A DNA stretch of 64,000 nt from a virus. Position 1 is the first letter of the stretch. Each line of letters opens with the position of its first letter. A program made the translations under genes and the position numbers. This document shows, one piece after another, positions 1-64,000 of the stretch. Under the pieces are notes generated by a model. The model worked only from the letters and a program-made list of their open reading frames with translations, was not told the DNA's origin and searched no databases. Location of the stretch: the IMG/VR virus record IMGVR_UViG_3300023174_000003, positions 1 to 64,000 of that record, one strand, 5' to 3'.

Positions 1-2
1 AT

Positions 3-521
3 GAACAAGAAGCAAATTTAATTCGTCAATCAAATGCACGAAGTCAATTTGGAAAAAATTATAAAGTAAACGGTATTGAATATGATGTAAAAACAGGACG
101 TGCAATAAACCCACCTGCCAATGTATTTATACCAGCCCGTAGTGATAGTGGTTTAGTCCCACCCGTTTCTACAGGTAGTGGCCAATCTAATGCCGCTGGT
201 ACACCAGAGCAAAGACGTAATGTATCACAACGAGCAATGATCGTTGATGCACTATCTGCGCCCCCCGTGGGTCTTCCCACTGGAGCAAATATTCCAGCCA
301 ATACCATGTCATCTGACGCTCAGTTATATCCAACTGAATTAGCAGCAAGATATGGACAAGAACAGGCCTATGGTAATGAGCTTTTGAAAGCAGGTACTTT
401 GGTTCCTAGGCTACAAGAAGCTGGAGCAACACCTGGAATGGCCCCAGAAAATTTTGCTGCATGGGCAAAAGCAAATCCTGGCCTAGCTATACGTTTACTA
501 GGACAAGCACAAGGAGGTTGA
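3..521 (+). CDS. hypothetical (likely virion) protein, 5'-truncated by window edge
   Basis: Frame is open from position 3 through the tracked 237..521 ORF. Confidence 0.7.
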   Translation, partial: EQEANLIRQSNARSQFGKNYKVNGIEYDVKTGRAINPPANVFIPARSDSGLVPPVSTGSGQSNAAGTPEQRRNVSQRAMIVDALSAPPVGLPTGANIPANTMSSDAQLYPTELAARYGQEQAYGNELLKAGTLVPRLQEAGATPGMAPENFAAWAKANPGLAIRLLGQAQGG

Positions 522-522
522 C

Positions 523-1227
523 ATGTCATTAGAAAATTGGTATACATTTTTAACGACACCTAAAATAACGCAACTTAGCAAAGGAAAAATTCCTGTATTT
601 ACAAAAGAACAAGCAGCAGGATTGCTCGGAAATTTACGAATTGAAACAGGAAGACCTGATTTTAAAAACTTAGATGTTGTAGAGGCAGGATCTGGTGCTG
701 GCCGTGGAGCAGCTCAATATACTGGAGTAAGAAGAGCTGCATATGACAAAGCTCGTCAAGCAGCTTTAAAACAAGGCATTGATCCCAATAGTACTGATTT
801 TCAACAACAATATTTTGTTAACGAGTACCTTGGTAAATATGACCCAAAACCAGGAGCAAGTTTAATTGGCTGGACACAAACTTTTGAAAAGATGCCAAAA
901 TCTGGCACTCCGGCTAGTTATGCAAAGTATTTCTCTGATCAATATTTTCGCCCAGGTGAGCCACATCTAGAGAACCGTCAAAAAGCCGCTGGAGATATTC
1001 TTAAACAAGTCTCTTCTTTTGCCACTCCCTCTACTACAACTATTTCGGCTCCCCCTCCTGTACCTACTAATCCTATAGACAAAGGGAATGATTTGGCTCG
1101 ACGTTTATTAGAAATGATTAAATTAAAAGTACCAGGTGGCCCCTTGAGTCAAGCTCCTGATAACATAGAAGAAGGGCTTAGCCCCCTAGGCAATTCCCCC
1201 CTGGATCAATATTTGTACAACATTTAA
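523..1227 (+). CDS. phage tail lysozyme-like (Phage_lysozyme2-type) virion protein
   Basis: AAGLLGNLRIETG...GAGRGAAQYTGVRR...A.YF...YFRPG.PH...R pattern. Confidence 0.7.
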   Translation: MSLENWYTFLTTPKITQLSKGKIPVFTKEQAAGLLGNLRIETGRPDFKNLDVVEAGSGAGRGAAQYTGVRRAAYDKARQAALKQGIDPNSTDFQQQYFVNEYLGKYDPKPGASLIGWTQTFEKMPKSGTPASYAKYFSDQYFRPGEPHLENRQKAAGDILKQVSSFATPSTTTISAPPPVPTNPIDKGNDLARRLLEMIKLKVPGGPLSQAPDNIEEGLSPLGNSPLDQYLYNI

Positions 1228-1228
1228 A

Positions 1229-1528
1229 ATGGCACGTTTTTCTGACTACGTAAATACAACCGATACCATTCTTCCAGGAGATGTATACAAATCTGAACGA
1301 AAATTGCTTGGTTTATCTCTTCCAGATCCGCAAACAATTTTTAATTACAATGTAAGAAAAAAAACAATTTTTAAACCAGAATCTTATTTTGGTTCTCCGG
1401 CAGCTGCACCATCTACTGATTTATTTCAAAACTTTTTAAACTTACAGCAAAACCCGGAAGCCTTGGCTAATGCTCAAATGCAAATGCCAATGACTCCCTT
1501 TGGCCCTTTATCACCAGGAATGGTGTAG
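1229..1528 (+). CDS. hypothetical protein
   Basis: ORF tightly coupled to upstream gene. Confidence 0.6.
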   Translation: MARFSDYVNTTDTILPGDVYKSERKLLGLSLPDPQTIFNYNVRKKTIFKPESYFGSPAAAPSTDLFQNFLNLQQNPEALANAQMQMPMTPFGPLSPGMV

Positions 1529-1559
1529 AATTTAAAATATAAGAATTAAGGTAAAAAAA

Positions 1560-2345
1560 TTGTCCTCAACTTCTTCAAATAAACAACCTCTGTTTATTGA
1601 CCGTCCGTTATTTGATTCGGTGCGAGTCACAACACAAACCGTTGGTAGCACCAGTACCAATACTTTGTTTGTACAAGGGGGTCAAGCTCCGTCCATCCTT
1701 GTTGATATGGATGCAACCCTTAGCGATGATATGAATAGTGGCGCTGTAGTTGACTCAATCTCTATTGTTCGCAATGATAGCTACAGGGCTGCTGATTACA
1801 CCGTAAGTGCAACTACCTCAGGCACACCAATTTCCTTGGTTAGTGGTCAAATTGTTTACGTAACAACCACTAGCAGCTTTACTGGTGCAGGTTCAGCAGC
1901 AAGCGGTCTTGGATATTACACATACACTGGAGCTACTACGTTGACAGGGGTAAACACAACTCTTGTCTACTCAGGTGGTACAGCATCTGGTTTTAATTAT
2001 GCCAACATAAGCTATGGTGTGCAACCTGCTGTAACTTTTGTGTTCTATCACACCCGTAACACAACTGTACCTATTCCAGCCAGTGGTGACTACAGACTAC
2101 TGTTTTCCAAAACAGTCCCTGCAAACAGTGGTGTAGTTGACTGTTCTGATGTGATGCCCCAACTGGCCACTCCTACCGCCTCTGCGGGCAATACCAATGG
2201 TTTGGGACCTACGGCACCTTTACGTAACAAAGGCATCTACCTGGAGCGAGGAGACCGCATCTACGTGGGTGTATTCCCTGATGGTCCCCATACAGCCGGT
2301 TATATTCCCGGTGCACAGGTCTATGCACAAGGTGGTTTCTTCTAG
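1560..2345 (+). CDS. putative virion structural protein
   Basis: S/T/G-rich beta-type sequence in late gene block. Confidence 0.55.
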   Translation: MSSTSSNKQPLFIDRPLFDSVRVTTQTVGSTSTNTLFVQGGQAPSILVDMDATLSDDMNSGAVVDSISIVRNDSYRAADYTVSATTSGTPISLVSGQIVYVTTTSSFTGAGSAASGLGYYTYTGATTLTGVNTTLVYSGGTASGFNYANISYGVQPAVTFVFYHTRNTTVPIPASGDYRLLFSKTVPANSGVVDCSDVMPQLATPTASAGNTNGLGPTAPLRNKGIYLERGDRIYVGVFPDGPHTAGYIPGAQVYAQGGFF

Positions 2346-2347
2346 AG

Positions 2348-3904
2348 ATGGGCTTTAAGGGAGCAAATAGCTTCGGGTCTTTTGAACGTAAGAAAGACTT
2401 TGTTGTTAAAAATGTTACCCCTATCACCACTGAATTTTCTAAAGGAAGTGTCCGTGGTTCTATTGCTGCTGTAAACAGAGAATCTGCTTGGACAAGATGG
2501 CGTCGTGGCTATGAGCTATCCTCGTCCAGCTCTTATGACAACGCATATCAATATAGATTTATATATGATATTCCGTTCCCTTCAGGGACAATAACACCTT
2601 CTGGCACTAATCCCGTCTCGACTGTTTCAGGTGCATTCAAAGGATTTCCAACCACAGCAAAAGAATTTGGTATGCACTGGGCTGGTGTTCGTAACCAGGG
2701 CAACATGCGTACTGATGAGTTATTTGATTCGTTGGGTGAAAGACTTTCAGTTGTAAATGTTACAGAAGACAATTATTTCTGGTACGTACAACTAAAGGGT
2801 ACTTGGAGTTCAAGCAACCCGTTACCCGCACCCTTGTATGCCACAGTCTCTGGTGTTACCACACCACTCAAACCAATGAATGGTGAGATCCTAGAGGACA
2901 GGATAATCACAGTCAGTGGCACACCAATAACAGCAACTACAATCAATCCTAATACACAAAAAAGATATGGCTATGTCCAGGCTGTGCTAGTTGACGTAAA
3001 TCAAGATGCAGGAATTCTTAAATTAAAAAAAGCTGGGTCCGTAGAAGTAACACATGACAAAGCATTTTTAACACCAGCAACTAAGCCACCTGCTATAGGG
3101 AGATTTTTAATTACTGGCAATAGATATGCTTGCACTTGTCAAGACTTCACACATAGAGATTACTTCTTTATGTCATCAATCAATAACACAACTAGAAAAT
3201 ATTTTCCGTATTCAAGTGTTACATCAATCAAACCCGGACGTTATGAAAACATCACACTAAGTGGTGAGCTTGATAACAACACAACATCATATTCATTAAA
3301 TGACAGGGTAATGAATGTTGTTGCGCCTTCAGCTACGTATCAACTATTAGATGACATTGCTATATCAGAAGTAAATCGTTTAGCAACAAGAGACAACCCC
3401 GGTGTATTTAGAGACTTTGGCGCCACTTATGTACGTAGCACAACAGACTTATCACTCCCTGGTAATACAGCGGAAGGCATGCCTGTGTACACAGACTACT
3501 CACAAGAGCAGAATGTAATTACAAGCTTGGGCGATAACTGGGCACCAGTGTTAGATGAAATGCGTTATTGCAAACATATCTATTCAATGAAGTTTCAGGA
3601 ACATGTGTTTCCCCCTGAACCTTCTGATTTTCCCGTAGGAATGGATTCAATGGCTGAGTGGGAGCAAAAACTGGTACAAGAAGCAGAAGATAATCAAAAA
3701 CAATACCAAGCATTTAACGTAACCAAAAAAGCATTAAGTTACATGGATGTTCCACCATACAACTGTCAATCTCCTGTGATGGCTCCAATGTTACAAAAGT
3801 TGTTTAACATTCCAAATCAAATTGTCAGCCTGTCAGGCTTCAGAATGATTGACAAAACGGGACATATTTACATACCAGCTTCAGGAGAAAAGCCTTCTCT
3901 GTAG
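2348..3904 (+). CDS. putative structural protein with split SWIM-like Zn motif
   Basis: CTCQDF ... YCKHIY separated by about 140 aa. Confidence 0.55.
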   Translation: MGFKGANSFGSFERKKDFVVKNVTPITTEFSKGSVRGSIAAVNRESAWTRWRRGYELSSSSSYDNAYQYRFIYDIPFPSGTITPSGTNPVSTVSGAFKGFPTTAKEFGMHWAGVRNQGNMRTDELFDSLGERLSVVNVTEDNYFWYVQLKGTWSSSNPLPAPLYATVSGVTTPLKPMNGEILEDRIITVSGTPITATTINPNTQKRYGYVQAVLVDVNQDAGILKLKKAGSVEVTHDKAFLTPATKPPAIGRFLITGNRYACTCQDFTHRDYFFMSSINNTTRKYFPYSSVTSIKPGRYENITLSGELDNNTTSYSLNDRVMNVVAPSATYQLLDDIAISEVNRLATRDNPGVFRDFGATYVRSTTDLSLPGNTAEGMPVYTDYSQEQNVITSLGDNWAPVLDEMRYCKHIYSMKFQEHVFPPEPSDFPVGMDSMAEWEQKLVQEAEDNQKQYQAFNVTKKALSYMDVPPYNCQSPVMAPMLQKLFNIPNQIVSLSGFRMIDKTGHIYIPASGEKPSL

Positions 3905-4020
3905 GTTTTTTGTAGTATAATATAACGAAGACTAATCAGTCTTAAGGAATTCAAGGGCTAGTTACATTGCACCAGGCTGGCCCGTTGGTTAAAGTCTAGG
4001 CAACAACATGCGTACTTCCC

Positions 4021-4446
4021 ATGACCTACACTGTTTCCCCTCCCCTCGACCAGAGGGTAGTTGACGATTTCTTTCATTTATTAAGAAGCCGTAAGACCAG
4101 TAAACTAGCCTGGTTTTATGGCATGCTTGCAACCTATGGGGTAAAACCAGAAAATTTAAAAGGGTTTACCTGGAACGACGACGGAACAATTAACGTCTCA
4201 AACAAAAAGAAACCTGTACGACCCATGCATCCGCAATGGGTTTTTTTGTTTCAACTCAAAGAAAAGCAACCCCCAAATCTTGAGAGTTGCTGGAGAGACG
4301 CTTGGTTACTTATCTATGAAGCCATGGCATGTAAAGAAGTTCAATGCAATGTGATTGAACTGTTACTTGCTTATAAGATGCGTAAAGCTTTCTATAAGCC
4401 TGCTAAACCATTGACTCAGACATCTCCTGTTCCCGCTTACGCATAG
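4021..4446 (+). CDS. degenerate tyrosine-recombinase-like catalytic-domain fragment
   Basis: MLATYGVKPENL..FTW resembles box I (YGLRPxE); ELLLAYKMR resembles a decayed LRHAYAxR; only 141 aa. Confidence 0.5.
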   Translation: MTYTVSPPLDQRVVDDFFHLLRSRKTSKLAWFYGMLATYGVKPENLKGFTWNDDGTINVSNKKKPVRPMHPQWVFLFQLKEKQPPNLESCWRDAWLLIYEAMACKEVQCNVIELLLAYKMRKAFYKPAKPLTQTSPVPAYA

Positions 4447-4630
4447 CACGTTGTACAGACCCACGGTTCCACAGATAACTATCCCTGGAGTAGGTCTTGC
4501 CCTTGAATGCAGCATAGTGGGGCCCCAGCTTGAGGGTGCCATCATCACGCATGCGGAATAGAGTCTGACGGTCAATGCTGAGCGCATCAGCCATTTGATT
4601 GGCTGTCACCCATTGAGCTGTTGCGGCCAT
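4403..4630 (-). CDS. excisionase/MerR-like HTH DNA-binding protein
   Basis: WVTANQMADALSIDRQTLFRMR..G.LK.G.HY winged-HTH pattern. Confidence 0.7.
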   Translation of the reverse strand: MAATAQWVTANQMADALSIDRQTLFRMRDDGTLKLGPHYAAFKGKTYSRDSYLWNRGSVQRAMRKREQEMSESMV

Positions 4631-4764
4631 GTGAAAAAACCGTGTGCATTCCTACATTACACAAAAATTTTAGCTTTGGTAGGTACTTAAGAAAGAATTC
4701 GTAAGTTTACGTTTCTTTACAGAAGCTAGGCCATCTTAAAATTAGGTAATGGCAATTATAGAGT

Positions 4765-5133
4765 ATGTTCGCAACAGAGCATGACCCTCTCGCCTTACTG
4801 ATTGAAGTCACACCAAAGTCTGCTAAACGCCGTTTCCGAGAAGAAATCTACAAGTCCTGGGACCACTGCTGTGGTTATTGCGGAGCCCCAGCCACAAGCC
4901 TGGATCACATTATACCTAGGTTTAGGTCTGGGTCAAGTAACTCTAACAATTTATTGCCATCTTGTCAGAAGTGCAACAGTAATAAAGGATCGATCAAGAT
5001 GGAAGACTGGTACCCAACACAGGATTATTTCTGTGAAGAGCGTATGAAAAAAATTAAAGAATGGATGAACCAAGAACTATTTAATATTTTCCAGTACACT
5101 GGTGATTACGTGACGTACAAGCAGGCAAGTTAA
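4765..5133 (+). CDS. HNH endonuclease
   Basis: CGYCG...SLDHIIPR..SG.....NLLPSCQKCNSNKG. Confidence 0.9.
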   Translation: MFATEHDPLALLIEVTPKSAKRRFREEIYKSWDHCCGYCGAPATSLDHIIPRFRSGSSNSNNLLPSCQKCNSNKGSIKMEDWYPTQDYFCEERMKKIKEWMNQELFNIFQYTGDYVTYKQAS

Positions 5134-7775
5134 TGGGTCTTCGTTATGATTCTAGCCAGTCAGACGGCAATAGATGGATTGTCGCAAAAGAAAAAACTGA
5201 CCATGATACACAGCAACGAACAACAGACTTGTTGGCTACAGACAACGCAGAAAAATATAGACAGGGTGTAATAGATTGGTATAACAGTATGGGCAAGCCA
5301 GTGCAATGGACCAAAGACAATCAAACACAATATTATCTTAAAGCTAATGAAGATAATATAAATAAATCAAATAACCAAACTATTTCAGAAAATAACAATT
5401 CAATAATTGCAACTAATGCTGCCAATGATGTATTAAACAGAAAAAATAGTGCAAAAAATAAATCTTATGATGCGGTCATAGATGCAGCTACAAGAGTCAA
5501 TAAAGGAGAGTATGTAGATAAAAGAGAAATAATAAGAAATGTGATTAAAGACTTACCGGATTTAACAGAAGATGAAAAAAAATCACTTCAATCCAATCTT
5601 GAAACACATTTTAAATCTTTTTATAAAACAGAAAAATTAGAAAAGTGGGATATTAATTTAGGGGCCAAACCTTTAGATGGTGATTTTGAGCCTGGCTTTT
5701 ATAAAAAACAAAATAACGGACAAGCTGCACAAGAATGGCAAAAAGCGGTAGACAATGATGATGTAGATATTGTTGACAGATATGGAGAAGAAGGTTTTTA
5801 TTTACAACACTATACAAATATTGGAAAGAAAGCAGGTGTTCGTGGCAATGCAGTAAAGCCAATAGAAGCAGCAAGCAACTATAAAGAATTAAAGCCTACC
5901 GATACAGATATTGCAGCCGTAAGAGATCTACAACTAGGTATTCCTTATGAAGCACAATCTGACAGATTGTTGAAAATAAAAGAGGTAGCTGATGCATGGG
6001 AGGCAGCAAAAAATAATGATCCATATTGGAGTAAATTAGCAAAAGAAAAATATCTTGATCCAACTGACAAAGAACAATTTACTGTTCTTTTTAGATTGTC
6101 AAACAGGCCAGAAGATAAACAAGCTGCTTTTAAATACAACTTAAATACAGGATCTGGTATCACTGAATTAGAAGACGCAATTAACCAGGCGGGGGGTGAA
6201 AAAATGCAAGTAGATGTTAAAAAGTTTTCCGTTTTAAGGCAAAATGTATTAAAAGATACCATGGCTGAAATGAAAAAAGCTAAAGCACAAGAACAGAATT
6301 TAAGTCTTTATAAAGGGTTCAGTACTTTTGGGGACATATTAAATGTTAATAAACAACTCACTGACTCTATTCTTGGTGATACGGGAGTAGGTGGAATACT
6401 CAGCCTTACCAGTGGAGGCAAAGCAGAAGAAAATCTTCAGAAAGGAATGGAAAAATTAACAGGCATAAAAAACAATGTTACATATAACTGGCAAAAATGG
6501 TTTGATGAAACTTTAAAAACAAAATATGATCAAGACCTTAGCTTAGGATACAAGGAACAAGGCATAGAAAAACAAATTAACATAGACAAAGAGTTTGCTA
6601 AAAATTATATTGACGGTTATTTAAAACCAAGATTTGATACATCACGTTCAATGGATGAATTTAACGAATATTTAGATGTTAGACAAGAAGAACAAAACCC
6701 TTTCCAAACACAAGACTTGATTAATGCTATGCAGTTAACTGCTGATACAAGAGCTAAAGCTTATTTAGACCAAGTTCAAAAAAGTGATGACAAATTTTTT
6801 GACTCTGATTTTTATTTTAATCCAGTAGGAGACAAAGCAAGAGAGACTGCCTATGCCGATCAAAAAGCAACAGTTGAAAAAGACTGGGAAGAAGCTAAAG
6901 CTGCAATTGCAGCTAACAAAGGAGACTCTTATTGGGAACAACAAGCATATAGATTTGGTGTTGATGTAAATGATAAAACACAATTTGCTCGCATGCACTT
7001 TCAAGTTAAAGGACAAGGACAAGGCTATGATGCTGCTGAAGATATACTTAATGCTAGTAAAGTAAGTGATGAAATTTACACCAAAATACTTCCTGCGTTA
7101 AAAACACAAGCAGAAAAAAGTGGCATGACACCTTGGGTAAATTTTATTAAACCAGAAGAATTTGCCGATGAAGTATTAAAAGGTGTCGATCCAACAACCA
7201 ATAAAGAAGCCTGGGACGAGATATTAAAAAGATATGGAATCAGTGACTTCAAGGGTACTGTAGATGAATTAAAATCCTATATTACTGAATCATTGCGATC
7301 AGATACAGCTACACAAATTAGAAAAGAGATAAAATATTTAAACGAAAAAAAACAAGATCCAACCCAACAATCTTTGGGAGTTACTTACATAGATAGACCA
7401 GAAGATTATAAAACAGGAACACCACCAGCAGATACAGAGTTATATAAAATTTTTCAAAAAGCAGGTTTTCAAGGTACCGAAGAAAGTTTTTATAAAGATT
7501 TTATGCCTGATGTAAATCAAGAAGACATGAAATTTTTAAACCTTGGGGCGACAAATAAATCTCTTAGTTTTTCAGGCTTTAATCCTAAAGATCCTTATGA
7601 AGCTCTTGGTACCCTGGAAAATCTTAATGAAGATACAGCGTCAACTTCTAAAAAAGAAACAACAAAAGAAGAAGATAGTCCATTTAAAATAGATATTGAC
7701 AGTACAGAAGATACCGGCTCAGACGAAAGTCAGTCCTTTCTTGGTAATTACGCCTCTTTGTTTAAAAAGAAATAA
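5133..7775 (+). CDS. large hypothetical protein (probable virion protein)
   Basis: 880-aa ORF with an internally repeated F...FY...W..A motif. Confidence 0.7.
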   Translation: MGLRYDSSQSDGNRWIVAKEKTDHDTQQRTTDLLATDNAEKYRQGVIDWYNSMGKPVQWTKDNQTQYYLKANEDNINKSNNQTISENNNSIIATNAANDVLNRKNSAKNKSYDAVIDAATRVNKGEYVDKREIIRNVIKDLPDLTEDEKKSLQSNLETHFKSFYKTEKLEKWDINLGAKPLDGDFEPGFYKKQNNGQAAQEWQKAVDNDDVDIVDRYGEEGFYLQHYTNIGKKAGVRGNAVKPIEAASNYKELKPTDTDIAAVRDLQLGIPYEAQSDRLLKIKEVADAWEAAKNNDPYWSKLAKEKYLDPTDKEQFTVLFRLSNRPEDKQAAFKYNLNTGSGITELEDAINQAGGEKMQVDVKKFSVLRQNVLKDTMAEMKKAKAQEQNLSLYKGFSTFGDILNVNKQLTDSILGDTGVGGILSLTSGGKAEENLQKGMEKLTGIKNNVTYNWQKWFDETLKTKYDQDLSLGYKEQGIEKQINIDKEFAKNYIDGYLKPRFDTSRSMDEFNEYLDVRQEEQNPFQTQDLINAMQLTADTRAKAYLDQVQKSDDKFFDSDFYFNPVGDKARETAYADQKATVEKDWEEAKAAIAANKGDSYWEQQAYRFGVDVNDKTQFARMHFQVKGQGQGYDAAEDILNASKVSDEIYTKILPALKTQAEKSGMTPWVNFIKPEEFADEVLKGVDPTTNKEAWDEILKRYGISDFKGTVDELKSYITESLRSDTATQIRKEIKYLNEKKQDPTQQSLGVTYIDRPEDYKTGTPPADTELYKIFQKAGFQGTEESFYKDFMPDVNQEDMKFLNLGATNKSLSFSGFNPKDPYEALGTLENLNEDTASTSKKETTKEEDSPFKIDIDSTEDTGSDESQSFLGNYASLFKKK

Positions 7776-8065
7776 TGTCTGACCAACACAGAAAAGCAGC
7801 AAGTGCCGCTGGCCGCTACAAAAAAGAAAGCATGCAGTGCAATAAACCTCAACGGGCTCCAGCTGGGGATACGCATAAGTGGGTTGTTAAATCATGCCAT
7901 GATGGAGAAGAAAAAATAGTTAGGTACGGCAGGCGTGGATACCAGGACTACACACAACATCACGATAAAAAACGTCGTGCTAATTTCAGGTCAAGAATGG
8001 GATGTGATAAACCAATGGATAAAAACACCCCAAGATATTGGGCATGCTCTCGGCTCTGGGGGTAA
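7775..8065 (+). CDS. small basic conserved viral protein
   Basis: KIVRYG..GYQDYTQHHD.KRR.NFRSR..C......PRYWA...LW. Confidence 0.65.
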   Translation: MSDQHRKAASAAGRYKKESMQCNKPQRAPAGDTHKWVVKSCHDGEEKIVRYGRRGYQDYTQHHDKKRRANFRSRMGCDKPMDKNTPRYWACSRLWG

Positions 8066-8110
8066 GAGTCTATGGTAAATGAATAAAAACTAACGCAATT
8101 TGGATTACTT

Positions 8111-8779
8111 ATGTATGATAGTTGTAACATGCTTACTTCCATCGTGCAGGATCTATCTACTGGCATTGAGCTAATCATGAAATATGAAGGGTTCAATGAA
8201 AAATCTTTTCCTGATCCTTCTACTGGTACAGCACCCTACACTATTGGATTTGGTAGCCAATATTATCCCAACGGTGAACCAGTAGGCAAAAGTCAGTTAT
8301 GTACGTATGAAAAAGCAGAGGAATATTTAAATCACGAAATAGATGAAATTAAAAAAGCTCTTGCAAAAGAAGTGCCTGACCTTAGTGGATACATGCTAGA
8401 AGCTTTGATTTCTTTTGTGCATTCCATTGGTTGGGAGCCTTTTCTTTATAGTGATATTTTGGATGCCATTGAAGATGAGGATCGAGAGACAGTAGCAGAC
8501 GAGATGTATCGCTGGGTTTTTGACCAGGATCATCAAGTCGTGAGCAACCTTATTTTCAGACGACGGGAAGAAATTAATCTGTTCTTAAGCAGTACTCTTG
8601 AGCAAGGACTTAATTTTGGTGGACAGCTTTTGTTAAATGCTTTTGCTCGTTATGAGAACACCTCCGGACAAAACAAAGCTATTAGGCATCTTGAAGCAGC
8701 AATCCACCCTATGGTATTAACTGAATTTATTAATCAATTTAAGTTACCAGAATTACAACAGTCTGAAATTACGGTGTAA
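8111..8779 (+). CDS. GH24 phage lysozyme
   Basis: GIELIMKYEGF...D......YTIGFG, L..RRREE; catalytic E/D/T present. Confidence 0.85.
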   Translation: MYDSCNMLTSIVQDLSTGIELIMKYEGFNEKSFPDPSTGTAPYTIGFGSQYYPNGEPVGKSQLCTYEKAEEYLNHEIDEIKKALAKEVPDLSGYMLEALISFVHSIGWEPFLYSDILDAIEDEDRETVADEMYRWVFDQDHQVVSNLIFRRREEINLFLSSTLEQGLNFGGQLLLNAFARYENTSGQNKAIRHLEAAIHPMVLTEFINQFKLPELQQSEITV

Positions 8780-8804
8780 GCTTTAGAATAGGTACAGGCA
8801 GCGC

Positions 8805-9113
8805 ATGAATTTTCCAATGGCCCCCTCTATTGAACCCCAGGATTTTGAACTTCCTTTGGAGTTCAAATTTGCTAGGCGCAAAGCAGAGCTACAAGCAGCG
8901 GAAATGACGTGGGATCAGTTGTATAGTGCTTTGTTAAATCTTTACAGCCAACGTCTAATGGAGATTACTGCCATCAAAGACATTCTAGCCGAAGAAGGTG
9001 TTAATATTGATTTTGATATCACATCAGAACTAGAACTGGAAGAACTGGCTCTGATGTGTGGCGACTACGAAGATGAAGATGAGGAAGACGAAGATAACCT
9101 TCAGCCTTTCTGA
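8805..9113 (+). CDS. nblA: NblA-like phycobilisome degradation adaptor with acidic tail
   Basis: ELPLEFKFARR...Q...MTWDQL...LLNLYSQ aligns by eye with NblA ELSLEQQF..R....Q...MS.DQ....L..LY.Q. Confidence 0.65.
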   Translation: MNFPMAPSIEPQDFELPLEFKFARRKAELQAAEMTWDQLYSALLNLYSQRLMEITAIKDILAEEGVNIDFDITSELELEELALMCGDYEDEDEEDEDNLQPF

Positions 9114-9481
9114 GAACGCTCTAGGTACCATATAGCCTTCTTAAGGGACTCATCCTGTCCTTTTGACCGTTCTCTCCAGGTGTACTTCAAAGCATTACCC
9201 TTGCAGTACCCACGAAACTCTTCAGGTGTTAATGCAGCCTGGATCGCATCAATACATTCAATATCCCCCTGGTTGTAATGAGGGGGATGATTAACCCTAT
9301 CAATTACATGCCCCGGCGCATCGCTGATAGTTTCTTCTCTTTCCCTGGTACTTGACCCAGGTCCAGCAATACTGCACCCTTCGCTAGTGGCACAGCTCCT
9401 ACTTCCATTCCCTCCTCCACACTCGGAATATATCCTGTAAGACCCGGTCGGCTGGTTTCCTGTTGCATGTTGGGTGGACAT
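9101..9481 (-). CDS. DUF3310 (SaV-like) protein; start uncertain
   Basis: VNHPPHYNQGDIECIDAI...F.GYCKGNALKY.WR...KG..ESLKKA.WYL. Confidence 0.85.
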   Translation of the reverse strand: MSTQHATGNQPTGSYRIYSECGGGNGSRSCATSEGCSIAGPGSSTREREETISDAPGHVIDRVNHPPHYNQGDIECIDAIQAALTPEEFRGYCKGNALKYTWRERSKGQDESLKKAIWYLERSQKG

Positions 9482-9702
9482 TGGTTCCCCTCTAGGGCAA
9501 GGTTTAGACGAGGGCGGCCTTCTTGCGTAGCCACCAGACCTCTATTGTACTGGTCATAAAGGGGAACGTCGTTCTCTTCGTTGTCTAATTCTGCACCAAA
9601 ATCACATTCATTCAACTGACGGCCCCCAACTTCATCAGGGTTAGGAATACCACGGCGCATGAATTCACCTAAGAAATCATCAGCATTTATTGCGTTATGC
9701 AT
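9304..9702 (-). CDS. hypothetical protein
   Basis: ORF track; overlaps 5' extension of the DUF3310 ORF. Confidence 0.6.
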   Translation of the reverse strand: MHNAINADDFLGEFMRRGIPNPDEVGGRQLNECDFGAELDNEENDVPLYDQYNRGLVATQEGRPRLNLALEGNQCPPNMQQETSRPGLTGYIPSVEEGMEVGAVPLAKGAVLLDLGQVPGKEKKLSAMRRGM

Positions 9703-9734
9703 TTGTTTAAATCTTCTTCGATTACAATATTAAC

Positions 9735-10106
9735 ATGGGACGATTCTACGAGCCACGTAAGGATTCACCAAAGGGTTATATCCCCGGTGGATATGATCCC
9801 TCAGTGGATGCTGGTACATCTGCAAGTGATACATCTGACTTAAGCCCTGGCGCAAGTTATAACGTTGATACGCGTCATTTAGATACAGAAGAACAAAAGA
9901 CAGCGGGACGTGCTGATACCAGAAATCAAAAGCAAGAAGAACGCGTACAAAAGTTCATGGCAGCAGCAAAGTCTGCAGGTAAGTTTAAGCAAAGTGCCGC
10001 TCTCCGTGAACCAACTAGCGCAGATCAAGGAGAGGTATTTTCACCCGTAGGCAGTACGCAATATTCAGCTAAGCCTAAAAGTACATACGGCCTACCCTTC
10101 GTCTAG
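9735..10106 (+). CDS. hypothetical protein
   Basis: ORF preceded by TACAAT box. Confidence 0.6.
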   Translation: MGRFYEPRKDSPKGYIPGGYDPSVDAGTSASDTSDLSPGASYNVDTRHLDTEEQKTAGRADTRNQKQEERVQKFMAAAKSAGKFKQSAALREPTSADQGEVFSPVGSTQYSAKPKSTYGLPFV

Positions 10107-10319
10107 GTAGTTACTGTAGTCTTGCATCTCCAAAGCATCTTGCAAGTGGGTAAACATTTCTTTAATTGTATTCAAGACCCACTGTACATTTTTAGTGCGA
10201 CTTCGGCTAAGAGCCGCACGTAACATATCATTCTCCTGGTGCACCACAGCATCAGTAATAATTTGTAATATTTCCAACCGTTGGTTTACATCTTCAGGGT
10301 CAAGTTTCATACTCGACAC
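10092..10319 (-). CDS. hypothetical protein
   Basis: ORF coupled to dcd. Confidence 0.55.
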   Translation of the reverse strand: MSSMKLDPEDVNQRLEILQIITDAVVHQENDMLRAALSRSRTKNVQWVLNTIKEMFTHLQDALEMQDYSNYLDEG

Positions 10320-10894
10320 GTAACAATTTCCTTAGGTTGATCCTGGTACTTACCATTGCGATCTTCGTAGGTTGTACCACAGGGATTTCCCTTGAAGAAC
10401 ATCAGTTGAATGATGCCTTCATTGGCATAAATACGGTTAAACAATGGTGTGGCATTACTAATCTCAAGGGTCAGATGGCCTTCCCACCGGGCTTCTGCTG
10501 GTGTGATATTTGTAATAATCCCTGATCGGGCATAGGTGCTTTTCCCCATTGCAATAACTGTTACATCTTCAGGAAGTGAGATGCGCTCTTCTGCTACCGC
10601 TAGGCAATATCCATAAGGAGGAATAAGAAAATATTCTCCACGCTCATCTTTAAGTAGTTCAGTGGGACGCAAGATTTCTTGGTTGAAATTCTTAGGGTCA
10701 GTTTCACCTACATCAATACGACCAAAGACAAGGCATTGCATAGGTGATAACCTGATGTCATACCCATAAGAACCTAAGCCGTAACTAAGGACACGTCGAC
10801 CATCCTCCTCTCTAACAATACGGTCCACAAATGGCTCAATCATGCCATGGTTCAAGGCAAGTTCTTTGATTTCTAGGTCGCAGAGAAGGGTCAT
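10307..10894 (-). CDS. dcd: dCTP deaminase
   Basis: SYGLGSYGYDIRL, GKSTYARSGI, EARWEGHLTLEISN, YANEGIIQ, GKYQDQ. Confidence 0.95.
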   Translation of the reverse strand: MTLLCDLEIKELALNHGMIEPFVDRIVREEDGRRVLSYGLGSYGYDIRLSPMQCLVFGRIDVGETDPKNFNQEILRPTELLKDERGEYFLIPPYGYCLAVAEERISLPEDVTVIAMGKSTYARSGIITNITPAEARWEGHLTLEISNATPLFNRIYANEGIIQLMFFKGNPCGTTYEDRNGKYQDQPKEIVTCRV

Positions 10895-10927
10895 CTGTGG
10901 GTTTCAGTCCTACTCAGTGTACCCTAC

Positions 10928-11512
10928 TTAACAAAGAATCCGACCTTTCTCAGAGTAAATATCAATAAATCTTTGTGTTGCCGCAGATGCGTCATCTTGT
11001 GGCTGAAGGTACACCACAAGTGAGGTACAGGTACGTTGTGTGCTGATTCCCTCACTTGAAAATTTAACCAGCTCTGGGCACGTCTTAAGGATACAGACAG
11101 GAAAATCAAATATTTTTTGCTCGTACCTGATCATGTCAGGACAGTTGGTAAAGTATAAACCCTGCTCAATTTCTTTATTTAGCCAGGCACGATACAACCT
11201 ATGGAACCACACCGCGTGAGATGACGTTATTGCAGTAGCGTTAGAGCGTGTCATTTTCCATTTATCTAAACGCTTGTCAAAGTAATATGAACCACTAGGA
11301 GGAAACACGTAGACTTTTCCAAACCATTCAATGTGATTCAGTCCATCATCCTGAGGCGTATAGAAGTTAGTGGCTTCTACATACGTATTGGCTAGCTTGG
11401 AGCTAGCAGCATCAAGATCAATTTCCCCCAGAAGACTGTGTGCTGCTGTGACCAGGTCTGCATTTGTAATAAGCTCCTGGTCCTCTTTACGCATATTAAA
11501 GTTGACGCCCAT
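10928..11512 (-). CDS. phage Dam-type DNA N6-adenine methyltransferase homologue with altered motif IV
   Basis: IDLDAASS..AN..V.A..FYT..DDGL...W.G.VYVFPPS (canonical NPPY). Confidence 0.7.
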   Translation of the reverse strand: MGVNFNMRKEDQELITNADLVTAAHSLLGEIDLDAASSKLANTYVEATNFYTPQDDGLNHIEWFGKVYVFPPSGSYYFDKRLDKWKMTRSNATAITSSHAVWFHRLYRAWLNKEIEQGLYFTNCPDMIRYEQKIFDFPVCILKTCPELVKFSSEGISTQRTCTSLVVYLQPQDDASAATQRFIDIYSEKGRILC

Positions 11513-11895
11513 TATTCTGTCACCTGGTTGTAGTTGATTTCAAAATAGCGTAAACCATTATGATCATTAATGATGTACCCAGCCTTTTCCGCAGGATCAA
11601 TCTTCTGAGCAGCATTTAAGATACGACGGAAGCTTTCGGCAAGATCATCATTATTAACTTCTTCACATTCTTCTTGTGCCTCATGCAATTCCCCAAGGGT
11701 CCAATAGAACATGCTTCGATCTTCCAGCTGAGGTTGGAATACCATGACCCCAGGACCTTCTTTGTCCCAGAACTCAAGATACATTTGACCCATGTCACCG
11801 AGGACAAAACGTACGGTCGTATCTAGAATCTTTGCTTTCTCAGGGGAATAATCCTTATCAAGCAGATTGGCTAGTAGGTCTTCTCGTCTAGTCAT
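11512..11895 (-). CDS. hypothetical protein
   Basis: ORF in operon. Confidence 0.65.
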   Translation of the reverse strand: MTRREDLLANLLDKDYSPEKAKILDTTVRFVLGDMGQMYLEFWDKEGPGVMVFQPQLEDRSMFYWTLGELHEAQEECEEVNNDDLAESFRRILNAAQKIDPAEKAGYIINDHNGLRYFEINYNQVTE

Positions 11896-12404
11896 GGTTG
11901 AATAAGTCCTTGTTTAGTAAGAGATTCAAGCAACTTGGGAAGCGGCTGGTACACACAGACCATCTTACCGATGATGCCTCGTTTTTTTACGAGGTTTCCA
12001 CTGTCATCTTTTAGTTTATTAAATTCTTTAGCCCGAATCAAGTACTCAGCAACACACCTTAATCTTCTCTTGAGAGATAGTTCAGCTTGCGGGAACCTAC
12101 CGCAGATTGTATCAGGTGTCATGTCAGCAAACGCTAACCGTAATCTATTGGCAAGGGTCATGCTTGAATTAGCGTCCTCTTCCTCGTAATCTCTAATGTT
12201 TAACAGATACCGCTGGAGGCATCCGTCATCAAAAGAACCAAAGGGAGGTAGGAAGAGGGTAACTTGTTTTGCTATAATACTCGGGAGTAATTGAGAATAA
12301 TTCTCAAGAGTGACGGTTGTTACGTCTAGGTCTTCTATTAGATGGGTCATATCACAAGTGGGCGCTGTGCTTGTAGACATACATGGTCTTATTTCGTAGA
12401 TCAC
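11892..12404 (-). CDS. hypothetical protein
   Basis: ORF in operon; true start probably the internal MTHL. Confidence 0.65.
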   Translation of the reverse strand: MIYEIRPCMSTSTAPTCDMTHLIEDLDVTTVTLENYSQLLPSIIAKQVTLFLPPFGSFDDGCLQRYLLNIRDYEEEDANSSMTLANRLRLAFADMTPDTICGRFPQAELSLKRRLRCVAEYLIRAKEFNKLKDDSGNLVKKRGIIGKMVCVYQPLPKLLESLTKQGLIQP

Positions 12405-12759
12405 TGGGTTCTACTGGTCGATCTTTGGAAAACGACCGGACTAATTCATTCCAAGGAATACGAATAACTGCTTTGCCACTAGCGCGAGGACAAATATTAA
12501 TATAGTGTATACCTTCTACCCACCCTGTGCCGCCTTTAGTTTTTGCTTTGCTAATCCAATTTCTAATTGTTTGATCAGAAATGCTAAGGCGCCTGGCACA
12601 TTCTTCTGTTGAAATATATTCGTCAGCGTACATCTCAGGATTCATCAGGTCCGTTTCTTCGGTTTTGTAACGAGAATGCCACATTGACCCTAGGATAGTT
12701 TTGATGCCTTTTAATTCAACGGCAATATCCTCAAGACTTTTTCTAAGACCGTGTTGCAT
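12352..12759 (-). CDS. HTH DNA-binding protein
   Basis: YISTEECARRLSISDQTIRNWI...W.EG.HY. Confidence 0.8.
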   Translation of the reverse strand: MQHGLRKSLEDIAVELKGIKTILGSMWHSRYKTEETDLMNPEMYADEYISTEECARRLSISDQTIRNWISKAKTKGGTGWVEGIHYINICPRASGKAVIRIPWNELVRSFSKDRPVEPSDLRNKTMYVYKHSAHL

Positions 12760-12803
12760 GGTGTCAATATATCTTTTTTTATGCTAGCTTTAAAACAAGC
12801 AGA

Positions 12804-13145
12804 TTGTTACCCATGGAAGAAAATCAAGTTCCCGCTAGCACACCCCCGCAAATGCCACAGATTCCTGAAGGGTATATTTCTCCAGAAATCCTGGAACAAC
12901 TCAAAGCACAAGCTCGTGCTCAAGCTATTCAGGCAACACTGAATCAAAGTGTACCCCCTGCTACCGTGCGTCCAGCACCTAGGCCTACCCCTGCCCCTGA
13001 TAGGGTTGTCTACGTTCGTCGCAATCTGACCGTAGCAGAATTGATTATTGTATTTATGCTTTCTTGTGGCCTGGTACTAGGTATTCAAGGTGGTTGGCAC
13101 CTGGCAAATAATCTTCCCCGCATTGAAGTGAAGTGGAATAAGTAA
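12804..13145 (+). CDS. membrane-anchored hypothetical protein
   Basis: Pro-rich N-terminus and a C-terminal hydrophobic helix. Confidence 0.6.
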   Translation: MLPMEENQVPASTPPQMPQIPEGYISPEILEQLKAQARAQAIQATLNQSVPPATVRPAPRPTPAPDRVVYVRRNLTVAELIIVFMLSCGLVLGIQGGWHLANNLPRIEVKWNK

Positions 13146-13187
13146 AAAGGATTTATAATCTTAATAGGGGAATTTGTTGACTATTAA

Positions 13188-15599
13188 ATGGCTAATAGAA
13201 GGATATCCGAACTACCAAGCATAGAAGGTAATCAGGTAGGTGAACAGGACCTGTTTACCTTGGTGCACGTATTTGAAGTTGATCCTAGTTTAAAAAATAA
13301 AAAAATTACCATATCAGGTTACAAGGATTACCTGAATACTTATTATTTAACAGCTACTGGCGGGACTTTGTATGGGTCTTTAGATATACAGAATAATTTA
13401 ACAGTTCAAGGCACTGCAAATATATCTGGTATTACTACGTCAGGTAGTTCAATTTTTTCTACTATTATTGTTCAAACCACTGCAACAGTCTCTGGTACTA
13501 TCAGTGGTGCCACAATTACAGGTAATAATTTAAACGTATCTAATGCTCTGATTGGTACAGGGAATTTTACCTTAGCCAGTGGGACTACAGCTAATTTTGT
13601 CACGTTGTCTGGCACAACTATTACCGGCGGCACGATAAACGTAACAACAACTAATATCACTTCAGGTATATTTGCTGCTGGCAGTGCTGCCGCACCATCA
13701 ATTGCCTTTACCGGCGACACGGATACAGGCATATATAGCACTGGTGCAAACCAACTAGCCATCTCAACTAATGGCACGGGGCGGCTGTTTGTTGATGCGA
13801 CAGGTGTAGTTGTATCGGGTACGTTAAGTAGAAACGGATTTAATGTCGTAACTGTCGGTGATGTTGGAACTGTAACTAGCACAATGATTGCTAGTGGTAC
13901 AATCATCGATGCTAATGTCAATATAAGCGGAGCTATTAATGCGACTAAGTTAAACTTCTTGCAAGCTGGCACTGGTGCAACAGCAAGGACCGTTGATTCC
14001 AAACTTAAGGAGGTTGTGTCCGTCAAGGACTTTGGAGCGGTAGGGGATGGAGTAGCTGATGACACAGCAGCTATTCAGGCCGCACTAAATTACGGTGCAA
14101 CTGGAGGCTATACCGTTACCGCTGCTGGCACTTTTAAGATTTCCAGCAAAGTAACAATTAAAGGAAATGCCGATTTTTCTAATGCAATTTTCAACGTTTA
14201 CAGCACTCCGGCCATTGCCCTAGAAATTTCCACGGGTAATGCTTCCAATCCAACCACAATACTTTATAACGCTGTAATCTACCTGCCTAAGGTTTTAAAT
14301 AATACAACTAAACCAGCAACTGGTTGGGTTGGTCAAGGAATTGGTGTTCGTACTGTCAACACTCATTCATGTCAAATCTTTTTTGGAAGAATCGTAGGAT
14401 TTGATACTGGAATTTTGTGTACTGCCTATAATACAGGAAATGTATTTACCACTCATTATTTAGGTGTTATTGAAAATAATAAACAGAATTTACGACTTGA
14501 GCCAGGTAATAGCGCTGGGTGGGTTAACTCAAATACATATATTGGTGGGGCATTAAAGTATTACTCAAGTGAAGGCGTCCGCGTAGCCGGGGCATATCAT
14601 ATTAACATTGAGAACAGTGTAACCATTTGCAATCATCACTTATTCTTAAATATAAGTGTCGAAAGTGACGTGCCCGAATACAATCTTCGTTGTGCTGGTA
14701 GTTATAACATATTTCAACAACTGCGTTGGGAGACCACTGGATTGCCGATGAGGGTTTTATTTTTTGGTACTAATGCCAATCATGGAACCAGGAACATGAT
14801 TCTCGGTGGATATGATATTGAGGCGCTTGAAGTTACATATTCTGGCACTACTGGCCTAAATAATGTACTTTTTGGGGCTGCAACAACAGTATTTGAAACA
14901 GGATCAGGTGGAGTTCCCCTTCGCTACCAAAACGTTTCATCAGCTGGTTCGCCTATCCGAAGATTTTACTCAACAACGCCGGGCGCACCTTGGGCAAATG
15001 GATCAGATTGGACAGTTTCTGAAAGTGCAATTGCGTTAGAAGGCAAACAACCTGGAGATACTTACCCACGAATTAAATTAGATTATACAAACGGTAGATT
15101 GTATGTTGGGAATGCAGCTGTAGCTTTGGCTATGTATTTTGAATCTTTGGGTTCAATTGCACTTGGAGCTTCTGCTAATTTCTGCCCAATAACTCAAAAC
15201 AACCTTAGCTTGGGTATAGACAACTACCGTTGGTCAACTGCTTATCTTTTTACCGCTCCTATCGTTACCTCTGATCAAAAGAATAAGCAAGATATTTCAA
15301 GTTTAGATGATGCTGAGCATCGTGTTGCTGTAGCCCTGAAGGGTTTAATTAAAAAGTTTCGGCTTAAAGATTCCGTACAAACCAAGGGCGATGAAGCTCG
15401 TATCCATATAGGTGTAATTGCTCAAGAGGTAATCGCAGCATTTCAAAGCGAAAGCTTAAACCCGTTTCGCTATGGCATGGTTTGCCACGATGAATGGGAT
15501 GCCACGTTTGACGAAAGTGGTTCTGAAATTTCTCCCGCTGGTGAAATCTATAGCATCCGCTACGAAGAACTATTGGCCTTTATTATTTCGGCCCTCTAA
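13188..15599 (+). CDS. tail fibre/spike with beta-helix (pectate-lyase-like) domain and C-terminal S74-type chaperone
   Basis: VSVKDFGAVGDGVADDTAAIQAA; TSD...KQDI...HIGVIAQEV...YSIRYEELLAF. Confidence 0.9.
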   Translation: MANRRISELPSIEGNQVGEQDLFTLVHVFEVDPSLKNKKITISGYKDYLNTYYLTATGGTLYGSLDIQNNLTVQGTANISGITTSGSSIFSTIIVQTTATVSGTISGATITGNNLNVSNALIGTGNFTLASGTTANFVTLSGTTITGGTINVTTTNITSGIFAAGSAAAPSIAFTGDTDTGIYSTGANQLAISTNGTGRLFVDATGVVVSGTLSRNGFNVVTVGDVGTVTSTMIASGTIIDANVNISGAINATKLNFLQAGTGATARTVDSKLKEVVSVKDFGAVGDGVADDTAAIQAALNYGATGGYTVTAAGTFKISSKVTIKGNADFSNAIFNVYSTPAIALEISTGNASNPTTILYNAVIYLPKVLNNTTKPATGWVGQGIGVRTVNTHSCQIFFGRIVGFDTGILCTAYNTGNVFTTHYLGVIENNKQNLRLEPGNSAGWVNSNTYIGGALKYYSSEGVRVAGAYHINIENSVTICNHHLFLNISVESDVPEYNLRCAGSYNIFQQLRWETTGLPMRVLFFGTNANHGTRNMILGGYDIEALEVTYSGTTGLNNVLFGAATTVFETGSGGVPLRYQNVSSAGSPIRRFYSTTPGAPWANGSDWTVSESAIALEGKQPGDTYPRIKLDYTNGRLYVGNAAVALAMYFESLGSIALGASANFCPITQNNLSLGIDNYRWSTAYLFTAPIVTSDQKNKQDISSLDDAEHRVAVALKGLIKKFRLKDSVQTKGDEARIHIGVIAQEVIAAFQSESLNPFRYGMVCHDEWDATFDESGSEISPAGEIYSIRYEELLAFIISAL

Positions 15600-15663
15600 T
15601 GACTTACCAACTCTCACCCGCCCTTAGGGGCAGCCCAGCAACCCCTACCCCCGGTGACCTCCA

Positions 15664-16008
15664 ATGACAAAACCACGCGACCTAGCCACCCTTGGTGGTG
15701 GCTTTACTCAATCAGGAACAGGCGCGATCCAGCGTACTGTTGAGAATAAACTGAAGGATACTGTTAGCGTTAAGGATTTTGGGGCTGTGGGGGATGGGGG
15801 GCGCTAAAATAGATCGAAGACAAGCGCCGACCATGGACCCCGGCACCCTCGCTTTACAGGAACTACGGCAACCTTCCTAAATATCACTGGCAGTACCCTA
15901 GCTCTTACCGCAGGATCAGGTTCTACACCAGCCCTTGTTTGTTCTGGTGTGGTATCAGGTAATGCCGGTGGTTTTATAATCCAAGGTCCATTGATTATCC
16001 TTCCTTAA
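15664..16008 (+). pseudogene. tail-fibre remnants: N-terminal spike module, in-frame TAA at 15805-15807, then a T/G-rich fibre C-terminus
   Basis: MTKPRDLATLGGGFTQSGTGAIQRTVENKLKDTVSVKDFGAVGDGGR* followed by FTGTTATFLNITGST...QGPLIILP*. Confidence 0.7.
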
Positions 16009-16046
16009 TTTATACGGTAGAATTAAAGAAATAAGATTTCAAAAAC

Positions 16047-17366
16047 ATGGCTTACGGTACCATCAAAGTTGATAACATAATTTTTACTAACGGTGGTTCT
16101 GACCAGACCGTTACCGTATCAGGCATTGTTGCTTCTACTTCAGGTAATCTAACGGTTACAGGAACTATTTCTGGCGGTACTGTCAAAGGTACATACGGCT
16201 CTTTTACAAGTCTGACGGGTGTTACAACTTCTGGTACCACAGCTAATTTTACTAACGTAAACGCTCAAAATATTGGTGTAACAACTTCATTAAGCGGGCT
16301 TGCTATTACAGGGGGTACAGCAGGTTTTACTACTGTTACTGGTACAACTGTCACAGGAACCACTGCTAATTTTGTTACAGTATCAGGCACAACTATAACC
16401 GGTAATACAGGCAGCTTTCAAACAATCACGGGTAATACTGCAGGCTTTACCACTATTACAGGTACTACCATAACGGGCACAACGGCTAATTTTGTCACGT
16501 TATCTGGTACTGCCGATGCAACAATTTACAACGTACGTATTGGACGCGGTGCAGGTGCGCAGAACAGTAACACGGTAGTAGGTAATCTTGCGCTAAATGT
16601 CAACACCACTGGCTTTCAAAATACAGCAGTTGGCGCTAATGTACTGCGCGTTAACAATGATGGTAATTACAATACTGGGGTTGGGTTGGACGCGCTTTAC
16701 AGCAACACCAACGGTAGCGCAAACGTTGCCATGGGATTAAATGCTCTTCGCGCTAACACTACCGGCGAGGGCAATACTGCTATTGGGGTAAATACTTTAC
16801 TTGTCAATGTAGGCGGCAATTACAATACTGCCATTGGACAAAACGCTCTTACTGCTAATACTGCTGGCATCAATAATACTGCCATTGGAATTAATGCTCT
16901 TGCCTCTAATGTTAGCGGCAGTTATAACGTTGGAATTGGCCCTGGCGTATCGTCGAGTAGCAGCACAGTCAGCAATGAAGTAAACATTTACAATGGTAGT
17001 ATTACTGCGCGGTTCCAAGGCGCAGCATCCGCATGGAATTTTGTGTCAGATGCGCGAGATAAAACAGACATTCTAGACTTAACGTTAGGGCTAGAGTTTA
17101 TATCGGCATTGAAACCTCGTAGGTTCAAATGGAATCTACGTCATACTGAGATTGACAAAGGTAAGCCTGCTGCTGGTTTTATTGCACAAGAATTGTTAGA
17201 AACAATTGAAGACTTTGATGCCTCTTATGTTAATCTTGTACATACTGACGACCCTGAACAATTTACTTTTGCCCAAGCTAACATGGTTCCTGTTTTAGTT
17301 AATGCTATACAAGAACTTAGTGCTATGGTAAAAGAGTTGCAATTAACAGTTTTAAAAAACACTTGA
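16047..17366 (+). CDS. tail fibre with T/G repeats, NTAxG repeats and S74-type chaperone
   Basis: GTTANF repeats, NTAIG.NAL repeats, SDARDK..I..L.LGL.FI..L.P..F.W..GFIAQE. Confidence 0.9.
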   Translation: MAYGTIKVDNIIFTNGGSDQTVTVSGIVASTSGNLTVTGTISGGTVKGTYGSFTSLTGVTTSGTTANFTNVNAQNIGVTTSLSGLAITGGTAGFTTVTGTTVTGTTANFVTVSGTTITGNTGSFQTITGNTAGFTTITGTTITGTTANFVTLSGTADATIYNVRIGRGAGAQNSNTVVGNLALNVNTTGFQNTAVGANVLRVNNDGNYNTGVGLDALYSNTNGSANVAMGLNALRANTTGEGNTAIGVNTLLVNVGGNYNTAIGQNALTANTAGINNTAIGINALASNVSGSYNVGIGPGVSSSSSTVSNEVNIYNGSITARFQGAASAWNFVSDARDKTDILDLTLGLEFISALKPRRFKWNLRHTEIDKGKPAAGFIAQELLETIEDFDASYVNLVHTDDPEQFTFAQANMVPVLVNAIQELSAMVKELQLTVLKNT

Positions 17367-17381
17367 TTAATTTTTAAAATT

Positions 17382-18473
17382 ATGACAGGCAAACTTACGG
17401 ATGCAGCAAAGTTTTACAAAGGACTTAAACAACAAGATGAAGCATTTAACTACCTCGAATCTATTACACCTACAGATAAATTAGAAGAATTTTTTATTAA
17501 ATATCGTAGTGATGCACCAGTAGACACTACCTACATTAATAACTGGGAGGGTGTTGTAACAGCAGCCAAGGTCTCTGGTGCTAAATATCCAGAGTTAGTT
17601 GCAGCGCAATGGGCATTGGAATCAAACTGGGGAAAAGATGTCTCGGGTAAAAACAACTATTTTGGACTTAAAGGAACAGGCTCTGATCGATCTACACAAG
17701 AATTTGTTAACGGTAGTTGGATCACAATTGTTGATGGGTTTATTGATTTTCCTGACCTACGGACTTGTGTTGCCTACCTTGTTGATAGATGGTACAGAGA
17801 CTACAAGACCTACAAAGGTGTTAACAACGCACCAAATCGCAACGCAGCAGCAAATCAACTCAAAGAACAAGGCTATGCCACGGACCCTAATTACCCCACA
17901 AAGCTCATCCAAATAATGGACAATAAACTTGGTACGCCAGGCGGTAACGTTTCCAAATTAAATCCGTTGCCCGTACTTTACATGAGTCAACGGGATAATT
18001 ATCGTGACGCAAGTAGAACATGTTTTAGTTCCAGTTGTGCAATGATGTTGAAATACCTCAAACCAAAAGCTATTGCTGGTGATAACGACTACGTAAAAGT
18101 AGTCTTTAGCTATGGTGATAGCACTGATAGCACTGCTCAGTTAAAAACTTTATTTCACTTTGGTGTAGAAGCAAGGTTTAATACCAAGGCAACACCTGAA
18201 TTAATTAAAAAACAAATTGATAACAACAAACCTGTACCCGTAGGTTTCTTGCATCACGGCCCTGTTAATGCACCAAGTGGTAGTGGGCACTGGCTTTGTA
18301 TCACCGGATATGATTCCACTGGTTGGTGGGTGAATGATCCATGGGGTGAATGTAATTTAATCTCTGGTACTTACATAAATGAAAATGGTTCTAAATTGCA
18401 TTACAGTTATAAAAACTTTAACCCCCGTTGGTTGGTAGATGGACCAGCCTCAGGTTGGTGCATTATTGCTTGA
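17382..18473 (+). CDS. endolysin: GH73 glucosaminidase plus C39-like peptidase
   Basis: AAQWALESNWG..NNYFGLKG..GYATDPNY; CFSSSCAM..GHW.CITGY..VNDPWG. Confidence 0.88.
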   Translation: MTGKLTDAAKFYKGLKQQDEAFNYLESITPTDKLEEFFIKYRSDAPVDTTYINNWEGVVTAAKVSGAKYPELVAAQWALESNWGKDVSGKNNYFGLKGTGSDRSTQEFVNGSWITIVDGFIDFPDLRTCVAYLVDRWYRDYKTYKGVNNAPNRNAAANQLKEQGYATDPNYPTKLIQIMDNKLGTPGGNVSKLNPLPVLYMSQRDNYRDASRTCFSSSCAMMLKYLKPKAIAGDNDYVKVVFSYGDSTDSTAQLKTLFHFGVEARFNTKATPELIKKQIDNNKPVPVGFLHHGPVNAPSGSGHWLCITGYDSTGWWVNDPWGECNLISGTYINENGSKLHYSYKNFNPRWLVDGPASGWCIIA

Positions 18474-18867
18474 TGTAATGAAATAACAAAAGGTCGTAGT
18501 CAACATGCCAATTACTAGCTTCATGCCTGGTAAACCACTTGACATAACTATTAAACTGCTTAATCTTTTCTTTAGATTCACAAGCAAAGAATATACTATC
18601 ACCCAGTGGCAGCTCCTGGATCCATGCCCGTAATTGACGTATGGCAAATCCGTGGGGCAACAATCCGGAAGTACCAGATAGTTGACTTGATAATTTCTTT
18701 GCCCTTTTATTAGGTCTTTTGTTTAACCAATCATTAAGTTGGCGTTTACTTTTACTGCACCCAAATGAAAATAACCAGATGTAATTTTGATCTACTTTTG
18801 ACCAGGGCACAAGACGTACTTTAAATATTCCCTTGTTTGTCTTACAGGTCTTAACCTTGTATCTCAT
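18463..18867 (-). CDS. hypothetical protein
   Basis: ORF track. Confidence 0.6.
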   Translation of the reverse strand: MRYKVKTCKTNKGIFKVRLVPWSKVDQNYIWLFSFGCSKSKRQLNDWLNKRPNKRAKKLSSQLSGTSGLLPHGFAIRQLRAWIQELPLGDSIFFACESKEKIKQFNSYVKWFTRHEASNWHVDYDLLLFHYIKQ

Positions 18868-19787
18868 GAATTTGTAATAAGTGAATCAAATAATACAGGT
18901 AATGAATCTTCTGGGCTTCTTTCCCGCTTCCACGCAGCTAGCCAATCAGCACGTGAGTGTTCATGAACCGAGTTAAAATCATAAGAATCAGATGGTTCAA
19001 TAATAAAGAAATCACCGCCTGACAAGATGTTTACATCTCCAACAAGCCAGGTAGAGTTATCTGGTACTGTGACAGTAGCACCTGTTCCTATTGTAGCAAG
19101 TAACAAAGTATAGGCATTAAAACCTGAAGGAATTGTATAATTTGTATTAAATACTGGGCCAATGGTGATTGTATTTGTTTCATCAAACGTAGTCTCTGTT
19201 GCCAAAAAACTATTATCTAAATCTTCTAACAAAAGCAACATTTCCTCGGAAGGAAATTCAACTACAACACCCAAGGTATAGTTAAGTAATTCATTACGTG
19301 TAGTTGATACACATATCAAATAACTTCCTCTTTCTAAGGTGAAGTAAAGATCGTCACCTCTATCTAAACTATTTGGATTAAATGTATTATAACGATCAGA
19401 AGCCGCCCCCATTACGTGGTCATTGTAAGGGTGATGAGGAATTGAATAACCAAAAGAATCATCAACACTATCTTCTTGGAATATCATCCTCCCTTGTATG
19501 GGCCCTAAGTTCAGGTCATAAGCAGATATTTGAATGTAGTTAGGACGAGGTCCGCCCTTCTTTGTAATTAACCAACAAGGTGTCGTTACATCAACCTGGA
19601 ACCAATGATTGTATGTACCACCACCAATACCACCATTTGAATATTGATTTGTATCAGCACGTCCAACAACTTTAGTTAAAGGTCCAAGGGTACCCGTCAG
19701 CTCCCGCAAAGAAGTTTGGCTAAACGTACCTAAAACTAAAGGGTTTTTCTGGGTACGTTGACGTTGGGACTGGGATACCCTACTCAT
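18864..19787 (-). CDS. hypothetical protein
   Basis: 307-aa ORF. Confidence 0.7.
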   Translation of the reverse strand: MSRVSQSQRQRTQKNPLVLGTFSQTSLRELTGTLGPLTKVVGRADTNQYSNGGIGGGTYNHWFQVDVTTPCWLITKKGGPRPNYIQISAYDLNLGPIQGRMIFQEDSVDDSFGYSIPHHPYNDHVMGAASDRYNTFNPNSLDRGDDLYFTLERGSYLICVSTTRNELLNYTLGVVVEFPSEEMLLLLEDLDNSFLATETTFDETNTITIGPVFNTNYTIPSGFNAYTLLLATIGTGATVTVPDNSTWLVGDVNILSGGDFFIIEPSDSYDFNSVHEHSRADWLAAWKRERSPEDSLPVLFDSLITNS

Positions 19788-19801
19788 TTATAATTGTTGT
19801 T

Positions 19802-20494
19802 TTATTCATTGTACTCTGAATTCTCAACCACATCCAGTGGATGAGCAATGGTTGACTTCATGTCTTTACGGATTAGTGTTTGAATATTATCTCTTAGTCT
19901 GGTCTGACCAAATAACATAAGTTGCGCTGCATCAAATTCTGTAATAAACGGAGTAATTGACGCAGGTGGTGTTTTACGGTTCCAGCTGGATACCAGATGT
20001 AAAGGATTGACACAATCTTTGGTGCCACACCAACGGGTGACAGTAAGATTACCTACGTCTCCCCAGGCGCAGTGGTAGATTGCTTTGTGGAACGAAATGT
20101 TTTCAGATTTTTGATTGCTGTAAAAAGAACGGTAAGAAGGAAAGCAAACTCTCCCTAGATTTTTACTGTTGTAAGTCTCAGCTGTCCAACAGTCAGACCA
20201 TCCTTCTGGCTCAACACGCTTCCAAAGTTGAAGAAATTTTACCTTATAGTCTTCATGTATGAAATTAATATTGAAACCACAATTGTTAGAAAGAATTTTT
20301 TCTACACAGTGGTAACACCAATGGTTCTCCATATCTCTAATGAAGTGATTGTGAGGACATTGGAACCCCTTGTAGTACCCTTGTTCTTCTAATGCTTCAG
20401 TCTCAAGTGAGTCTATGTTTGATAGGTAGCGGAAATTGGTTTGAGTCACAACAGTCCTAAGGGTTTTTGTGGGACGTAGCCTAAGGTTTGCCAT
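19802..20494 (-). CDS. His-Cys/HNH-related Zn-binding protein
   Basis: CPHNH..WCYHC; CW; FHK..Y..WG; RWCGTKDCVNPLHL. Confidence 0.65.
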   Translation of the reverse strand: MANLRLRPTKTLRTVVTQTNFRYLSNIDSLETEALEEQGYYKGFQCPHNHFIRDMENHWCYHCVEKILSNNCGFNINFIHEDYKVKFLQLWKRVEPEGWSDCWTAETYNSKNLGRVCFPSYRSFYSNQKSENISFHKAIYHCAWGDVGNLTVTRWCGTKDCVNPLHLVSSWNRKTPPASITPFITEFDAAQLMLFGQTRLRDNIQTLIRKDMKSTIAHPLDVVENSEYNE

Positions 20495-20847
20495 TAGACA
20501 GCTACTGCCTCTACCTGGCGTTTGCGTGACCGTTTTGATGGTGTACGTACGTGTAGGACTAGCTCCTTCCTGTTGTCTTTCTCCTTGTTGCTAGGCCCGT
20601 AAAGAACATCTGCGTTACCTGGATCGGTGCCAGTACGTAGGTAGTACACAAGACGGTGCGCGTGGAACTGCTCGCCATTCATACGTACCAGGTAGTAGTC
20701 CCCAGGGGTGGTCCATTTGCCCGCCATATCCCCAATCCTGTGGTAGTACGCATCTTCTAGCCATTCCAGACCACTGGGATAGGCCTCGGAAAGTTTAAGT
20801 TTTGTCTCTACGCACCACAGAGGAAGCATTGGTTTGTAAGTGCGCAC
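20494..20847 (-). CDS. degenerate HNH-endonuclease-like protein
   Basis: L....AYPSGL.W..G..AG...YY.V..NG..F.AHRLVY; the HNH His is not evident (VLYG..NK.KDN). Confidence 0.55.
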   Translation of the reverse strand: MRTYKPMLPLWCVETKLKLSEAYPSGLEWLEDAYYHRIGDMAGKWTTPGDYYLVRMNGEQFHAHRLVYYLRTGTDPGNADVLYGPSNKEKDNRKELVLHVRTPSKRSRKRQVEAVAV

Positions 20848-20896
20848 TAGAAAAAAGAATTCTTTTCAACTATAGGGCACAGGATAAGGAGGGTCA

Positions 20897-21094
20897 AGTG
20901 CAGACTATCCGACTATACCCCTTTACTCTTCTTTATAAGATGCAAATGACAAAATGACTGCAAACTGTCATTAAGTGTGACTGAACTATTACTGGCTAGT
21001 CACATCCCAGTCACATTAGATGACACAATGCATTCATTCTGTCATTTGCGTCTTACTAAGTATAAAGCACCCCCAAAGTTGCATTCTCTGCACT
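20897..21094. repeat. long imperfect inverted repeat (core 20936-21055)
   Basis: TAAGATGCAAATGACAAAATGA ... TCATTCTGTCATTTGCGTCTTA with nested TGTCAT/ATGACA and GTGACTG/CAGTCAC; outer AGTGCAGA/TCTGCACT. Confidence 0.85.
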
Positions 21095-21168
21095 AGCACT
21101 TTAGTCTCACCATAAGACTTCTTGCTACCACTACTCTCTTTTGTTTTCTTTAATATTTCAACTCAAAT

Positions 21169-21194
21169 AAAAAAGCCCCTGCCGAAGCAGAGGC
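21169..21194 (-). terminator. intrinsic terminator after the glycosyltransferase gene
   Basis: GCCUCUGC-UUCG-GCAGGGGC followed by UUUUUU on minus strand. Confidence 0.9.
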
Positions 21195-21218
21195 CAGTAA
21201 CTTCCTCACACACCTACC

Positions 21219-22481
21219 TTACATAAAGCAGGCACCTGTGGGGCAGCTACCCACCTCTGGTTCATCTTCCATTACCTCGATGACGGGTGTCTCCACAGGC
21301 TTCAGCACCTCCTGGAACTCCTGGTGGAATTGCTCAGCAATGTTGTCCCAGTTGTACTGGTCGTCCGTAGCCCGCTCATAGCACTTATCAGCGACCTCCT
21401 TCAGCTTGTCCCGGTCGTAGTACAACTCATTCAGCAGGTCCGTCAGGTGGCTATCACTGGGGCAAGGCATCTCCCTTCCGTAGTTGGTATCCACATCTAC
21501 GTGGTCACACCTAATCAGTGGGGCAGCACCCTCAAAAATTTCCTTACATGACGTGTGATTTGGCACGATCTGTGCTACGCGACAGGCGGCATGCTCATGA
21601 GAAACAAGGCCATGGCCTTCTCCCTTACAAGTGTTGACACCTATATCGACCGCATTATAAATAGTATTCAAGAACTCAACTGCTACATTAGGTGGGTTAG
21701 GAGTATTACCCGTAAAAATAATTCGATTACTTGGGTCTATTCCACGCTTGCCCATCTCCCTGGCAAACAAAGGCAAAAGATCCCACCCCTGATCTTTTAA
21801 TCCCATGTGTAGATATAACCGTGCATCAGGTTTATCTATAGCAAAGTCTGCAAACGCAGAAATTGTAATGTCTTGCCGCTTGCGAAACTGATTCCTGTTC
21901 CCATTAAACACAATAAAAATGTCGTCAGCTAACCCAAGTTTCTTACGACAAGCCGCCTTATCCTTGGGATAGAACTGAGCCTTATCAATCCCATGAGGAA
22001 TAACAGAAATAGGCCGCTGGATCCCCCCTTGAATGGATTCGTTGGCACCAAATTCTGTATAACAGATGCATGCGTCCCAAGAGTTGGCTGTATCCCCTAG
22101 GGCTCCCAGCCACCCATAAGAATCCATTGGGTAGTACCCTACAAATTTAAAGTTTTTTTGTTCATGCAAATCAGCAATACGTTTATACAGTTCGTTTATA
22201 ATCCAAATATCATTCATTACAAATACAAGATCTGGCTTTTCTATCTCAACTGCTTCCTTAATACGGTCTACACCAAAAGGCTCAGGTTGATGTCGATTGC
22301 TGGAAGGATAAATTTTGTATTTATCTTGCAAAACATTTGGATCCCCCCAAAAATTATTTCCTAGCACCACAATTTCATACTTATCTGCAAGCCGTTGCAA
22401 CACATTTTCTGTCACACGGGCAAAACCCGTCATTGCAATAATATCCCCAGACCAAAGCAGCTTGGGCTTTTTGTCAGTCAT
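21219..22481 (-). CDS. GT-B (GT4-like) glycosyltransferase
   Basis: TGFARV, IPHGID, NRNQFRKRQD, YNAVDIGVNTCKGEGHGL..HEHAAC. Confidence 0.9.
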   Translation of the reverse strand: MTDKKPKLLWSGDIIAMTGFARVTENVLQRLADKYEIVVLGNNFWGDPNVLQDKYKIYPSSNRHQPEPFGVDRIKEAVEIEKPDLVFVMNDIWIINELYKRIADLHEQKNFKFVGYYPMDSYGWLGALGDTANSWDACICYTEFGANESIQGGIQRPISVIPHGIDKAQFYPKDKAACRKKLGLADDIFIVFNGNRNQFRKRQDITISAFADFAIDKPDARLYLHMGLKDQGWDLLPLFAREMGKRGIDPSNRIIFTGNTPNPPNVAVEFLNTIYNAVDIGVNTCKGEGHGLVSHEHAACRVAQIVPNHTSCKEIFEGAAPLIRCDHVDVDTNYGREMPCPSDSHLTDLLNELYYDRDKLKEVADKCYERATDDQYNWDNIAEQFHQEFQEVLKPVETPVIEVMEDEPEVGSCPTGACFM

Positions 22482-22525
22482 TTAATTGATTAGTTAACAC
22501 TCTTGAAATATAGCAGAAATAAAGA

Positions 22526-22900
22526 CTAGCTAAATACGCACACTTCTCTTTTTGCCGCAGAAGCTCGTGTTAATGCCTTTTTATCTACTTGAGTTGCACC
22601 TAGTTCTTCAATCAAAAAGTCAGCGGCCTTCTGGGTATTAGTTGAATCTACGTTGCAGGTATAAAGATCAATTGCTGCATACCCCAGCTCTGGCCACGTA
22701 TGAATAGAGGAATGACTCTCAGACAACAATGCCAATATCGTCACCCCCTGGGGCAAAAACCGTTCACCAATAATACGGAGCACATTAGCCCCAGCTAGAC
22801 ACAAAGCTTTTTCTAGCAGCACACTCAACTGGTCATAATCATCCAAGATCTTTGGATCACAACCGTCCAGATCTAGGATTAAGTGCTGCCCTTGCTTCAT
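22526..22900 (-). CDS. speD: S-adenosylmethionine decarboxylase proenzyme (pyruvoyl type)
   Basis: GQHLILDL, F.PQGVT..LLSESHSSIHTWPE.GYAAIDLYTC. Confidence 0.92.
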   Translation of the reverse strand: MKQGQHLILDLDGCDPKILDDYDQLSVLLEKALCLAGANVLRIIGERFLPQGVTILALLSESHSSIHTWPELGYAAIDLYTCNVDSTNTQKAADFLIEELGATQVDKKALTRASAAKREVCVFS

Positions 22901-25551
22901 TCGTCTGTTGTATTTTCATCTTCTATTTTATTATTACTCTCCTTAGAATCTAATATTTCTCCATAGAATTCCTTAAACTTTTCTTTGTCCGCCGATACCT
23001 CCACAATTGATGGATATTTCTCAAATCCTGGGCCACTATCCCTGAGTGCCACATTGAATACAATCAGACCCCTTGAAGTCCTCTTGTAGAAAATATTCAT
23101 CTTCAATTGATGCTGGCAAATGTCCAAGAACAAGGGTTCAAACCTGTTCCTAGACATAATATTTACATTGGACAGCTTACAGAATTCACAATAACTGGCA
23201 TATAACCACTTATCCCAGAACACATAAGATCCACTACCACCAGGGGCCGCATGCTTAGCAAAGCCCACGGAACACTTCTCACCTGGTACATAACACAACT
23301 TATGTTCCATCCAATCCAACATGGGGCTAGACCTTAGACTTTGCGTCTTTTCATACTCCTTAAAGTACTTAACCTTATCTCCTGTCCTCATCAGGTATTC
23401 ACGCATTTCTTCTGTTGTTAGGTCCAATAACCAGTTCACCAACCCAGGCAACAAAGCAGCAAATTCCCCTTGTGGTTCACCCTTGGAATCAAACTTGATC
23501 AACTCTCGTTGCTGCCCTGGGCCACCTTCAAAAGGTCTGTCAAATGGAATAGTAAGGCGACGACGGGCAAGACCTGAGGTGTAGTCCGTTGATTGGATCG
23601 CCTCATTTGCCGTAATCATTACCAGACCATGGAATTGAAATGGCTCTGGATTCTCGCTTTGATACTTACGTTCAACCCGAATCCAGTCACCGCCAGTAAT
23701 TGCCTTCAATTTGGAAACACTACCACCCCACCTATCCATATCTTGGAATAACAGTAGTTTCTTACTCATAAAAGCAATAGTCTCAAACCTATTAGTCTCT
23801 AGATTATTAAAGTCAGTACTATAGGTATTCTGCTTACCAACCAAGGCCACAGCTAGGTTTGCGTAGGTACTCTTCCCACTCTTACCTGGTCCAATAATTT
23901 CAACAAATTTCTGCATGTCGTGGCATCCCAGAAGTACGGCCCGCAGCCAAGCCCTTAGTACCTGCACCCGCTCCCAGTCATTACGTTGTGTAAATTTTAA
24001 CCATTTAATAATGCCATCACATGTAGCTGATGGGTCATAGGCATAAGGCATACGTTGTGTGAGATATAATTTTCTGTCAAAAGGTAACAATTCTTTTGTT
24101 TCTATATTTAATACGCCATTTGCAAATAGCAAATAGTTAGTACCTTCGTACCACTTATTAAAACTCACAGCAGCTTGCAGCTGCATGAATAAGTCATTCA
24201 TTAGGTTGGCACTAAACCCATTGGGTAAATTTAAATTTTCCAATCGATGTCTAATACCACCCATCATCTCCACCTTAGTCAACGGAGACCAAAGTCCTTT
24301 ATGTTCTAGCTCGTAGAAATAAAATTGTCCGTGAGGTTGACTGTACCTTAAGTCCCCTTTGTATACCTGTAGTAATAAATCAGCAATTTCGTTTGCAGGT
24401 TGGTTGCGTTTACGTTGTTCTTTACCTTTACCTTCTACTGGTGCTTTCACTTGCTTAGCTTTAGCAGGTGGCAAGTTACCAGTCATAGCAAGGCTTTTGG
24501 ATTGCATACTATGCTCATTAGGCATGGCATTGATACCTAGATCATTTTCTAAATCAGCTAGTAGTACTGCAACTGCATCAAGCGTTTGATCATCTACGTT
24601 CATTGCTTTGTGTTCCTTGTGTTCTTGAGGAGGCTTCCAACCATGTTCCTGAGCAATATGAATAAGACTACCGACACCACGACCACCACTTTTACTAAAA
24701 GATTTCCACCTACGAAGACATTCACCTTCCTTATATTTGTCACTTTGTTTTGACCATTCATCCCATTCATCCAACAATGATTCGTCTAATGTGTGCAAAC
24801 TCTGACCAATGGTTATCCAAATGTCATAGTCATCAGCAGCATCTGGGGGCAAAGCTTTCATTGCTTCTAGTGCTAGCTTCATATCCCTCTCAAGAGATAT
24901 TTCAGTATTAATAGCAAATCCCTGGCCCACAAAACGACTATATTCTGTAGCCGGTTTGCCTTGCCTTACATTCTTATTAATAATGCTATGTATTAACCAT
25001 TTAGGTAACTCAGGTAATTTATTTGCCCACTCAAATCCTTCTCCTTTTGCCGTAAAATATCCCTCCGTCTCTGGATGTAAACCCATCAAAGCTCCTTGGT
25101 GTTTAGTCCAAAGAACTTCGAGTTGTTCACGGTTTGTTTCAGCATGCCAAACATATTTATTTCTTAAGAAATATTTCCAATTTTCTTTACGCACTTGATA
25201 TAACTTACGTGATCTACCTTCTTTACCACTGCAAATTGTTAGTGTTTTAGGTAAAGCTTCTTCTAAAGGAACTCCTGCAATTTCAACAACAAGTTGATCA
25301 ACACTTGCACCGTCAATGTCTACCCATACCAATCCATAAGGATTATTAAAAACAGGACCAGCCATTAAGCCAATAGCTTTACAGTTGTCTTCTACAAATT
25401 CTTTTTCAATTTCTGTGACGCCCAACGGTTTGTTTTGCCACGCCAAAAGATAAGGATCTTTTTTGGCGCCTAGCGGGGTAAGAGGCCAATCAAGTGGGAT
25501 GTAACTTAACCGAATTTCACCCGGTTTTAATGCTTTGGATTCATCCGTCAT
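22897..25551 (-). CDS. primase-helicase (Prim-Pol/AEP + PriCT-2 + D5-type SF3 helicase)
   Basis: VWVDIDG; DYDIWITIGQSLH...WDEWS; Walker A GPGKSGKST; LKAITGGD. Confidence 0.92.
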   Translation of the reverse strand: MTDESKALKPGEIRLSYIPLDWPLTPLGAKKDPYLLAWQNKPLGVTEIEKEFVEDNCKAIGLMAGPVFNNPYGLVWVDIDGASVDQLVVEIAGVPLEEALPKTLTICSGKEGRSRKLYQVRKENWKYFLRNKYVWHAETNREQLEVLWTKHQGALMGLHPETEGYFTAKGEGFEWANKLPELPKWLIHSIINKNVRQGKPATEYSRFVGQGFAINTEISLERDMKLALEAMKALPPDAADDYDIWITIGQSLHTLDESLLDEWDEWSKQSDKYKEGECLRRWKSFSKSGGRGVGSLIHIAQEHGWKPPQEHKEHKAMNVDDQTLDAVAVLLADLENDLGINAMPNEHSMQSKSLAMTGNLPPAKAKQVKAPVEGKGKEQRKRNQPANEIADLLLQVYKGDLRYSQPHGQFYFYELEHKGLWSPLTKVEMMGGIRHRLENLNLPNGFSANLMNDLFMQLQAAVSFNKWYEGTNYLLFANGVLNIETKELLPFDRKLYLTQRMPYAYDPSATCDGIIKWLKFTQRNDWERVQVLRAWLRAVLLGCHDMQKFVEIIGPGKSGKSTYANLAVALVGKQNTYSTDFNNLETNRFETIAFMSKKLLLFQDMDRWGGSVSKLKAITGGDWIRVERKYQSENPEPFQFHGLVMITANEAIQSTDYTSGLARRRLTIPFDRPFEGGPGQQRELIKFDSKGEPQGEFAALLPGLVNWLLDLTTEEMREYLMRTGDKVKYFKEYEKTQSLRSSPMLDWMEHKLCYVPGEKCSVGFAKHAAPGGSGSYVFWDKWLYASYCEFCKLSNVNIMSRNRFEPLFLDICQHQLKMNIFYKRTSRGLIVFNVALRDSGPGFEKYPSIVEVSADKEKFKEFYGEILDSKESNNKIEDENTTDE

Positions 25552-25739
25552 TTGATGGTAGCCCCTTCTGTCAGTCTAAATTCAAAAGGTTTTTCAGGGA
25601 ACAGATCTTTTTTAACAATTAAGAAAGCATGAACATGAGCCGTGGAGGGAAGGTGGAAACATAATGGAATATCAGCATTCTCTGACATAGTCCTAGCAAG
25701 GTATTCGATCCAGTGCCCAGTACTCACATGAACATCCAT
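25548..25739 (-). CDS. hypothetical protein
   Basis: ORF coupled to primase start. Confidence 0.5.
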   Translation of the reverse strand: MDVHVSTGHWIEYLARTMSENADIPLCFHLPSTAHVHAFLIVKKDLFPEKPFEFRLTEGATIK

Positions 25740-25800
25740 TGGTCCAGAGCAGCGTCCTCCATTCTACCGCTGATCTCTCACCCTAAACGCTAAGAACAGT

Positions 25801-26643
25801 TTAAACCAAGTCCGGATCGTAGACCCCGCACCTTTCAATTTGTGAATAATATTCTGCCACCAGTGCATACCAGTCTTCCCTCAAGCTATCCAAAAACCTT
25901 CTAGATATCTTGAATACTTGTGTACGTACGGGTGTCGATACCAAAATTGCAGCCTGCTGGACCTTCATCCCAAGAGTCTGTTCAATGCCTAGGTCGTAAG
26001 CTGCGAGCTGCTTCAACGTTTTTTTAAATTTCATGTTGCCACCTAAGAGGTCTCGCCATTCTTGCGACCCTTTTTCCACATCCTTAGGCCAATTCCGACT
26101 ATAGGGTTTAACGCTGGTCTTTAGGTCAGCTAGCGTCAGTTTTCCGCCGACCACCCCAATTAGGTCAGGAGATCCAGCCCATGCCCGATCCTCGTGGTCC
26201 TTACCCCATACCCTGCCTACCCCATCTGCTGATAAAGCGAAATGATGTTTTTCTAACAGGGGAGTTTCCGCCCAGAGTATTTCGTCAAACTGATCCAAAA
26301 TCTTGGGCATTCCCTCCCAATATTCCTTGTATTCCTCAGGTATCTCGACAGGTAATTTTTTGCAGTACGACTCCATCCCGGCGTGAATACAAGTGCCGCG
26401 TTCTGCAGCAGCCTCCTTCACCCCTGGATTATTCTTGGACCACATCTCCAATTTTTTCTTATTAGCTTCCGATGCAGTCTCAGAAAGTATTGTTGTTACC
26501 GAAGGCGCTGGTCCTGTATAGAACGGAGTGTTGTAATGGCGCTTGCCGTTGATTGTAACCCTGGAGGGCAGTTGATTTAACTGCGCGTAATCCGCACTAT
26601 AATCGGAATTAATCCGTTTTTCCCTGCTTGGTGAGACAGACAT
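25801..26643 (-). CDS. PD-(D/E)xK exonuclease
   Basis: PSVTTIL, ERGT.IH, AGSPD, LADLKTS, QLAAY. Confidence 0.88.
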   Translation of the reverse strand: MSVSPSREKRINSDYSADYAQLNQLPSRVTINGKRHYNTPFYTGPAPSVTTILSETASEANKKKLEMWSKNNPGVKEAAAERGTCIHAGMESYCKKLPVEIPEEYKEYWEGMPKILDQFDEILWAETPLLEKHHFALSADGVGRVWGKDHEDRAWAGSPDLIGVVGGKLTLADLKTSVKPYSRNWPKDVEKGSQEWRDLLGGNMKFKKTLKQLAAYDLGIEQTLGMKVQQAAILVSTPVRTQVFKISRRFLDSLREDWYALVAEYYSQIERCGVYDPDLV

Positions 26644-26814
26644 TACAGGGTTTAAACTTATATTAAATATAGTCTACACCTAGTGTTTCCATGGATCTAA
26701 TCAATATCTTAATAATGTTTTTATTATTGGACTTGGTTGTTATTACTGCCATTCTTGCTGTTCTTTATCCTGGTTGAAGTACAATCTACGTATACCTACC
26801 GACCAAATTTTCTC

Positions 26815-26961
26815 ATGGGCTGCGGCATTTCTCGATTTTATATCTGTACTGATCGAGAGGAAAATGAAGGGTACGTAATTGATTTAGTCACCGAGGATGC
26901 AGAAGAATATGAAGAAAAGCTTAAGGCAGAAGATGCTGACTACCTGCGTGTAGACCAATGA
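26815..26961 (+). CDS. small acidic hypothetical protein
   Basis: ATG-start subset of tracked ORF; ATGA overlap with the next gene. Confidence 0.5.
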   Translation: MGCGISRFYICTDREENEGYVIDLVTEDAEEYEEKLKAEDADYLRVDQ

Positions 26962-27692
26962 GCAAACTTCCTGTCATCGCAGTTCCCGTCATGGTTGACG
27001 GTGAAAAACTCATCCGCCACTTCAAAACTGTTGACGTACCCCTACGTAGGTATTTCATCTTAGATAACTCCATGGGCAGAGACCCCTCCGTAGATGAGGC
27101 CATCAAAGAAATCCTGGACACAAAACCTGACCATATTGATGAGGTAGCAATCTGCTCGGTCTACCAAAACACTGGCTTCCCTGGGGCAGTCAACCTAACC
27201 ATCCGTCAAAATACCGACTGTGATTACTGGGTCATCAGTGGATTTGACTGGTGGCCAGCCCCTGGTGAATGGCAAAAAATTCTTAATCACATCGGTGGCC
27301 TACCCCATGGAGCAACCCTGGGACTAGGGAATGATGAGATGTGCGGCATGGTAATAACCCATGACCTCCTGCAGCGCGTAGGGTACTTTGACGAGAACTT
27401 CTTTCCCGGATACTTTGAAGATAATGATTACCGTTATCGCCTAAAACTTACCAACACAAAGATTGGTTCTATACCTTTAGCCAGTGAACATGCCACTAGT
27501 AGTACACTGAATAGTGCAGAATCATTCCAAAAAAAGAACTCTGTTTCATTCCAAGAGAATTACAACTATTATGTAAGGAAGTGGGGTGGACCTCCTAGCC
27601 GAGAAACTTATGTTACGCCGTTTAACCAAAATGTTCCAGTCGATTACTGGAGATACAACCCAGCTCGGACCCAAGCCCTTCGTTGGGCCTGA
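26958..27692 (+). CDS. GT-A (GT2-like) glycosyltransferase
   Basis: ILDNS, N.GF.GAVN, VGYFDENFFPGYFEDNDY.YR. Confidence 0.85.
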   Translation: MSKLPVIAVPVMVDGEKLIRHFKTVDVPLRRYFILDNSMGRDPSVDEAIKEILDTKPDHIDEVAICSVYQNTGFPGAVNLTIRQNTDCDYWVISGFDWWPAPGEWQKILNHIGGLPHGATLGLGNDEMCGMVITHDLLQRVGYFDENFFPGYFEDNDYRYRLKLTNTKIGSIPLASEHATSSTLNSAESFQKKNSVSFQENYNYYVRKWGGPPSRETYVTPFNQNVPVDYWRYNPARTQALRWA

Positions 27693-28854
27693 GGAGGTCT
27701 TACTTGATCTGGGCTTACAGCCCCTAGTCAATAACCTCTGCACTACCAAAGATGAGTCGTTGTCTATTGAGAAGTACAAACTCAGAGCAACTATTGATAA
27801 GGACCTAGTAATCAAACTGGATACTACAGTCCCATCAGATAAACTGTATAAGAATTACTTATATTACTCAGGGGTTAACAAGCCGTACATTAACCACTGC
27901 CGCCTTCTTTGGCACGAGCTTAAACACCTCAAGCATGACACCATTATTGACATTGGTGGTAACGATGGCACTCTCCTTAAAGTTTTCCAAGGACAAACTA
28001 ATGACAAGCTACGTTTAATTAATGTAGATGCCAGTGAGTCTTTTAAAGAAGATAACTATCTTTCCAACATTGAATATGTCAATGCATATTTTAATAAAAA
28101 TTTAGATCTGCCCAAGGCAGACATGATTATTTCTACTAATGTATTGCAGCATACGCCTGACGTACACAGGTTTGTAGAAGGTATTAAACAACATCTGGAC
28201 GGCGTCTGGATCCTGGAATTTCCATATACCCTAAATACAATTAAAACTTTGCAATTCGACCAGTTTTACCATGAGCATTACTACTACTGGCTAGTCACGC
28301 CCCTTGAAAAAATCTTTAAAGAGTATGGCCTTACCATTTTTCATGCCCAAGAAAAACCTATTCATGGCGGAACAATGCGCCTATGGATTACCAATAAGAC
28401 TACCTACGCTGGTACTAATGCCCATCTTAGGTACATAGAAAAAGAAAAGGAATTTGACTATAGCCAGTATTGCTCCAAGGTAAATGTCAAGATCCTTAGA
28501 GACACAGTCTTCCTCAATAACCTGGAAGGCACCACTGCTTACTTTGGTGCAGCAGCAAAAGGTTGTGTGTACCTCAACGCTTTAGGCGTCAGTACTGCAA
28601 CAGATTCCAATGCATATGTTGTTGATGATACCGAGGCTAAGCAAGGATTATATGTCCCTGGCACCGGGATGCAAATCTTAAATCGCAATTATCTATACAA
28701 AAACAAACCTGATAATCTCATTATTCTTGCTCATAACTACAGAGATTATCTCATTCAGGACCTACGGTCCCACTATGAAGGTCGAATCATCACAATGCTA
28801 CCGTCCATTGAGATTGACATGTATGATGACAACAGGTCTTACTTTCAACAATGA
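27586..28854 (+). CDS. NDP-sugar C-methyltransferase-like SAM methyltransferase; start uncertain (ATG 27631 plausible)
   Basis: LDLGLQPL.N, IDIGGNDGTLL, QFDQFYHEH, HGGTMR, FGAAAKG, KQGLYVPG. Confidence 0.85.
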   Translation: MDLLAEKLMLRRLTKMFQSITGDTTQLGPKPFVGPEEVLLDLGLQPLVNNLCTTKDESLSIEKYKLRATIDKDLVIKLDTTVPSDKLYKNYLYYSGVNKPYINHCRLLWHELKHLKHDTIIDIGGNDGTLLKVFQGQTNDKLRLINVDASESFKEDNYLSNIEYVNAYFNKNLDLPKADMIISTNVLQHTPDVHRFVEGIKQHLDGVWILEFPYTLNTIKTLQFDQFYHEHYYYWLVTPLEKIFKEYGLTIFHAQEKPIHGGTMRLWITNKTTYAGTNAHLRYIEKEKEFDYSQYCSKVNVKILRDTVFLNNLEGTTAYFGAAAKGCVYLNALGVSTATDSNAYVVDDTEAKQGLYVPGTGMQILNRNYLYKNKPDNLIILAHNYRDYLIQDLRSHYEGRIITMLPSIEIDMYDDNRSYFQQ

Positions 28855-29504
28855 ACCAACTCTGGCACATCCCCTCACAAGAGATTAATGCAATCCTTAA
28901 TAAGCATGAGGTCAATGGGTTTGAAGCCGTTGGTGGCACCGATAAAAATACCATTCATAACTATACCGGAATCTATCAGCATGTCTTGCAACCTTACCGC
29001 AAGCTCCCTGGTACCCTACTGGAGTTAGGTGTACAACACGGCGGATCTTCTTTGCTGTGGCATGACTATCTTCCCAACTTCCAACTACACCTGGTAGACA
29101 TTACCAACATTGCTCCCAGTAAAATCTGGGATAGCATGAATGCAGATCGTTATACTTTCTACAATATTGATGGGTATACCGATACAACAGTACAGAAGTT
29201 TAAAGAAGAAGTACCTGATGGGTTTGATGTCATTATTGATGATGGTCCCCATACCCTACAGAGTCAAATCTTTGCTGTTAACTCTTACTTCCCAATGCTC
29301 AAGCCTGGTGGCATCTTGATTATTGAAGACATACAAGACAGTAATCATCTGGACATTCTTACTGATTGCCTGGATGATCGATGCTTTGATGATGTACGTA
29401 CATTTGACGTACGTCGTACTAAGGGTCGATATGACGATTTAATCTGGACGGTTACCAAACCTGATACTGTCGGTTCTCCGATCCAAGGGTGTCTGCTCAA
29501 CTGA
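28851..29504 (+). CDS. class I SAM-dependent methyltransferase
   Basis: TDK...HNY, LLELGVQHGGS, FDVIIDDGPH, LKPGGILIIEDI. Confidence 0.88.
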   Translation: MNQLWHIPSQEINAILNKHEVNGFEAVGGTDKNTIHNYTGIYQHVLQPYRKLPGTLLELGVQHGGSSLLWHDYLPNFQLHLVDITNIAPSKIWDSMNADRYTFYNIDGYTDTTVQKFKEEVPDGFDVIIDDGPHTLQSQIFAVNSYFPMLKPGGILIIEDIQDSNHLDILTDCLDDRCFDDVRTFDVRRTKGRYDDLIWTVTKPDTVGSPIQGCLLN

Positions 29505-29585
29505 CATCCTTTGTGTCATACTATTGATACCAGCAATTGTTTCATGTACATCTACCCTATACTTAGAAAACCCAAGGCATCTGAA

Positions 29586-29786
29586 ATGGCACTATCAAAA
29601 CAAGTCAAAGATTCAGTACAAGAAGCAGGCGCCAGCTTGCGTAATGCACTAGCCTTTGCTGCCCGTGGGGAACACCCCATTATTATTCAGGGCTTGGCTG
29701 AGATTCTAATGAAGCTTGACGCCCTAGAAACCATTGATGAATTCATGGCTAAGATGGGTGACCACAAGATGTGCGGACCCTTTTGA
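29586..29786 (+). CDS. small cyanophage-type hypothetical protein
   Basis: MALSKQV..S..EA..SLRNALAFAAR.E.P. Confidence 0.6.
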   Translation: MALSKQVKDSVQEAGASLRNALAFAARGEHPIIIQGLAEILMKLDALETIDEFMAKMGDHKMCGPF

Positions 29787-29793
29787 TACCTAG

Positions 29794-29994
29794 TTATTTT
29801 TTCTTAGGTGTCCTTGCTTTCTTGCTAGCTTTTTTAGCTGCTTCTGTGTTGGGTACAAATTGCTTGTTTTGTTTGCTACCAGCTTTCTTCTTGGCATCTG
29901 TCTTGGCACGTTCCTCTTTTGAAAGAGAAGCCCACGCCTTCTCTGGTAGATAACGCTTAGTACCGTCTGGTGTAATTGCTTTATCAGCTGTCAT
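29794..29994 (-). CDS. basic protein, C-terminal-half homologue of the DUF5872-like family
   Basis: GTKRYLPEKAW..LS.EE...TD.KK..GS....QFVPNT. Confidence 0.6.
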   Translation of the reverse strand: MTADKAITPDGTKRYLPEKAWASLSKEERAKTDAKKKAGSKQNKQFVPNTEAAKKASKKARTPKKK

Positions 29995-29995
29995 T

Positions 29996-30196
29996 TTAGT
30001 TTCTTGGGATAACACTAAGGATTGTTTGTTTGACTTCAGGAGAGTAATTGCTATTGGCTAAGTCTTCAACACGAAAAGGGTATTGATATGTTAAAAAAGC
30101 ATCTCTTAATTCTGGGTTGCTTGTTTGGCTTGCTAGTTTATGCATTAAACTTTGACTTGGAAAAGCGTTAGGAATATACTTACCTGCTAATTCCAT
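29996..30196 (-). CDS. small protein, MELAGKY N-terminus
   Basis: ORF track. Confidence 0.6.
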   Translation of the reverse strand: MELAGKYIPNAFPSQSLMHKLASQTSNPELRDAFLTYQYPFRVEDLANSNYSPEVKQTILSVIPRN

Positions 30197-30199
30197 TAC

Positions 30200-30397
30200 T
30201 TACTTTCCTTGTTTAATGTATGCATCAACTACTGTAGCTGGATCAACATTTAAAGCCATAGCTGCCGGAATAATACGAGCTACCATTTCACTTTCAATAT
30301 CACCTCCTGCTAGCTGTCTTGAATCTTTCTGCATATAATTTTTTGCTAATGCAATGACATTATTAAAAGATGTTGCATATTTACCAGCTAATTCCAT
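30200..30397 (-). CDS. small protein, MELAGKY N-terminus
   Basis: ORF track. Confidence 0.6.
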   Translation of the reverse strand: MELAGKYATSFNNVIALAKNYMQKDSRQLAGGDIESEMVARIIPAAMALNVDPATVVDAYIKQGK

Positions 30398-30681
30398 TAC
30401 TTACTCTCCTTGTATTTTTTAGCCGCAGCTTTAGCTTTACCACGTTTTTCATATTCATCTTTTGTTTGCCACTTTTCCTTACCCCATTTCTCTAGTGATT
30501 TTTGCCTAGAGTCTTTACCGCCTTGGTACCCACCACCAGCCTTTTCATATTCTTGCACAAGAAGTTGAGACTTTCTAGCGCTCCATTGACCGGGCTTACC
30601 TCCCTTGTCACCAGCCATTATACGATCTTTAATACGTTCACGTAACTCAGGCTTAGTATATTTGTTAGTATCTTGTGACAT
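30397..30681 (-). CDS. DUF5872-like basic protein (N-terminal half)
   Basis: YTKPELRERIK..I.AGDKGGKPGQWSARK.QL...EYEKAGGGY. Confidence 0.7.
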   Translation of the reverse strand: MSQDTNKYTKPELRERIKDRIMAGDKGGKPGQWSARKSQLLVQEYEKAGGGYQGGKDSRQKSLEKWGKEKWQTKDEYEKRGKAKAAAKKYKESK

Positions 30682-30690
30682 AATTATTTA

Positions 30691-32235
30691 TTAACGAAAA
30701 AATAAACCTTTGGCTTCTGATATGCCCAATTCAGGAATAGTCACTTGTCCAAAAGGTGTGGGAAATTTCCATTTACCACCACGTTGTCTAGCAGCTTCTG
30801 CTTGTTTAAATTTAGTTTTGCGTAATTGATTTTCATAGGCTTCTTGTCTTGGAGTTATTTTAGAAGATCCTCCAAGTTGAGAAACTACTGCAATAGGATT
30901 AGCCGTTCTTGCAATACCTAATCCACCAGTCACAATACGAGCAGCTTGTGGACTAACCTTGCTTAAGATACCTGCACCCACACCAATAATAGGAGCAGTA
31001 GCTGCACCTGTTACATAGTCTCTTGCTATCAGTTGTGCTGTTTTACCAAGATCACCTCGTTCAGTAGCACTTCTAAATTCTGGATCAAATAAAGGTATAG
31101 ATCCTGCAATATTAGAAGCAGTATTAAAACCTGCGCCCAAAGGACCACGTTCTTGTAATATGTTTTTTCCAATTAAATAATTTCTAGTCCCAATTGTTTT
31201 TTGTAAAGTAGTAAAATCTGCAGCAGGTGTGGTATTTAAAGCACTTGGTTTAGATGCATCATACTTATTTAAAAATTCAGTATAAGGTTGAATAGGAAGT
31301 AACCGTTCATTCCCTCTGGTAAACATTTGTACATTTCCTGTACTTGGCCCATAAGCACCCCTTACACTGACTTCTGTCATAGGCCCTGCCAAGCCTGTTT
31401 TTTCATATAAATTAGCTCGCCAATCAGAATCACCTCCAGGACGTACGTTTTCATAACTTTCTCTAACTGGAGTTAATTGTGACACAGAACCAAAAGGTTT
31501 TTCTGCTTGCATAATTTCAGATTTAAATCTTTCTAATGTTTCATTTTTTAAATTTGAAGGTATCTCAAAACCTTTTTCATTTTTCCAATCACTTGGAGTT
31601 AACATTTTTCCACTCATTCGTGTGTATGGCACAGCTCTAGCGCGAATTCTTTCAATGTCTTCTTGAGTACTTTGACGAAGTGGTCCAGAATTTGAAAGAG
31701 GTGTTCCTGCATCTTCAGCTAAAAATGCAGCCCTTGAATCAACATAACTTCTAGGTTCGTTAAGTAATGCTGTGATTTCTTTTGTATTTAAATCAATAAC
31801 ATTTGGAGAAGTTTCAAAACCATAATCAACAGTATTTCCAGTAGGCACTCGAAAATCTTTTAGAAAACGTTGAGCAGCAACAGTTGGAGTTCCACTACCA
31901 GGGAAAGGAAGTGTTTCAAACTTCATTTGCCATGGGTTTTTAGTATTTGGATCAATAGATCCTTCAAGATTAATTAATTGTTCTTCTCCACCACTTAATC
32001 CCATTAGGTCAGATTGTATAATTTCTCGTTTAATATGTGGTCTTTCTCCAGGTAATTTATGACTCTCAGCTACTTCACTTATAACAGCGCCTGGAGTATT
32101 TAATATTCCTTTGCGTCCAATAATATTTCCTTCTCCATAAAAATCAAGAATCTCTTGATCTGTAGTTGTATTACGAAGATAGTCTGTTAAAAACTCATCA
32201 GCTTTTTGTTGTAAATTTGTAAATGGATTTGACAT
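30691..32235 (-). CDS. hypothetical protein (possible internal virion protein)
   Basis: 514-aa ORF. Confidence 0.7.
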   Translation of the reverse strand: MSNPFTNLQQKADEFLTDYLRNTTTDQEILDFYGEGNIIGRKGILNTPGAVISEVAESHKLPGERPHIKREIIQSDLMGLSGGEEQLINLEGSIDPNTKNPWQMKFETLPFPGSGTPTVAAQRFLKDFRVPTGNTVDYGFETSPNVIDLNTKEITALLNEPRSYVDSRAAFLAEDAGTPLSNSGPLRQSTQEDIERIRARAVPYTRMSGKMLTPSDWKNEKGFEIPSNLKNETLERFKSEIMQAEKPFGSVSQLTPVRESYENVRPGGDSDWRANLYEKTGLAGPMTEVSVRGAYGPSTGNVQMFTRGNERLLPIQPYTEFLNKYDASKPSALNTTPAADFTTLQKTIGTRNYLIGKNILQERGPLGAGFNTASNIAGSIPLFDPEFRSATERGDLGKTAQLIARDYVTGAATAPIIGVGAGILSKVSPQAARIVTGGLGIARTANPIAVVSQLGGSSKITPRQEAYENQLRKTKFKQAEAARQRGGKWKFPTPFGQVTIPELGISEAKGLFFR

Positions 32236-32786
32236 TAGTTATGCCTTAATGTAGCTTTTAAAAACCAAGTGGCTTTAAAAGTTTCTCCTGCTAGTTCTGC
32301 TGCATAATTTTCAATATCAATAGCTTCAACTTCTCTGGCAACCATAGCAAGATCTTTGGATTTCATAGCAAAGTCTTCTAGGTTTTTAAGATATGTCATC
32401 AGCATTGACCTGCCATCATAACTAGTGACATTGTCAAAGTCAGGATGTGCTTCCCTTAATCCACATGCACACATAGGCATGAGGTAGTCCATGCTACGCG
32501 TGAACTCAGCTAGCTTATCAAACTGTTCAACATGTGCTTCGTATTGTTCTTTTAAAAACTCATGGATAGAAAAGAAGTTACTGGCTTCATAGTTAAGATG
32601 ATTTAGATGAGCTTGGGTATAAAGTTGATTTGCGTAAGAAGCATGGCCAATCAACTGTTGAATAAAGGTAGGAATATCAGGCTTGGCTACTACAGCTTTA
32701 GTCTTTTTAGTTTTAGGTTCTACAACCTTAGGTTCCACCTGGGGCGCAGGAACATATTGTACGGGGGGTTGACCAGAGGTATACAT
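32235..32786 (-). CDS. Dps/ferritin-like protein
   Basis: AHLNHLN....NFFSIHEFL.EQYE......D.LAE ... K..WFL. Confidence 0.8.
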   Translation of the reverse strand: MYTSGQPPVQYVPAPQVEPKVVEPKTKKTKAVVAKPDIPTFIQQLIGHASYANQLYTQAHLNHLNYEASNFFSIHEFLKEQYEAHVEQFDKLAEFTRSMDYLMPMCACGLREAHPDFDNVTSYDGRSMLMTYLKNLEDFAMKSKDLAMVAREVEAIDIENYAAELAGETFKATWFLKATLRHN

Positions 32787-32863
32787 AAGTCTTTATCAAT
32801 ATGTATAGTCTATCAAACCTTATTTTAAAAATCTTAAATTAGAATAATAAAAAAGAGTTTGTT

Positions 32864-33199
32864 ATGGCTAACACAGAAAGTTTCTTTGTTACATACGATA
32901 CATTAACAGCACCTGGATCTGGAGTTGCAACACCTGTTCAACTAGGTAGTTCTATTAGTACAAGGAATTATGTTTTGTTTGTTACTGTTGCAGCTGTTAA
33001 CACTAACGTCATTGTTGCGTTAGAAGGTTCTATTGATGGTACAAATTATTCAAAAATAATTGCTAACAATACTATTACTGCTAATGGTACAACTCATTAC
33101 AATATTGCCAACCACCCAGTTAAATTTGTACAGCCTGTCTTTGTATCTGAATCAGGTGGTACAGCAGCTACTGTATTGTTTAGTGTAGGGGCAAATTAA
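32864..33199 (+). CDS. small beta-rich putative structural protein
   Basis: VALEGSIDGTNY motif; upstream TAGAAT box. Confidence 0.55.
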   Translation: MANTESFFVTYDTLTAPGSGVATPVQLGSSISTRNYVLFVTVAAVNTNVIVALEGSIDGTNYSKIIANNTITANGTTHYNIANHPVKFVQPVFVSESGGTAATVLFSVGAN

Positions 33200-33848
33200 T
33201 TTCTTGTTCTTTTATTGTATTCCAAAAGTAATCAGTCTCATCACCTAAAGCAAGACGATCATATGTGTTTTCTACTTGGTAATACTGAGTAGATACTTTA
33301 AAGTCAGGTGTTTTTGGTTCTGCTGGTGTCAAACTATTATCATAGATTCTTATTCTGTTATTAGGGTAAAGAGCATATTGACCATTCTCTAACTCAATTA
33401 AATTAAAAGATTTATGCTCAGCAGGGCTTTCACTGGTAGCATAATCAATTACATCAGGATCTTGATGATAATTATCTATAGTACAAAGATAAATTCCTTT
33501 TTGGTTTCCATGATCACGAGTATGAATCTCATAATCCATTGAACCAATAAATTGTTTCTGTACAACAGTTATTCCATAGTCCATACAATTCCAAAACTGT
33601 AAGTTTGGAAGACTCATATCAGGAGAAGGCGTAGCAGGTAATGAAGTGAATGCACTGATAGGCAACTTATCATACATAGCTGCATACTCAGGTAGATAAG
33701 TTTCAAAATAAAAGGTGCGTCCAGGCATTGACTTAACAGATACCCACACACCTTTAACAAATTCACCCCATCCACCTTGGTGATCCATCAAATATTCTTT
33801 ACGTACCCATACTTCTTGTGATGGAAGATTAGCAATCAAACAAGCCAT
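33180..33848 (-). CDS. conserved phage hypothetical protein
   Basis: L.ANLP...VWVRKEYL.DH, KLPISAF, EHKSFN.I.L.NGQ.ALYPNNR. Confidence 0.7.
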   Translation of the reverse strand: MACLIANLPSQEVWVRKEYLMDHQGGWGEFVKGVWVSVKSMPGRTFYFETYLPEYAAMYDKLPISAFTSLPATPSPDMSLPNLQFWNCMDYGITVVQKQFIGSMDYEIHTRDHGNQKGIYLCTIDNYHQDPDVIDYATSESPAEHKSFNLIELENGQYALYPNNRIRIYDNSLTPAEPKTPDFKVSTQYYQVENTYDRLALGDETDYFWNTIKEQEINLPLH

Positions 33849-33871
33849 CTGTATCTTTTAGCTATATCTTA

Positions 33872-34018
33872 TTAGTCTATAAGATCATTTGTAAAAACAT
33901 CAAGGTCTTTACCCTGGATACCAGCGCAGGCTTTCTGATAAAAGTAACAGTCAGTTTTACCAGCCGCCTCCAAGGCGGCTTTAACTTTTTTCCATTTAAT
34001 AATTTGTTCTTCTTCCAT
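33872..34018 (-). CDS. 48-aa cyanophage-type small protein (below ORF-track cutoff)
   Basis: MEEEQIIKWKKVKAALEAAGKTDCYFYQKACAGIQGKD... Confidence 0.65.
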   Translation of the reverse strand: MEEEQIIKWKKVKAALEAAGKTDCYFYQKACAGIQGKDLDVFTNDLID

Positions 34019-34353
34019 CAGAATACAAAAGGTTGGGGAAGGGTTTCTTTAAAAAACACTGAATGTATTTCTTCAGCAATTCTTTGTTCTTTATTGGTGC
34101 GCTTGAGTTCATCTTCTATTACCCGTTTGAATTCCTCATAGTATTCTTCTGGGGTCAATTGATTTTCACTTACAAATTCAATATAGATGTCATACAAACA
34201 TTCATATAAACGTTTCTTATATGTTTCTTTATTAGTCTTTAAATACGTGCTTGTTTCCCTTGCATCTTTAGCCCCTAAAGAACCCCAAGCTTGGTTGCGT
34301 TCCTTCTCTGCCTTTGCCAGCAATTCAGAAAAAGACATAATAATACTTGTCAT
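34018..34353 (-). CDS. hypothetical protein
   Basis: ORF track. Confidence 0.55.
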   Translation of the reverse strand: MTSIIMSFSELLAKAEKERNQAWGSLGAKDARETSTYLKTNKETYKKRLYECLYDIYIEFVSENQLTPEEYYEEFKRVIEDELKRTNKEQRIAEEIHSVFFKETLPQPFVF

Positions 34354-34425
34354 AGCAATACTTTTTCAGGATAATGCAAATTTGACATTTTATGAAAATT
34401 CAATAACAAAGAAATTCTATAGCTT

Positions 34426-34680
34426 TTAAATAATTGTTTTAGTAGTATCCGCTACTTCTTTTTTACCTGGCCGTTCATACCCATACTGGACCAACCAATC
34501 CCTAAATGCCTCACCCGTAGGTGTTTTTACTGGCCATGCCACCCATTTAACCAATGCTTTTACATCAATAAACAACCCTGTGACATGGGGTTTCCATGCA
34601 ATGAATACCAAAGGGGGACCTTCTCTGGATACCTCAACTTTTACTGATAGTCCCCCAGCTTTAAACTCATCTTCTTTCAT
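34426..34680 (-). CDS. hypothetical protein
   Basis: ORF in coupled run. Confidence 0.6.
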   Translation of the reverse strand: MKEDEFKAGGLSVKVEVSREGPPLVFIAWKPHVTGLFIDVKALVKWVAWPVKTPTGEAFRDWLVQYGYERPGKKEVADTTKTII

Positions 34681-34949
34681 CGATCAAATTCAGGTTCTTG
34701 TACCTGAGCAGCTTCTTCTTCTGCTAAAGCCTGGGCCGCAGCTTGCCGTAGTGCCACATCCAAATTAAAATCTTCAATAAATTTTAACCTTTGAAAGTAT
34801 TCATCTCTGCAATGGACAGCTGCTTCATCTTTAAATTTCTCCCATAAACCTGTGTACAATCCATTACCAGGCTGGTACACATCATAGATGTGGTCCATGA
34901 AGTCAGCCTTCTGTTGTTCTTTTATAGAATCAATAAACATTGCTTTCAT
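34677..34949 (-). CDS. hypothetical protein
   Basis: ORF in coupled run. Confidence 0.6.
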   Translation of the reverse strand: MKAMFIDSIKEQQKADFMDHIYDVYQPGNGLYTGLWEKFKDEAAVHCRDEYFQRLKFIEDFNLDVALRQAAAQALAEEEAAQVQEPEFDR

Positions 34950-35133
34950 CTACATTGGTAATATTTGTGAACACACCTTGGACATCAGGTGTCAACTCAA
35001 AGAGCAGGTCAGCAATCTTATCCTGAAGCAGCTCACCTACTTCTGTTGTAGTACGCCCATTGAATGGGTCATAGATTATTTCAAGGTCAACAGCAAATGA
35101 AATTGTAATGATGGGCTTGGGATCGGTTTTCAT
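34930..35133 (-). CDS. hypothetical protein
   Basis: ORF in coupled run. Confidence 0.55.
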   Translation of the reverse strand: MKTDPKPIITISFAVDLEIIYDPFNGRTTTEVGELLQDKIADLLFELTPDVQGVFTNITNVDESNVY

Positions 35134-35159
35134 CTCTTAAATGAGAGTACTCAGAAAGT

Positions 35160-35387
35160 CTAGCTTCCTTTTGGAGGATTGGAACCAATACCAATCAGTG
35201 TTGCTAATAGTGCTGACAAGGTTCCTGCTGCTCGTTCCCCTGGTGCTTTACAGACTGACAAGGATTGATCAGCTGCATTACCGCGTGGTATTAGATAGAA
35301 CATACATGCTGCCCAGTCAGCAACCGATAAACTTGCACTGGTAACCACCACTGCCAGAATACAAGTAGACAACCATTTAGCCATCAC
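35160..35387 (-). CDS. small two-TM membrane protein
   Basis: two hydrophobic segments. Confidence 0.55.
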   Translation of the reverse strand: MMAKWLSTCILAVVVTSASLSVADWAACMFYLIPRGNAADQSLSVCKAPGERAAGTLSALLATLIGIGSNPPKGS

Positions 35388-35644
35388 CCCTCCAGCAAAC
35401 GTTCTAAGGTATTAACCTGTTGCTGCTGGTACACACCCAACCGTTCTTCAATTAGATTGTTATAAGCAATGGCAGCATCAACTAACTCAGCTGGTTCAGA
35501 CTGAGAACATACTGAGTCATTAGCAAGAAGTGCAGCAACCAAAATGGTTACCCGCATCTCTTGCTTAGTACCAATCAATGCTGGCAACGGGGTGCCACCA
35601 TTGGTAAATGCTTCTAACAGATTGTACAAATGTTGAATGTCCAC
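35384..35644 (-). CDS. hypothetical protein
   Basis: ORF track. Confidence 0.6.
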   Translation of the reverse strand: MDIQHLYNLLEAFTNGGTPLPALIGTKQEMRVTILVAALLANDSVCSQSEPAELVDAAIAYNNLIEERLGVYQQQQVNTLERLLEG

Positions 35645-35734
35645 AGTAAGTAAGCAGAAGAAGATGGCCTGAACGTAATATAACTCAAGGTTATAACAGG
35701 GGTTCAGGCTCTATCTCTTCTACTTTAACACCTA

Positions 35735-36202
35735 CTACTTCTCTGCTTTTACCATGTGATACCAATAAGCCCTTGCTGCTGTTAGGTGAAAACGTTTGCC
35801 ACCTAATAACTTATACTTTTTATTTTCTGTTTCCTCTAGCTCATCTTCTTGGTACGGTAGGACTTCATCTTCAGCTAGACGTGAACGATTGATCTCATTC
35901 ATTTCTATCTGTAAACCAAAGTCTTCTGCCGCATGGTAATGACACGACATCTTAATATGTGCATCATCAACACTAGTAGGAGGTTCAATCTTGTAATAAA
36001 AGTTCTCCGTTACATTCGGATGCTTCCACTTCCAGCCGTTTAGATGTGAGTAGTCTTTTTGGTCGGACTGAGTATTCTTGGACAATTTTGATTCCATAGG
36101 GAATTGCTTGGCCTGCTTGGTAAGAGTTTCGGAGTGCATCAAGGTTAGGTAGTATTTCAGATTTAGTTTTAGGCTCAGTTTTCTCTTCGAGAACTGATCC
36201 AT
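35735..36202 (-). CDS. hypothetical protein (start uncertain)
   Basis: ORF track; overlaps upstream gene. Confidence 0.55.
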   Translation of the reverse strand: MDQFSKRKLSLKLNLKYYLTLMHSETLTKQAKQFPMESKLSKNTQSDQKDYSHLNGWKWKHPNVTENFYYKIEPPTSVDDAHIKMSCHYHAAEDFGLQIEMNEINRSRLAEDEVLPYQEDELEETENKKYKLLGGKRFHLTAARAYWYHMVKAEK

Positions 36203-36695
36203 CCATGGATCGTACCACGGTTTGTTTTGTTGTTGTGACCTCTTGAATCAAACAGAATTTTTGCTGTTCCTCTGGGGTCCAATCATCTACGTTACTATTG
36301 ATGGTAACTGTGAGAGCTGGTTTTCGTACAAGAACAAACTCATAGTTGCGACCTGTAATTCTGTTTTCTTTAATGACGCCTGATCGACGTATCCAATTAA
36401 GTAGTCCTTTGAGTCCAGTGAGCTGGGTCTCGTGATGTTTCTTTGCTGTTGACAGCAGCTCTTGTTCTTTTTTGACACGCTCTAAAGCATCCTCATGGGC
36501 AGACATTGCATAATAGATGCGATCAATCTTATCTGATCGCAGGTTAGCAGTTTGTTCTAGCTCTGCTTTACATAAGACTTGTGACTCTGGTGTAAGCAAA
36601 GGTAGGCTACGCTCTAGAACTTGATAGTGTTCATATAGCTTTAGTACATTGAGTTGATCAAGTTTAGTTGCTGTAACTTGAGTTGAGTTAGTCAT
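35985..36695 (-). CDS. Gp157/Mu Gam-like coiled-coil protein
   Basis: KIDRI.Y.......L...KKE...L...KK..E.....LK; PNLDALR.....G..IP.G. Confidence 0.6.
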   Translation of the reverse strand: MTNSTQVTATKLDQLNVLKLYEHYQVLERSLPLLTPESQVLCKAELEQTANLRSDKIDRIYYAMSAHEDALERVKKEQELLSTAKKHHETQLTGLKGLLNWIRRSGVIKENRITGRNYEFVLVRKPALTVTINSNVDDWTPEEQQKFCLIQEVTTTKQTVVRSMDGSVLEEKTEPKTKSEILPNLDALRNSYQAGQAIPYGIKIVQEYSVRPKRLLTSKRLEVEASECNGELLLQD

Positions 36696-36701
36696 TGTTG
36701 T

Positions 36702-36815
36702 TTAAGCAAACTGTGATTTGATTTTGTTTAAAGCCCAAGTAATAGCAATAGCACTTACCATAAGTAATAGGTCTTTGCAAACAGAACAAACAATAGGAAA
36801 CAAGAAGTCAAACAT
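36702..36815 (-). CDS. 37-aa hydrophobic peptide (below cutoff)
   Basis: MFDFLFPIVCSVCKDLLLMVSAIAITWALNKIKSQFA directly after a family-1 element. Confidence 0.55.
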   Translation of the reverse strand: MFDFLFPIVCSVCKDLLLMVSAIAITWALNKIKSQFA

Positions 36816-36836
36816 TGGAGTAAGTAATGAGTGGAT

Positions 36837-36862
36837 AACAGTTTAACGTCTTGTTTAGGACG
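36837..36862 (-). promoter_or_regulatory. family-1 pseudoknot leader element, copy 1
   Basis: CGUC-CUAAACAA-GACG-UUAAAC-UGUU. Confidence 0.8.
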
Positions 36863-36872
36863 ATAAATACTT

Positions 36873-37808
36873 TTAAGTTGTTTTGTAAGAAAGTTGAGGA
36901 AGACTGGTGCCAGGGAATGGAACAAACCCTGCATTTAGCATAGCGTCAAACAGATCCCATGCATCATCTGCAGTGTAGTGTTCCTGTGGTTTGTACGTAC
37001 GCCAGTGCGACATAGGTGCCATAGATCCCGACTTGGTATACAAGACAAGGAACCGACCCTTTGACTTATGGTCTTCTGGTGGAGCATACCACCAAGCTGC
37101 AGCGTTATCAGGAGCAGACCCTCTGTACTGATCACGTACCTCAGAGCGTTTAACCAATAGCTCACGATACTTCTTGAACCAAGTTAAATGAATGCACCAC
37201 GGCTTATAGTCTTGGATCTCTTGCTGGAACTCAGACAGGTCTGTTAGCTGCCGCTGGAATGAACCACAAGAACAATAAGGTTCTTTGACTTTTTGTTGTG
37301 CAGTAACTTCTTCTAGATCAGAGTCCATATCTACTTCCTCATCAGGATCATAGAATCCTTCTGGTGCAATCAAGTGGCCAAGATCTGTATGCTCACTTTG
37401 CAACATAGCCTTAAGCTTGTCTTTACTCTTAAGGTAAATGAACTTATCAATCCATTCTCTTTGGAGTAACGCTTGACCAGTCTTGTGACTTAGCTGGTGT
37501 TGATAATGCCAACCTTTTAGCATTACGTAAGAGTTGTTATGCCAGATACCAGGACCTCTATAGTTAGGACCAAGGTATGCAAAGAAGTTTTTAAGACGAC
37601 CAGTAAATTGTTGGTGTGCATTAATTACACTTTGCTTAGGCACTAATAGCTCAGTGCCATCTTGATGTACTACAACAATATTGTTATCACGTAGATAGAT
37701 CCCACTTACAGTGGTCTCATCAAACTCTGGTAGTGCACGTCTAATATTGCTAATAGAATAGATTTGTTTTTGTGCAGAATTGAATTGGTCTTGAATTAGA
37801 TTGTTCAT
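36873..37808 (-). CDS. SWIM Zn-finger protein
   Basis: CSCGSF...WCIH. Confidence 0.7.
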   Translation of the reverse strand: MNNLIQDQFNSAQKQIYSISNIRRALPEFDETTVSGIYLRDNNIVVVHQDGTELLVPKQSVINAHQQFTGRLKNFFAYLGPNYRGPGIWHNNSYVMLKGWHYQHQLSHKTGQALLQREWIDKFIYLKSKDKLKAMLQSEHTDLGHLIAPEGFYDPDEEVDMDSDLEEVTAQQKVKEPYCSCGSFQRQLTDLSEFQQEIQDYKPWCIHLTWFKKYRELLVKRSEVRDQYRGSAPDNAAAWWYAPPEDHKSKGRFLVLYTKSGSMAPMSHWRTYKPQEHYTADDAWDLFDAMLNAGFVPFPGTSLPQLSYKTT

Positions 37809-37829
37809 TGGTTAAAATTGAGTTGATGA

Positions 37830-38045
37830 TTAGATGAACAGGTCGTCCTGCTCTGCCGGAATCTTAGCAGAGCTAGGGGCAGAGTCGTAGGCCCTCTTAC
37901 CAATTCTTAATAAACCATAGGCAAGCATCCCCCACGTAACAGGGTTAGCAAGTGATGCTGCAAGGAGTGTTCCCCCTACGGCATAGGGTGCCGTGTGTTT
38001 GATAGCAGCTTTTAGTTTTGTGTTCATGGTGGTAGCATTGAGCAA
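37830..38045 (-). CDS. small membrane protein
   Basis: hydrophobic segment. Confidence 0.5.
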   Translation of the reverse strand: MLNATTMNTKLKAAIKHTAPYAVGGTLLAASLANPVTWGMLAYGLLRIGKRAYDSAPSSAKIPAEQDDLFI

Positions 38046-38047
38046 AG

Positions 38048-38320
38048 TTGTTCAGGCTTATGGAAATCAAAGTCATGCCCTTAAGTAAATTAGAACTTGA
38101 CCCAGGGTTAGGTGATTTGTTCTGGAAAGAAAAAGTACAACGAGAGATTAACGAGAATACCTCAGTCAATGAACTAAGACAGTACGCATCTCTGTTGTTG
38201 TCTCTTGCAGTACAACGTCAAGGAATAATAAAAGGACTTGCAAAAGAATTGCTCACTATCAAACATCTATTGATAGATGATAGTGAGCTTGCCAATCCTG
38301 AGATTACACCAGAGGGTTAG
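38048..38320 (+). CDS. helical hypothetical protein, possibly a divergent NblA-like
   Basis: lone plus-strand ORF; L.D.F...K.QREI.....NELR..A.LL pattern. Confidence 0.5.
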   Translation: MFRLMEIKVMPLSKLELDPGLGDLFWKEKVQREINENTSVNELRQYASLLLSLAVQRQGIIKGLAKELLTIKHLLIDDSELANPEITPEG

Positions 38321-38811
38321 ATGAGTGAATCATCTATTTTTAAATACTTATTACGATATAAAGAATTATGTATTTTTAAATATTTAGTTACGGTATAAGT
38401 ACAACAACCCATTTCAGCTGCAACATTAACACGAGATAAACCTTGAGATTTAAGTCTTAAAATTTTTTCTTGTTGTTCATTGGTTAATTTCCAAGGATGT
38501 TGACCAAGTTTTGCACGATTGCGGTCATGCATATCTTTAATATTATCTGTTTGAGTTCCAGGCAATAAATGCAATGGGTTGCAACAAGATCTATTATCAC
38601 AAGTATGCCGAATAATAATCTTTGGAGTTAATGCAATATTATAATGATGCTCATAACTCCAGCGATGTGCAAGCATTGCTTTTTGGTTGCGTTTTGGATA
38701 ACCATACCCATCTTTATGCCAGCGTTTACCTATGTACGGCCAACAAGAATTAAGACCCCCGAAGGGGTCAATCATTGCTAGCAAACTAATAGAGTTGTTT
38801 GCTATTGTCAT
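38317..38811 (-). CDS. HNH homing endonuclease with C-terminal HTH
   Basis: CWPY.G....DGYG...AHR.SY...IRHTCDNRSCCNPLHL..GT..DN..DM. Confidence 0.9.
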   Translation of the reverse strand: MTIANNSISLLAMIDPFGGLNSCWPYIGKRWHKDGYGYPKRNQKAMLAHRWSYEHHYNIALTPKIIIRHTCDNRSCCNPLHLLPGTQTDNIKDMHDRNRAKLGQHPWKLTNEQQEKILRLKSQGLSRVNVAAEMGCCTYTVTKYLKIHNSLYRNKYLKIDDSLI

Positions 38812-39881
38812 TAGATTAATCCATCATCCTCTCCAGTAACGGGATCCCTGGCACTAGGCAAAGCAGTTACATCAACTTCTTTGGTGTTACGTAGTTCAGG
38901 TAGTATCTCTACTCCCTCTCGTATTCCATAGGCACCACCAAGCTTTGCAGCATCCTGCTTAGCATGTTGATTGATATAGTCCTGGAACATTACCTGGTAC
39001 TTCCAAGTTGATTCCCGATCTTCATCAGGAATACTCATTGCATTTAATGATTCAACGGCGGCTTCTTGTGTGCTGTAATCAGGGATATCAAACCCTTCAA
39101 TAGCACATATCTCAACGTTATTAGCGCCGCGCATGTCATTAACAAGCTGAGGTGCAAATACTGTTGTTGCATAAAACTTCTCGTTAAACATCAGTGGAAT
39201 CTCAGAGTCAAGTGCCTTGCTCAAACACTTAGACATCTCCTTCTCATACAACTTAATCTTCTCGGCTGCATCAGTACCATTAAGTCCTTTTAAGGTAAGG
39301 ACCATAGGTAGCTTATGTGCCCGTTGATTTTCTGTAGTAAGGATAAAGATTAAGTATTTGGTACGTACACTGTACTTACGTTTGTACATCTCGCCTTTAC
39401 TGTTAGCAAGATCAGCAGCAACCTTGTCATTATCCCAGAGGGATTTGACTTGATCGTTGTCAAACGTACCAATTGTTTGCCTCATCCCTGTGGTTTCCTC
39501 AACCATGAGGGGAGAACGTAGAAGGACTTGAACTCTAGGCTGAGTGAAATTGAGTCCTTCTTCAATTGAAGTATTGGGAGCCATACCGAAAGTCTGCTTG
39601 TAGTTCCAGATAACAGAACCCTTAGCAAATTGATCTTCAGTTGCGCTCCATCCGCAAGTATCCAGGTCTGATATCCGCACGAACCAACCTCTTGTCTTAG
39701 ATTTGTTGAGGGGTTGGATTGTGACGAAGTTCTGGTATCCTGAAACAAATTCTTTAGATTGAAATAACGCAAAAGATTCCAAGCCACGTGTTGCAATAGC
39801 AGAAGTTTTTTTCATAGCCATGGTCGAGGTTAGTTTCGTAGTAGGTGAGTTGGTCGTGGTGTCAAACAAAGTGCTAGTCAT
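38811..39881 (-). CDS. conserved replication/recombination-region protein (DUF5895-like, tentative)
   Basis: PRVQVLLRSPL, R..YLIF.L..N..AHK.P.VLTLKG; start reset to the ATG after family-1 copy 2. Confidence 0.6.
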   Translation of the reverse strand: MTSTLFDTTTNSPTTKLTSTMAMKKTSAIATRGLESFALFQSKEFVSGYQNFVTIQPLNKSKTRGWFVRISDLDTCGWSATEDQFAKGSVIWNYKQTFGMAPNTSIEEGLNFTQPRVQVLLRSPLMVEETTGMRQTIGTFDNDQVKSLWDNDKVAADLANSKGEMYKRKYSVRTKYLIFILTTENQRAHKLPMVLTLKGLNGTDAAEKIKLYEKEMSKCLSKALDSEIPLMFNEKFYATTVFAPQLVNDMRGANNVEICAIEGFDIPDYSTQEAAVESLNAMSIPDEDRESTWKYQVMFQDYINQHAKQDAAKLGGAYGIREGVEILPELRNTKEVDVTALPSARDPVTGEDDGLI

Positions 39882-39901
39882 TTGAGTAGCGAGGTTGGAC
39901 A

Positions 39902-39930
39902 CAGGCAGTTTAGCGTCATGCCTGAGGACG
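39902..39930 (-). promoter_or_regulatory. family-1 element, copy 2
   Basis: CGUC-CUCAGGCAU-GACG-CUAAAC-UGCCUG. Confidence 0.8.
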
Positions 39931-39949
39931 GGCCAGCTATCTTAACAAT

Positions 39950-40750
39950 TCAGAAAGGTGCGTTGGCATCGTTGGAGTCAAAGCGCCCAGGTAGATCAGG
40001 CAAGTTGTTACCTACGTTCTGTCCCCAGGGCTCAGCAATTTCATCAGCAGTCTTACCACCCCATAGGCTTTGAGGTGCATCAGATGAGGTTGTGGTCTGT
40101 GCTTTGATACCACCAGAAGACTCTTGGACCTTGGGTGCTAGTGTCATTGATACCAACTGGATCTTGGTATTAGATTTACGTTCTTTAGTTTCTTTATCTA
40201 ACCAAGAATCAGTAATCAATCTTCCCTGGATCGTAAGCCCAGTTCCTTTCCTTGTCATGTTTGCTAGTAGTTCAGCTTGATTAAATCTGTCAGTAGCTGA
40301 GTTAATAGCATAGAAGTTAAACAGGTCAGCTTGACCTTTACCAGTGCTAACAGATAGTGATTGATTAACAATCATTAAACCTTCTGCAGTTGTTCTGAAT
40401 GAACGTTCATCTTCTTGGTTAATATCTTTTACACAGCGACCACTAAGGATAACTGTATTTAAGATAGGGAATGATTCATTAACAATAGCTATTACGCCAC
40501 CATGTAATGAGAATGTGCGTGACTCTAAATCATGACGTAGCTTTGCACCATGGATATAGATGTGTGATCCCTTAGGAGTCTTTAGAAAACGCTCTGAACT
40601 TTTACCGTAGACATTTAGTTCAATAGCCGTTGCCGACTTATTGCCTACTGGAGGTAGTAGTACAGGACAACGTACGGCTGTATTAGTAGCCGATATGTAA
40701 ACCTCAGTTGGTTCTTGAGTTGTTTGTGCGCAAAGACTTGCAAAGTTCAT
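39950..40750 (-). CDS. ssb: single-stranded DNA-binding protein (tandem OB-fold)
   Basis: NTVILSGR...KGTGLTIQGRL..DSW.DKET.E.KS; acidic APF C-terminus; start reset to ATG 40750. Confidence 0.8.
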   Translation of the reverse strand: MNFASLCAQTTQEPTEVYISATNTAVRCPVLLPPVGNKSATAIELNVYGKSSERFLKTPKGSHIYIHGAKLRHDLESRTFSLHGGVIAIVNESFPILNTVILSGRCVKDINQEDERSFRTTAEGLMIVNQSLSVSTGKGQADLFNFYAINSATDRFNQAELLANMTRKGTGLTIQGRLITDSWLDKETKERKSNTKIQLVSMTLAPKVQESSGGIKAQTTTSSDAPQSLWGGKTADEIAEPWGQNVGNNLPDLPGRFDSNDANAPF

Positions 40751-40771
40751 GGAATTAAAAAGAAAAGTGGA

Positions 40772-40798
40772 AGACAGTTTAACGTCATGCCTAGGACG
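40772..40798 (-). promoter_or_regulatory. family-1 element, copy 3
   Basis: CGUC-CUAGGCAU-GACG-UUAAAC-UGUCU. Confidence 0.8.
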
Positions 40799-40803
40799 GA
40801 TCC

Positions 40804-42630
40804 TTAGTGGCAATCCAGCCAAGTATAACCTACCTTTGCATCCCCTTCTATAAGGCAACGAAAGTTAAAGGTTTGCTGCGCCTGGGGGAAAGCAGCCAGT
40901 GCTTGCTCCTTAACTTTTTCTACATGTTCAGGTAGACAAGCAAGCTGGACCTCGTCATGAACCATGGCAAGCTGCATCCAATCCTTGTCATAGAACAAGT
41001 CAATGTTATTTAAATTGTTATGGATATTGACAACAACTTGTTTCATAAGTATTGCGCCAGCTGATTGCAATAGTACATTCAATCCTTTAAATGCAGAACG
41101 ACAATAGAGTTGCCGACGATCAAGGCCAATAAGATATCCCCTGGTATCAATGTTATCTTGTATCTGTTGTTTAAGTAACTTAAGTGCAGGCACACCATTC
41201 ATGAATGAATTTATTGCAGTACTTCCTATGTCCTTAAGAACTGTTGCATCTTTTTCATTCGGATCAATAATGGTACCAGCCTTGACACCACCACATCCAT
41301 ACAACAATCCATAGAGTAAACGCTTAGATATATCCCTGGTACTTACACCAAATTGTTCTTGGTTATAAGTATGGATATCAACGTCTGGGTTAATGACCAT
41401 ATTACCGTACTCACCATTATCCCAACAAGCCAAGTAACCAGCAAGACATCTAAGCTCCAATGCTTTTGCATCAACACCAATAAGTACATAACCTTTTGGT
41501 GCATGGAATAAGTCACGGCATTCTTTACCGTAAGGACTATATGCCCCTGGCACCTGAGCCATGTTAGGTTCTTTATGACTACATCTTCCAGTGACACATC
41601 CATTTGTATTCATGCTGCCATGCATCTTGTTATCTTCTTTGCTTACAAGTTTTAACCAAGCATTTTGACCATCAGCTATTTGCCCTAGCCTTTTCTTAAT
41701 CAACTGGTACTCAGCTAATAGCTTAGCTTCTGGAAATGGTAAGGCTTCTAGTACATCATCATCAAGTGATGCATTGCCTTTGTCTGTTGTTTTATCAGGC
41801 TGCCAACCATACTTAGTATGTAACCGTTCGACTACCTGCTTGCGTGAACCAGGATTAAATTTGTTTTCTATTTGTTTAGTAAATGGTACACCTGCAACAT
41901 ACCCACGGCCTTTATTGTTTACTTTCGGAATGAATACAGACTCTTCCGTAATAGGCGGAAAAGCTTTTTGTAATGCCTCCTCAAGTTCTTCTTGTCTTTG
42001 CCTAAGCGTATCCACCAGATCAAGAGCTTTGTCCACATCAAATGGAAAGCCAGTAATAATCTGGTCGTTAATTGCTTCAGCAAATTCATGTTCAAGTTTA
42101 AGAGACGACTCAGGGTAGTTCTTAGATTGAATGAAGTTAAACAACTTGTAAGTAACACTTACATCTTGTCTACAGTATTCTGCCATCTCCTCTGAGTATG
42201 CAGAGAAATCTTTGAATTCAATCTTGTTATCAGATAGTCTATAACCCCAAGCTTTAAGTGATGCAGATCCTCTAAGCTTTATTGGTACCTCAGGATACAC
42301 ACTAAGATCAAGATCATACAAGACTTCGCGTGGCCAGATAAGCCTGGTGCATACCAAGGTATCAATAAGTCGAGCCGCTCTAAAGGTATAGAATGGATAA
42401 AGTTTTCTTATGACTGGGATGTCATAGAAGATTAAGTTATGTCCAATTAAAACATTAGCCTTAGCCATGTGCTGCAGGCCGTCAGCAATAGCATCAGGCC
42501 CGTAAGTAAAAGTTTGTTTTCTCTGGACATCATATATAACAATGCAGAAGATTTCCTCTACTTTATCATAGAGCCCATTGGTTTCAATATCTATGACATA
42601 AATCTTTTCATTTGCGGTAAAGTTGTTCAT
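40804..42630 (-). CDS. polA: family A DNA polymerase with 3'-5' exonuclease (T7-like)
   Basis: DIET exo I; DAKALELR motif A; KRLLYGLLYG motif B; VHDEVQ motif C. Confidence 0.97.
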   Translation of the reverse strand: MNNFTANEKIYVIDIETNGLYDKVEEIFCIVIYDVQRKQTFTYGPDAIADGLQHMAKANVLIGHNLIFYDIPVIRKLYPFYTFRAARLIDTLVCTRLIWPREVLYDLDLSVYPEVPIKLRGSASLKAWGYRLSDNKIEFKDFSAYSEEMAEYCRQDVSVTYKLFNFIQSKNYPESSLKLEHEFAEAINDQIITGFPFDVDKALDLVDTLRQRQEELEEALQKAFPPITEESVFIPKVNNKGRGYVAGVPFTKQIENKFNPGSRKQVVERLHTKYGWQPDKTTDKGNASLDDDVLEALPFPEAKLLAEYQLIKKRLGQIADGQNAWLKLVSKEDNKMHGSMNTNGCVTGRCSHKEPNMAQVPGAYSPYGKECRDLFHAPKGYVLIGVDAKALELRCLAGYLACWDNGEYGNMVINPDVDIHTYNQEQFGVSTRDISKRLLYGLLYGCGGVKAGTIIDPNEKDATVLKDIGSTAINSFMNGVPALKLLKQQIQDNIDTRGYLIGLDRRQLYCRSAFKGLNVLLQSAGAILMKQVVVNIHNNLNNIDLFYDKDWMQLAMVHDEVQLACLPEHVEKVKEQALAAFPQAQQTFNFRCLIEGDAKVGYTWLDCH

Positions 42631-42841
42631 CTTGAATTGATAGGCCATGCTTTGACAATTGTTCATCGTTTTCTTGAATCCATTTAAGTATACTGATGAT
42701 CCCTGTTTTTTGAGGATGAGATAACACCTTACTTAAATCTGTTTCACTTAGTACAGGAATCAGATGGAACTTGTTGTTCTCTTGGTCTGCTTGGATGGCA
42801 TGGGGTGTACCATTCAAGATGCAGCTAATGACATAAGCCAT
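42608..42841 (-). CDS. hypothetical protein
   Basis: ORF track. Confidence 0.55.
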   Translation of the reverse strand: MAYVISCILNGTPHAIQADQENNKFHLIPVLSETDLSKVLSHPQKTGIISILKWIQENDEQLSKHGLSIQDEQLYRK

Positions 42842-42934
42842 GGAGGTTAAGACTAATAATCAAGGTGTTTTCCTGGTACTCCCCCAGGGGTCTGGGGGAA
42901 GCACAAGAACATCTAAATGATAACCAGTTTTATT

Positions 42935-43717
42935 TTATTTGCAACCAACTAGTTCCTTTACCTTCTTAACGGTATTATAACCAACAAACTTACCTTGCTT
43001 CTTGCGTAGCTGTATCGCTTTGCTTGCATTAGAGCCAGCCCTCTGGGACCCATGGACCAATAGTGCAAAGGGCTTAGTGCCAAGGCAATGGCTATCATCA
43101 TGGTCTATCTCTAGGCCTTGGGCCGCTGCCTCTTCCTCTGTGTACACAACGTATGCCCTACGGGTAAAGATATGTTCACGCCCTGGAATCAAGCTGTCAA
43201 GTTGACCGCCTATTGATGCAGTCAAGAAGAAGTTACTTGGTATGTTCTCAGCTTGGTTCAACCACATGTTAAGTGATTTAGTAAATGCATAGAAGGTTTT
43301 ATTAAGACGTTGCCTTGCTACCTCCATCCATGCCATAAGATATTGCTCTGTCCAGAAGTCACCTGACTCATGGACTCTTACAAGATCCTCATCATATGGA
43401 TCAATAGAAGCCAAGATAAGTGCAGCCATATTATCTACGGCATGCTTTGAATCAGTATAGGCTGCATCACGTAATAGATCCCAGTTATACCAACGGGCAT
43501 CACGTACGTTAGGCCTAGTCTCTGCCATAGCAGCAAAGCATCTGTACTCTGCAACGTCTTCAATTAGTGCAGCAAGACTATCATTGATCTTACCTGTGTG
43601 CCGGTCAGCAAATGTTCTGCATACACCAGCGCCAGGACATGCATAGCCAGCAGGTAAACTAAAGATTAGTCTTTTGCTGAGCTTAGCATTACCACGGGAA
43701 AACTTGAGAAGGTTCAT
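42935..43717 (-). CDS. GP88-like protein
   Basis: GNAKL...FSLPAG.ACPGA..C, CFA, VRVHESGDF, FYAFTKS. Confidence 0.75.
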   Translation of the reverse strand: MNLLKFSRGNAKLSKRLIFSLPAGYACPGAGVCRTFADRHTGKINDSLAALIEDVAEYRCFAAMAETRPNVRDARWYNWDLLRDAAYTDSKHAVDNMAALILASIDPYDEDLVRVHESGDFWTEQYLMAWMEVARQRLNKTFYAFTKSLNMWLNQAENIPSNFFLTASIGGQLDSLIPGREHIFTRRAYVVYTEEEAAAQGLEIDHDDSHCLGTKPFALLVHGSQRAGSNASKAIQLRKKQGKFVGYNTVKKVKELVGCK

Positions 43718-43741
43718 TGTTCAGTTGAATGTGAGTTGGAT

Positions 43742-43767
43742 AGCAGTTTAACGTCATGCTTAGGACG
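43742..43767 (-). promoter_or_regulatory. family-1 element, copy 4
   Basis: CGUC-CUAAGCAU-GACG-UUAAAC-UGCU. Confidence 0.8.
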
Positions 43768-43786
43768 CGGTAAAACCTACATTGGC

Positions 43787-43981
43787 CTATGCTAAGAGTT
43801 CCATTAGGAATAACAGACGTTTGTTGCAGGCTTCTGATAGCTTGATCTGTTCCTCGGTCATAGGAGTCTGTTGATTGTACAGTGATTCACCTATGTCACC
43901 CATAAGCTTTACATTAGTTAACTTCTTGCGCAGCCTTGCTTTTTCGGCTTGGCTTAGTCGCTGGTACAGAGGCAGCATCAT
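43787..43981 (-). CDS. hypothetical protein
   Basis: ORF track. Confidence 0.5.
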   Translation of the reverse strand: MMLPLYQRLSQAEKARLRKKLTNVKLMGDIGESLYNQQTPMTEEQIKLSEACNKRLLFLMELLA

Positions 43982-44216
43982 GTGAGTTCAGTTGATTGGT
44001 GAGTTGTTTAATACCAGTTACAAAATAAGCATAGTCCCTAGTTTCTGTAATGATTGTAAGTTTGTCACATACATTACATATACCAGTCCAGCATGATGAA
44101 CATCCTACAGAATACACACCATACTTATCGCCACAATCACTGCATGTTACATAGGCATCTTTTAGTTTTTTAATGAGTTGTTTGATTTGTTTCTTGGTCA
44201 TGTCACATGCCTCCAT
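43914..44216 (-). CDS. Cys-rich hypothetical protein
   Basis: C..CG.KYG.YSVGCSS.W.G.C.VC. Confidence 0.6.
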   Translation of the reverse strand: MEACDMTKKQIKQLIKKLKDAYVTCSDCGDKYGVYSVGCSSCWTGICNVCDKLTIITETRDYAYFVTGIKQLTNQLNSHDAASVPATKPSRKSKAAQEVN

Positions 44217-44548
44217 GCTTTACGTAGAATGATTCGGTTAATAGTAGCAGAAGATAACCCATATTTTTCTGCAATTGTTTTTTGCATTATTCCTGTACGT
44301 GCCAAGGTACGGATGTCACGTACGTTATTCTCAGTAAGAATTGCATTTTGATTTGCAGATCCTACATTCTTTATGGCACCCTTGGACCCAAGCTTAGGAC
44401 CAGGCTTGTTGATTGCATAGGTACAAATGGTTTTAAACCTGGTACCACAATCCAAACATCTACGATACTGCCACATCTGATCAATGTGATCTTGATGTTG
44501 AGTGCAGGTAACCCTTGTGTTTTTGCTACGGCAGTTACGACACTTCAC
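44198..44548 (-). CDS. Zn-ribbon (NrdR N-terminal-like) plus HTH protein
   Basis: MKCRNC.S.NTRV...RRCLDCG.RF.T; QKTIAEKYGLS..TI.RI. Confidence 0.75.
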   Translation of the reverse strand: MKCRNCRSKNTRVTCTQHQDHIDQMWQYRRCLDCGTRFKTICTYAINKPGPKLGSKGAIKNVGSANQNAILTENNVRDIRTLARTGIMQKTIAEKYGLSSATINRIILRKAWRHVT

Positions 44549-45065
44549 TGTACTCTCCTACTTTTGCATAACATGCACAATCTTTTCCATCAAGCTCAGT
44601 GAATCCCATGGTGCACTTACGTTCCCAGTGAACACAGCCTGCTGAATAACAACGTGATACTTTATATATTTTTGTTCCATCTTTCTTTTTCATTTTATCT
44701 TTTGTCCATAAAACATTACGGACTATCTTACCTACAGTAGAACGATGGATGCCTAGCTCAACAGCTAGTGCCTTTTGATTCTCACCATTACTTACGCGTT
44801 CTCTAATTTGTGTAGCTAACTCAAATGTAAGTGGTGAATATTGTCTAGGCATTTTATATTCTTCTGGCAAATAACCAATAGTCTGATGTGTTTCCCCTGG
44901 TAATTGATAAGTAGAAAAACGTTGTTGACAGTAAGCACATAGTCGTGATCTCATAATGACACCACTAGAATGATGGTTGGCACGTAGTGTTGTGCAGTGA
45001 TCGTGATCACAGCAAGGACATTTAATAGTCATTGTTTTCAGTAGCAGAAAGAACTTGTTTGGCAA
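44535..45065 (-). CDS. Zn-ribbon plus HTH protein (paralogous architecture)
   Basis: CPCC...RSRLCAYC.QRFST; QKALA.ELGIHRSTV.KIV. Confidence 0.7.
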   Translation of the reverse strand: MPNKFFLLLKTMTIKCPCCDHDHCTTLRANHHSSGVIMRSRLCAYCQQRFSTYQLPGETHQTIGYLPEEYKMPRQYSPLTFELATQIRERVSNGENQKALAVELGIHRSTVGKIVRNVLWTKDKMKKKDGTKIYKVSRCYSAGCVHWERKCTMGFTELDGKDCACYAKVGEYSEVS

Positions 45066-45216
45066 GCGGAATGTTTAATGCTATGCGTAGTGTGTCATTT
45101 TCAAATGCCAACATGCGCACCATGTCTACTGTGGTAATTTCACAAGTAGGAAATCGACTATACATTATTCCCGCAATTTCAAAATATGCGGTGCGGTAAT
45201 CCATTTCTTCAGTCAT
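45022..45216 (-). CDS. hypothetical protein
   Basis: ORF track. Confidence 0.5.
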   Translation of the reverse strand: MTEEMDYRTAYFEIAGIMYSRFPTCEITTVDMVRMLAFENDTLRIALNIPLAKQVLSATENNDY

Positions 45217-45474
45217 AGTACCTACAGCTCCTCAGAGTATTCAGTAAAAAATTCAAAAGCAATAGATTGTTTGTTGTTATTAAGTTCTATGGAAAAAAAA
45301 GAACAGGCAAGAAAAGAAAGTAACACATGAATTCCACCAGAAGCAAAGAATTGATATGTAGGATTTTGATACTTTACCCAGAGCAATGAGGTATTCTTGG
45401 CAATACCAAACTGCCAAAGGCGATCTACATTGCCATCATCCCAAACTTTTTTATCGTATTGAAAAAGTTTCATT

Positions 45475-47786
45475 TCAGTTGGTACCCTCCAGTTCGTCGG
45501 CGATGTCGAGCAGGCCAGTGCGTACACATTCCTCAGCTTCCCACACTCCTCTTTCGTAATCATTTAGATAAGAACGAAGCGTCTTTGGCGGCACTATTTG
45601 ATCAGCAGCAGCACGTAGGGCGGTTGCCAGTGCAGGACCAGCTAGGTCATTGTTGGTGCTGTAGTATGCTTTACGCACCGCTTGCGCTGCGGGGGAAAGT
45701 TCAGTCATGGACGGTGGCCTCATATCCTTCAGCCATTAGCGATGCTGACAATGCCATTGCTAATTGCTTGGTGTACCGCTTTGTGCCGCCAGCGACCATA
45801 TCGGTCACGGTCCAGCGTGTGTGGTTTGTCCAGACGACAATGCGCTCATTGCCTTTCTGAAAGAAGACTGATCGGGGCTTACTCATTGGTGGTCTCGGGA
45901 ATGGGTTGGTACTGTGGCAGCCATTGGCCGTGCTTGTCGGTAAAGCCAGCCTCATACAGGAACTGTTTAGCGGCGATGGCGTCACCGGCCATAGCACGTT
46001 CCATCAGGGTTGGAGCGGTAATGGCGTCTGCCATGTCTTCAAGGGTGCTGGCTGGAACGGCATAGAACGATTCCATGTCGTCGTATTGGGCCTCGGTATC
46101 GGCTAGGTGGCGCAGAACAGCGGCAATGCCGTGATGAATGCTGTATCCCTCGTAAGAGCTGGCAGCTTGCTCAAACTCGTCAACTAGGCGTTGGGCGCGA
46201 GAGTCGCTAGTCACGGGGCCTCGGGGATGTATAGGGCGTTGGCTGGTAGCCAGTGGGTGTAGTCATACATCTCAGCTCTTGTTCTAGTTCGGATGTAGAT
46301 CCAACGCCACATCTGTCCATCGTTATCCCATAACCAACAGTAACCATCTTTGTTAACATCTTTTGGACCGGGCAATCTGCTGTCAAATGGAATAGGAAAA
46401 AACTCATCCGTGGGCTCCACCGGATCCTCAGTCATGGCTGCTCCCCAGCGGAGATGATTGGTGATCTTGTTGCGACGTTTCTGCGTCTGCCAGACGAGCG
46501 TGAGGTAAGCGTTTATGACAGAAGCGGCAAGTAGGCGATCTTTCATGTCAAAGCAAGCATCTTTTGATGCGTACCTGAGAGCGTGCTCCAAGTCAATAAG
46601 TCTGTCTCCAGGGATGGGCCACGCTGTTCCGTCAAAGTGAACGAACGGGCTACCATCGGGAATGGTGATGTCAGTCATTAGATCTCCTCTCCAGTGTTGT
46701 TGGCAAGTGAACTATCTGGTTTGACCGGATAGTTGCCCCAGCGGGCAAGTACAGCGCGGGCGTAGTCGAGGGCGCCTGTGTTCAAGCTGACACGGAATAT
46801 GCCAGGCTTGACTTGGCCGCCAGTTGCATCACTGCAGACTTTGGCTGCGTAGCTGAACTCATCCAGCATTGTTTCGGGCATTAGTTTTAGCAGCTCTTCA
46901 TCAGTCGGCACCACCGGCTCGGGCAACTTGTAAGGCAAACTTACAGGTCGCTTGGCCAAGTTGTAACAACGGCGGCCAAAATCCACAAGATCGCTGTCAA
47001 ATGTGGGACCGTGGATTGACCAAGCCAATCGCAACAGCTCTTCATCAGTCGGCACCACCGGCTCGGGTTGGGCTAGGACAGCGCGGGCATCCTCGACGGA
47101 CTGAAACAGCGCCTGTTCATGGTGGTCGGGCCACTTCCCGCCATGTTCTTCATACGCCTCCACCAGTCGCTGTAGTTCGGAGCGGTAGTCGGGGTTAGTC
47201 ATTGAGGGCCTCCAGTGCGCGGCGGATGGTGTCCATTGCAGTGTCGTCCAAGTAAGGCTTGTTGCTGTTGACCAATGCCAGCGCCTGCTCCTTCAAACTC
47301 GGCGGCTCAGCCAGGGCGGCGCGGGCGCGGCACAAAAGAGGACCGCACTCTTGATAAGTCAGGGGTAGTGATTTAACTACTACTTTTGCCTCTAGCGTTG
47401 CGCAAAGCTCAGCGCACAGGGCGCGGAAGTCAGTCATTGAGGGCCTCCAGTGCGCGGCGGATGGTGTCGTAGGTGGTGTCGTCAATCTTGTCTCTGTCGT
47501 AAGCATCAGCAAGCTCGTGAAGCGCCTGCTCCTTCAAGTTTGGCGGCTTGGGGCGGCGGGCGGCGCGGAGCCTGTCGGACGCCGGCTCATAACCTGGGTG
47601 GTAGATGTGCTTGTCAATCCACTCACAACACGCCTCCAGCTCCTGGTCGGCACCCCATTGGGAAGCTTTAGTAATAGCTTCTCTAAATGTTTTTGAATTT
47701 AGGAGGTTGTGAGTAGGATCAGTCTTAAACTGATTCCAGATTGAATCCACCAGCTCAGGCGGTGGGGTGATTGGGTCGTTAGTCAT
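45475..47786 (-). other. GC-richer mosaic island of short coupled ORFs (45475-45723, 45879-46214, 46211-46678, 46678-47202, 47195-47437, 47430-47786)
   Basis: visibly higher G+C; overlapping start/stop coupling; exact internal repeats. Confidence 0.65.
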
Positions 47787-47817
47787 TAGATTTATTTGAT
47801 TTGAGTAAGGTGGATAA

Positions 47818-47851
47818 GCTGGACTTACATAAGTAAATACTTAATGCCAGC
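47818..47851 (-). promoter_or_regulatory. family-5 bulged stem-loop leader, copy 1
   Basis: GCUGG-CA-[hairpin]-GUAAGU-CCAGC. Confidence 0.7.
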
Positions 47852-47872
47852 ACAATATAACGTTAGTATTAT

Positions 47873-48208
47873 CTAACACCCATAGTAGTCAAGTATTAGC
47901 TCAGCCAACTTAATGGCTAATACTTTAGATGGGATAGTAAGTATTGAGCTTAATCCCCATTTACTGGTAGCTTCTTTTACTTTTTCTTGGTAGTTCAAGT
48001 CAATACCACTATCATCAAAATTAATTATTAACTTAGCAATGTATGATGTTGTTGTTTCATCATCTTCAGGAAGTTCAATGTCATGGGTCACAGTAACTGA
48101 ACTTGCAATTACCTTAGGTTCTGGTTGTGATAGTTCTTCTGCCCATGATGTAAATGGTTTGCCGTTCAAGAAAACTTTATTAGCTGGTTGTTGGAGTGCC
48201 ATGATCAA
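47873..48208 (-). CDS. hypothetical protein
   Basis: ORF track. Confidence 0.55.
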   Translation of the reverse strand: MIMALQQPANKVFLNGKPFTSWAEELSQPEPKVIASSVTVTHDIELPEDDETTTSYIAKLIINFDDSGIDLNYQEKVKEATSKWGLSSILTIPSKVLAIKLAELILDYYGC

Positions 48209-48507
48209 TAGATGTCGTTAGTGGGAGTAAGTTCTAGATCTGAGGACAGAAGCATAATGCCTGCCTCAGCAATAAGCTTGCGAGTTGCATCTTGTCCAAA
48301 AAATTTAAGTAGATCTTGCAACATACTTTTTTTATCATCTGTGTATCCAGTTTCAAATATCAATGCACAAAGGGTAAGCAATTTAGCAACAGGTAGTTGT
48401 CCTATTATTTCATCAGCAGCCAATGGAATTAGATCATCCCATTTGTCCTCAGGTATTGCAGCATACAATGCATCAACTTGTTCTTGATAGTCAGCAGAAA
48501 TTTCCAT
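48205..48507 (-). CDS. hypothetical protein
   Basis: ORF track. Confidence 0.55.
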   Translation of the reverse strand: MEISADYQEQVDALYAAIPEDKWDDLIPLAADEIIGQLPVAKLLTLCALIFETGYTDDKKSMLQDLLKFFGQDATRKLIAEAGIMLLSSDLELTPTNDIY

Positions 48508-48582
48508 GGTGTTGAATGAATGGACAAGGATAGTGTAGTGGAACTAAGGCCAGTGGTTAGCTGACCTTAGCTTTATTTAATG

Positions 48583-48948
48583 TTATGTTACAGGCGTAGC
48601 TTGAGTCTCATGAGTCTCACCCATCATGCCATTCTCCTTGAGGCGATCAAGCATTTGACACATGATCGTTGCATGCTCATGGGTTTTATCCATAAATGCC
48701 TGAGCACGGGCAGCTGATATAGTATGGACTGTACCGTTGGCTTCTACATAAGCCCAACTTCCGTCAGGCTGTGGCTGCCCCTGGAGCGCAAGCCGTTCTG
48801 AGTTACGTACATAACGTAGCTCTAGATTGTGACGGTCAGTTAATCCTTCGTTATCAATCCAGGTTGCACCTAGGTTATAACGTTTGTCATCATCCATGTA
48901 GGCATGGACTTGTGGAATGAGGCCAGTAAAGCAAGATAAAATTGACAT
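48583..48948 (-). CDS. hypothetical protein
   Basis: ORF track. Confidence 0.6.
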   Translation of the reverse strand: MSILSCFTGLIPQVHAYMDDDKRYNLGATWIDNEGLTDRHNLELRYVRNSERLALQGQPQPDGSWAYVEANGTVHTISAARAQAFMDKTHEHATIMCQMLDRLKENGMMGETHETQATPVT

Positions 48949-48970
48949 GAGTTAAGTGCAGTGGAATGTC

Positions 48971-49003
48971 TGGGGCTTACGTCAGGTTGGCGCTGACTGC
49001 CCA
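48971..49003 (-). promoter_or_regulatory. family-5 element, copy 2
   Basis: UGGG-CA-GUCAG..CUGAC-GUAAGC-CCCA. Confidence 0.7.
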
Positions 49004-49011
49004 ATGGTTGG

Positions 49012-50715
49012 TCAGTTAGATACTAGGTCCTTCTCACGGATCTGTAAAGCTTCTTGGAATATACCTTGATATTTCTCACGTTCTATAGATGTCAATGATC
49101 TGTTACTTGGTCCTGCAATCTGTTCTACATGCATGGTGCCATTGGATACCTTGAGTTGTATTGTGAATACAGGCTTGTTGTCAACCATACATAAGACAAT
49201 GAATTGTTTCTTAGCTTTTATAAGATTGGCATATGTTGATGATGCACCTACACAATTACGTACTGCTTGCCCCCATTGTGCAAGCTGATGAGTATCTATG
49301 GGTTGAATGAATGTCCAGATCTCATCAGCAAGTTTTACTTTGACAGGAACAGGGAATAAATCCTGTGGTAGTTTTTGGTTTGGGTTACTTATCTTCCAGG
49401 CTTCTGCTTGTACATGATCATGGAACTCAGTGTAACGCCAACGCCTAGGCGGAGTAAGTTCTTTACCTGCAGCTAATACATTATTAATCATGTCCATTGT
49501 ATCTCTAAATAAATAGAATGTAAGCATATAACAATTCAGTTGATTATCTTTATGCCTATTACTTGGCTTTTCATCTTCTATATATTTGTTTAGCATATTA
49601 AATAATGATGCCACTGGTAGGTTGGTTGCTAGCCATTTCTTTGCTAACGAATCAGTTTTATAATAAGCGATTGAATGGATACGGCCAATAGATAAAAACA
49701 TATTGGTTTGTATTCCAGTCTGTAAATAATCCATAGGGCAGTCAGGATATATATCAAGGATATCTAGAATCCAAGCCAAAGTATGTATAAGTTTTTTGTG
49801 TATAGAACTAATTTCTTTCTTGGACTTAGTGGCTGGATCATTGAACGTATTAATAATTAATTGACATTGCTCATTGATGTAACGTTTAAACCATGGCTTA
49901 CCAAGTTTCTCTTGCATAACAGTAAATGATCTATCTAAATTTTGGGTATACCGTAGCCTTAGTATTTCTATATACAATTCAAAGCTAGGCACAATGTTTT
50001 GATTCTTTGGTATTGATGTATGATGTAATTCTAATAGTTCATGGTAATTATTTTTAGCCGTATCTATTCTGTCCCATACACCACCATCAGTATAAGTAGG
50101 TATTGAATTTATAATGGCTTCTCTGAATGGTTGTATTACACTTGGTCTTATCTCTTTACCTTTTGTATTGTATCCTTTGAAGTTACCATGTTCCCAATAG
50201 TGTGATTGACATCCATTAGATATATCTTCTGCTGTTACAAACTTTGTATAGACATTGAACTCTATGCGTCCATACTTTTTGATAGTAGTATCTTTTCTAT
50301 TTATGTCTCTAATGTATACCTGTTTGCATGTAGTTTCTGTATTCTTAAATGCATAAGTAAACCCATAGATATAATCTTCACCTGGGTTAGGTAACCATGC
50401 TGCAATCCACAAGGATTCGTAGTGGTACACAACAGCTTTAAGTTTTGTTGTGGCTACCATATCTTTATCATATGTAACACGACTAAAAGTATGATAGCGA
50501 TATGGAACTTCTTCTTGGTTAATAGCAATTATTGCTGCAAGTAAATTGCTAGGCATAACAATGTGTGCAGGGATAATATCATTAGGCAAGCCAAGATGAA
50601 AGCGTGGTTTCTTAGGCTTGCTTACAGGAGTAGTAGCAGCTTTAGCCAAAGCTTTTAACTTTGGATCATAAGCTAATAGTTCTGTGCGCAGGTTGGCGGG
50701 TAGTTGGAATTGCAT
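49012..50715 (-). CDS. PcfJ-like domain protein
   Basis: EFHDH...P.DTHQLAQWGQAVRNCVG...Y......TIQL...VEQI.G..N. Confidence 0.8.
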   Translation of the reverse strand: MQFQLPANLRTELLAYDPKLKALAKAATTPVSKPKKPRFHLGLPNDIIPAHIVMPSNLLAAIIAINQEEVPYRYHTFSRVTYDKDMVATTKLKAVVYHYESLWIAAWLPNPGEDYIYGFTYAFKNTETTCKQVYIRDINRKDTTIKKYGRIEFNVYTKFVTAEDISNGCQSHYWEHGNFKGYNTKGKEIRPSVIQPFREAIINSIPTYTDGGVWDRIDTAKNNYHELLELHHTSIPKNQNIVPSFELYIEILRLRYTQNLDRSFTVMQEKLGKPWFKRYINEQCQLIINTFNDPATKSKKEISSIHKKLIHTLAWILDILDIYPDCPMDYLQTGIQTNMFLSIGRIHSIAYYKTDSLAKKWLATNLPVASLFNMLNKYIEDEKPSNRHKDNQLNCYMLTFYLFRDTMDMINNVLAAGKELTPPRRWRYTEFHDHVQAEAWKISNPNQKLPQDLFPVPVKVKLADEIWTFIQPIDTHQLAQWGQAVRNCVGASSTYANLIKAKKQFIVLCMVDNKPVFTIQLKVSNGTMHVEQIAGPSNRSLTSIEREKYQGIFQEALQIREKDLVSN

Positions 50716-50738
50716 GTGAGTGAATAATGAGTGGGATG

Positions 50739-50767
50739 CAGGCAGTTTAACGTCATGCCTGAGGACG
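50739..50767 (-). promoter_or_regulatory. family-1 element, copy 5
   Basis: CGUC-CUCAGGCAU-GACG-UUAAAC-UGCCUG. Confidence 0.8.
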
Positions 50768-50938
50768 TGGACCTAGTCGTATTCGATACCGAATTGCACC
50801 CGTTCTTGGTACGTAGTATGGAACTTGGTTAGCTTAGGTAAGCGCTTAGCAAATCCAAAGGCTAGGTATATGCGTCCCCGTGGTCCACGGAAGACAAGAT
50901 ACCAAGGCCTGAACTCAATAATGAATCCAATCATTCCG

Positions 50939-51220
50939 TTAGATCTCCGATAGGTCGACATCGATCCAGTCAATGTCTTGTTCACGTACCCATGCTACTA
51001 ACTCACTGAACGCAACTTTGTTATCAGTGGTTTCAAGTTTGTCTGGGTCAGTGGGAGGTTGGACCTCTACAACAAAGTTAGCATGGCATAGGCCAGGCTT
51101 GAACTCTGCTGGTTCCTCCCACGTGGCAGGACTTACCTGGATCCTATCATCAATCCATGCTTCCACATAAACGAAGTACTCGCCATCTAATGGAATGACA
51201 TCAATGTTCTCAATGATCAT
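50939..51220 (-). CDS. acidic hypothetical protein
   Basis: ATWEEPAEF.PGLC. Confidence 0.6.
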   Translation of the reverse strand: MIIENIDVIPLDGEYFVYVEAWIDDRIQVSPATWEEPAEFKPGLCHANFVVEVQPPTDPDKLETTDNKVAFSELVAWVREQDIDWIDVDLSEI

Positions 51221-51222
51221 GA

Positions 51223-51435
51223 TCAGACCTCCTGTAGTTGTTGTGTAGCCACAGCCACTGGCTGCTGAAACGCAGAGCCAGGACCATAGCGTTGGACTAG
51301 ATCTGGGAATGCACCTAGGATACGTTGACGGTTAGTGGGATCAGCATACCGTAGTGCGTTGGCCATAGTACTGACGAACTTGCCGCCGTACTTGGTCATG
51401 GTCTCGGTCATGTGATAAATCTCAGTGCTGGTCAT
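51223..51435 (-). CDS. small phage protein (YGG.FV..LA.A...AD..N...I..AFP type)
   Basis: start reset to the ATG after family-1 copy 6. Confidence 0.65.
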   Translation of the reverse strand: MTSTEIYHMTETMTKYGGKFVSTMANALRYADPTNRQRILGAFPDLVQRYGPGSAFQQPVAVATQQLQEV

Positions 51436-51456
51436 GAGTTGAGTTGCGGTGGGACA

Positions 51457-51485
51457 CAGGCAGTTTAACGTCATGCCTGAGGACG
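51457..51485 (-). promoter_or_regulatory. family-1 element, copy 6
   Basis: identical to copy 7 over 55 bp (51431-51485 = 52817-52871). Confidence 0.85.
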
Positions 51486-51496
51486 GGTCAGCTTAG

Positions 51497-51733
51497 TTAC
51501 AGAATCTTTATGTTGCGTTTGCTTAGGCCAGTACCAGGCAATCCAATGGATGCATGGACGCCTGACTCACGAGCATTCAGTGTGAGTTGCAATGGACCTA
51601 ACTGGAATGATTTAGAGAATGACTTGATGCCATTCTCCGTAATGTTGATACCATTCCAAGTCTTGTCAAAGTTGAACAATGATTTCTTGTGAGCCATCTT
51701 AGATACCTTCAATGCATGGGTGGATGTTGTCAT
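51497..51733 (-). CDS. DUF4236-like protein
   Basis: INITENGIKSFS.....G....N....G..ASIGLPGTGLS. Confidence 0.65.
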   Translation of the reverse strand: MTTSTHALKVSKMAHKKSLFNFDKTWNGINITENGIKSFSKSFQLGPLQLTLNARESGVHASIGLPGTGLSKRNIKIL

Positions 51734-51902
51734 CGTTCATATTTGTCATGGTAAATTTTTCACCAGTGACAGGATCAATGAAGCCTCCAACGAATCCGAT
51801 CCCATTACGGTCAGCGGATTCTTTCATTAGTGCCACAAACCTCATCGCTTCAAGACGACGTAAGCTTGTGGCATCAGGCACAGTCAGATCAGAGTTAGAC
51901 AT
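51699..51902 (-). CDS. hypothetical protein
   Basis: ORF track. Confidence 0.55.
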   Translation of the reverse strand: MSNSDLTVPDATSLRRLEAMRFVALMKESADRNGIGFVGGFIDPVTGEKFTMTNMNDDNIHPCIEGI

Positions 51903-51934
51903 TGGATGGGGAAGTTAAGGTTTGATTAATGAAC

Positions 51935-52243
51935 TTAGGATTTTACTAGATTCTGTTTGACATCCATACTAAATATCATGTCAGCATCAGTGGGATCTTC
52001 ATATCCTGTAACATCGATAGGATCAATGTCAGGAAAGCAGACCGGCTGGTCGAATTCAACATTGACTAGTACCGTCAGATGTTCCTTGGACAGGCTTACC
52101 CAATCTTCAGTCAACCAATTGATGGCATGTTGCTTGTTCACCAGATATACGGTGCGATCATGCCATACGTCATCGTTCTTGATCTTGTAATCAATGATGG
52201 CACCGAAGTGTGTACCACCGATAGGCAGTGGGGCATTAGTCAT
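51935..52243 (-). CDS. hypothetical protein
   Basis: ORF track. Confidence 0.55.
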   Translation of the reverse strand: MTNAPLPIGGTHFGAIIDYKIKNDDVWHDRTVYLVNKQHAINWLTEDWVSLSKEHLTVLVNVEFDQPVCFPDIDPIDVTGYEDPTDADMIFSMDVKQNLVKS

Positions 52244-52279
52244 TAGCTTTCGTGGTGATGGTGGACAGGGGTGAGGGGA

Positions 52280-52579
52280 CTATGCGAATGGCGTAAAGCC
52301 TGGTGCATCTATCAACTCTTGTAGTGTGCATACAGCATCTGCTGCTAGCTCACTGAACACAACCTTGTTATCAGTGACATATTCATTTGACTGATCCTCT
52401 ACTACTTCACATCCGCTATCTTCTAGCTCATCGCAGAACTCATCCCATGTCATGTGCTTGCCATAGACATGAGCGTATCTGCCCGTGGCATCTGCCACTA
52501 ATGCAACATAGTGATTCATTGTACTCATTTCAGGGGTGGTTGTACTCATTACTTGTGTAGCTCCTGGTGTTGTTGCCAA
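52280..52579 (-). CDS. acidic hypothetical protein (start uncertain)
   Basis: ORF track. Confidence 0.55.
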   Translation of the reverse strand: MATTPGATQVMSTTTPEMSTMNHYVALVADATGRYAHVYGKHMTWDEFCDELEDSGCEVVEDQSNEYVTDNKVVFSELAADAVCTLQELIDAPGFTPFA

Positions 52580-52821
52580 TGGGCAGCATGAATCTCTGCT
52601 GCTGTAACAGCGGACTCACCTCCGGTGTTGTCATAGAGATACTCAGGTGTTGGGTCATAGCCCGTCACCTCTTCTAATGCATCGATGCAGTCTGAGATAG
52701 TATCCAGCATCCACTGTGGTGCAGAATACATTTGGTCTTTGGCTTCCTCTTGTTTGAGGACAGCGTTCATCTTTTTGATCCAGCGTTCGCATGCGCACTC
52801 TGGAGTCTTGTCTAAAGTCAT
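52549..52821 (-). CDS. hypothetical protein
   Basis: start reset to the ATG after family-1 copy 7. Confidence 0.6.
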   Translation of the reverse strand: MTLDKTPECACERWIKKMNAVLKQEEAKDQMYSAPQWMLDTISDCIDALEEVTGYDPTPEYLYDNTGGESAVTAAEIHAAHWQQHQELHK

Positions 52822-52842
52822 GAGTTGAGTTGCGGTGGGACA

Positions 52843-52871
52843 CAGGCAGTTTAACGTCATGCCTGAGGACG
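52843..52871 (-). promoter_or_regulatory. family-1 element, copy 7
   Basis: CGUC-CUCAGGCAU-GACG-UUAAAC-UGCCUG. Confidence 0.85.
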
Positions 52872-52944
52872 AGCTATTAGGTTTCAGTATTTTGTGGCAT
52901 TTCAACATTTGTTGAAAGCCTATAGTAGTACTGATGTATTACCG

Positions 52945-53298
52945 TTAGATCATTCCTAAGAGTGACAGCCAGCTATCAGGGTGATCTGGTTCCACCTCAT
53001 CGTAGGTAGGTGTCAGGCAAATGGAATCAAACGTCCATTCCTCTATGTCTTCCATTGTTGGCACCTCGTACCAACCAATGAGATCATCTTGTTCATCTTT
53101 GTAGTTACGTCCTTTGGGTATCCAATAGTACATGAGTACTCCCTTCTTATTCTTACGGACAGCACCGTTATACGGCAGCTGACCTTTCAGTGGATCCTGG
53201 AAGCAGCACTCGACAGGATATTGTTCCTGTCCATCTGCTTCTGTCAATGGCTCGTAGCCTAGTGCTGTGGCCATCTGTTGCTGTTCAGGTAATAGCAT
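52945..53298 (-). CDS. conserved phage hypothetical protein
   Basis: PT.EDIEEW.FDS.C.TP..D.VEPDHPDSWL..LG.I. Confidence 0.65.
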   Translation of the reverse strand: MLLPEQQQMATALGYEPLTEADGQEQYPVECCFQDPLKGQLPYNGAVRKNKKGVLMYYWIPKGRNYKDEQDDLIGWYEVPTMEDIEEWTFDSICLTPTYDEVEPDHPDSWLSLLGMI

Positions 53299-53319
53299 GG
53301 TGTGAATGCGATTGGATGT

Positions 53320-53345
53320 CTGCGTTGTAAGGATGCGCAGCCCCC
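53320..53345 (-). promoter_or_regulatory. family-2 leader element, copy 1
   Basis: GGGGG-CUGCG-CAUCCUUACAA-CGCAG. Confidence 0.7.
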
Positions 53346-53353
53346 TGTTAATC

Positions 53354-53737
53354 TTATTTAAGTTGTTGTTTTCTGGTACGTGTACGTGGTACCTTTGCTG
53401 GTGTAGCTACCGGCTCTGGTACATCTGCAACGTACTCTAGATTCCAGTTAGCAATAGTATCTATTGCATTAATAAACTTGCCACAATACTGTGTAAAGCT
53501 TATAACAAATTCTTCGCCGTGGTCAGCTTGCCACTGACGATAGGTCTTGATGCTCCACTGGACCACAGCAATGATTACTGCTGTGATAGTTACCAGTGTC
53601 ATAACAATGTTGTAGGCGACACGTCGCCAATTAACTTTCTGTATCTGTGTCAGTGCATCATCCACTGGTGGAAAGCTGTAGGTCATGTTAGTCATGGTGA
53701 ATCTCCTGTGGGTGTGATTGTAGTTGTGTGATGTCAA
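53354..53737 (-). CDS. membrane hypothetical protein
   Basis: single TM segment. Confidence 0.55.
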   Translation of the reverse strand: MTSHNYNHTHRRFTMTNMTYSFPPVDDALTQIQKVNWRRVAYNIVMTLVTITAVIIAVVQWSIKTYRQWQADHGEEFVISFTQYCGKFINAIDTIANWNLEYVADVPEPVATPAKVPRTRTRKQQLK

Positions 53738-53924
53738 TACCTGCGGCTGCCATTACGACAGTTGCAATAATAAATGTCATCAACACAAAGGTTGTGGCAT
53801 CTAATACTTTGCCGAGCATTTTTGAGCTCAATACTTTTCTAAGCATTTTTAAGTGCATGATAGATTTGCGTTGGTACGAATCAAGTTCAACGTAACGGCC
53901 TACAATTTTATGGTAGTTCTTCAT
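53688..53924 (-). CDS. membrane hypothetical protein
   Basis: single TM segment. Confidence 0.5.
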   Translation of the reverse strand: MKNYHKIVGRYVELDSYQRKSIMHLKMLRKVLSSKMLGKVLDATTFVLMTFIIATVVMAAAGIDITQLQSHPQEIHHD

Positions 53925-54118
53925 TACATTCCATATAGTATGTCACTGTCTTCGTCCTCGTTAATAAGCTCAAATTGAGACCACAAACGATAAGTTTCTA
54001 TAGTGTTTGCAATGCCGTGGGTGTGGCTTGCATATTTTCGTGCTTCATTTATATCGTTAAAACATGTATCAATGTTCTTGTCAACAGGGTGATACACAAT
54101 GTGAACGTAGTTAGCCAT
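53924..54118 (-). CDS. hypothetical protein
   Basis: follows family-2 copy 2. Confidence 0.55.
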   Translation of the reverse strand: MANYVHIVYHPVDKNIDTCFNDINEARKYASHTHGIANTIETYRLWSQFELINEDEDSDILYGM

Positions 54119-54145
54119 TAGATTCTCCGTTGTAGTTGTGAATGC

Positions 54146-54171
54146 CTGCGTTGTTAGGATGCGCAGCCCCC
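54146..54171 (-). promoter_or_regulatory. family-2 element, copy 2
   Basis: GGGGG-CUGCG-CAUCCUAACAA-CGCAG. Confidence 0.7.
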
Positions 54172-54188
54172 TCGTGTTAGATTAACTT

Positions 54189-54490
54189 GGGGTGAAGAAG
54201 AACCGTGTCAGCCCCTTCATACAAGGGAACCAGGATTTTTACGGTCTCTCCTGGTTGGTAACAGACGAGCTGTGCCACTGATCATGGGGCAGCTCCTCCC
54301 TTATCTTAATTCTTGCAGACATGTATAGGGTCAGGACGCAATAGTCCTTCAGCTCGTGCGGCGGGCGCCCTATGCCTGCTACAACTTTAGGTTCATCACG
54401 CCTAAAGAAGTTTGTTGGAACTCTTCTGAGTTCCTAGACGAGTCAACTCCTGGCCAGGAGGGTCAGCTGAACCCTCCAAAGCATAGCAGG
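54189..54490 (+). ncRNA. candidate structured ncRNA (about 300 nt)
   Basis: ORF-free; at least 7 consecutive stems; wobble pairs are G-U on the plus strand. Confidence 0.55.
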
Positions 54491-54495
54491 TTTAA

Positions 54496-54750
54496 CTAAT
54501 CTTCGATGCCATACTCCTGCTCATATTTAAGCAAGAGTGCGTTTCGGTCAACACACTTCTTGAGGAATTGTGCCAATGGATGCAAAGCATCCCACTCTAA
54601 TGCACCGTCTTGCCACTGGAAGTACATCTCCAGTAGCTCGGTACGTTTCTGTTCAATAGACCAATCAACACAAGGGTGTTGAACAGTCGAGTCTCGCCTG
54701 GCAAGCAGACGTGCATCTTTTATGATGCGTTCAACCGTAGCACTGGTCAT
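54496..54750 (-). CDS. hypothetical protein
   Basis: start reset to the ATG after the leader structure. Confidence 0.6.
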   Translation of the reverse strand: MTSATVERIIKDARLLARRDSTVQHPCVDWSIEQKRTELLEMYFQWQDGALEWDALHPLAQFLKKCVDRNALLLKYEQEYGIED

Positions 54751-54755
54751 GATTG

Positions 54756-54831
54756 TGAGTAAGCCACACTCAGTGTGTGGCAATAACTGGACCAGGGTTT
54801 GCACCTGGTCACCCGCTTTAACGGATCAGCT
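54756..54831 (-). promoter_or_regulatory. T-loop three-way junction (54785-54831) plus pseudoknot-like unit (54756-54784)
   Basis: AGCUG-AUCCG(UUAAAG)CGGGU-GACCAGG(UGCAAAC)CCUGGUC-CAGUU then AUUGCCACAC-AC-UGAG-UGUGGC-UUA-CUCA. Confidence 0.7.
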
Positions 54832-54987
54832 TGCTTGACGCATCTCCACTAATAGCTCAACCAGTATCTGGTTGTAACTTTTACTAGATTCTTTGGAGTG
54901 ATATTCTGCTATCACTTGTGCATCATCTAACTCTTTGTTGCTGAAGGTGCCCATAAACTTGAACAGTTGTTCGTAAGTAAGTGTCAT
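54826..54987 (-). CDS. 53-aa hypothetical protein (below cutoff)
   Basis: MTLTYEQLFKFMG...EMRQAS*; its stop lies in the junction stem. Confidence 0.55.
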   Translation of the reverse strand: MTLTYEQLFKFMGTFSNKELDDAQVIAEYHSKESSKSYNQILVELLVEMRQAS

Positions 54988-54996
54988 TAAATTGAT

Positions 54997-55077
54997 GCTG
55001 TGCAGGTGCCCATCTCCTGCGGACTAGGCAATACTGAGTAGGGGATTCGATCCCCCGGCATCACGCCTGGTACTCAG
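54997..55077 (-). promoter_or_regulatory. tRNA-like junction (55034-55077) plus family-3 unit (54997-55032)
   Basis: CUGAGUA..GGC(GUGAU)GCC.GGGG(AUCGAAU)CCCC-UACUCAG then AUUGCCUAGUCCGCAGGAGAUGGGCACCUGC. Confidence 0.7.
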
Positions 55078-55244
55078 AACGGAATCTCATCAAACGACTC
55101 CACACATGAATCAGTAGCTGGATCATCAATGACCCAGCCTTCTTCCTCTGCTTCTGCTTCTAACACCCATTGAGGTGTGTTATTTGCTAACCAGATATCA
55201 TGAAGGAGTTGTTCTTGATGAATGTTGCTAGGTTGAATACGCAT
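55074..55244 (-). CDS. 56-aa acidic protein ending FDEIPF (below cutoff)
   Basis: MRIQPSNIHQEQLLHDIWL...DSCVESFDEIPF*. Confidence 0.6.
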   Translation of the reverse strand: MRIQPSNIHQEQLLHDIWLANNTPQWVLEAEAEEEGWVIDDPATDSCVESFDEIPF

Positions 55245-55254
55245 TTAACTGTGA

Positions 55255-55336
55255 GCTGTGCAGGTGCCCATCTCCTGCGGACTAGGCAATGACTGTGGGA
55301 GGGTTTGCACCTCCCAACCCGCTTTAACGGATCAGC
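55255..55336 (-). promoter_or_regulatory. T-loop junction (55292-55336) plus family-3 unit (55255-55290)
   Basis: GCUG-AUCCG(UUAAAG)CGGGU-UGGGAGG(UGCAAAC)CCUCCCA-CAGU; 36-bp exact repeat of 54997-55032. Confidence 0.72.
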
Positions 55337-55559
55337 AACCAAGCATCTCGTCCACGTAGGACTTGATGACTTGGAGTTGGTCTCGGTTAAGTGTCTGGCT
55401 ACGGCCATACTCCAAAAGGTCAAGGACCTGGAGCATGACGCTTTCGCCAGCCTCTTCACGAGACGGTACGCCACACATGTCGAAGATCTCATTACGAGAC
55501 ATCTCAGTGATGTCAACGCAATCGATCTTACGAACGGTGGCGATGGTGGTCTTAGTCAC
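55332..55559 (-). CDS. hypothetical protein
   Basis: ORF track; its stop lies in the junction stem. Confidence 0.6.
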   Translation of the reverse strand: MTKTTIATVRKIDCVDITEMSRNEIFDMCGVPSREEAGESVMLQVLDLLEYGRSQTLNRDQLQVIKSYVDEMLGC

Positions 55560-55579
55560 GGTGTTACTCCGTAGGTGAG

Positions 55580-55613
55580 CTTGGACTTACACTGCTGAAG
55601 TGCAGCTGCCAAG
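55580..55613 (-). promoter_or_regulatory. family-5 element, copy 3
   Basis: CUUGG-CA-GCUGC..GCAGU-GUAAGU-CCAAG. Confidence 0.7.
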
Positions 55614-55638
55614 ATCGTGACTGACCACCGAGTTGTCT

Positions 55639-55663
55639 GCTGCGTTTAACGTCCAGCTCGACG
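55639..55663 (-). promoter_or_regulatory. family-1 element, divergent copy 8
   Basis: CGUC-GAGCUG-GACG-UUAAACG-CAGC. Confidence 0.65.
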
Positions 55664-55814
55664 CCTAATCTATTGGTGAATCTAGAACCTAACTCTCGTA
55701 CATGAACGAAAGCTACCGATTCTAGCACCACCTAACCTAGGATGATACGTATTCGTATTATAAATGTTACAATACGTGTTAATATCACCACAGGTTAGTG
55801 GTGTGTGGCAACAG

Positions 55815-56084
55815 TCAGTTAACTTGCTTAGCACTGGCAATCGCTTTGCCATTCTTCACAAGTACTGATAACTTATACTCAGGCGAGCAGCTATCTTCTA
55901 GGCAATCACTTGGGTCGTAACACTCAACTGCAATTGCATTGTGGAGATCCACAAGCCATTGCTTAACGTTCGTATCAAACTGACCCAAGACTTCAAGGTG
56001 AATGCTCACCTTCTTGCCTCTCATCAGATACTCTGCTGCCTGGTCGCAACGAGCAAAATACACTTCAGCTTGTGATAGTTGCAT
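55815..56084 (-). CDS. hypothetical protein (first gene of the early block)
   Basis: follows family-2 copy 3. Confidence 0.6.
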   Translation of the reverse strand: MQLSQAEVYFARCDQAAEYLMRGKKVSIHLEVLGQFDTNVKQWLVDLHNAIAVECYDPSDCLEDSCSPEYKLSVLVKNGKAIASAKQVN

Positions 56085-56108
56085 GATTTGAATGCGAGTG
56101 TGTACAAC

Positions 56109-56133
56109 CTGCGTTGCAAGGATGCGCAGCCCC
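56109..56133 (-). promoter_or_regulatory. family-2 element, copy 3
   Basis: GGGG-CUGCG-CAUCCUUGCAA-CGCAG. Confidence 0.7.
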
Positions 56134-56143
56134 CTATATATAC

Positions 56144-56168
56144 GAACTACCCCGTAGTTCTTTTTTTT
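56144..56168 (+). terminator. terminator-like hairpin
   Basis: GAACTAC-CCC-GTAGTTC followed by T8. Confidence 0.55.
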
Positions 56169-56287
56169 CTCCCCACATTCTGTTACTTGTGGGTGGTAGG
56201 AGAACAGTCAGAAAATTTGCACCCCAATTAAAGATTGTATAGGGTGTTTTTGTATGTAAAATCCCTACTTAGCCCAAAAATTTAGAC

Positions 56288-56317
56288 AAAAAAGCCGGGT
56301 TTAATCCCGGTGTTTTT
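56288..56317. terminator. possible bidirectional terminator after 56338..56550
   Basis: A-run, CCGGG-TTTAAT-CCCGG, T-run. Confidence 0.55.
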
Positions 56318-56337
56318 GTAAATTTTAAAAATATTTA

Positions 56338-56550
56338 TTATTGATTTTTACTTTGCTTATATTTTAGTGTTGCATTCATAGCTTTGTTGAATGCCTCTTG
56401 ATCTGGCAGCTCGTAAGCTAGGTGTTTCTTGGATTCTGTTACAAAATCACGTACCTCTAGAGAGTCATGACCTTTTTTAGCCATTTCTACAGCTTTATTT
56501 TTTATTGCCTCTAGTCCTTCTACTCTTTTTTGCCGTGTTCCAGCGTCCAT
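56338..56550 (-). CDS. hypothetical protein
   Basis: ORF track. Confidence 0.6.
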   Translation of the reverse strand: MDAGTRQKRVEGLEAIKNKAVEMAKKGHDSLEVRDFVTESKKHLAYELPDQEAFNKAMNATLKYKQSKNQ

Positions 56551-56641
56551 TTATAGGTAAAATTAGTTTCCTTCTTTTACTATAACCTAGATTAATCAAC
56601 ATTAGAATATTTACAGAACAAAATTAAGACAATAAACTCTA

Positions 56642-59600
56642 ATGCCTCTTTCATCTACTGATTTTTACGCATATAGCCGTGCTACTGGGACACCTTACCC
56701 CGAAGATGCAGAAGAAAGAGCTGATTTAGCTCCTGAAGTTTACGAATATCGTCAAAATCAATTAAAAGGACAGGACGAAGGTTTTAATTTAACAAATGCC
56801 CTGGGTGTTGGTGCAGCTTTGGCCGGTGTTGGCGCTGGTGGATATGCTTTATCTCGTGCTCTAGGACGCAAAGTACCTGCCACTGCAACATCAACGTCTC
56901 GTGCAGCTAATGAAGGACTTGTTCGTACTAATCTTGACAGGGTTCGCACTGAACCTACTTTTAATCGGGTAGAAACAGAAGTTGTTAAACCCTCTAAAAC
57001 AGTTGATACTACTCAAAATTTTACACCTAGGCAATATATTGAAAACCAAGGTGCTGTTGAACCAGATCCCTGGTACATAAAAACAAATAGAGTACGTTCT
57101 CCCAGAGCTCAAGTGGAGCGGCCCCAGGCGCAGCTCCTTCTTCCTGGGATGACAGAACTAGAAGAGTCTTTAGAAGGGTCTACGTATAGCAAGTACTTTA
57201 CAAATAAACCTGCAGGATCAGTTGCTGCCATGGCAACACAATCAGCCAGGGAGCAAATAACAAAAGCAGAAGATCAATTAAATAGGACTAACCCAGAATC
57301 AGAATCTTATATTTCAAGACTAAGGTCAATGCGAGAAACTAAATCAGAACAAGCTCAAGACCTAGCTAATAGTGTCCTCAGGGCTCTTCAAGCTGGAACA
57401 GAACAAGAACACTATGCTCTAGACACACGTCAAGAAGATGTTCTTGCTACACATTCACAAGAAGCCCTAGATAGAGCCAAACAAGGGATGCCTGCTCCTA
57501 AACCAGCAGCAATTTCAAAAGATTGGAGCAATAAGTTATTTAATCAAAATGGGATGCTTCGTGACGATGTCTTGTTAAATGTTATCGGTGATGCCAACGT
57601 ACTTCCTCTTGATATCTCAAAAGCATTATTAGAAAGCAGTTCTGTTAATCCCCGAGACAGCTTTAAAGGTAGACCCTACAAAAATATACAACAAACCCAG
57701 GGAAGGTATGATCCTAAAGCAGTTTTTGCTGCTACAAAACATATTCGCGAAAATTTACTTACAGAAGATTATCAAGACACGATTAAAAACTATTTGATTA
57801 CTGGTAACATTCAACCATTGCAAAGTAGGGGTTTTGGTTATACCACTCAGAGTCCAACAAGAACTCAGTTATTGGTTATTTCTAAGGGAAAAGAAGGAGA
57901 ACCTAAATTCCAAGCAAAAGTAGCTGCCCCAGCCCGTTATTCAAGAAGCGACCTGGAGCCATTGTTCCAAGATAAAACAACAGGAGAAATGGTTACAGCT
58001 CAGCAACTTGCTGCAAACGTAGCAAAATTTAATTCTGAAGCTGCGGAAGCAGGCACAGGTTATGGAGCTGAAATTGGACAAGCTGTTGCATTTGTACCAA
58101 GGGAACCAATTGCCCCCTTTGGATCTCTGCCCGGAGTTTCAGCTAGTGGGCCAATAAAGAATAAAAATACTGGCGTAGATTATGCAATTGGAGGCATAAA
58201 AGAATACGGCTCTACACCTGGGGCAGAAGATTTTTCAGGTGCTAACCCGCTGCCAACGTATTCAACAACACAAGAATATTTAGATGCAGAGCACATAGGC
58301 GTAACTAAATATGGAAAATTATATGCCAAAGTTAAACCTGTTTCTTTAAGCACTAGCCCATATAGCAATAGGATGAATATGGATTATGGAAATATTTTTC
58401 ATAAAAATCCAATAAGCGGACAACCCTGGTCCAGTGAACAAGATGTTGCACAATTTGTGCATAACATGCATTCTAATTTTAATGCTAAAGTAGCCACTGC
58501 TTCTGAACGTCAATATGGCACAGATCTTTTTCATGAGCCCTTCTTGGTTACTTTACATGGCACAGACGAAAAAGGAAGAACGCGTCAAACTTTATTAGAT
58601 CCTTATGAGCCAGTAGGATCTCAAGGAACACTAGCGTCTCAGATGCAAGACGCATTATTACAAAAAGGTATTATTCAAGAAGTACATACGGAAGAAGGTG
58701 CATCTTATCTCAGGCAAGCAAGATATGATGTTCCAATTCCAGAAGGGGAAAGAACGCCCGTTTTAGGTTTTGGCGACATTGGAAAACATCAACAAACAAT
58801 AGGAAAAGGAACAGCAAATCATTATGAATATCTGCAAAATGTGCAAGATTTATATGAAAGACAAACAGGTAATAAATTAGCAGACATTCAAGTTGCTCTT
58901 GACCTGGCCAAGACAAACGCAGGCCCTTACCTTGGTGGACCGTCTTCTAATCCATTCTTGAATCGGGCTCTTACCACTGCCAATACTCTTACTCAGATAT
59001 CTGAACCTACTCGTTTACGGATGCGTGAACCAGGCCAGGGAGAGTCTGCAGCAGAACGTTATGGTGTTGGCACAAGAGCAATGACTCCCCCATCTGAAGC
59101 TGAAAGAGCAGCAACTGCAGCAAGAGAGTCTAGAACACTTTCTTTCCTGGAACAAAATCCCGAAATGATGGCTCGGCTGTATCCAGAAAAAACAGCTGGT
59201 CTCGCGGCAAAACAACAACTTGCAAAACGACAAGGTCAAAAAGTTGCCCCCGCTAATGAATGGGCTGATACACGTAATGTTTCTGCATCAGAAGCCCAAG
59301 CTTTATATGAAGGATCAAAAGGCCTTTCAGAATATGAAGAATCACAAATCTATCCTGAAGCAACAGCACGTCCAGAGGAACCAGTTGAAAGGCGTCAACA
59401 AACATATACTCCTGCTTTTGAAGACATAGCTGTTCAGGGTCCAGGCCTTTCTTTGACACGAGCTGAAGCAAAAGCTGTACAACGCCCCGGTGGTGACTTG
59501 AGCCAACAGATTCAAGGACGCGCCCTGGAGCAAGCACGTGAACGTGGACGCATGGCAAGAGCAGCAGCCCTTTCTCCCGCTGGTACTGTTGAAAGAGGAG

Positions 59601-60037
59601 CATTAAGAGTTTCCCCTGGAACGTACTTAGAAACAGGATTAGGTGGATTAACTGAATCTGAAGTTATCAGTCGTTATGGACGCACCTCAAGTCAATTAGC
59701 ACAAGAAGCAAATCGAGCAATGTATCAAGCTGCAAGACAGCAAGGATTACCGTCAATGCCTGCTAGTATAAGAACACAAGTTCCAAGACCAGGTATGAAT
59801 AGTCCTACAGGTGGAGTAACTCAACCGTTTATTCCAGGTATTCTAGAAACAAGTCCCAAAATTACTCCTGGTTACGCTGATGAGCTTGCATCATATATGG
59901 CAAAACGTGCTCCATCAAGAATGGAACAAAGCATTAGGCAAAATGTAGCTCAATCAAAACAAGCACGTCTTGCATCTGATTTCCCTAATGCATTTAAAGC
60001 TGCAATACAAAAACAATTAAGATTACCAATCTTTTGA
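56642..60037 (+). CDS. large putative internal virion protein
   Basis: 1131 aa, A/Q/E-rich with a GxxxG-like segment; heads a late block. Confidence 0.65.
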   Translation: MPLSSTDFYAYSRATGTPYPEDAEERADLAPEVYEYRQNQLKGQDEGFNLTNALGVGAALAGVGAGGYALSRALGRKVPATATSTSRAANEGLVRTNLDRVRTEPTFNRVETEVVKPSKTVDTTQNFTPRQYIENQGAVEPDPWYIKTNRVRSPRAQVERPQAQLLLPGMTELEESLEGSTYSKYFTNKPAGSVAAMATQSAREQITKAEDQLNRTNPESESYISRLRSMRETKSEQAQDLANSVLRALQAGTEQEHYALDTRQEDVLATHSQEALDRAKQGMPAPKPAAISKDWSNKLFNQNGMLRDDVLLNVIGDANVLPLDISKALLESSSVNPRDSFKGRPYKNIQQTQGRYDPKAVFAATKHIRENLLTEDYQDTIKNYLITGNIQPLQSRGFGYTTQSPTRTQLLVISKGKEGEPKFQAKVAAPARYSRSDLEPLFQDKTTGEMVTAQQLAANVAKFNSEAAEAGTGYGAEIGQAVAFVPREPIAPFGSLPGVSASGPIKNKNTGVDYAIGGIKEYGSTPGAEDFSGANPLPTYSTTQEYLDAEHIGVTKYGKLYAKVKPVSLSTSPYSNRMNMDYGNIFHKNPISGQPWSSEQDVAQFVHNMHSNFNAKVATASERQYGTDLFHEPFLVTLHGTDEKGRTRQTLLDPYEPVGSQGTLASQMQDALLQKGIIQEVHTEEGASYLRQARYDVPIPEGERTPVLGFGDIGKHQQTIGKGTANHYEYLQNVQDLYERQTGNKLADIQVALDLAKTNAGPYLGGPSSNPFLNRALTTANTLTQISEPTRLRMREPGQGESAAERYGVGTRAMTPPSEAERAATAARESRTLSFLEQNPEMMARLYPEKTAGLAAKQQLAKRQGQKVAPANEWADTRNVSASEAQALYEGSKGLSEYEESQIYPEATARPEEPVERRQQTYTPAFEDIAVQGPGLSLTRAEAKAVQRPGGDLSQQIQGRALEQARERGRMARAAALSPAGTVERGALRVSPGTYLETGLGGLTESEVISRYGRTSSQLAQEANRAMYQAARQQGLPSMPASIRTQVPRPGMNSPTGGVTQPFIPGILETSPKITPGYADELASYMAKRAPSRMEQSIRQNVAQSKQARLASDFPNAFKAAIQKQLRLPIF

Positions 60038-60059
60038 TTTATAATAAAAAATAAACGTT

Positions 60060-60278
60060 ATGGCCGAAAAAAAGAAAAAAGATAAAAAGTTTATCCAAAA
60101 TATGGATATGAAAGAAGGTGCGTTTACGGCCAAGGCCAAGAAACGTGGCATTACAACTGCTCAACTCCAAGAGAATGTATTGTCTGAGCCTGATAAGTAT
60201 GATGAAAAAACAGTGAAACAAGCTAATTTACGTAAAACCCTGGTAAGCTTACACAAAGATAAAAAGAGTAAAGGTTAA
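60060..60278 (+). CDS. small Lys-rich protein
   Basis: FIQ...MKEGAFTAKAK.....T.KQANL.KTL. Confidence 0.65.
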   Translation: MAEKKKKDKKFIQNMDMKEGAFTAKAKKRGITTAQLQENVLSEPDKYDEKTVKQANLRKTLVSLHKDKKSKG

Positions 60279-60281
60279 GCA

Positions 60282-60917
60282 ATGGCTAAAGACGCACGGC
60301 TTGACCTTGGTCGTTACATTACAAACCCTTTTAATCGCAACGGGTTTTCTAATAAGAAATTATCTTTTGATGATTTATTTTCAAGCAAGCCAGAAAGTGG
60401 TAACCCACCGTGGGTGCCTTCACGATTTAACGAAAAAGATTTGTTAAATCGTGTAATGACAAAGAAACTTAATTTGAATCCTGATTTAAATTTTGTTTCT
60501 AACTCACCGTTTTTTGATGATAATTCAAAAACAAACGAACATTACGATATGTTCGGTCTGGGTACTTTTAATCGTCCTGATGATTATGATTTCAATGAGG
60601 GACGCGCCCTTACAGCGCAACGCCCACAAGAGCAACCTGATTTTAATCCTAAATGGGTAGAAGCATATAAATTAAGTCCCACACTTAACCCACAAAAAGC
60701 AGCTAAGAATCCAATGCCTCGGATGAGAAATCCAGATCCTCATGGATTCCTTATGGCAACTGCAGAGAACCAAGCTAAATCTGAAGTAGAAAATACACCA
60801 AGTGTTGCTGATCTATTAAAAAGAAAAGAAGAAGTTACAAAAGATCAAGAAGAAGCACAAGGCACTAAAATTCCAACAGAAGAACAAAAACAACCAATAG
60901 CTCCTACCCAGGTTTAA
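60282..60917 (+). CDS. hypothetical protein
   Basis: ORF track. Confidence 0.65.
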   Translation: MAKDARLDLGRYITNPFNRNGFSNKKLSFDDLFSSKPESGNPPWVPSRFNEKDLLNRVMTKKLNLNPDLNFVSNSPFFDDNSKTNEHYDMFGLGTFNRPDDYDFNEGRALTAQRPQEQPDFNPKWVEAYKLSPTLNPQKAAKNPMPRMRNPDPHGFLMATAENQAKSEVENTPSVADLLKRKEEVTKDQEEAQGTKIPTEEQKQPIAPTQV

Positions 60918-60949
60918 GTCAAATATAATAAAGATAAAGTAATACTAAT

Positions 60950-61537
60950 ATGGCAATAGGAAACTTACTATCAAGACTTGGTCAGTTTTTTACCGCCCAC
61001 CCAGGTGCTGTAGACGTAGCTAAAACTGTGGCACCCGGCGCGGCTTTAAACGCAGTAATGGGTGGTGTTGTAGGTGGCTGGAAGGGTGCTGCAGGATATA
61101 GTGCTGGTGATTTTTTATTAAATTATCCACTTGTGGCACTAGCAAGAAAAATTGCCCCAGAAGTAGAAGAACAAGTAGTAATAAAAAATGCAAAAAACAT
61201 AGATGAAATAATCACACGCAAAAGACCGTCCGGATTAGAAACTGCTGCTAATTTAGGTGGCTCAATGTTATCAGCTCCTTTAACTGACTTGGTTACTGGT
61301 GGAGCGCTCTTGCCACAAGAGCAAGTTGTTCCAACAAACGAATCGCAGCCGCAACAAATCTACCAACAGTTAACACAAAGAGACAAAGTAAATAACCTAC
61401 AACGTCAAGCCCTGTCTCCAAATACAATGTATCAAATGCAGGGCATTGAACACACTGCTCATATACCAGGGATTACTTTATTGCCGGAACAAGCTGCATT
61501 ATTAGAACAACAATTACAAACATTGGGGATAGCCTAA
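60950..61537 (+). CDS. putative virion protein
   Basis: Gly/Ala hydrophobic segment, Q-rich tail. Confidence 0.6.
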   Translation: MAIGNLLSRLGQFFTAHPGAVDVAKTVAPGAALNAVMGGVVGGWKGAAGYSAGDFLLNYPLVALARKIAPEVEEQVVIKNAKNIDEIITRKRPSGLETAANLGGSMLSAPLTDLVTGGALLPQEQVVPTNESQPQQIYQQLTQRDKVNNLQRQALSPNTMYQMQGIEHTAHIPGITLLPEQAALLEQQLQTLGIA

Positions 61538-62544
61538 TGGCAAAAACTCCATGGGCCTATGAACAATATATTCGTAAACCAGGAGAAGTTACTGGGCTGA
61601 GACAAGGCGCGGCTATTGGTGCCCGCTTAAAAGAACAGATTGCCCAAGAAAAGGGTTATGGACAAGGTGTTAAAGATCCAGCATTTTACCAACGACTGCG
61701 TACGGCTGGTGTTACGCCAAGACAAACACCTCTCGCCTTCCTTGGTGCCTATAGCGCAAATATCTTAGGTGATGTAGTCAACGATGAAACAAGACGTTTT
61801 TATTGGAAATACAACCACCCTGGTGCAATTGCTGATGAATTAGCGCAAAAGCTTGTTGACCCAGAGGACCGCCTAGGACCTTACGGAAGAGCTGCCGTAG
61901 GGTTTGTTGCTATACAACCAGCAGCAGCCCTTACAGGGGCATACGACCCCCTTAACATTGCACAATTAGGTCGGCCAGCGGGCTACAAACAAAATGAACC
62001 TAGTGAGGAAGATTACAGAGAAACATCTGATCCCGCAGCTGAGTTATTTGAGCGTTTCTTCCAGGGTCGCAGGGGACGTCCTTTGAAGTACGAAGATGCC
62101 AAAAAAGAAATTCCTAGCCTTACTCATGAGAGATATGCTAATTATATGGGATTCTTATACAATGATCCCGGCATTCCTGGCACCATGGGTTCAGTTAAAG
62201 TAACAGGTGAAAATTTAGAAGGTAAGCCAGAGATCAGATTGATGGGTAATCCTATTAGCATTCCTTCTATTACAGCGTTAGCTGGTGGCTTAGCTGGAGC
62301 AAGATATGGTGTGACGCAGGTAGATAGAACCCGTGGCCCCATACAGCTTGATTTACTGGGTAAACCACAAGTACTTAAAGGAGAAGTACAAAGAGGAGGT
62401 AGAATAGGACGTGGTATTGCAGGGGCAGGTGTTGGTGCTTTAACTGGTGCTGCTATTGGCTTACTTGTCAATGAAGCAATTGCATCTGCAAATAGACCAC
62501 AACTTCCTCGTTTAGCTGAGTATCAACCGCAAGATAATATCTGA
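61537..62544 (+). CDS. putative virion (ejection-type) protein
   Basis: glycine-zipper segments GIAGAGVGALTGAAIG. Confidence 0.6.
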   Translation: MAKTPWAYEQYIRKPGEVTGLRQGAAIGARLKEQIAQEKGYGQGVKDPAFYQRLRTAGVTPRQTPLAFLGAYSANILGDVVNDETRRFYWKYNHPGAIADELAQKLVDPEDRLGPYGRAAVGFVAIQPAAALTGAYDPLNIAQLGRPAGYKQNEPSEEDYRETSDPAAELFERFFQGRRGRPLKYEDAKKEIPSLTHERYANYMGFLYNDPGIPGTMGSVKVTGENLEGKPEIRLMGNPISIPSITALAGGLAGARYGVTQVDRTRGPIQLDLLGKPQVLKGEVQRGGRIGRGIAGAGVGALTGAAIGLLVNEAIASANRPQLPRLAEYQPQDNI

Positions 62545-62585
62545 TAGAATTTTAAATATAGATAGACAAACAGCTAAAAATAAAA

Positions 62586-63623
62586 ATGGCCGATTACACA
62601 GAAGAACAACTTAAAAATCTTGCGCGTATTAGAGAGCTTAAAGCGACAAACGATCGAATGGCATCAGTGTTGCCTCCTATAACAGGGTCTACTTCAACTC
62701 AAGCAACTGTACCAGGTACTAATCCAGGGGGTTTTGAAGGCTTTCTAAATATGCTTAGAGGCCAAGCTGGCAAAGCCTCTGAAGCTACAACACAAGCAGC
62801 ACAACGAGCGGCACAAACTCCATTGGGACAAGCTGTTGCGCAAGGACCTGAAAGTGCTTTCCGGTTTGCTACTGAAGTCCCTGGTAGACCCGGCGTTGTC
62901 CGTGGTGCAGGACAAAGCCTTTTGGGCGGCGGCATTACAGGTGGAGCACTTTCTGGCCTAGATCCACTTCTTAAAGGCAACTTACCCGGCGCTGTAGTAG
63001 CCGCAGGAGCAGGTGCAGCCACTGGTGCAGTACTGAATCCAATTGCAAATGTTCTTACAGAGGGAATGATTAGAAACGGTCCCCTGCCAGTTAAAGCCTT
63101 AGGATATGCAGGTCGATTTTTAGCACCAGGTATTTTAGCCGCAGCAGCAGGCGGAGCAGCGCAAAGAGCTATTGCACCTAATGCAGGAGAAGAGTCCAGC
63201 TTCCCTGATCCCGCTGCTGCATCACTTCCATTGTCAGTAGCTGGTATACCATTAAATAAGGCGGCTGCAGAAGAAGCCAAGACACTGAGAGATGCACGTC
63301 TTCAACAGCAGATTCGTAATGAATCAATGAGTGCAGAGATGGCCAACCTAAAAGATTTAATAAATTTTAACAATGTAGCTCAAGTGCAACAAGCAAAAGC
63401 TCTTGATCCCTTGGTGCAAGCATCACTAGACAAGTCTCTTGCTAGGCAGCAAGCTATGGTGAATCTGCAAACAAATAGTTATGCTCGCCTAGGTACTTTG
63501 TCAATGGCTGGTAATCTTGCGGAAGGGGCTCAAAGCGAAACAGGTGCATTAATGCGTACTATTGCAAGCACTAATCCTTATGCAGGATCCACAATACAAG
63601 CTCCTGCCATTCGCTTTGGTTAA
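62586..63623 (+). CDS. putative virion (ejection/pilot-type) protein
   Basis: Gly/Ala-rich N-half and Q/A-rich coiled C-half. Confidence 0.6.
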   Translation: MADYTEEQLKNLARIRELKATNDRMASVLPPITGSTSTQATVPGTNPGGFEGFLNMLRGQAGKASEATTQAAQRAAQTPLGQAVAQGPESAFRFATEVPGRPGVVRGAGQSLLGGGITGGALSGLDPLLKGNLPGAVVAAGAGAATGAVLNPIANVLTEGMIRNGPLPVKALGYAGRFLAPGILAAAAGGAAQRAIAPNAGEESSFPDPAAASLPLSVAGIPLNKAAAEEAKTLRDARLQQQIRNESMSAEMANLKDLINFNNVAQVQQAKALDPLVQASLDKSLARQQAMVNLQTNSYARLGTLSMAGNLAEGAQSETGALMRTIASTNPYAGSTIQAPAIRFG

Positions 63624-63628
63624 TAATC

Positions 63629-64000
63629 ATGGGCACATCTTTTGGCACTTTTCCTAAACAGGTTCCTTCCTATGGGAATAAGCCTTTTTATAATGTAAAT
63701 TTTGAAGGGATACTCCCTGGTGCGCAACAACAGTCTTATTATGGAGCACCTGATAAAGGACAGTCTTTTCAAGATTTAATAAACTCTACTAAAGGTATGG
63801 ATCCTAAAGATAGAGCTAGTATTATTTTTGCTCACACAATGAGCAAGCCTCAGTATTCACTAGCTGAGCTTGCTGATTTTAGAAAGAAAGAAGCAGCTGA
63901 AGCCCAGAGGTTAGGTAAAGAATCTGCTGCTGAAGCTTGGAAATATAATATGATAGGTAAAGGTGTAGATGCCCTAGCCTCAGGCATTAAGACAGCAGTG
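63629..64000 (+). CDS. hypothetical protein, 3'-truncated by window edge
   Basis: MGTSFGTFPKQ... open to the end of the window. Confidence 0.65.
   Translation, partial: MGTSFGTFPKQVPSYGNKPFYNVNFEGILPGAQQQSYYGAPDKGQSFQDLINSTKGMDPKDRASIIFAHTMSKPQYSLAELADFRKKEAAEAQRLGKESAAEAWKYNMIGKGVDALASGIKTAV

What the first reader, a model, noticed from the sequence alone, without database searches (positions are those of the whole stretch)
54189..54490. About 300-nt hairpin-dense candidate ncRNA, antisense to early genes, with a possible kissing-loop three-way junction
Seen: an ORF-free stretch tiled by stems. They include GGGG-UGA/UCA-G-CCCC, AACCAGGA/UCCUGGUU, GAGCUGU/GCAGCUC, CUUUAGG/CCUAAAG, GGAACUC/GAGUUCC and GGAGGGU/ACCCUCC, plus long-range CCUGCUA/UAGCAGG. 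A junction at 54323-54375 has GUAUAGGGU/GCCCUAUGC enclosing AGGAC/GUCCU and GCUCG/CGGGC, and its loop regions carry complementary CGCA and UGCG. Four non-canonical pairs read as G-U on the plus strand but A-C on the minus strand, indicating a plus-strand RNA. TAGATT just upstream could be a -10 box. Function unknown.
Basis: partly seen in the sequence, partly recalled or inferred. Interest (0 to 1): 0.75.

Follow-up and report, generated by a model that had tools for sequence, protein, structure and literature searches.

The report
Self-pairing folded RNA of cyanophages
The 310-base gap between two small early genes of this freshwater cyanophage holds a real, conserved, protein-free folded RNA element made of two modules, with loops that look built to stick copies of the RNA together; its job is unknown and it can be tested in a cultured phage.

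Summary
Window 54183-54497 is ORF-free, GC-rich and densely folded, and it is better conserved than the genes beside it.

- **Host phage.** The phage is a relative of Synechococcus phage S-EIV1.
- **Two modules.** Module 1 (54318-54495) has two adjacent hairpins with self-complementary loops and a three-way junction with two invariant, mutually complementary loops. My covariance models find it in S-EIV1 and in six further uncultured lineages. It sits at different loci and in both orientations relative to neighbouring genes. Module 2 (54183-54322) occurs alone in two other relatives.
- **Covariation.** Compensatory changes support 8 of 19 junction pairs, 5 of 9 hairpin pairs and 15 of 39 module 2 pairs.
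- **Self-pairing loop.** The first hairpin's apical 8-mer is a different perfect palindrome in four lineages. The changes include adjacent bases that cannot pair within one chain. This is the published signature of symmetric kissing loops in GOLLD and OLE.
- **Best reading.** It is a stable RNA that pairs with copies of itself. This is inferred, not shown.
- **Strand.** The strand is unresolved.
- **Databases.** There is no Rfam match.
- **Earlier scan reports.** This scan had already reported look-alikes in two other windows.

The parts
54318..54495 (-). Module 1: the conserved core of the RNA family (5' hairpin pair, variable hairpins, three-way junction)
   Evidence: Model R1 was built on this stretch and its two close relatives. 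It finds S-EIV1 at 48.8 bits (E 3e-16) and five more records at 47.7-54.7 bits.
54482..54490 (-). Helix P1, 5' strand. It pairs with 54375-54383 and encloses the 5' hairpins and the variable hairpins.
Evidence: It is kept in the S-EIV1, G003 and G013 copies with two compensating columns and only G-U departures on this strand (read). It is absent in the T lineage.
54375..54383 (-). Helix P1, 3' strand
54461..54473 (-). Hairpin Pa, a short stem whose apex (54463-54470) is a perfect 8-nt palindrome
   Evidence: The 8-mer is a different perfect palindrome in four lineages. The stem pairs in 100% of cells.
54447..54460 (-). Hairpin Pb, a 5-bp stem closing the invariant loop GGCC (54452-54455), directly abutting Pa
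   Evidence: 4 of 5 pairs show compensatory changes and none is broken. The loop is invariant in all copies.
54417..54434 (-). Hairpin Pc, lineage-specific, in the variable insertion site
   Evidence: Other lineages carry unrelated hairpins here.
54385..54407 (-). Hairpin Pd, lineage-specific. It has an alternative long-range partner at 54187-54205.
54325..54373 (-). Three-way junction: closing helix P2 (54368-54373 with 54325-54330), arm P2a (54352-54366, loop 54357-54361) and arm P2b (54333-54348, loop 54338-54343)
   Evidence: Of 19 pairs, 94.3% of cells are paired and 8 pairs have compensatory changes. Slid controls give at most 3. Model R2 scores 72.6 bits here and 55.9-75.9 bits in seven other records.
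54183..54322 (-). Module 2, a second folded domain fused to module 1 only in this lineage
   Evidence: Model R3 finds it alone in G005 (29.5 bits, E 1e-5) and, cut by a contig end, in G004. 15 of 39 pairs show compensatory changes.
54267..54295 (-). Module 2 hairpin with loop palindrome TGATCA at 54279-54284
   Evidence: The outer 6-bp stem is fully exchanged in G005 and G004 while the loop palindrome is kept.
54228..54256 (-). Module 2 hairpin with an A-rich 13-nt loop
   Evidence: Two compensatory pairs occur among the three close relatives. The hairpin is kept in G005 and G004.
54213..54227 (-). Module 2 small hairpin
54139..54172 (-). Repeated hairpin motif (family D2) between the element and the next gene. 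It is not part of the element.
   Evidence: There are three copies in the window, each 15-21 nt upstream of a minus-strand start codon. It is missing in relative L005, which keeps the element.
54178..54183 (+).
   Evidence: Present. It reads TAGAAT in L005 and next to module 2 of G005. The consensus promoter scan did not call it.

Best explanation
The gap holds a conserved non-coding RNA element made of two independently occurring folded modules. It belongs to a phage RNA family that is not in Rfam.

I read it as a stable RNA, most likely made from the minus strand. In this phage that is the sense of the early genes, so the RNA would be cut out of, or persist from, the early transcript.

Its working parts are loops rather than coding or antisense capacity:
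- Two abutting hairpins each carry a self-complementary loop.
- A third palindromic loop sits in module 2.
- A three-way junction has two arms ending in invariant, mutually complementary loops.

The most likely mode of action is self-association. The same loop of two copies pairs (a symmetric kissing loop). With two or three such loops per chain, dimers or larger assemblies can form.

Shown here: conservation, module boundaries, helices and the palindrome switching.

Inferred: that it is RNA rather than DNA, which strand is used, the self-pairing, and any downstream role (scaffold, container or decoy during infection).
For: 1. The element is real and under constraint. It is 94% identical to two relatives against 87-88% for the surrounding region. 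Its 2-nt indels rule out coding. One DNA-run contig matches its exact bounds.
2. It is a family. R1 and R2 find module 1 in S-EIV1 (KJ410740 40141-40319), G003, G013, G001, three T-lineage contigs and one Lake Lanier contig at 48-76 bits. There is one copy in each record searched with R2.
3. The helices covary: 8 of 19 junction pairs, 5 of 9 Pa/Pb pairs and 15 of 39 module 2 pairs, all far above the slid and shuffled controls.
4. The Pa apex is a perfect 8-nt palindrome in all lineages but with four different sequences. The centres are AGCU, UCGA and UGCA, and the flanks are C..G or U..A. The paired changes include adjacent bases. Kretsch et al. 2025 (PMC12286853, section 8) use exactly this pattern as evidence for symmetric intermolecular kissing loops in OLE and GOLLD.
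5. The loops GGCC, CCGCA and the UGCG-bearing loop never vary while the stems beneath them are exchanged.
6. It behaves as an autonomous unit. In S-EIV1, G003, G013 and G001 it sits at another locus and is inverted relative to the early genes. In the T lineage it lies between ribonucleotide reductase and terminase genes.
7. The minus strand is favoured. P1 has 8 G-U and 0 A-C cells. The T-lineage hairpin has 5 G-U pairs plus a U-G to U-A variant. The Pb closing pair is U-G in the Lanier copy. Module 2 keeps gene-sense orientation in the three lineages examined.
Against: - No transcript, RNA end or strand was observed. The only RNA-library evidence is an unstranded contig over 54245-54424, in a run that also holds other parts of the phage.
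- In the window's own lineage the junction has 3 A-C mismatches on the minus strand, which are G-U on plus. The window's core folds 8 kcal/mol better on plus.
- Over all copies the junction has 7 G-U and 8 A-C cells, so it shows no strand bias.
- Palindromic and mutually complementary loops look the same on both strands, so they cannot tell the strand, nor RNA from DNA.
- If the minus-like strand is the RNA, S-EIV1 and three relatives must transcribe it antisense to their early genes from a promoter I could not establish.
- Self-association rests on four lineages only.
Confidence: 0.5

Rival explanations
1. One reading: a plus-strand non-coding RNA, about 300 nt, started from the TAGATT box at 54178-54183 and antisense to the early genes. 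It could be the same self-pairing RNA on the other strand, or an antisense regulator.
For: - In the window and L004 the junction's closing helix is 9 bp with two G-U on plus, against 6 bp on minus. The window's P2a arm has G-U on plus.
- The core MFE is -69.9 on plus against -61.7 on minus in the window.
- TAGATT with an upstream TG is kept in L004. TAGAAT stands at the same place in L005 and beside module 2 of G005.
- In S-EIV1, G003, G013 and G001 the element's other strand is also the one antisense to the genes, so antisense transcription of this locus type is not excluded.
Against: - The window's plus strand corresponds to the strand disfavoured in the other lineages. P1 would carry up to 3 A-C mismatches in S-EIV1, and the T-lineage hairpin 5.
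- L004 and L005 fold equally well on both strands.
- There is no terminator after the plus-strand 3' end.
- The consensus scan did not call the promoter.
Confidence: 0.2
2. A cis-acting part of the early polycistronic mRNA: a processing, stabilising or insulating structure between cistrons. It would be a large version of the short repeated hairpin cassettes seen throughout this arm, and would not act in trans.
For: - It starts one base after the upstream stop codon and is followed by a repeated leader hairpin and the next gene.
- Several other repeated hairpin families fill equivalent intergenic slots (earlier notes).
- Module 2 is gene-sense and intergenic in the three lineages examined.
Against: - Module 1 is inverted relative to the flanking genes in S-EIV1 and three relatives. 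In the T lineage it sits at the end of a late operon. A cis role in one mRNA would not survive that.
- There is one copy in each record searched with R2, unlike the short cassettes.
- Palindrome switching in loops has no obvious cis explanation.
Confidence: 0.15
3. A DNA-level element: hairpins or cruciforms, or palindromic protein-binding sites. It would serve replication priming, recombination or packaging, and would work in either orientation.
For: - There is no consistent strand bias in wobble pairs or in MFE.
- The orientation flips between lineages.
- Several exact 6-14 nt palindromes are present.
- Mosaic joints in lake populations lie at its borders and at the neighbouring repeated motif.
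Against: - Multi-helix junction architecture with invariant 5-8 nt loops and fully exchanged stems is typical of RNA.
- Some helices are rich in G-U on one strand only.
- A protein site would conserve sequence rather than only self-complementarity.
- In a cruciform the central bases are unpaired and would be free to vary.
- It is not at a GC-skew turning point.
Confidence: 0.1
4. A decayed small gene or a chance GC-rich spacer.
For: In L004 a 76-codon frame with a TTG start runs through module 1.
Against: - That frame is broken by 2-nt indels in the window and in L005.
- It has no ribosome site.
- The element is more conserved than real genes nearby.
- It covaries as helices.
Confidence: 0.02

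Closest known systems
GOLLD (RF01998) and ROOL (RF03087), large ornate RNAs of phages and prophages
   Same: - Phage-encoded, ORF-free, multi-helix RNAs of unknown function.
- They form RNA-only homo-oligomers held by kissing loops.
- Palindrome switching in a loop is the published evolutionary evidence for a symmetric contact in GOLLD, as in OLE (PMC12286853).
- GOLLD, like this element, has a conserved part and a variable part.
   Different: - No match to either model, even at E up to 10.
- This element is much smaller, at 135-310 nt against about 580-800 nt.
- It was not seen next to tRNA genes here.
- Assembly is only inferred for this element.
manA RNA motif (RF01745), found in cyanophages among others
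   Same: A short RNA (under 200 nt) linked to cyanobacteria-infecting phages. It was recently shown by cryo-EM to build decamers and a 60-mer cage through intermolecular kissing loops (bioRxiv 10.64898/2026.07.01.735769).
   Different: - No Rfam match.
- The manA contacts described are between different loops (L5-L7', L8-L9'), not self-complementary ones.
- manA is described as a 5' UTR motif.
phi29 packaging RNA (pRNA, RF00044)
   Same: This rests on my own knowledge. pRNA has a three-way-junction core whose two arms end in 4-nt loops complementary to each other. These loops pair between chains, hand in hand, to make a ring. Here too, two arms of a three-way junction end in invariant 4-nt complementary loops. 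In one lineage the element lies just downstream of the terminase gene.
   Different: - No model match.
- Whether the two loops pair within or between chains is untestable here, because they never vary.
- The host phages are unrelated to phi29.
- No link to packaging is shown.
Retroviral dimerisation initiation site (HIV-1 DIS hairpin)
   Same: This rests on my own knowledge. The DIS is a hairpin loop with a 6-nt palindrome that differs between lineages yet stays self-complementary, and it mediates loop-loop dimerisation. It shows the same logic as hairpin Pa.
   Different: The DIS belongs to a genomic RNA of an animal virus. There is no homology, and here there are two or three such loops per chain.
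Look-alike stretches reported earlier by this scan (e1-5908512, e1-5908522)
   Same: They share 58 of 103 short words with this element. They were described as a conserved, roughly 315-nt, non-Rfam folded RNA with self-complementary loops that also occurs in S-EIV1. My own models confirm the S-EIV1 copy and the self-complementary loops.
   Different: - Placement directly before a leucine tRNA gene was not seen in any copy I examined.
- I additionally find the two-module make-up, the inversion between lineages and the palindrome switching.

Membership tests
Any Rfam 15 family (including GOLLD, ROOL, manA, pRNA, group I intron, tRNA, riboswitches) | Score at or above the family's gathering threshold with its covariance model | tested here: not met
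   There are no matches in the whole window. Over 54050-54560 at E up to 10 there are only two chance-level hits, at 17-19 bits against cut-offs of 60-65. The homologous loci give only an unrelated tRNA 3.5 kb away.
S-EIV1-type phage RNA family (defined here by models R1 and R2) | Three-way junction with arm loops CCGCA and the UGCG-bearing loop, and a closing helix that covaries | tested here: met
   R2 scores 72.6 bits at 54321-54377 on the minus strand. The other records score 55.9-75.9 bits.
S-EIV1-type phage RNA family (defined here by models R1 and R2) | Two abutting 5' hairpins: Pa with a palindromic apex and Pb with loop GGCC | tested here: met
   See, and the sequences.
RNA homo-oligomers with symmetric kissing loops (the kind that includes GOLLD and OLE) | Loop palindrome that changes between lineages while staying self-complementary, including bases that cannot pair within one chain | tested here: met
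   There are four versions of the Pa apex. The criterion is taken from PMC12286853 section 8.
RNA homo-oligomers with symmetric kissing loops (the kind that includes GOLLD and OLE) | Physical multimer of the RNA alone | not testable with these tools
   It needs native gel, SEC, mass photometry or cryo-EM of transcripts.
phi29-type pRNA | Intermolecular pairing of the two arm loops and binding to the portal | not testable with these tools
   The loops are invariant, so there is no covariation to read. No structural or binding test is available.
   Only unstranded contigs from RNA libraries were available. There is no consensus promoter or terminator call. Wobble-pair evidence is mixed and leans the other way.
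Protein-coding gene | Open frame kept among relatives | tested here: not met
   2-nt indels lie between close relatives, and the frame is open in only one of three.

The most novel reading that the evidence does not exclude
The element is a multivalent self-assembling RNA. It would be a compact relative in kind of the GOLLD, ROOL and manA assemblies. Lineages would re-tune it by swapping modules and inserting hairpins at one site.
Probability: 0.3. Interest if true: 0.85.

Novelty: new variant of a known kind. Interest (0 to 1): 0.66.

Why it matters
Natural RNA-only assemblies have only just been recognised (GOLLD, ROOL, OLE, manA), and none has a known job. This element would add a small, modular example. 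It carries unusually clear evolutionary evidence for self-pairing, and it is present in a cultured phage-host pair (S-EIV1 on a polar Synechococcus). Expression, strand, oligomeric state and knockout phenotype can therefore be tested directly.

It also shows that the many ORF-free gaps in S-EIV1-like genomes are not empty.

Tried and rejected
- **Rfam.** Searches at gathering and at permissive thresholds found nothing real.
- **BLAST against phage records.** A search of 50,697 phage records found no match for the region and only chance hits for the element. S-EIV1 was reached only through its DNA polymerase and then by covariance model.
- **Metagenome scan.** The single metagenome-contig scan gave two chance matches inside coding sequence.
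- **Mis-specified patterns.** Two viral contigs patterns were mis-specified by me and could not match even the known copies.
- **Chance hits.** Loci L023, L024 and L025, and nine of the ten genome-contig hits, were chance.
- **RNA libraries.** Two fish-gut metatranscriptome runs hold small parts of the region, including one contig over 54245-54424. They are unstranded contigs and also hold other parts of the phage, so they show neither transcription, strand nor ends.
- **Strand by folding energy.** It was inconsistent between lineages.
- **Strand by unpaired-base composition.** It simply follows the local gene-sense A-richness.
- **Restriction-site idea for the palindromes.** These hexamers are not avoided or enriched genome-wide.
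- **Other ideas.** The promoter and terminator scan gave nothing usable. There are no tRNAs in the window or next to any copy. Group I intron and replication-origin readings were considered and dropped: there is no core match, the flanking genes have their own starts, and there is no skew turning point.

Full report
**Setting**

The window is part of a 79,791-bp virus record with a 127-bp end repeat, so it is a circular assembly. It comes from lake water. Its DNA polymerase is 65.5% identical to that of Synechococcus phage S-EIV1 (KJ410740), the nearest cultured relative. Several small early genes are syntenic between the two.

Genes from about 56,550 down to 18,864 lie on the minus strand. 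Genes from 56,642 onward lie on the plus strand. The finding lies between two small minus-strand ORFs, 54496-54804 and 53924-54118. Neither has a Pfam or PHROG family.

**The observation**

Only a 33-aa ORF (minus strand) and a 47-aa ORF (plus strand) overlap the stretch. Both strands fold better than dinucleotide shuffles by about 2.8 standard deviations. That is modest and strand-neutral.

Two IMG/VR relatives (loci L004, L005) keep the block at about 94% identity, with two 2-nt indels. The surrounding 3 kb is 87-88% identical, and the flanking proteins are 75-84% identical. In a lake DNA run one 313-nt contig spans exactly 54187-54497, with variable sequence on either side. The block is therefore a discrete unit under stronger constraint than its neighbours, and it is not coding. 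A 76-codon frame in L004 is broken in the other two.

**Finding relatives**

BLAST, Rfam and the exact-pattern scans of the large collections gave almost nothing at first.

I tested this claim. A covariance model of the 5' 180 nt (R1) hits S-EIV1 at 48.8 bits, E about 3e-16. Searching the whole records behind my loci, plus one looser pattern scan, added these copies:
- G003, and G013 (a 95-kb complete genome).
- Three contigs of a distinct T lineage.
- With a junction-only model (R2), G001 and a 1.5-kb Lake Lanier contig filed under a bacterial MAG.

There is one copy in each record searched with R2. A complete relative (G004) lacks module 1. No other hit appeared in 185,579 prokaryote genomes at pattern level.

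**Two modules**

Only the first about 180 nt on the minus strand (54318-54495) are shared with those copies. The remaining about 140 nt (54183-54322) were modelled separately (R3). They turn up alone, without module 1, in G005 (29.5 bits, E 1e-5) and, cut by the contig end, in G004. The window's element is thus a fusion of two modules.

**Anatomy of module 1** (minus strand, 5' to 3')

- A short UUAAA lead comes first.
- P1 5' strand lies at 54482-54490.
- Hairpin Pa (54461-54473) follows.
- Hairpin Pb (54447-54460) directly abuts Pa.
- A variable site comes next. It holds two lineage-specific hairpins here and unrelated hairpins elsewhere: one in S-EIV1, none in G003, three in the Lanier copy.
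- P1 3' strand lies at 54375-54383.
- The three-way junction occupies 54325-54373.

Pair counts:
- **Junction.** 94.3% of cells are paired and 8 of 19 pairs have compensatory changes. Slid controls give at most 3, and no shuffle reaches the covariation score.
- **Pa plus Pb.** 100% of cells are paired and 5 of 9 pairs are compensatory among three distinct sequences. A longer version of Pa that competes with Pb fares worse.
- **Module 2.** 93% of cells are paired and 15 of 39 pairs are compensatory. The caveat is that this alignment was fitted to the model.

The arm loops (CCGCA, and the loop ending in UGCG) and the Pb loop GGCC never change, while the stems under them are exchanged.

**The palindromes**

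The apex of Pa is a perfect 8-nt palindrome in every lineage, but the sequence differs:
- The centre is AGCU here, UCGA in the S-EIV1 group, and UGCA in the T lineage and G001.
- The next pair out is C..G, except U..A in G001.

The coordinated changes include adjacent bases and bases two apart. These cannot pair within one hairpin. Kretsch et al. (Nature 2025, PMC12286853, section 8) use this exact pattern (GGCC switching to GAUC or AGCU) as evolutionary proof of symmetric kissing loops between chains in OLE and GOLLD.

Pb carries the invariant self-complementary GGCC. Module 2 has a hairpin whose 6-bp stem is fully exchanged in G005 and G004, while its loop keeps TGATCA. These hexamers are neither avoided nor enriched elsewhere in the genome. 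Self-association of the RNA is therefore the best-supported mechanism, but it remains an inference.

**Strand**

The strand is not settled.

For the window's minus-like strand:
- P1 shows 8 G-U cells and no A-C.
- The T lineage has a 15-bp hairpin with 5 G-U pairs and a U-G to U-A variant.
- The Lanier copy has U-G closing Pb.
- Module 2 is gene-sense in the three lineages examined.

For the plus strand:
- The window lineage's junction has 3 (window), 2 and 1 A-C cells and no G-U on minus.
- The window's core folds 8 kcal/mol better on plus.

Over all copies the junction is balanced, with 7 G-U against 8 A-C. The palindromic and mutually complementary loops read the same on both strands.

Module 1 is inverted relative to the early genes in S-EIV1, G003, G013 and G001. 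There it lies 2.4-3.7 kb downstream of the homolog of the window's upstream gene. In the T lineage it lies after the terminase gene, facing ribonucleotide reductase genes. The element therefore behaves as an autonomous cassette. This argues against a purely cis role in the early mRNA and keeps a DNA-level role alive as a minor rival.

I put the minus strand at roughly 60-65%.

**Known relatives in kind**

There is no membership in any Rfam family. In kind it resembles the phage RNAs GOLLD and ROOL and the cyanophage-linked manA motif. All three were recently shown to form RNA-only assemblies through kissing loops. From my own knowledge, the junction with two complementary arm loops recalls phi29 pRNA, and hairpin Pa recalls the retroviral dimerisation hairpin.

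This scan had already reported look-alikes in two other windows. This report confirms the S-EIV1 copy and the self-complementary loops. It does not confirm the reported adjacency to leucine tRNA genes. It adds the two-module structure, the inversion and the palindrome switching.

**Limits**

- Only about eight lineages could be gathered.
- Collection-wide covariance searches were not possible.
- No stranded reads were available.

Noticed in passing
window 53313-53346, 54139-54172, 56102-56135: A 34-nt hairpin motif occurs three times, each 15-21 nt upstream of a minus-strand start codon. A similar motif precedes the first early gene of S-EIV1. In lake populations, contigs join one copy to sequence after another (joints 53346 to 55668 and 54172 to 55668), so it marks mosaic boundaries.
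   Followed up: partly
window 50713-50767, 51431-51485, 52817-52871; 54779-54830 and 55285-55336; 54997-55032 and 55255-55290: Three further repeated intergenic hairpin families lie in the early arm. The pair at 54779 and 55285 has a fully covarying stem under a constant 7-nt loop.
   Followed up: no
L022 4387-4716 (KJ410740 42386-42715), minus strand: This annotated gap in S-EIV1 lies downstream of the homolog of the window's 102-aa gene. It looks like an unannotated small gene (ATG followed by an open, GC-rich frame), not RNA.
   Followed up: no
L022 1961-2141, L026 1639-1765, L034 about 1979-2105: Next to module 1 in the S-EIV1 group lie a conserved G-run motif (GGGGGTGCAGGGGG) and, on the gene-sense strand, a conserved TTGACA...CTGATAGAC motif just upstream of the next gene. 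This may be a phage promoter or leader. The second motif is absent from the window.
   Followed up: partly
L031 4596-9112: The T-lineage copy sits in a convergent gap. One side holds ribonucleotide reductase genes. The other holds a terminase large-subunit gene followed by small ORFs. This is a different kind of phage region from the early arm of the window.
   Followed up: partly
L052 (RFNU01000068.1, 1,511 bp): A contig binned into a Lake Lanier bacterial MAG carries a full module 1 and is probably phage DNA binned with the MAG by mistake.
   Followed up: no
L043 (reverse strand) 810-1364: In G005, an HNH-type endonuclease gene lies about 140 nt upstream of the free-standing module 2, with a 70-codon ORF filling the space between them.
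   Followed up: no
L034 5534-5619: There is a tRNA-Leu (anticodon TAA) in the 95-kb relative, 3.5 kb from its copy of the element and on the other strand. The window itself has no tRNA.
   Followed up: no
window 54187-54205 with 54387-54404: A 14-bp long-range helix competes with the local hairpins at both places. The one variable position fits the long-range helix on the plus strand and the local hairpin on the minus strand. This may be an alternative fold or chance.
   Followed up: partly
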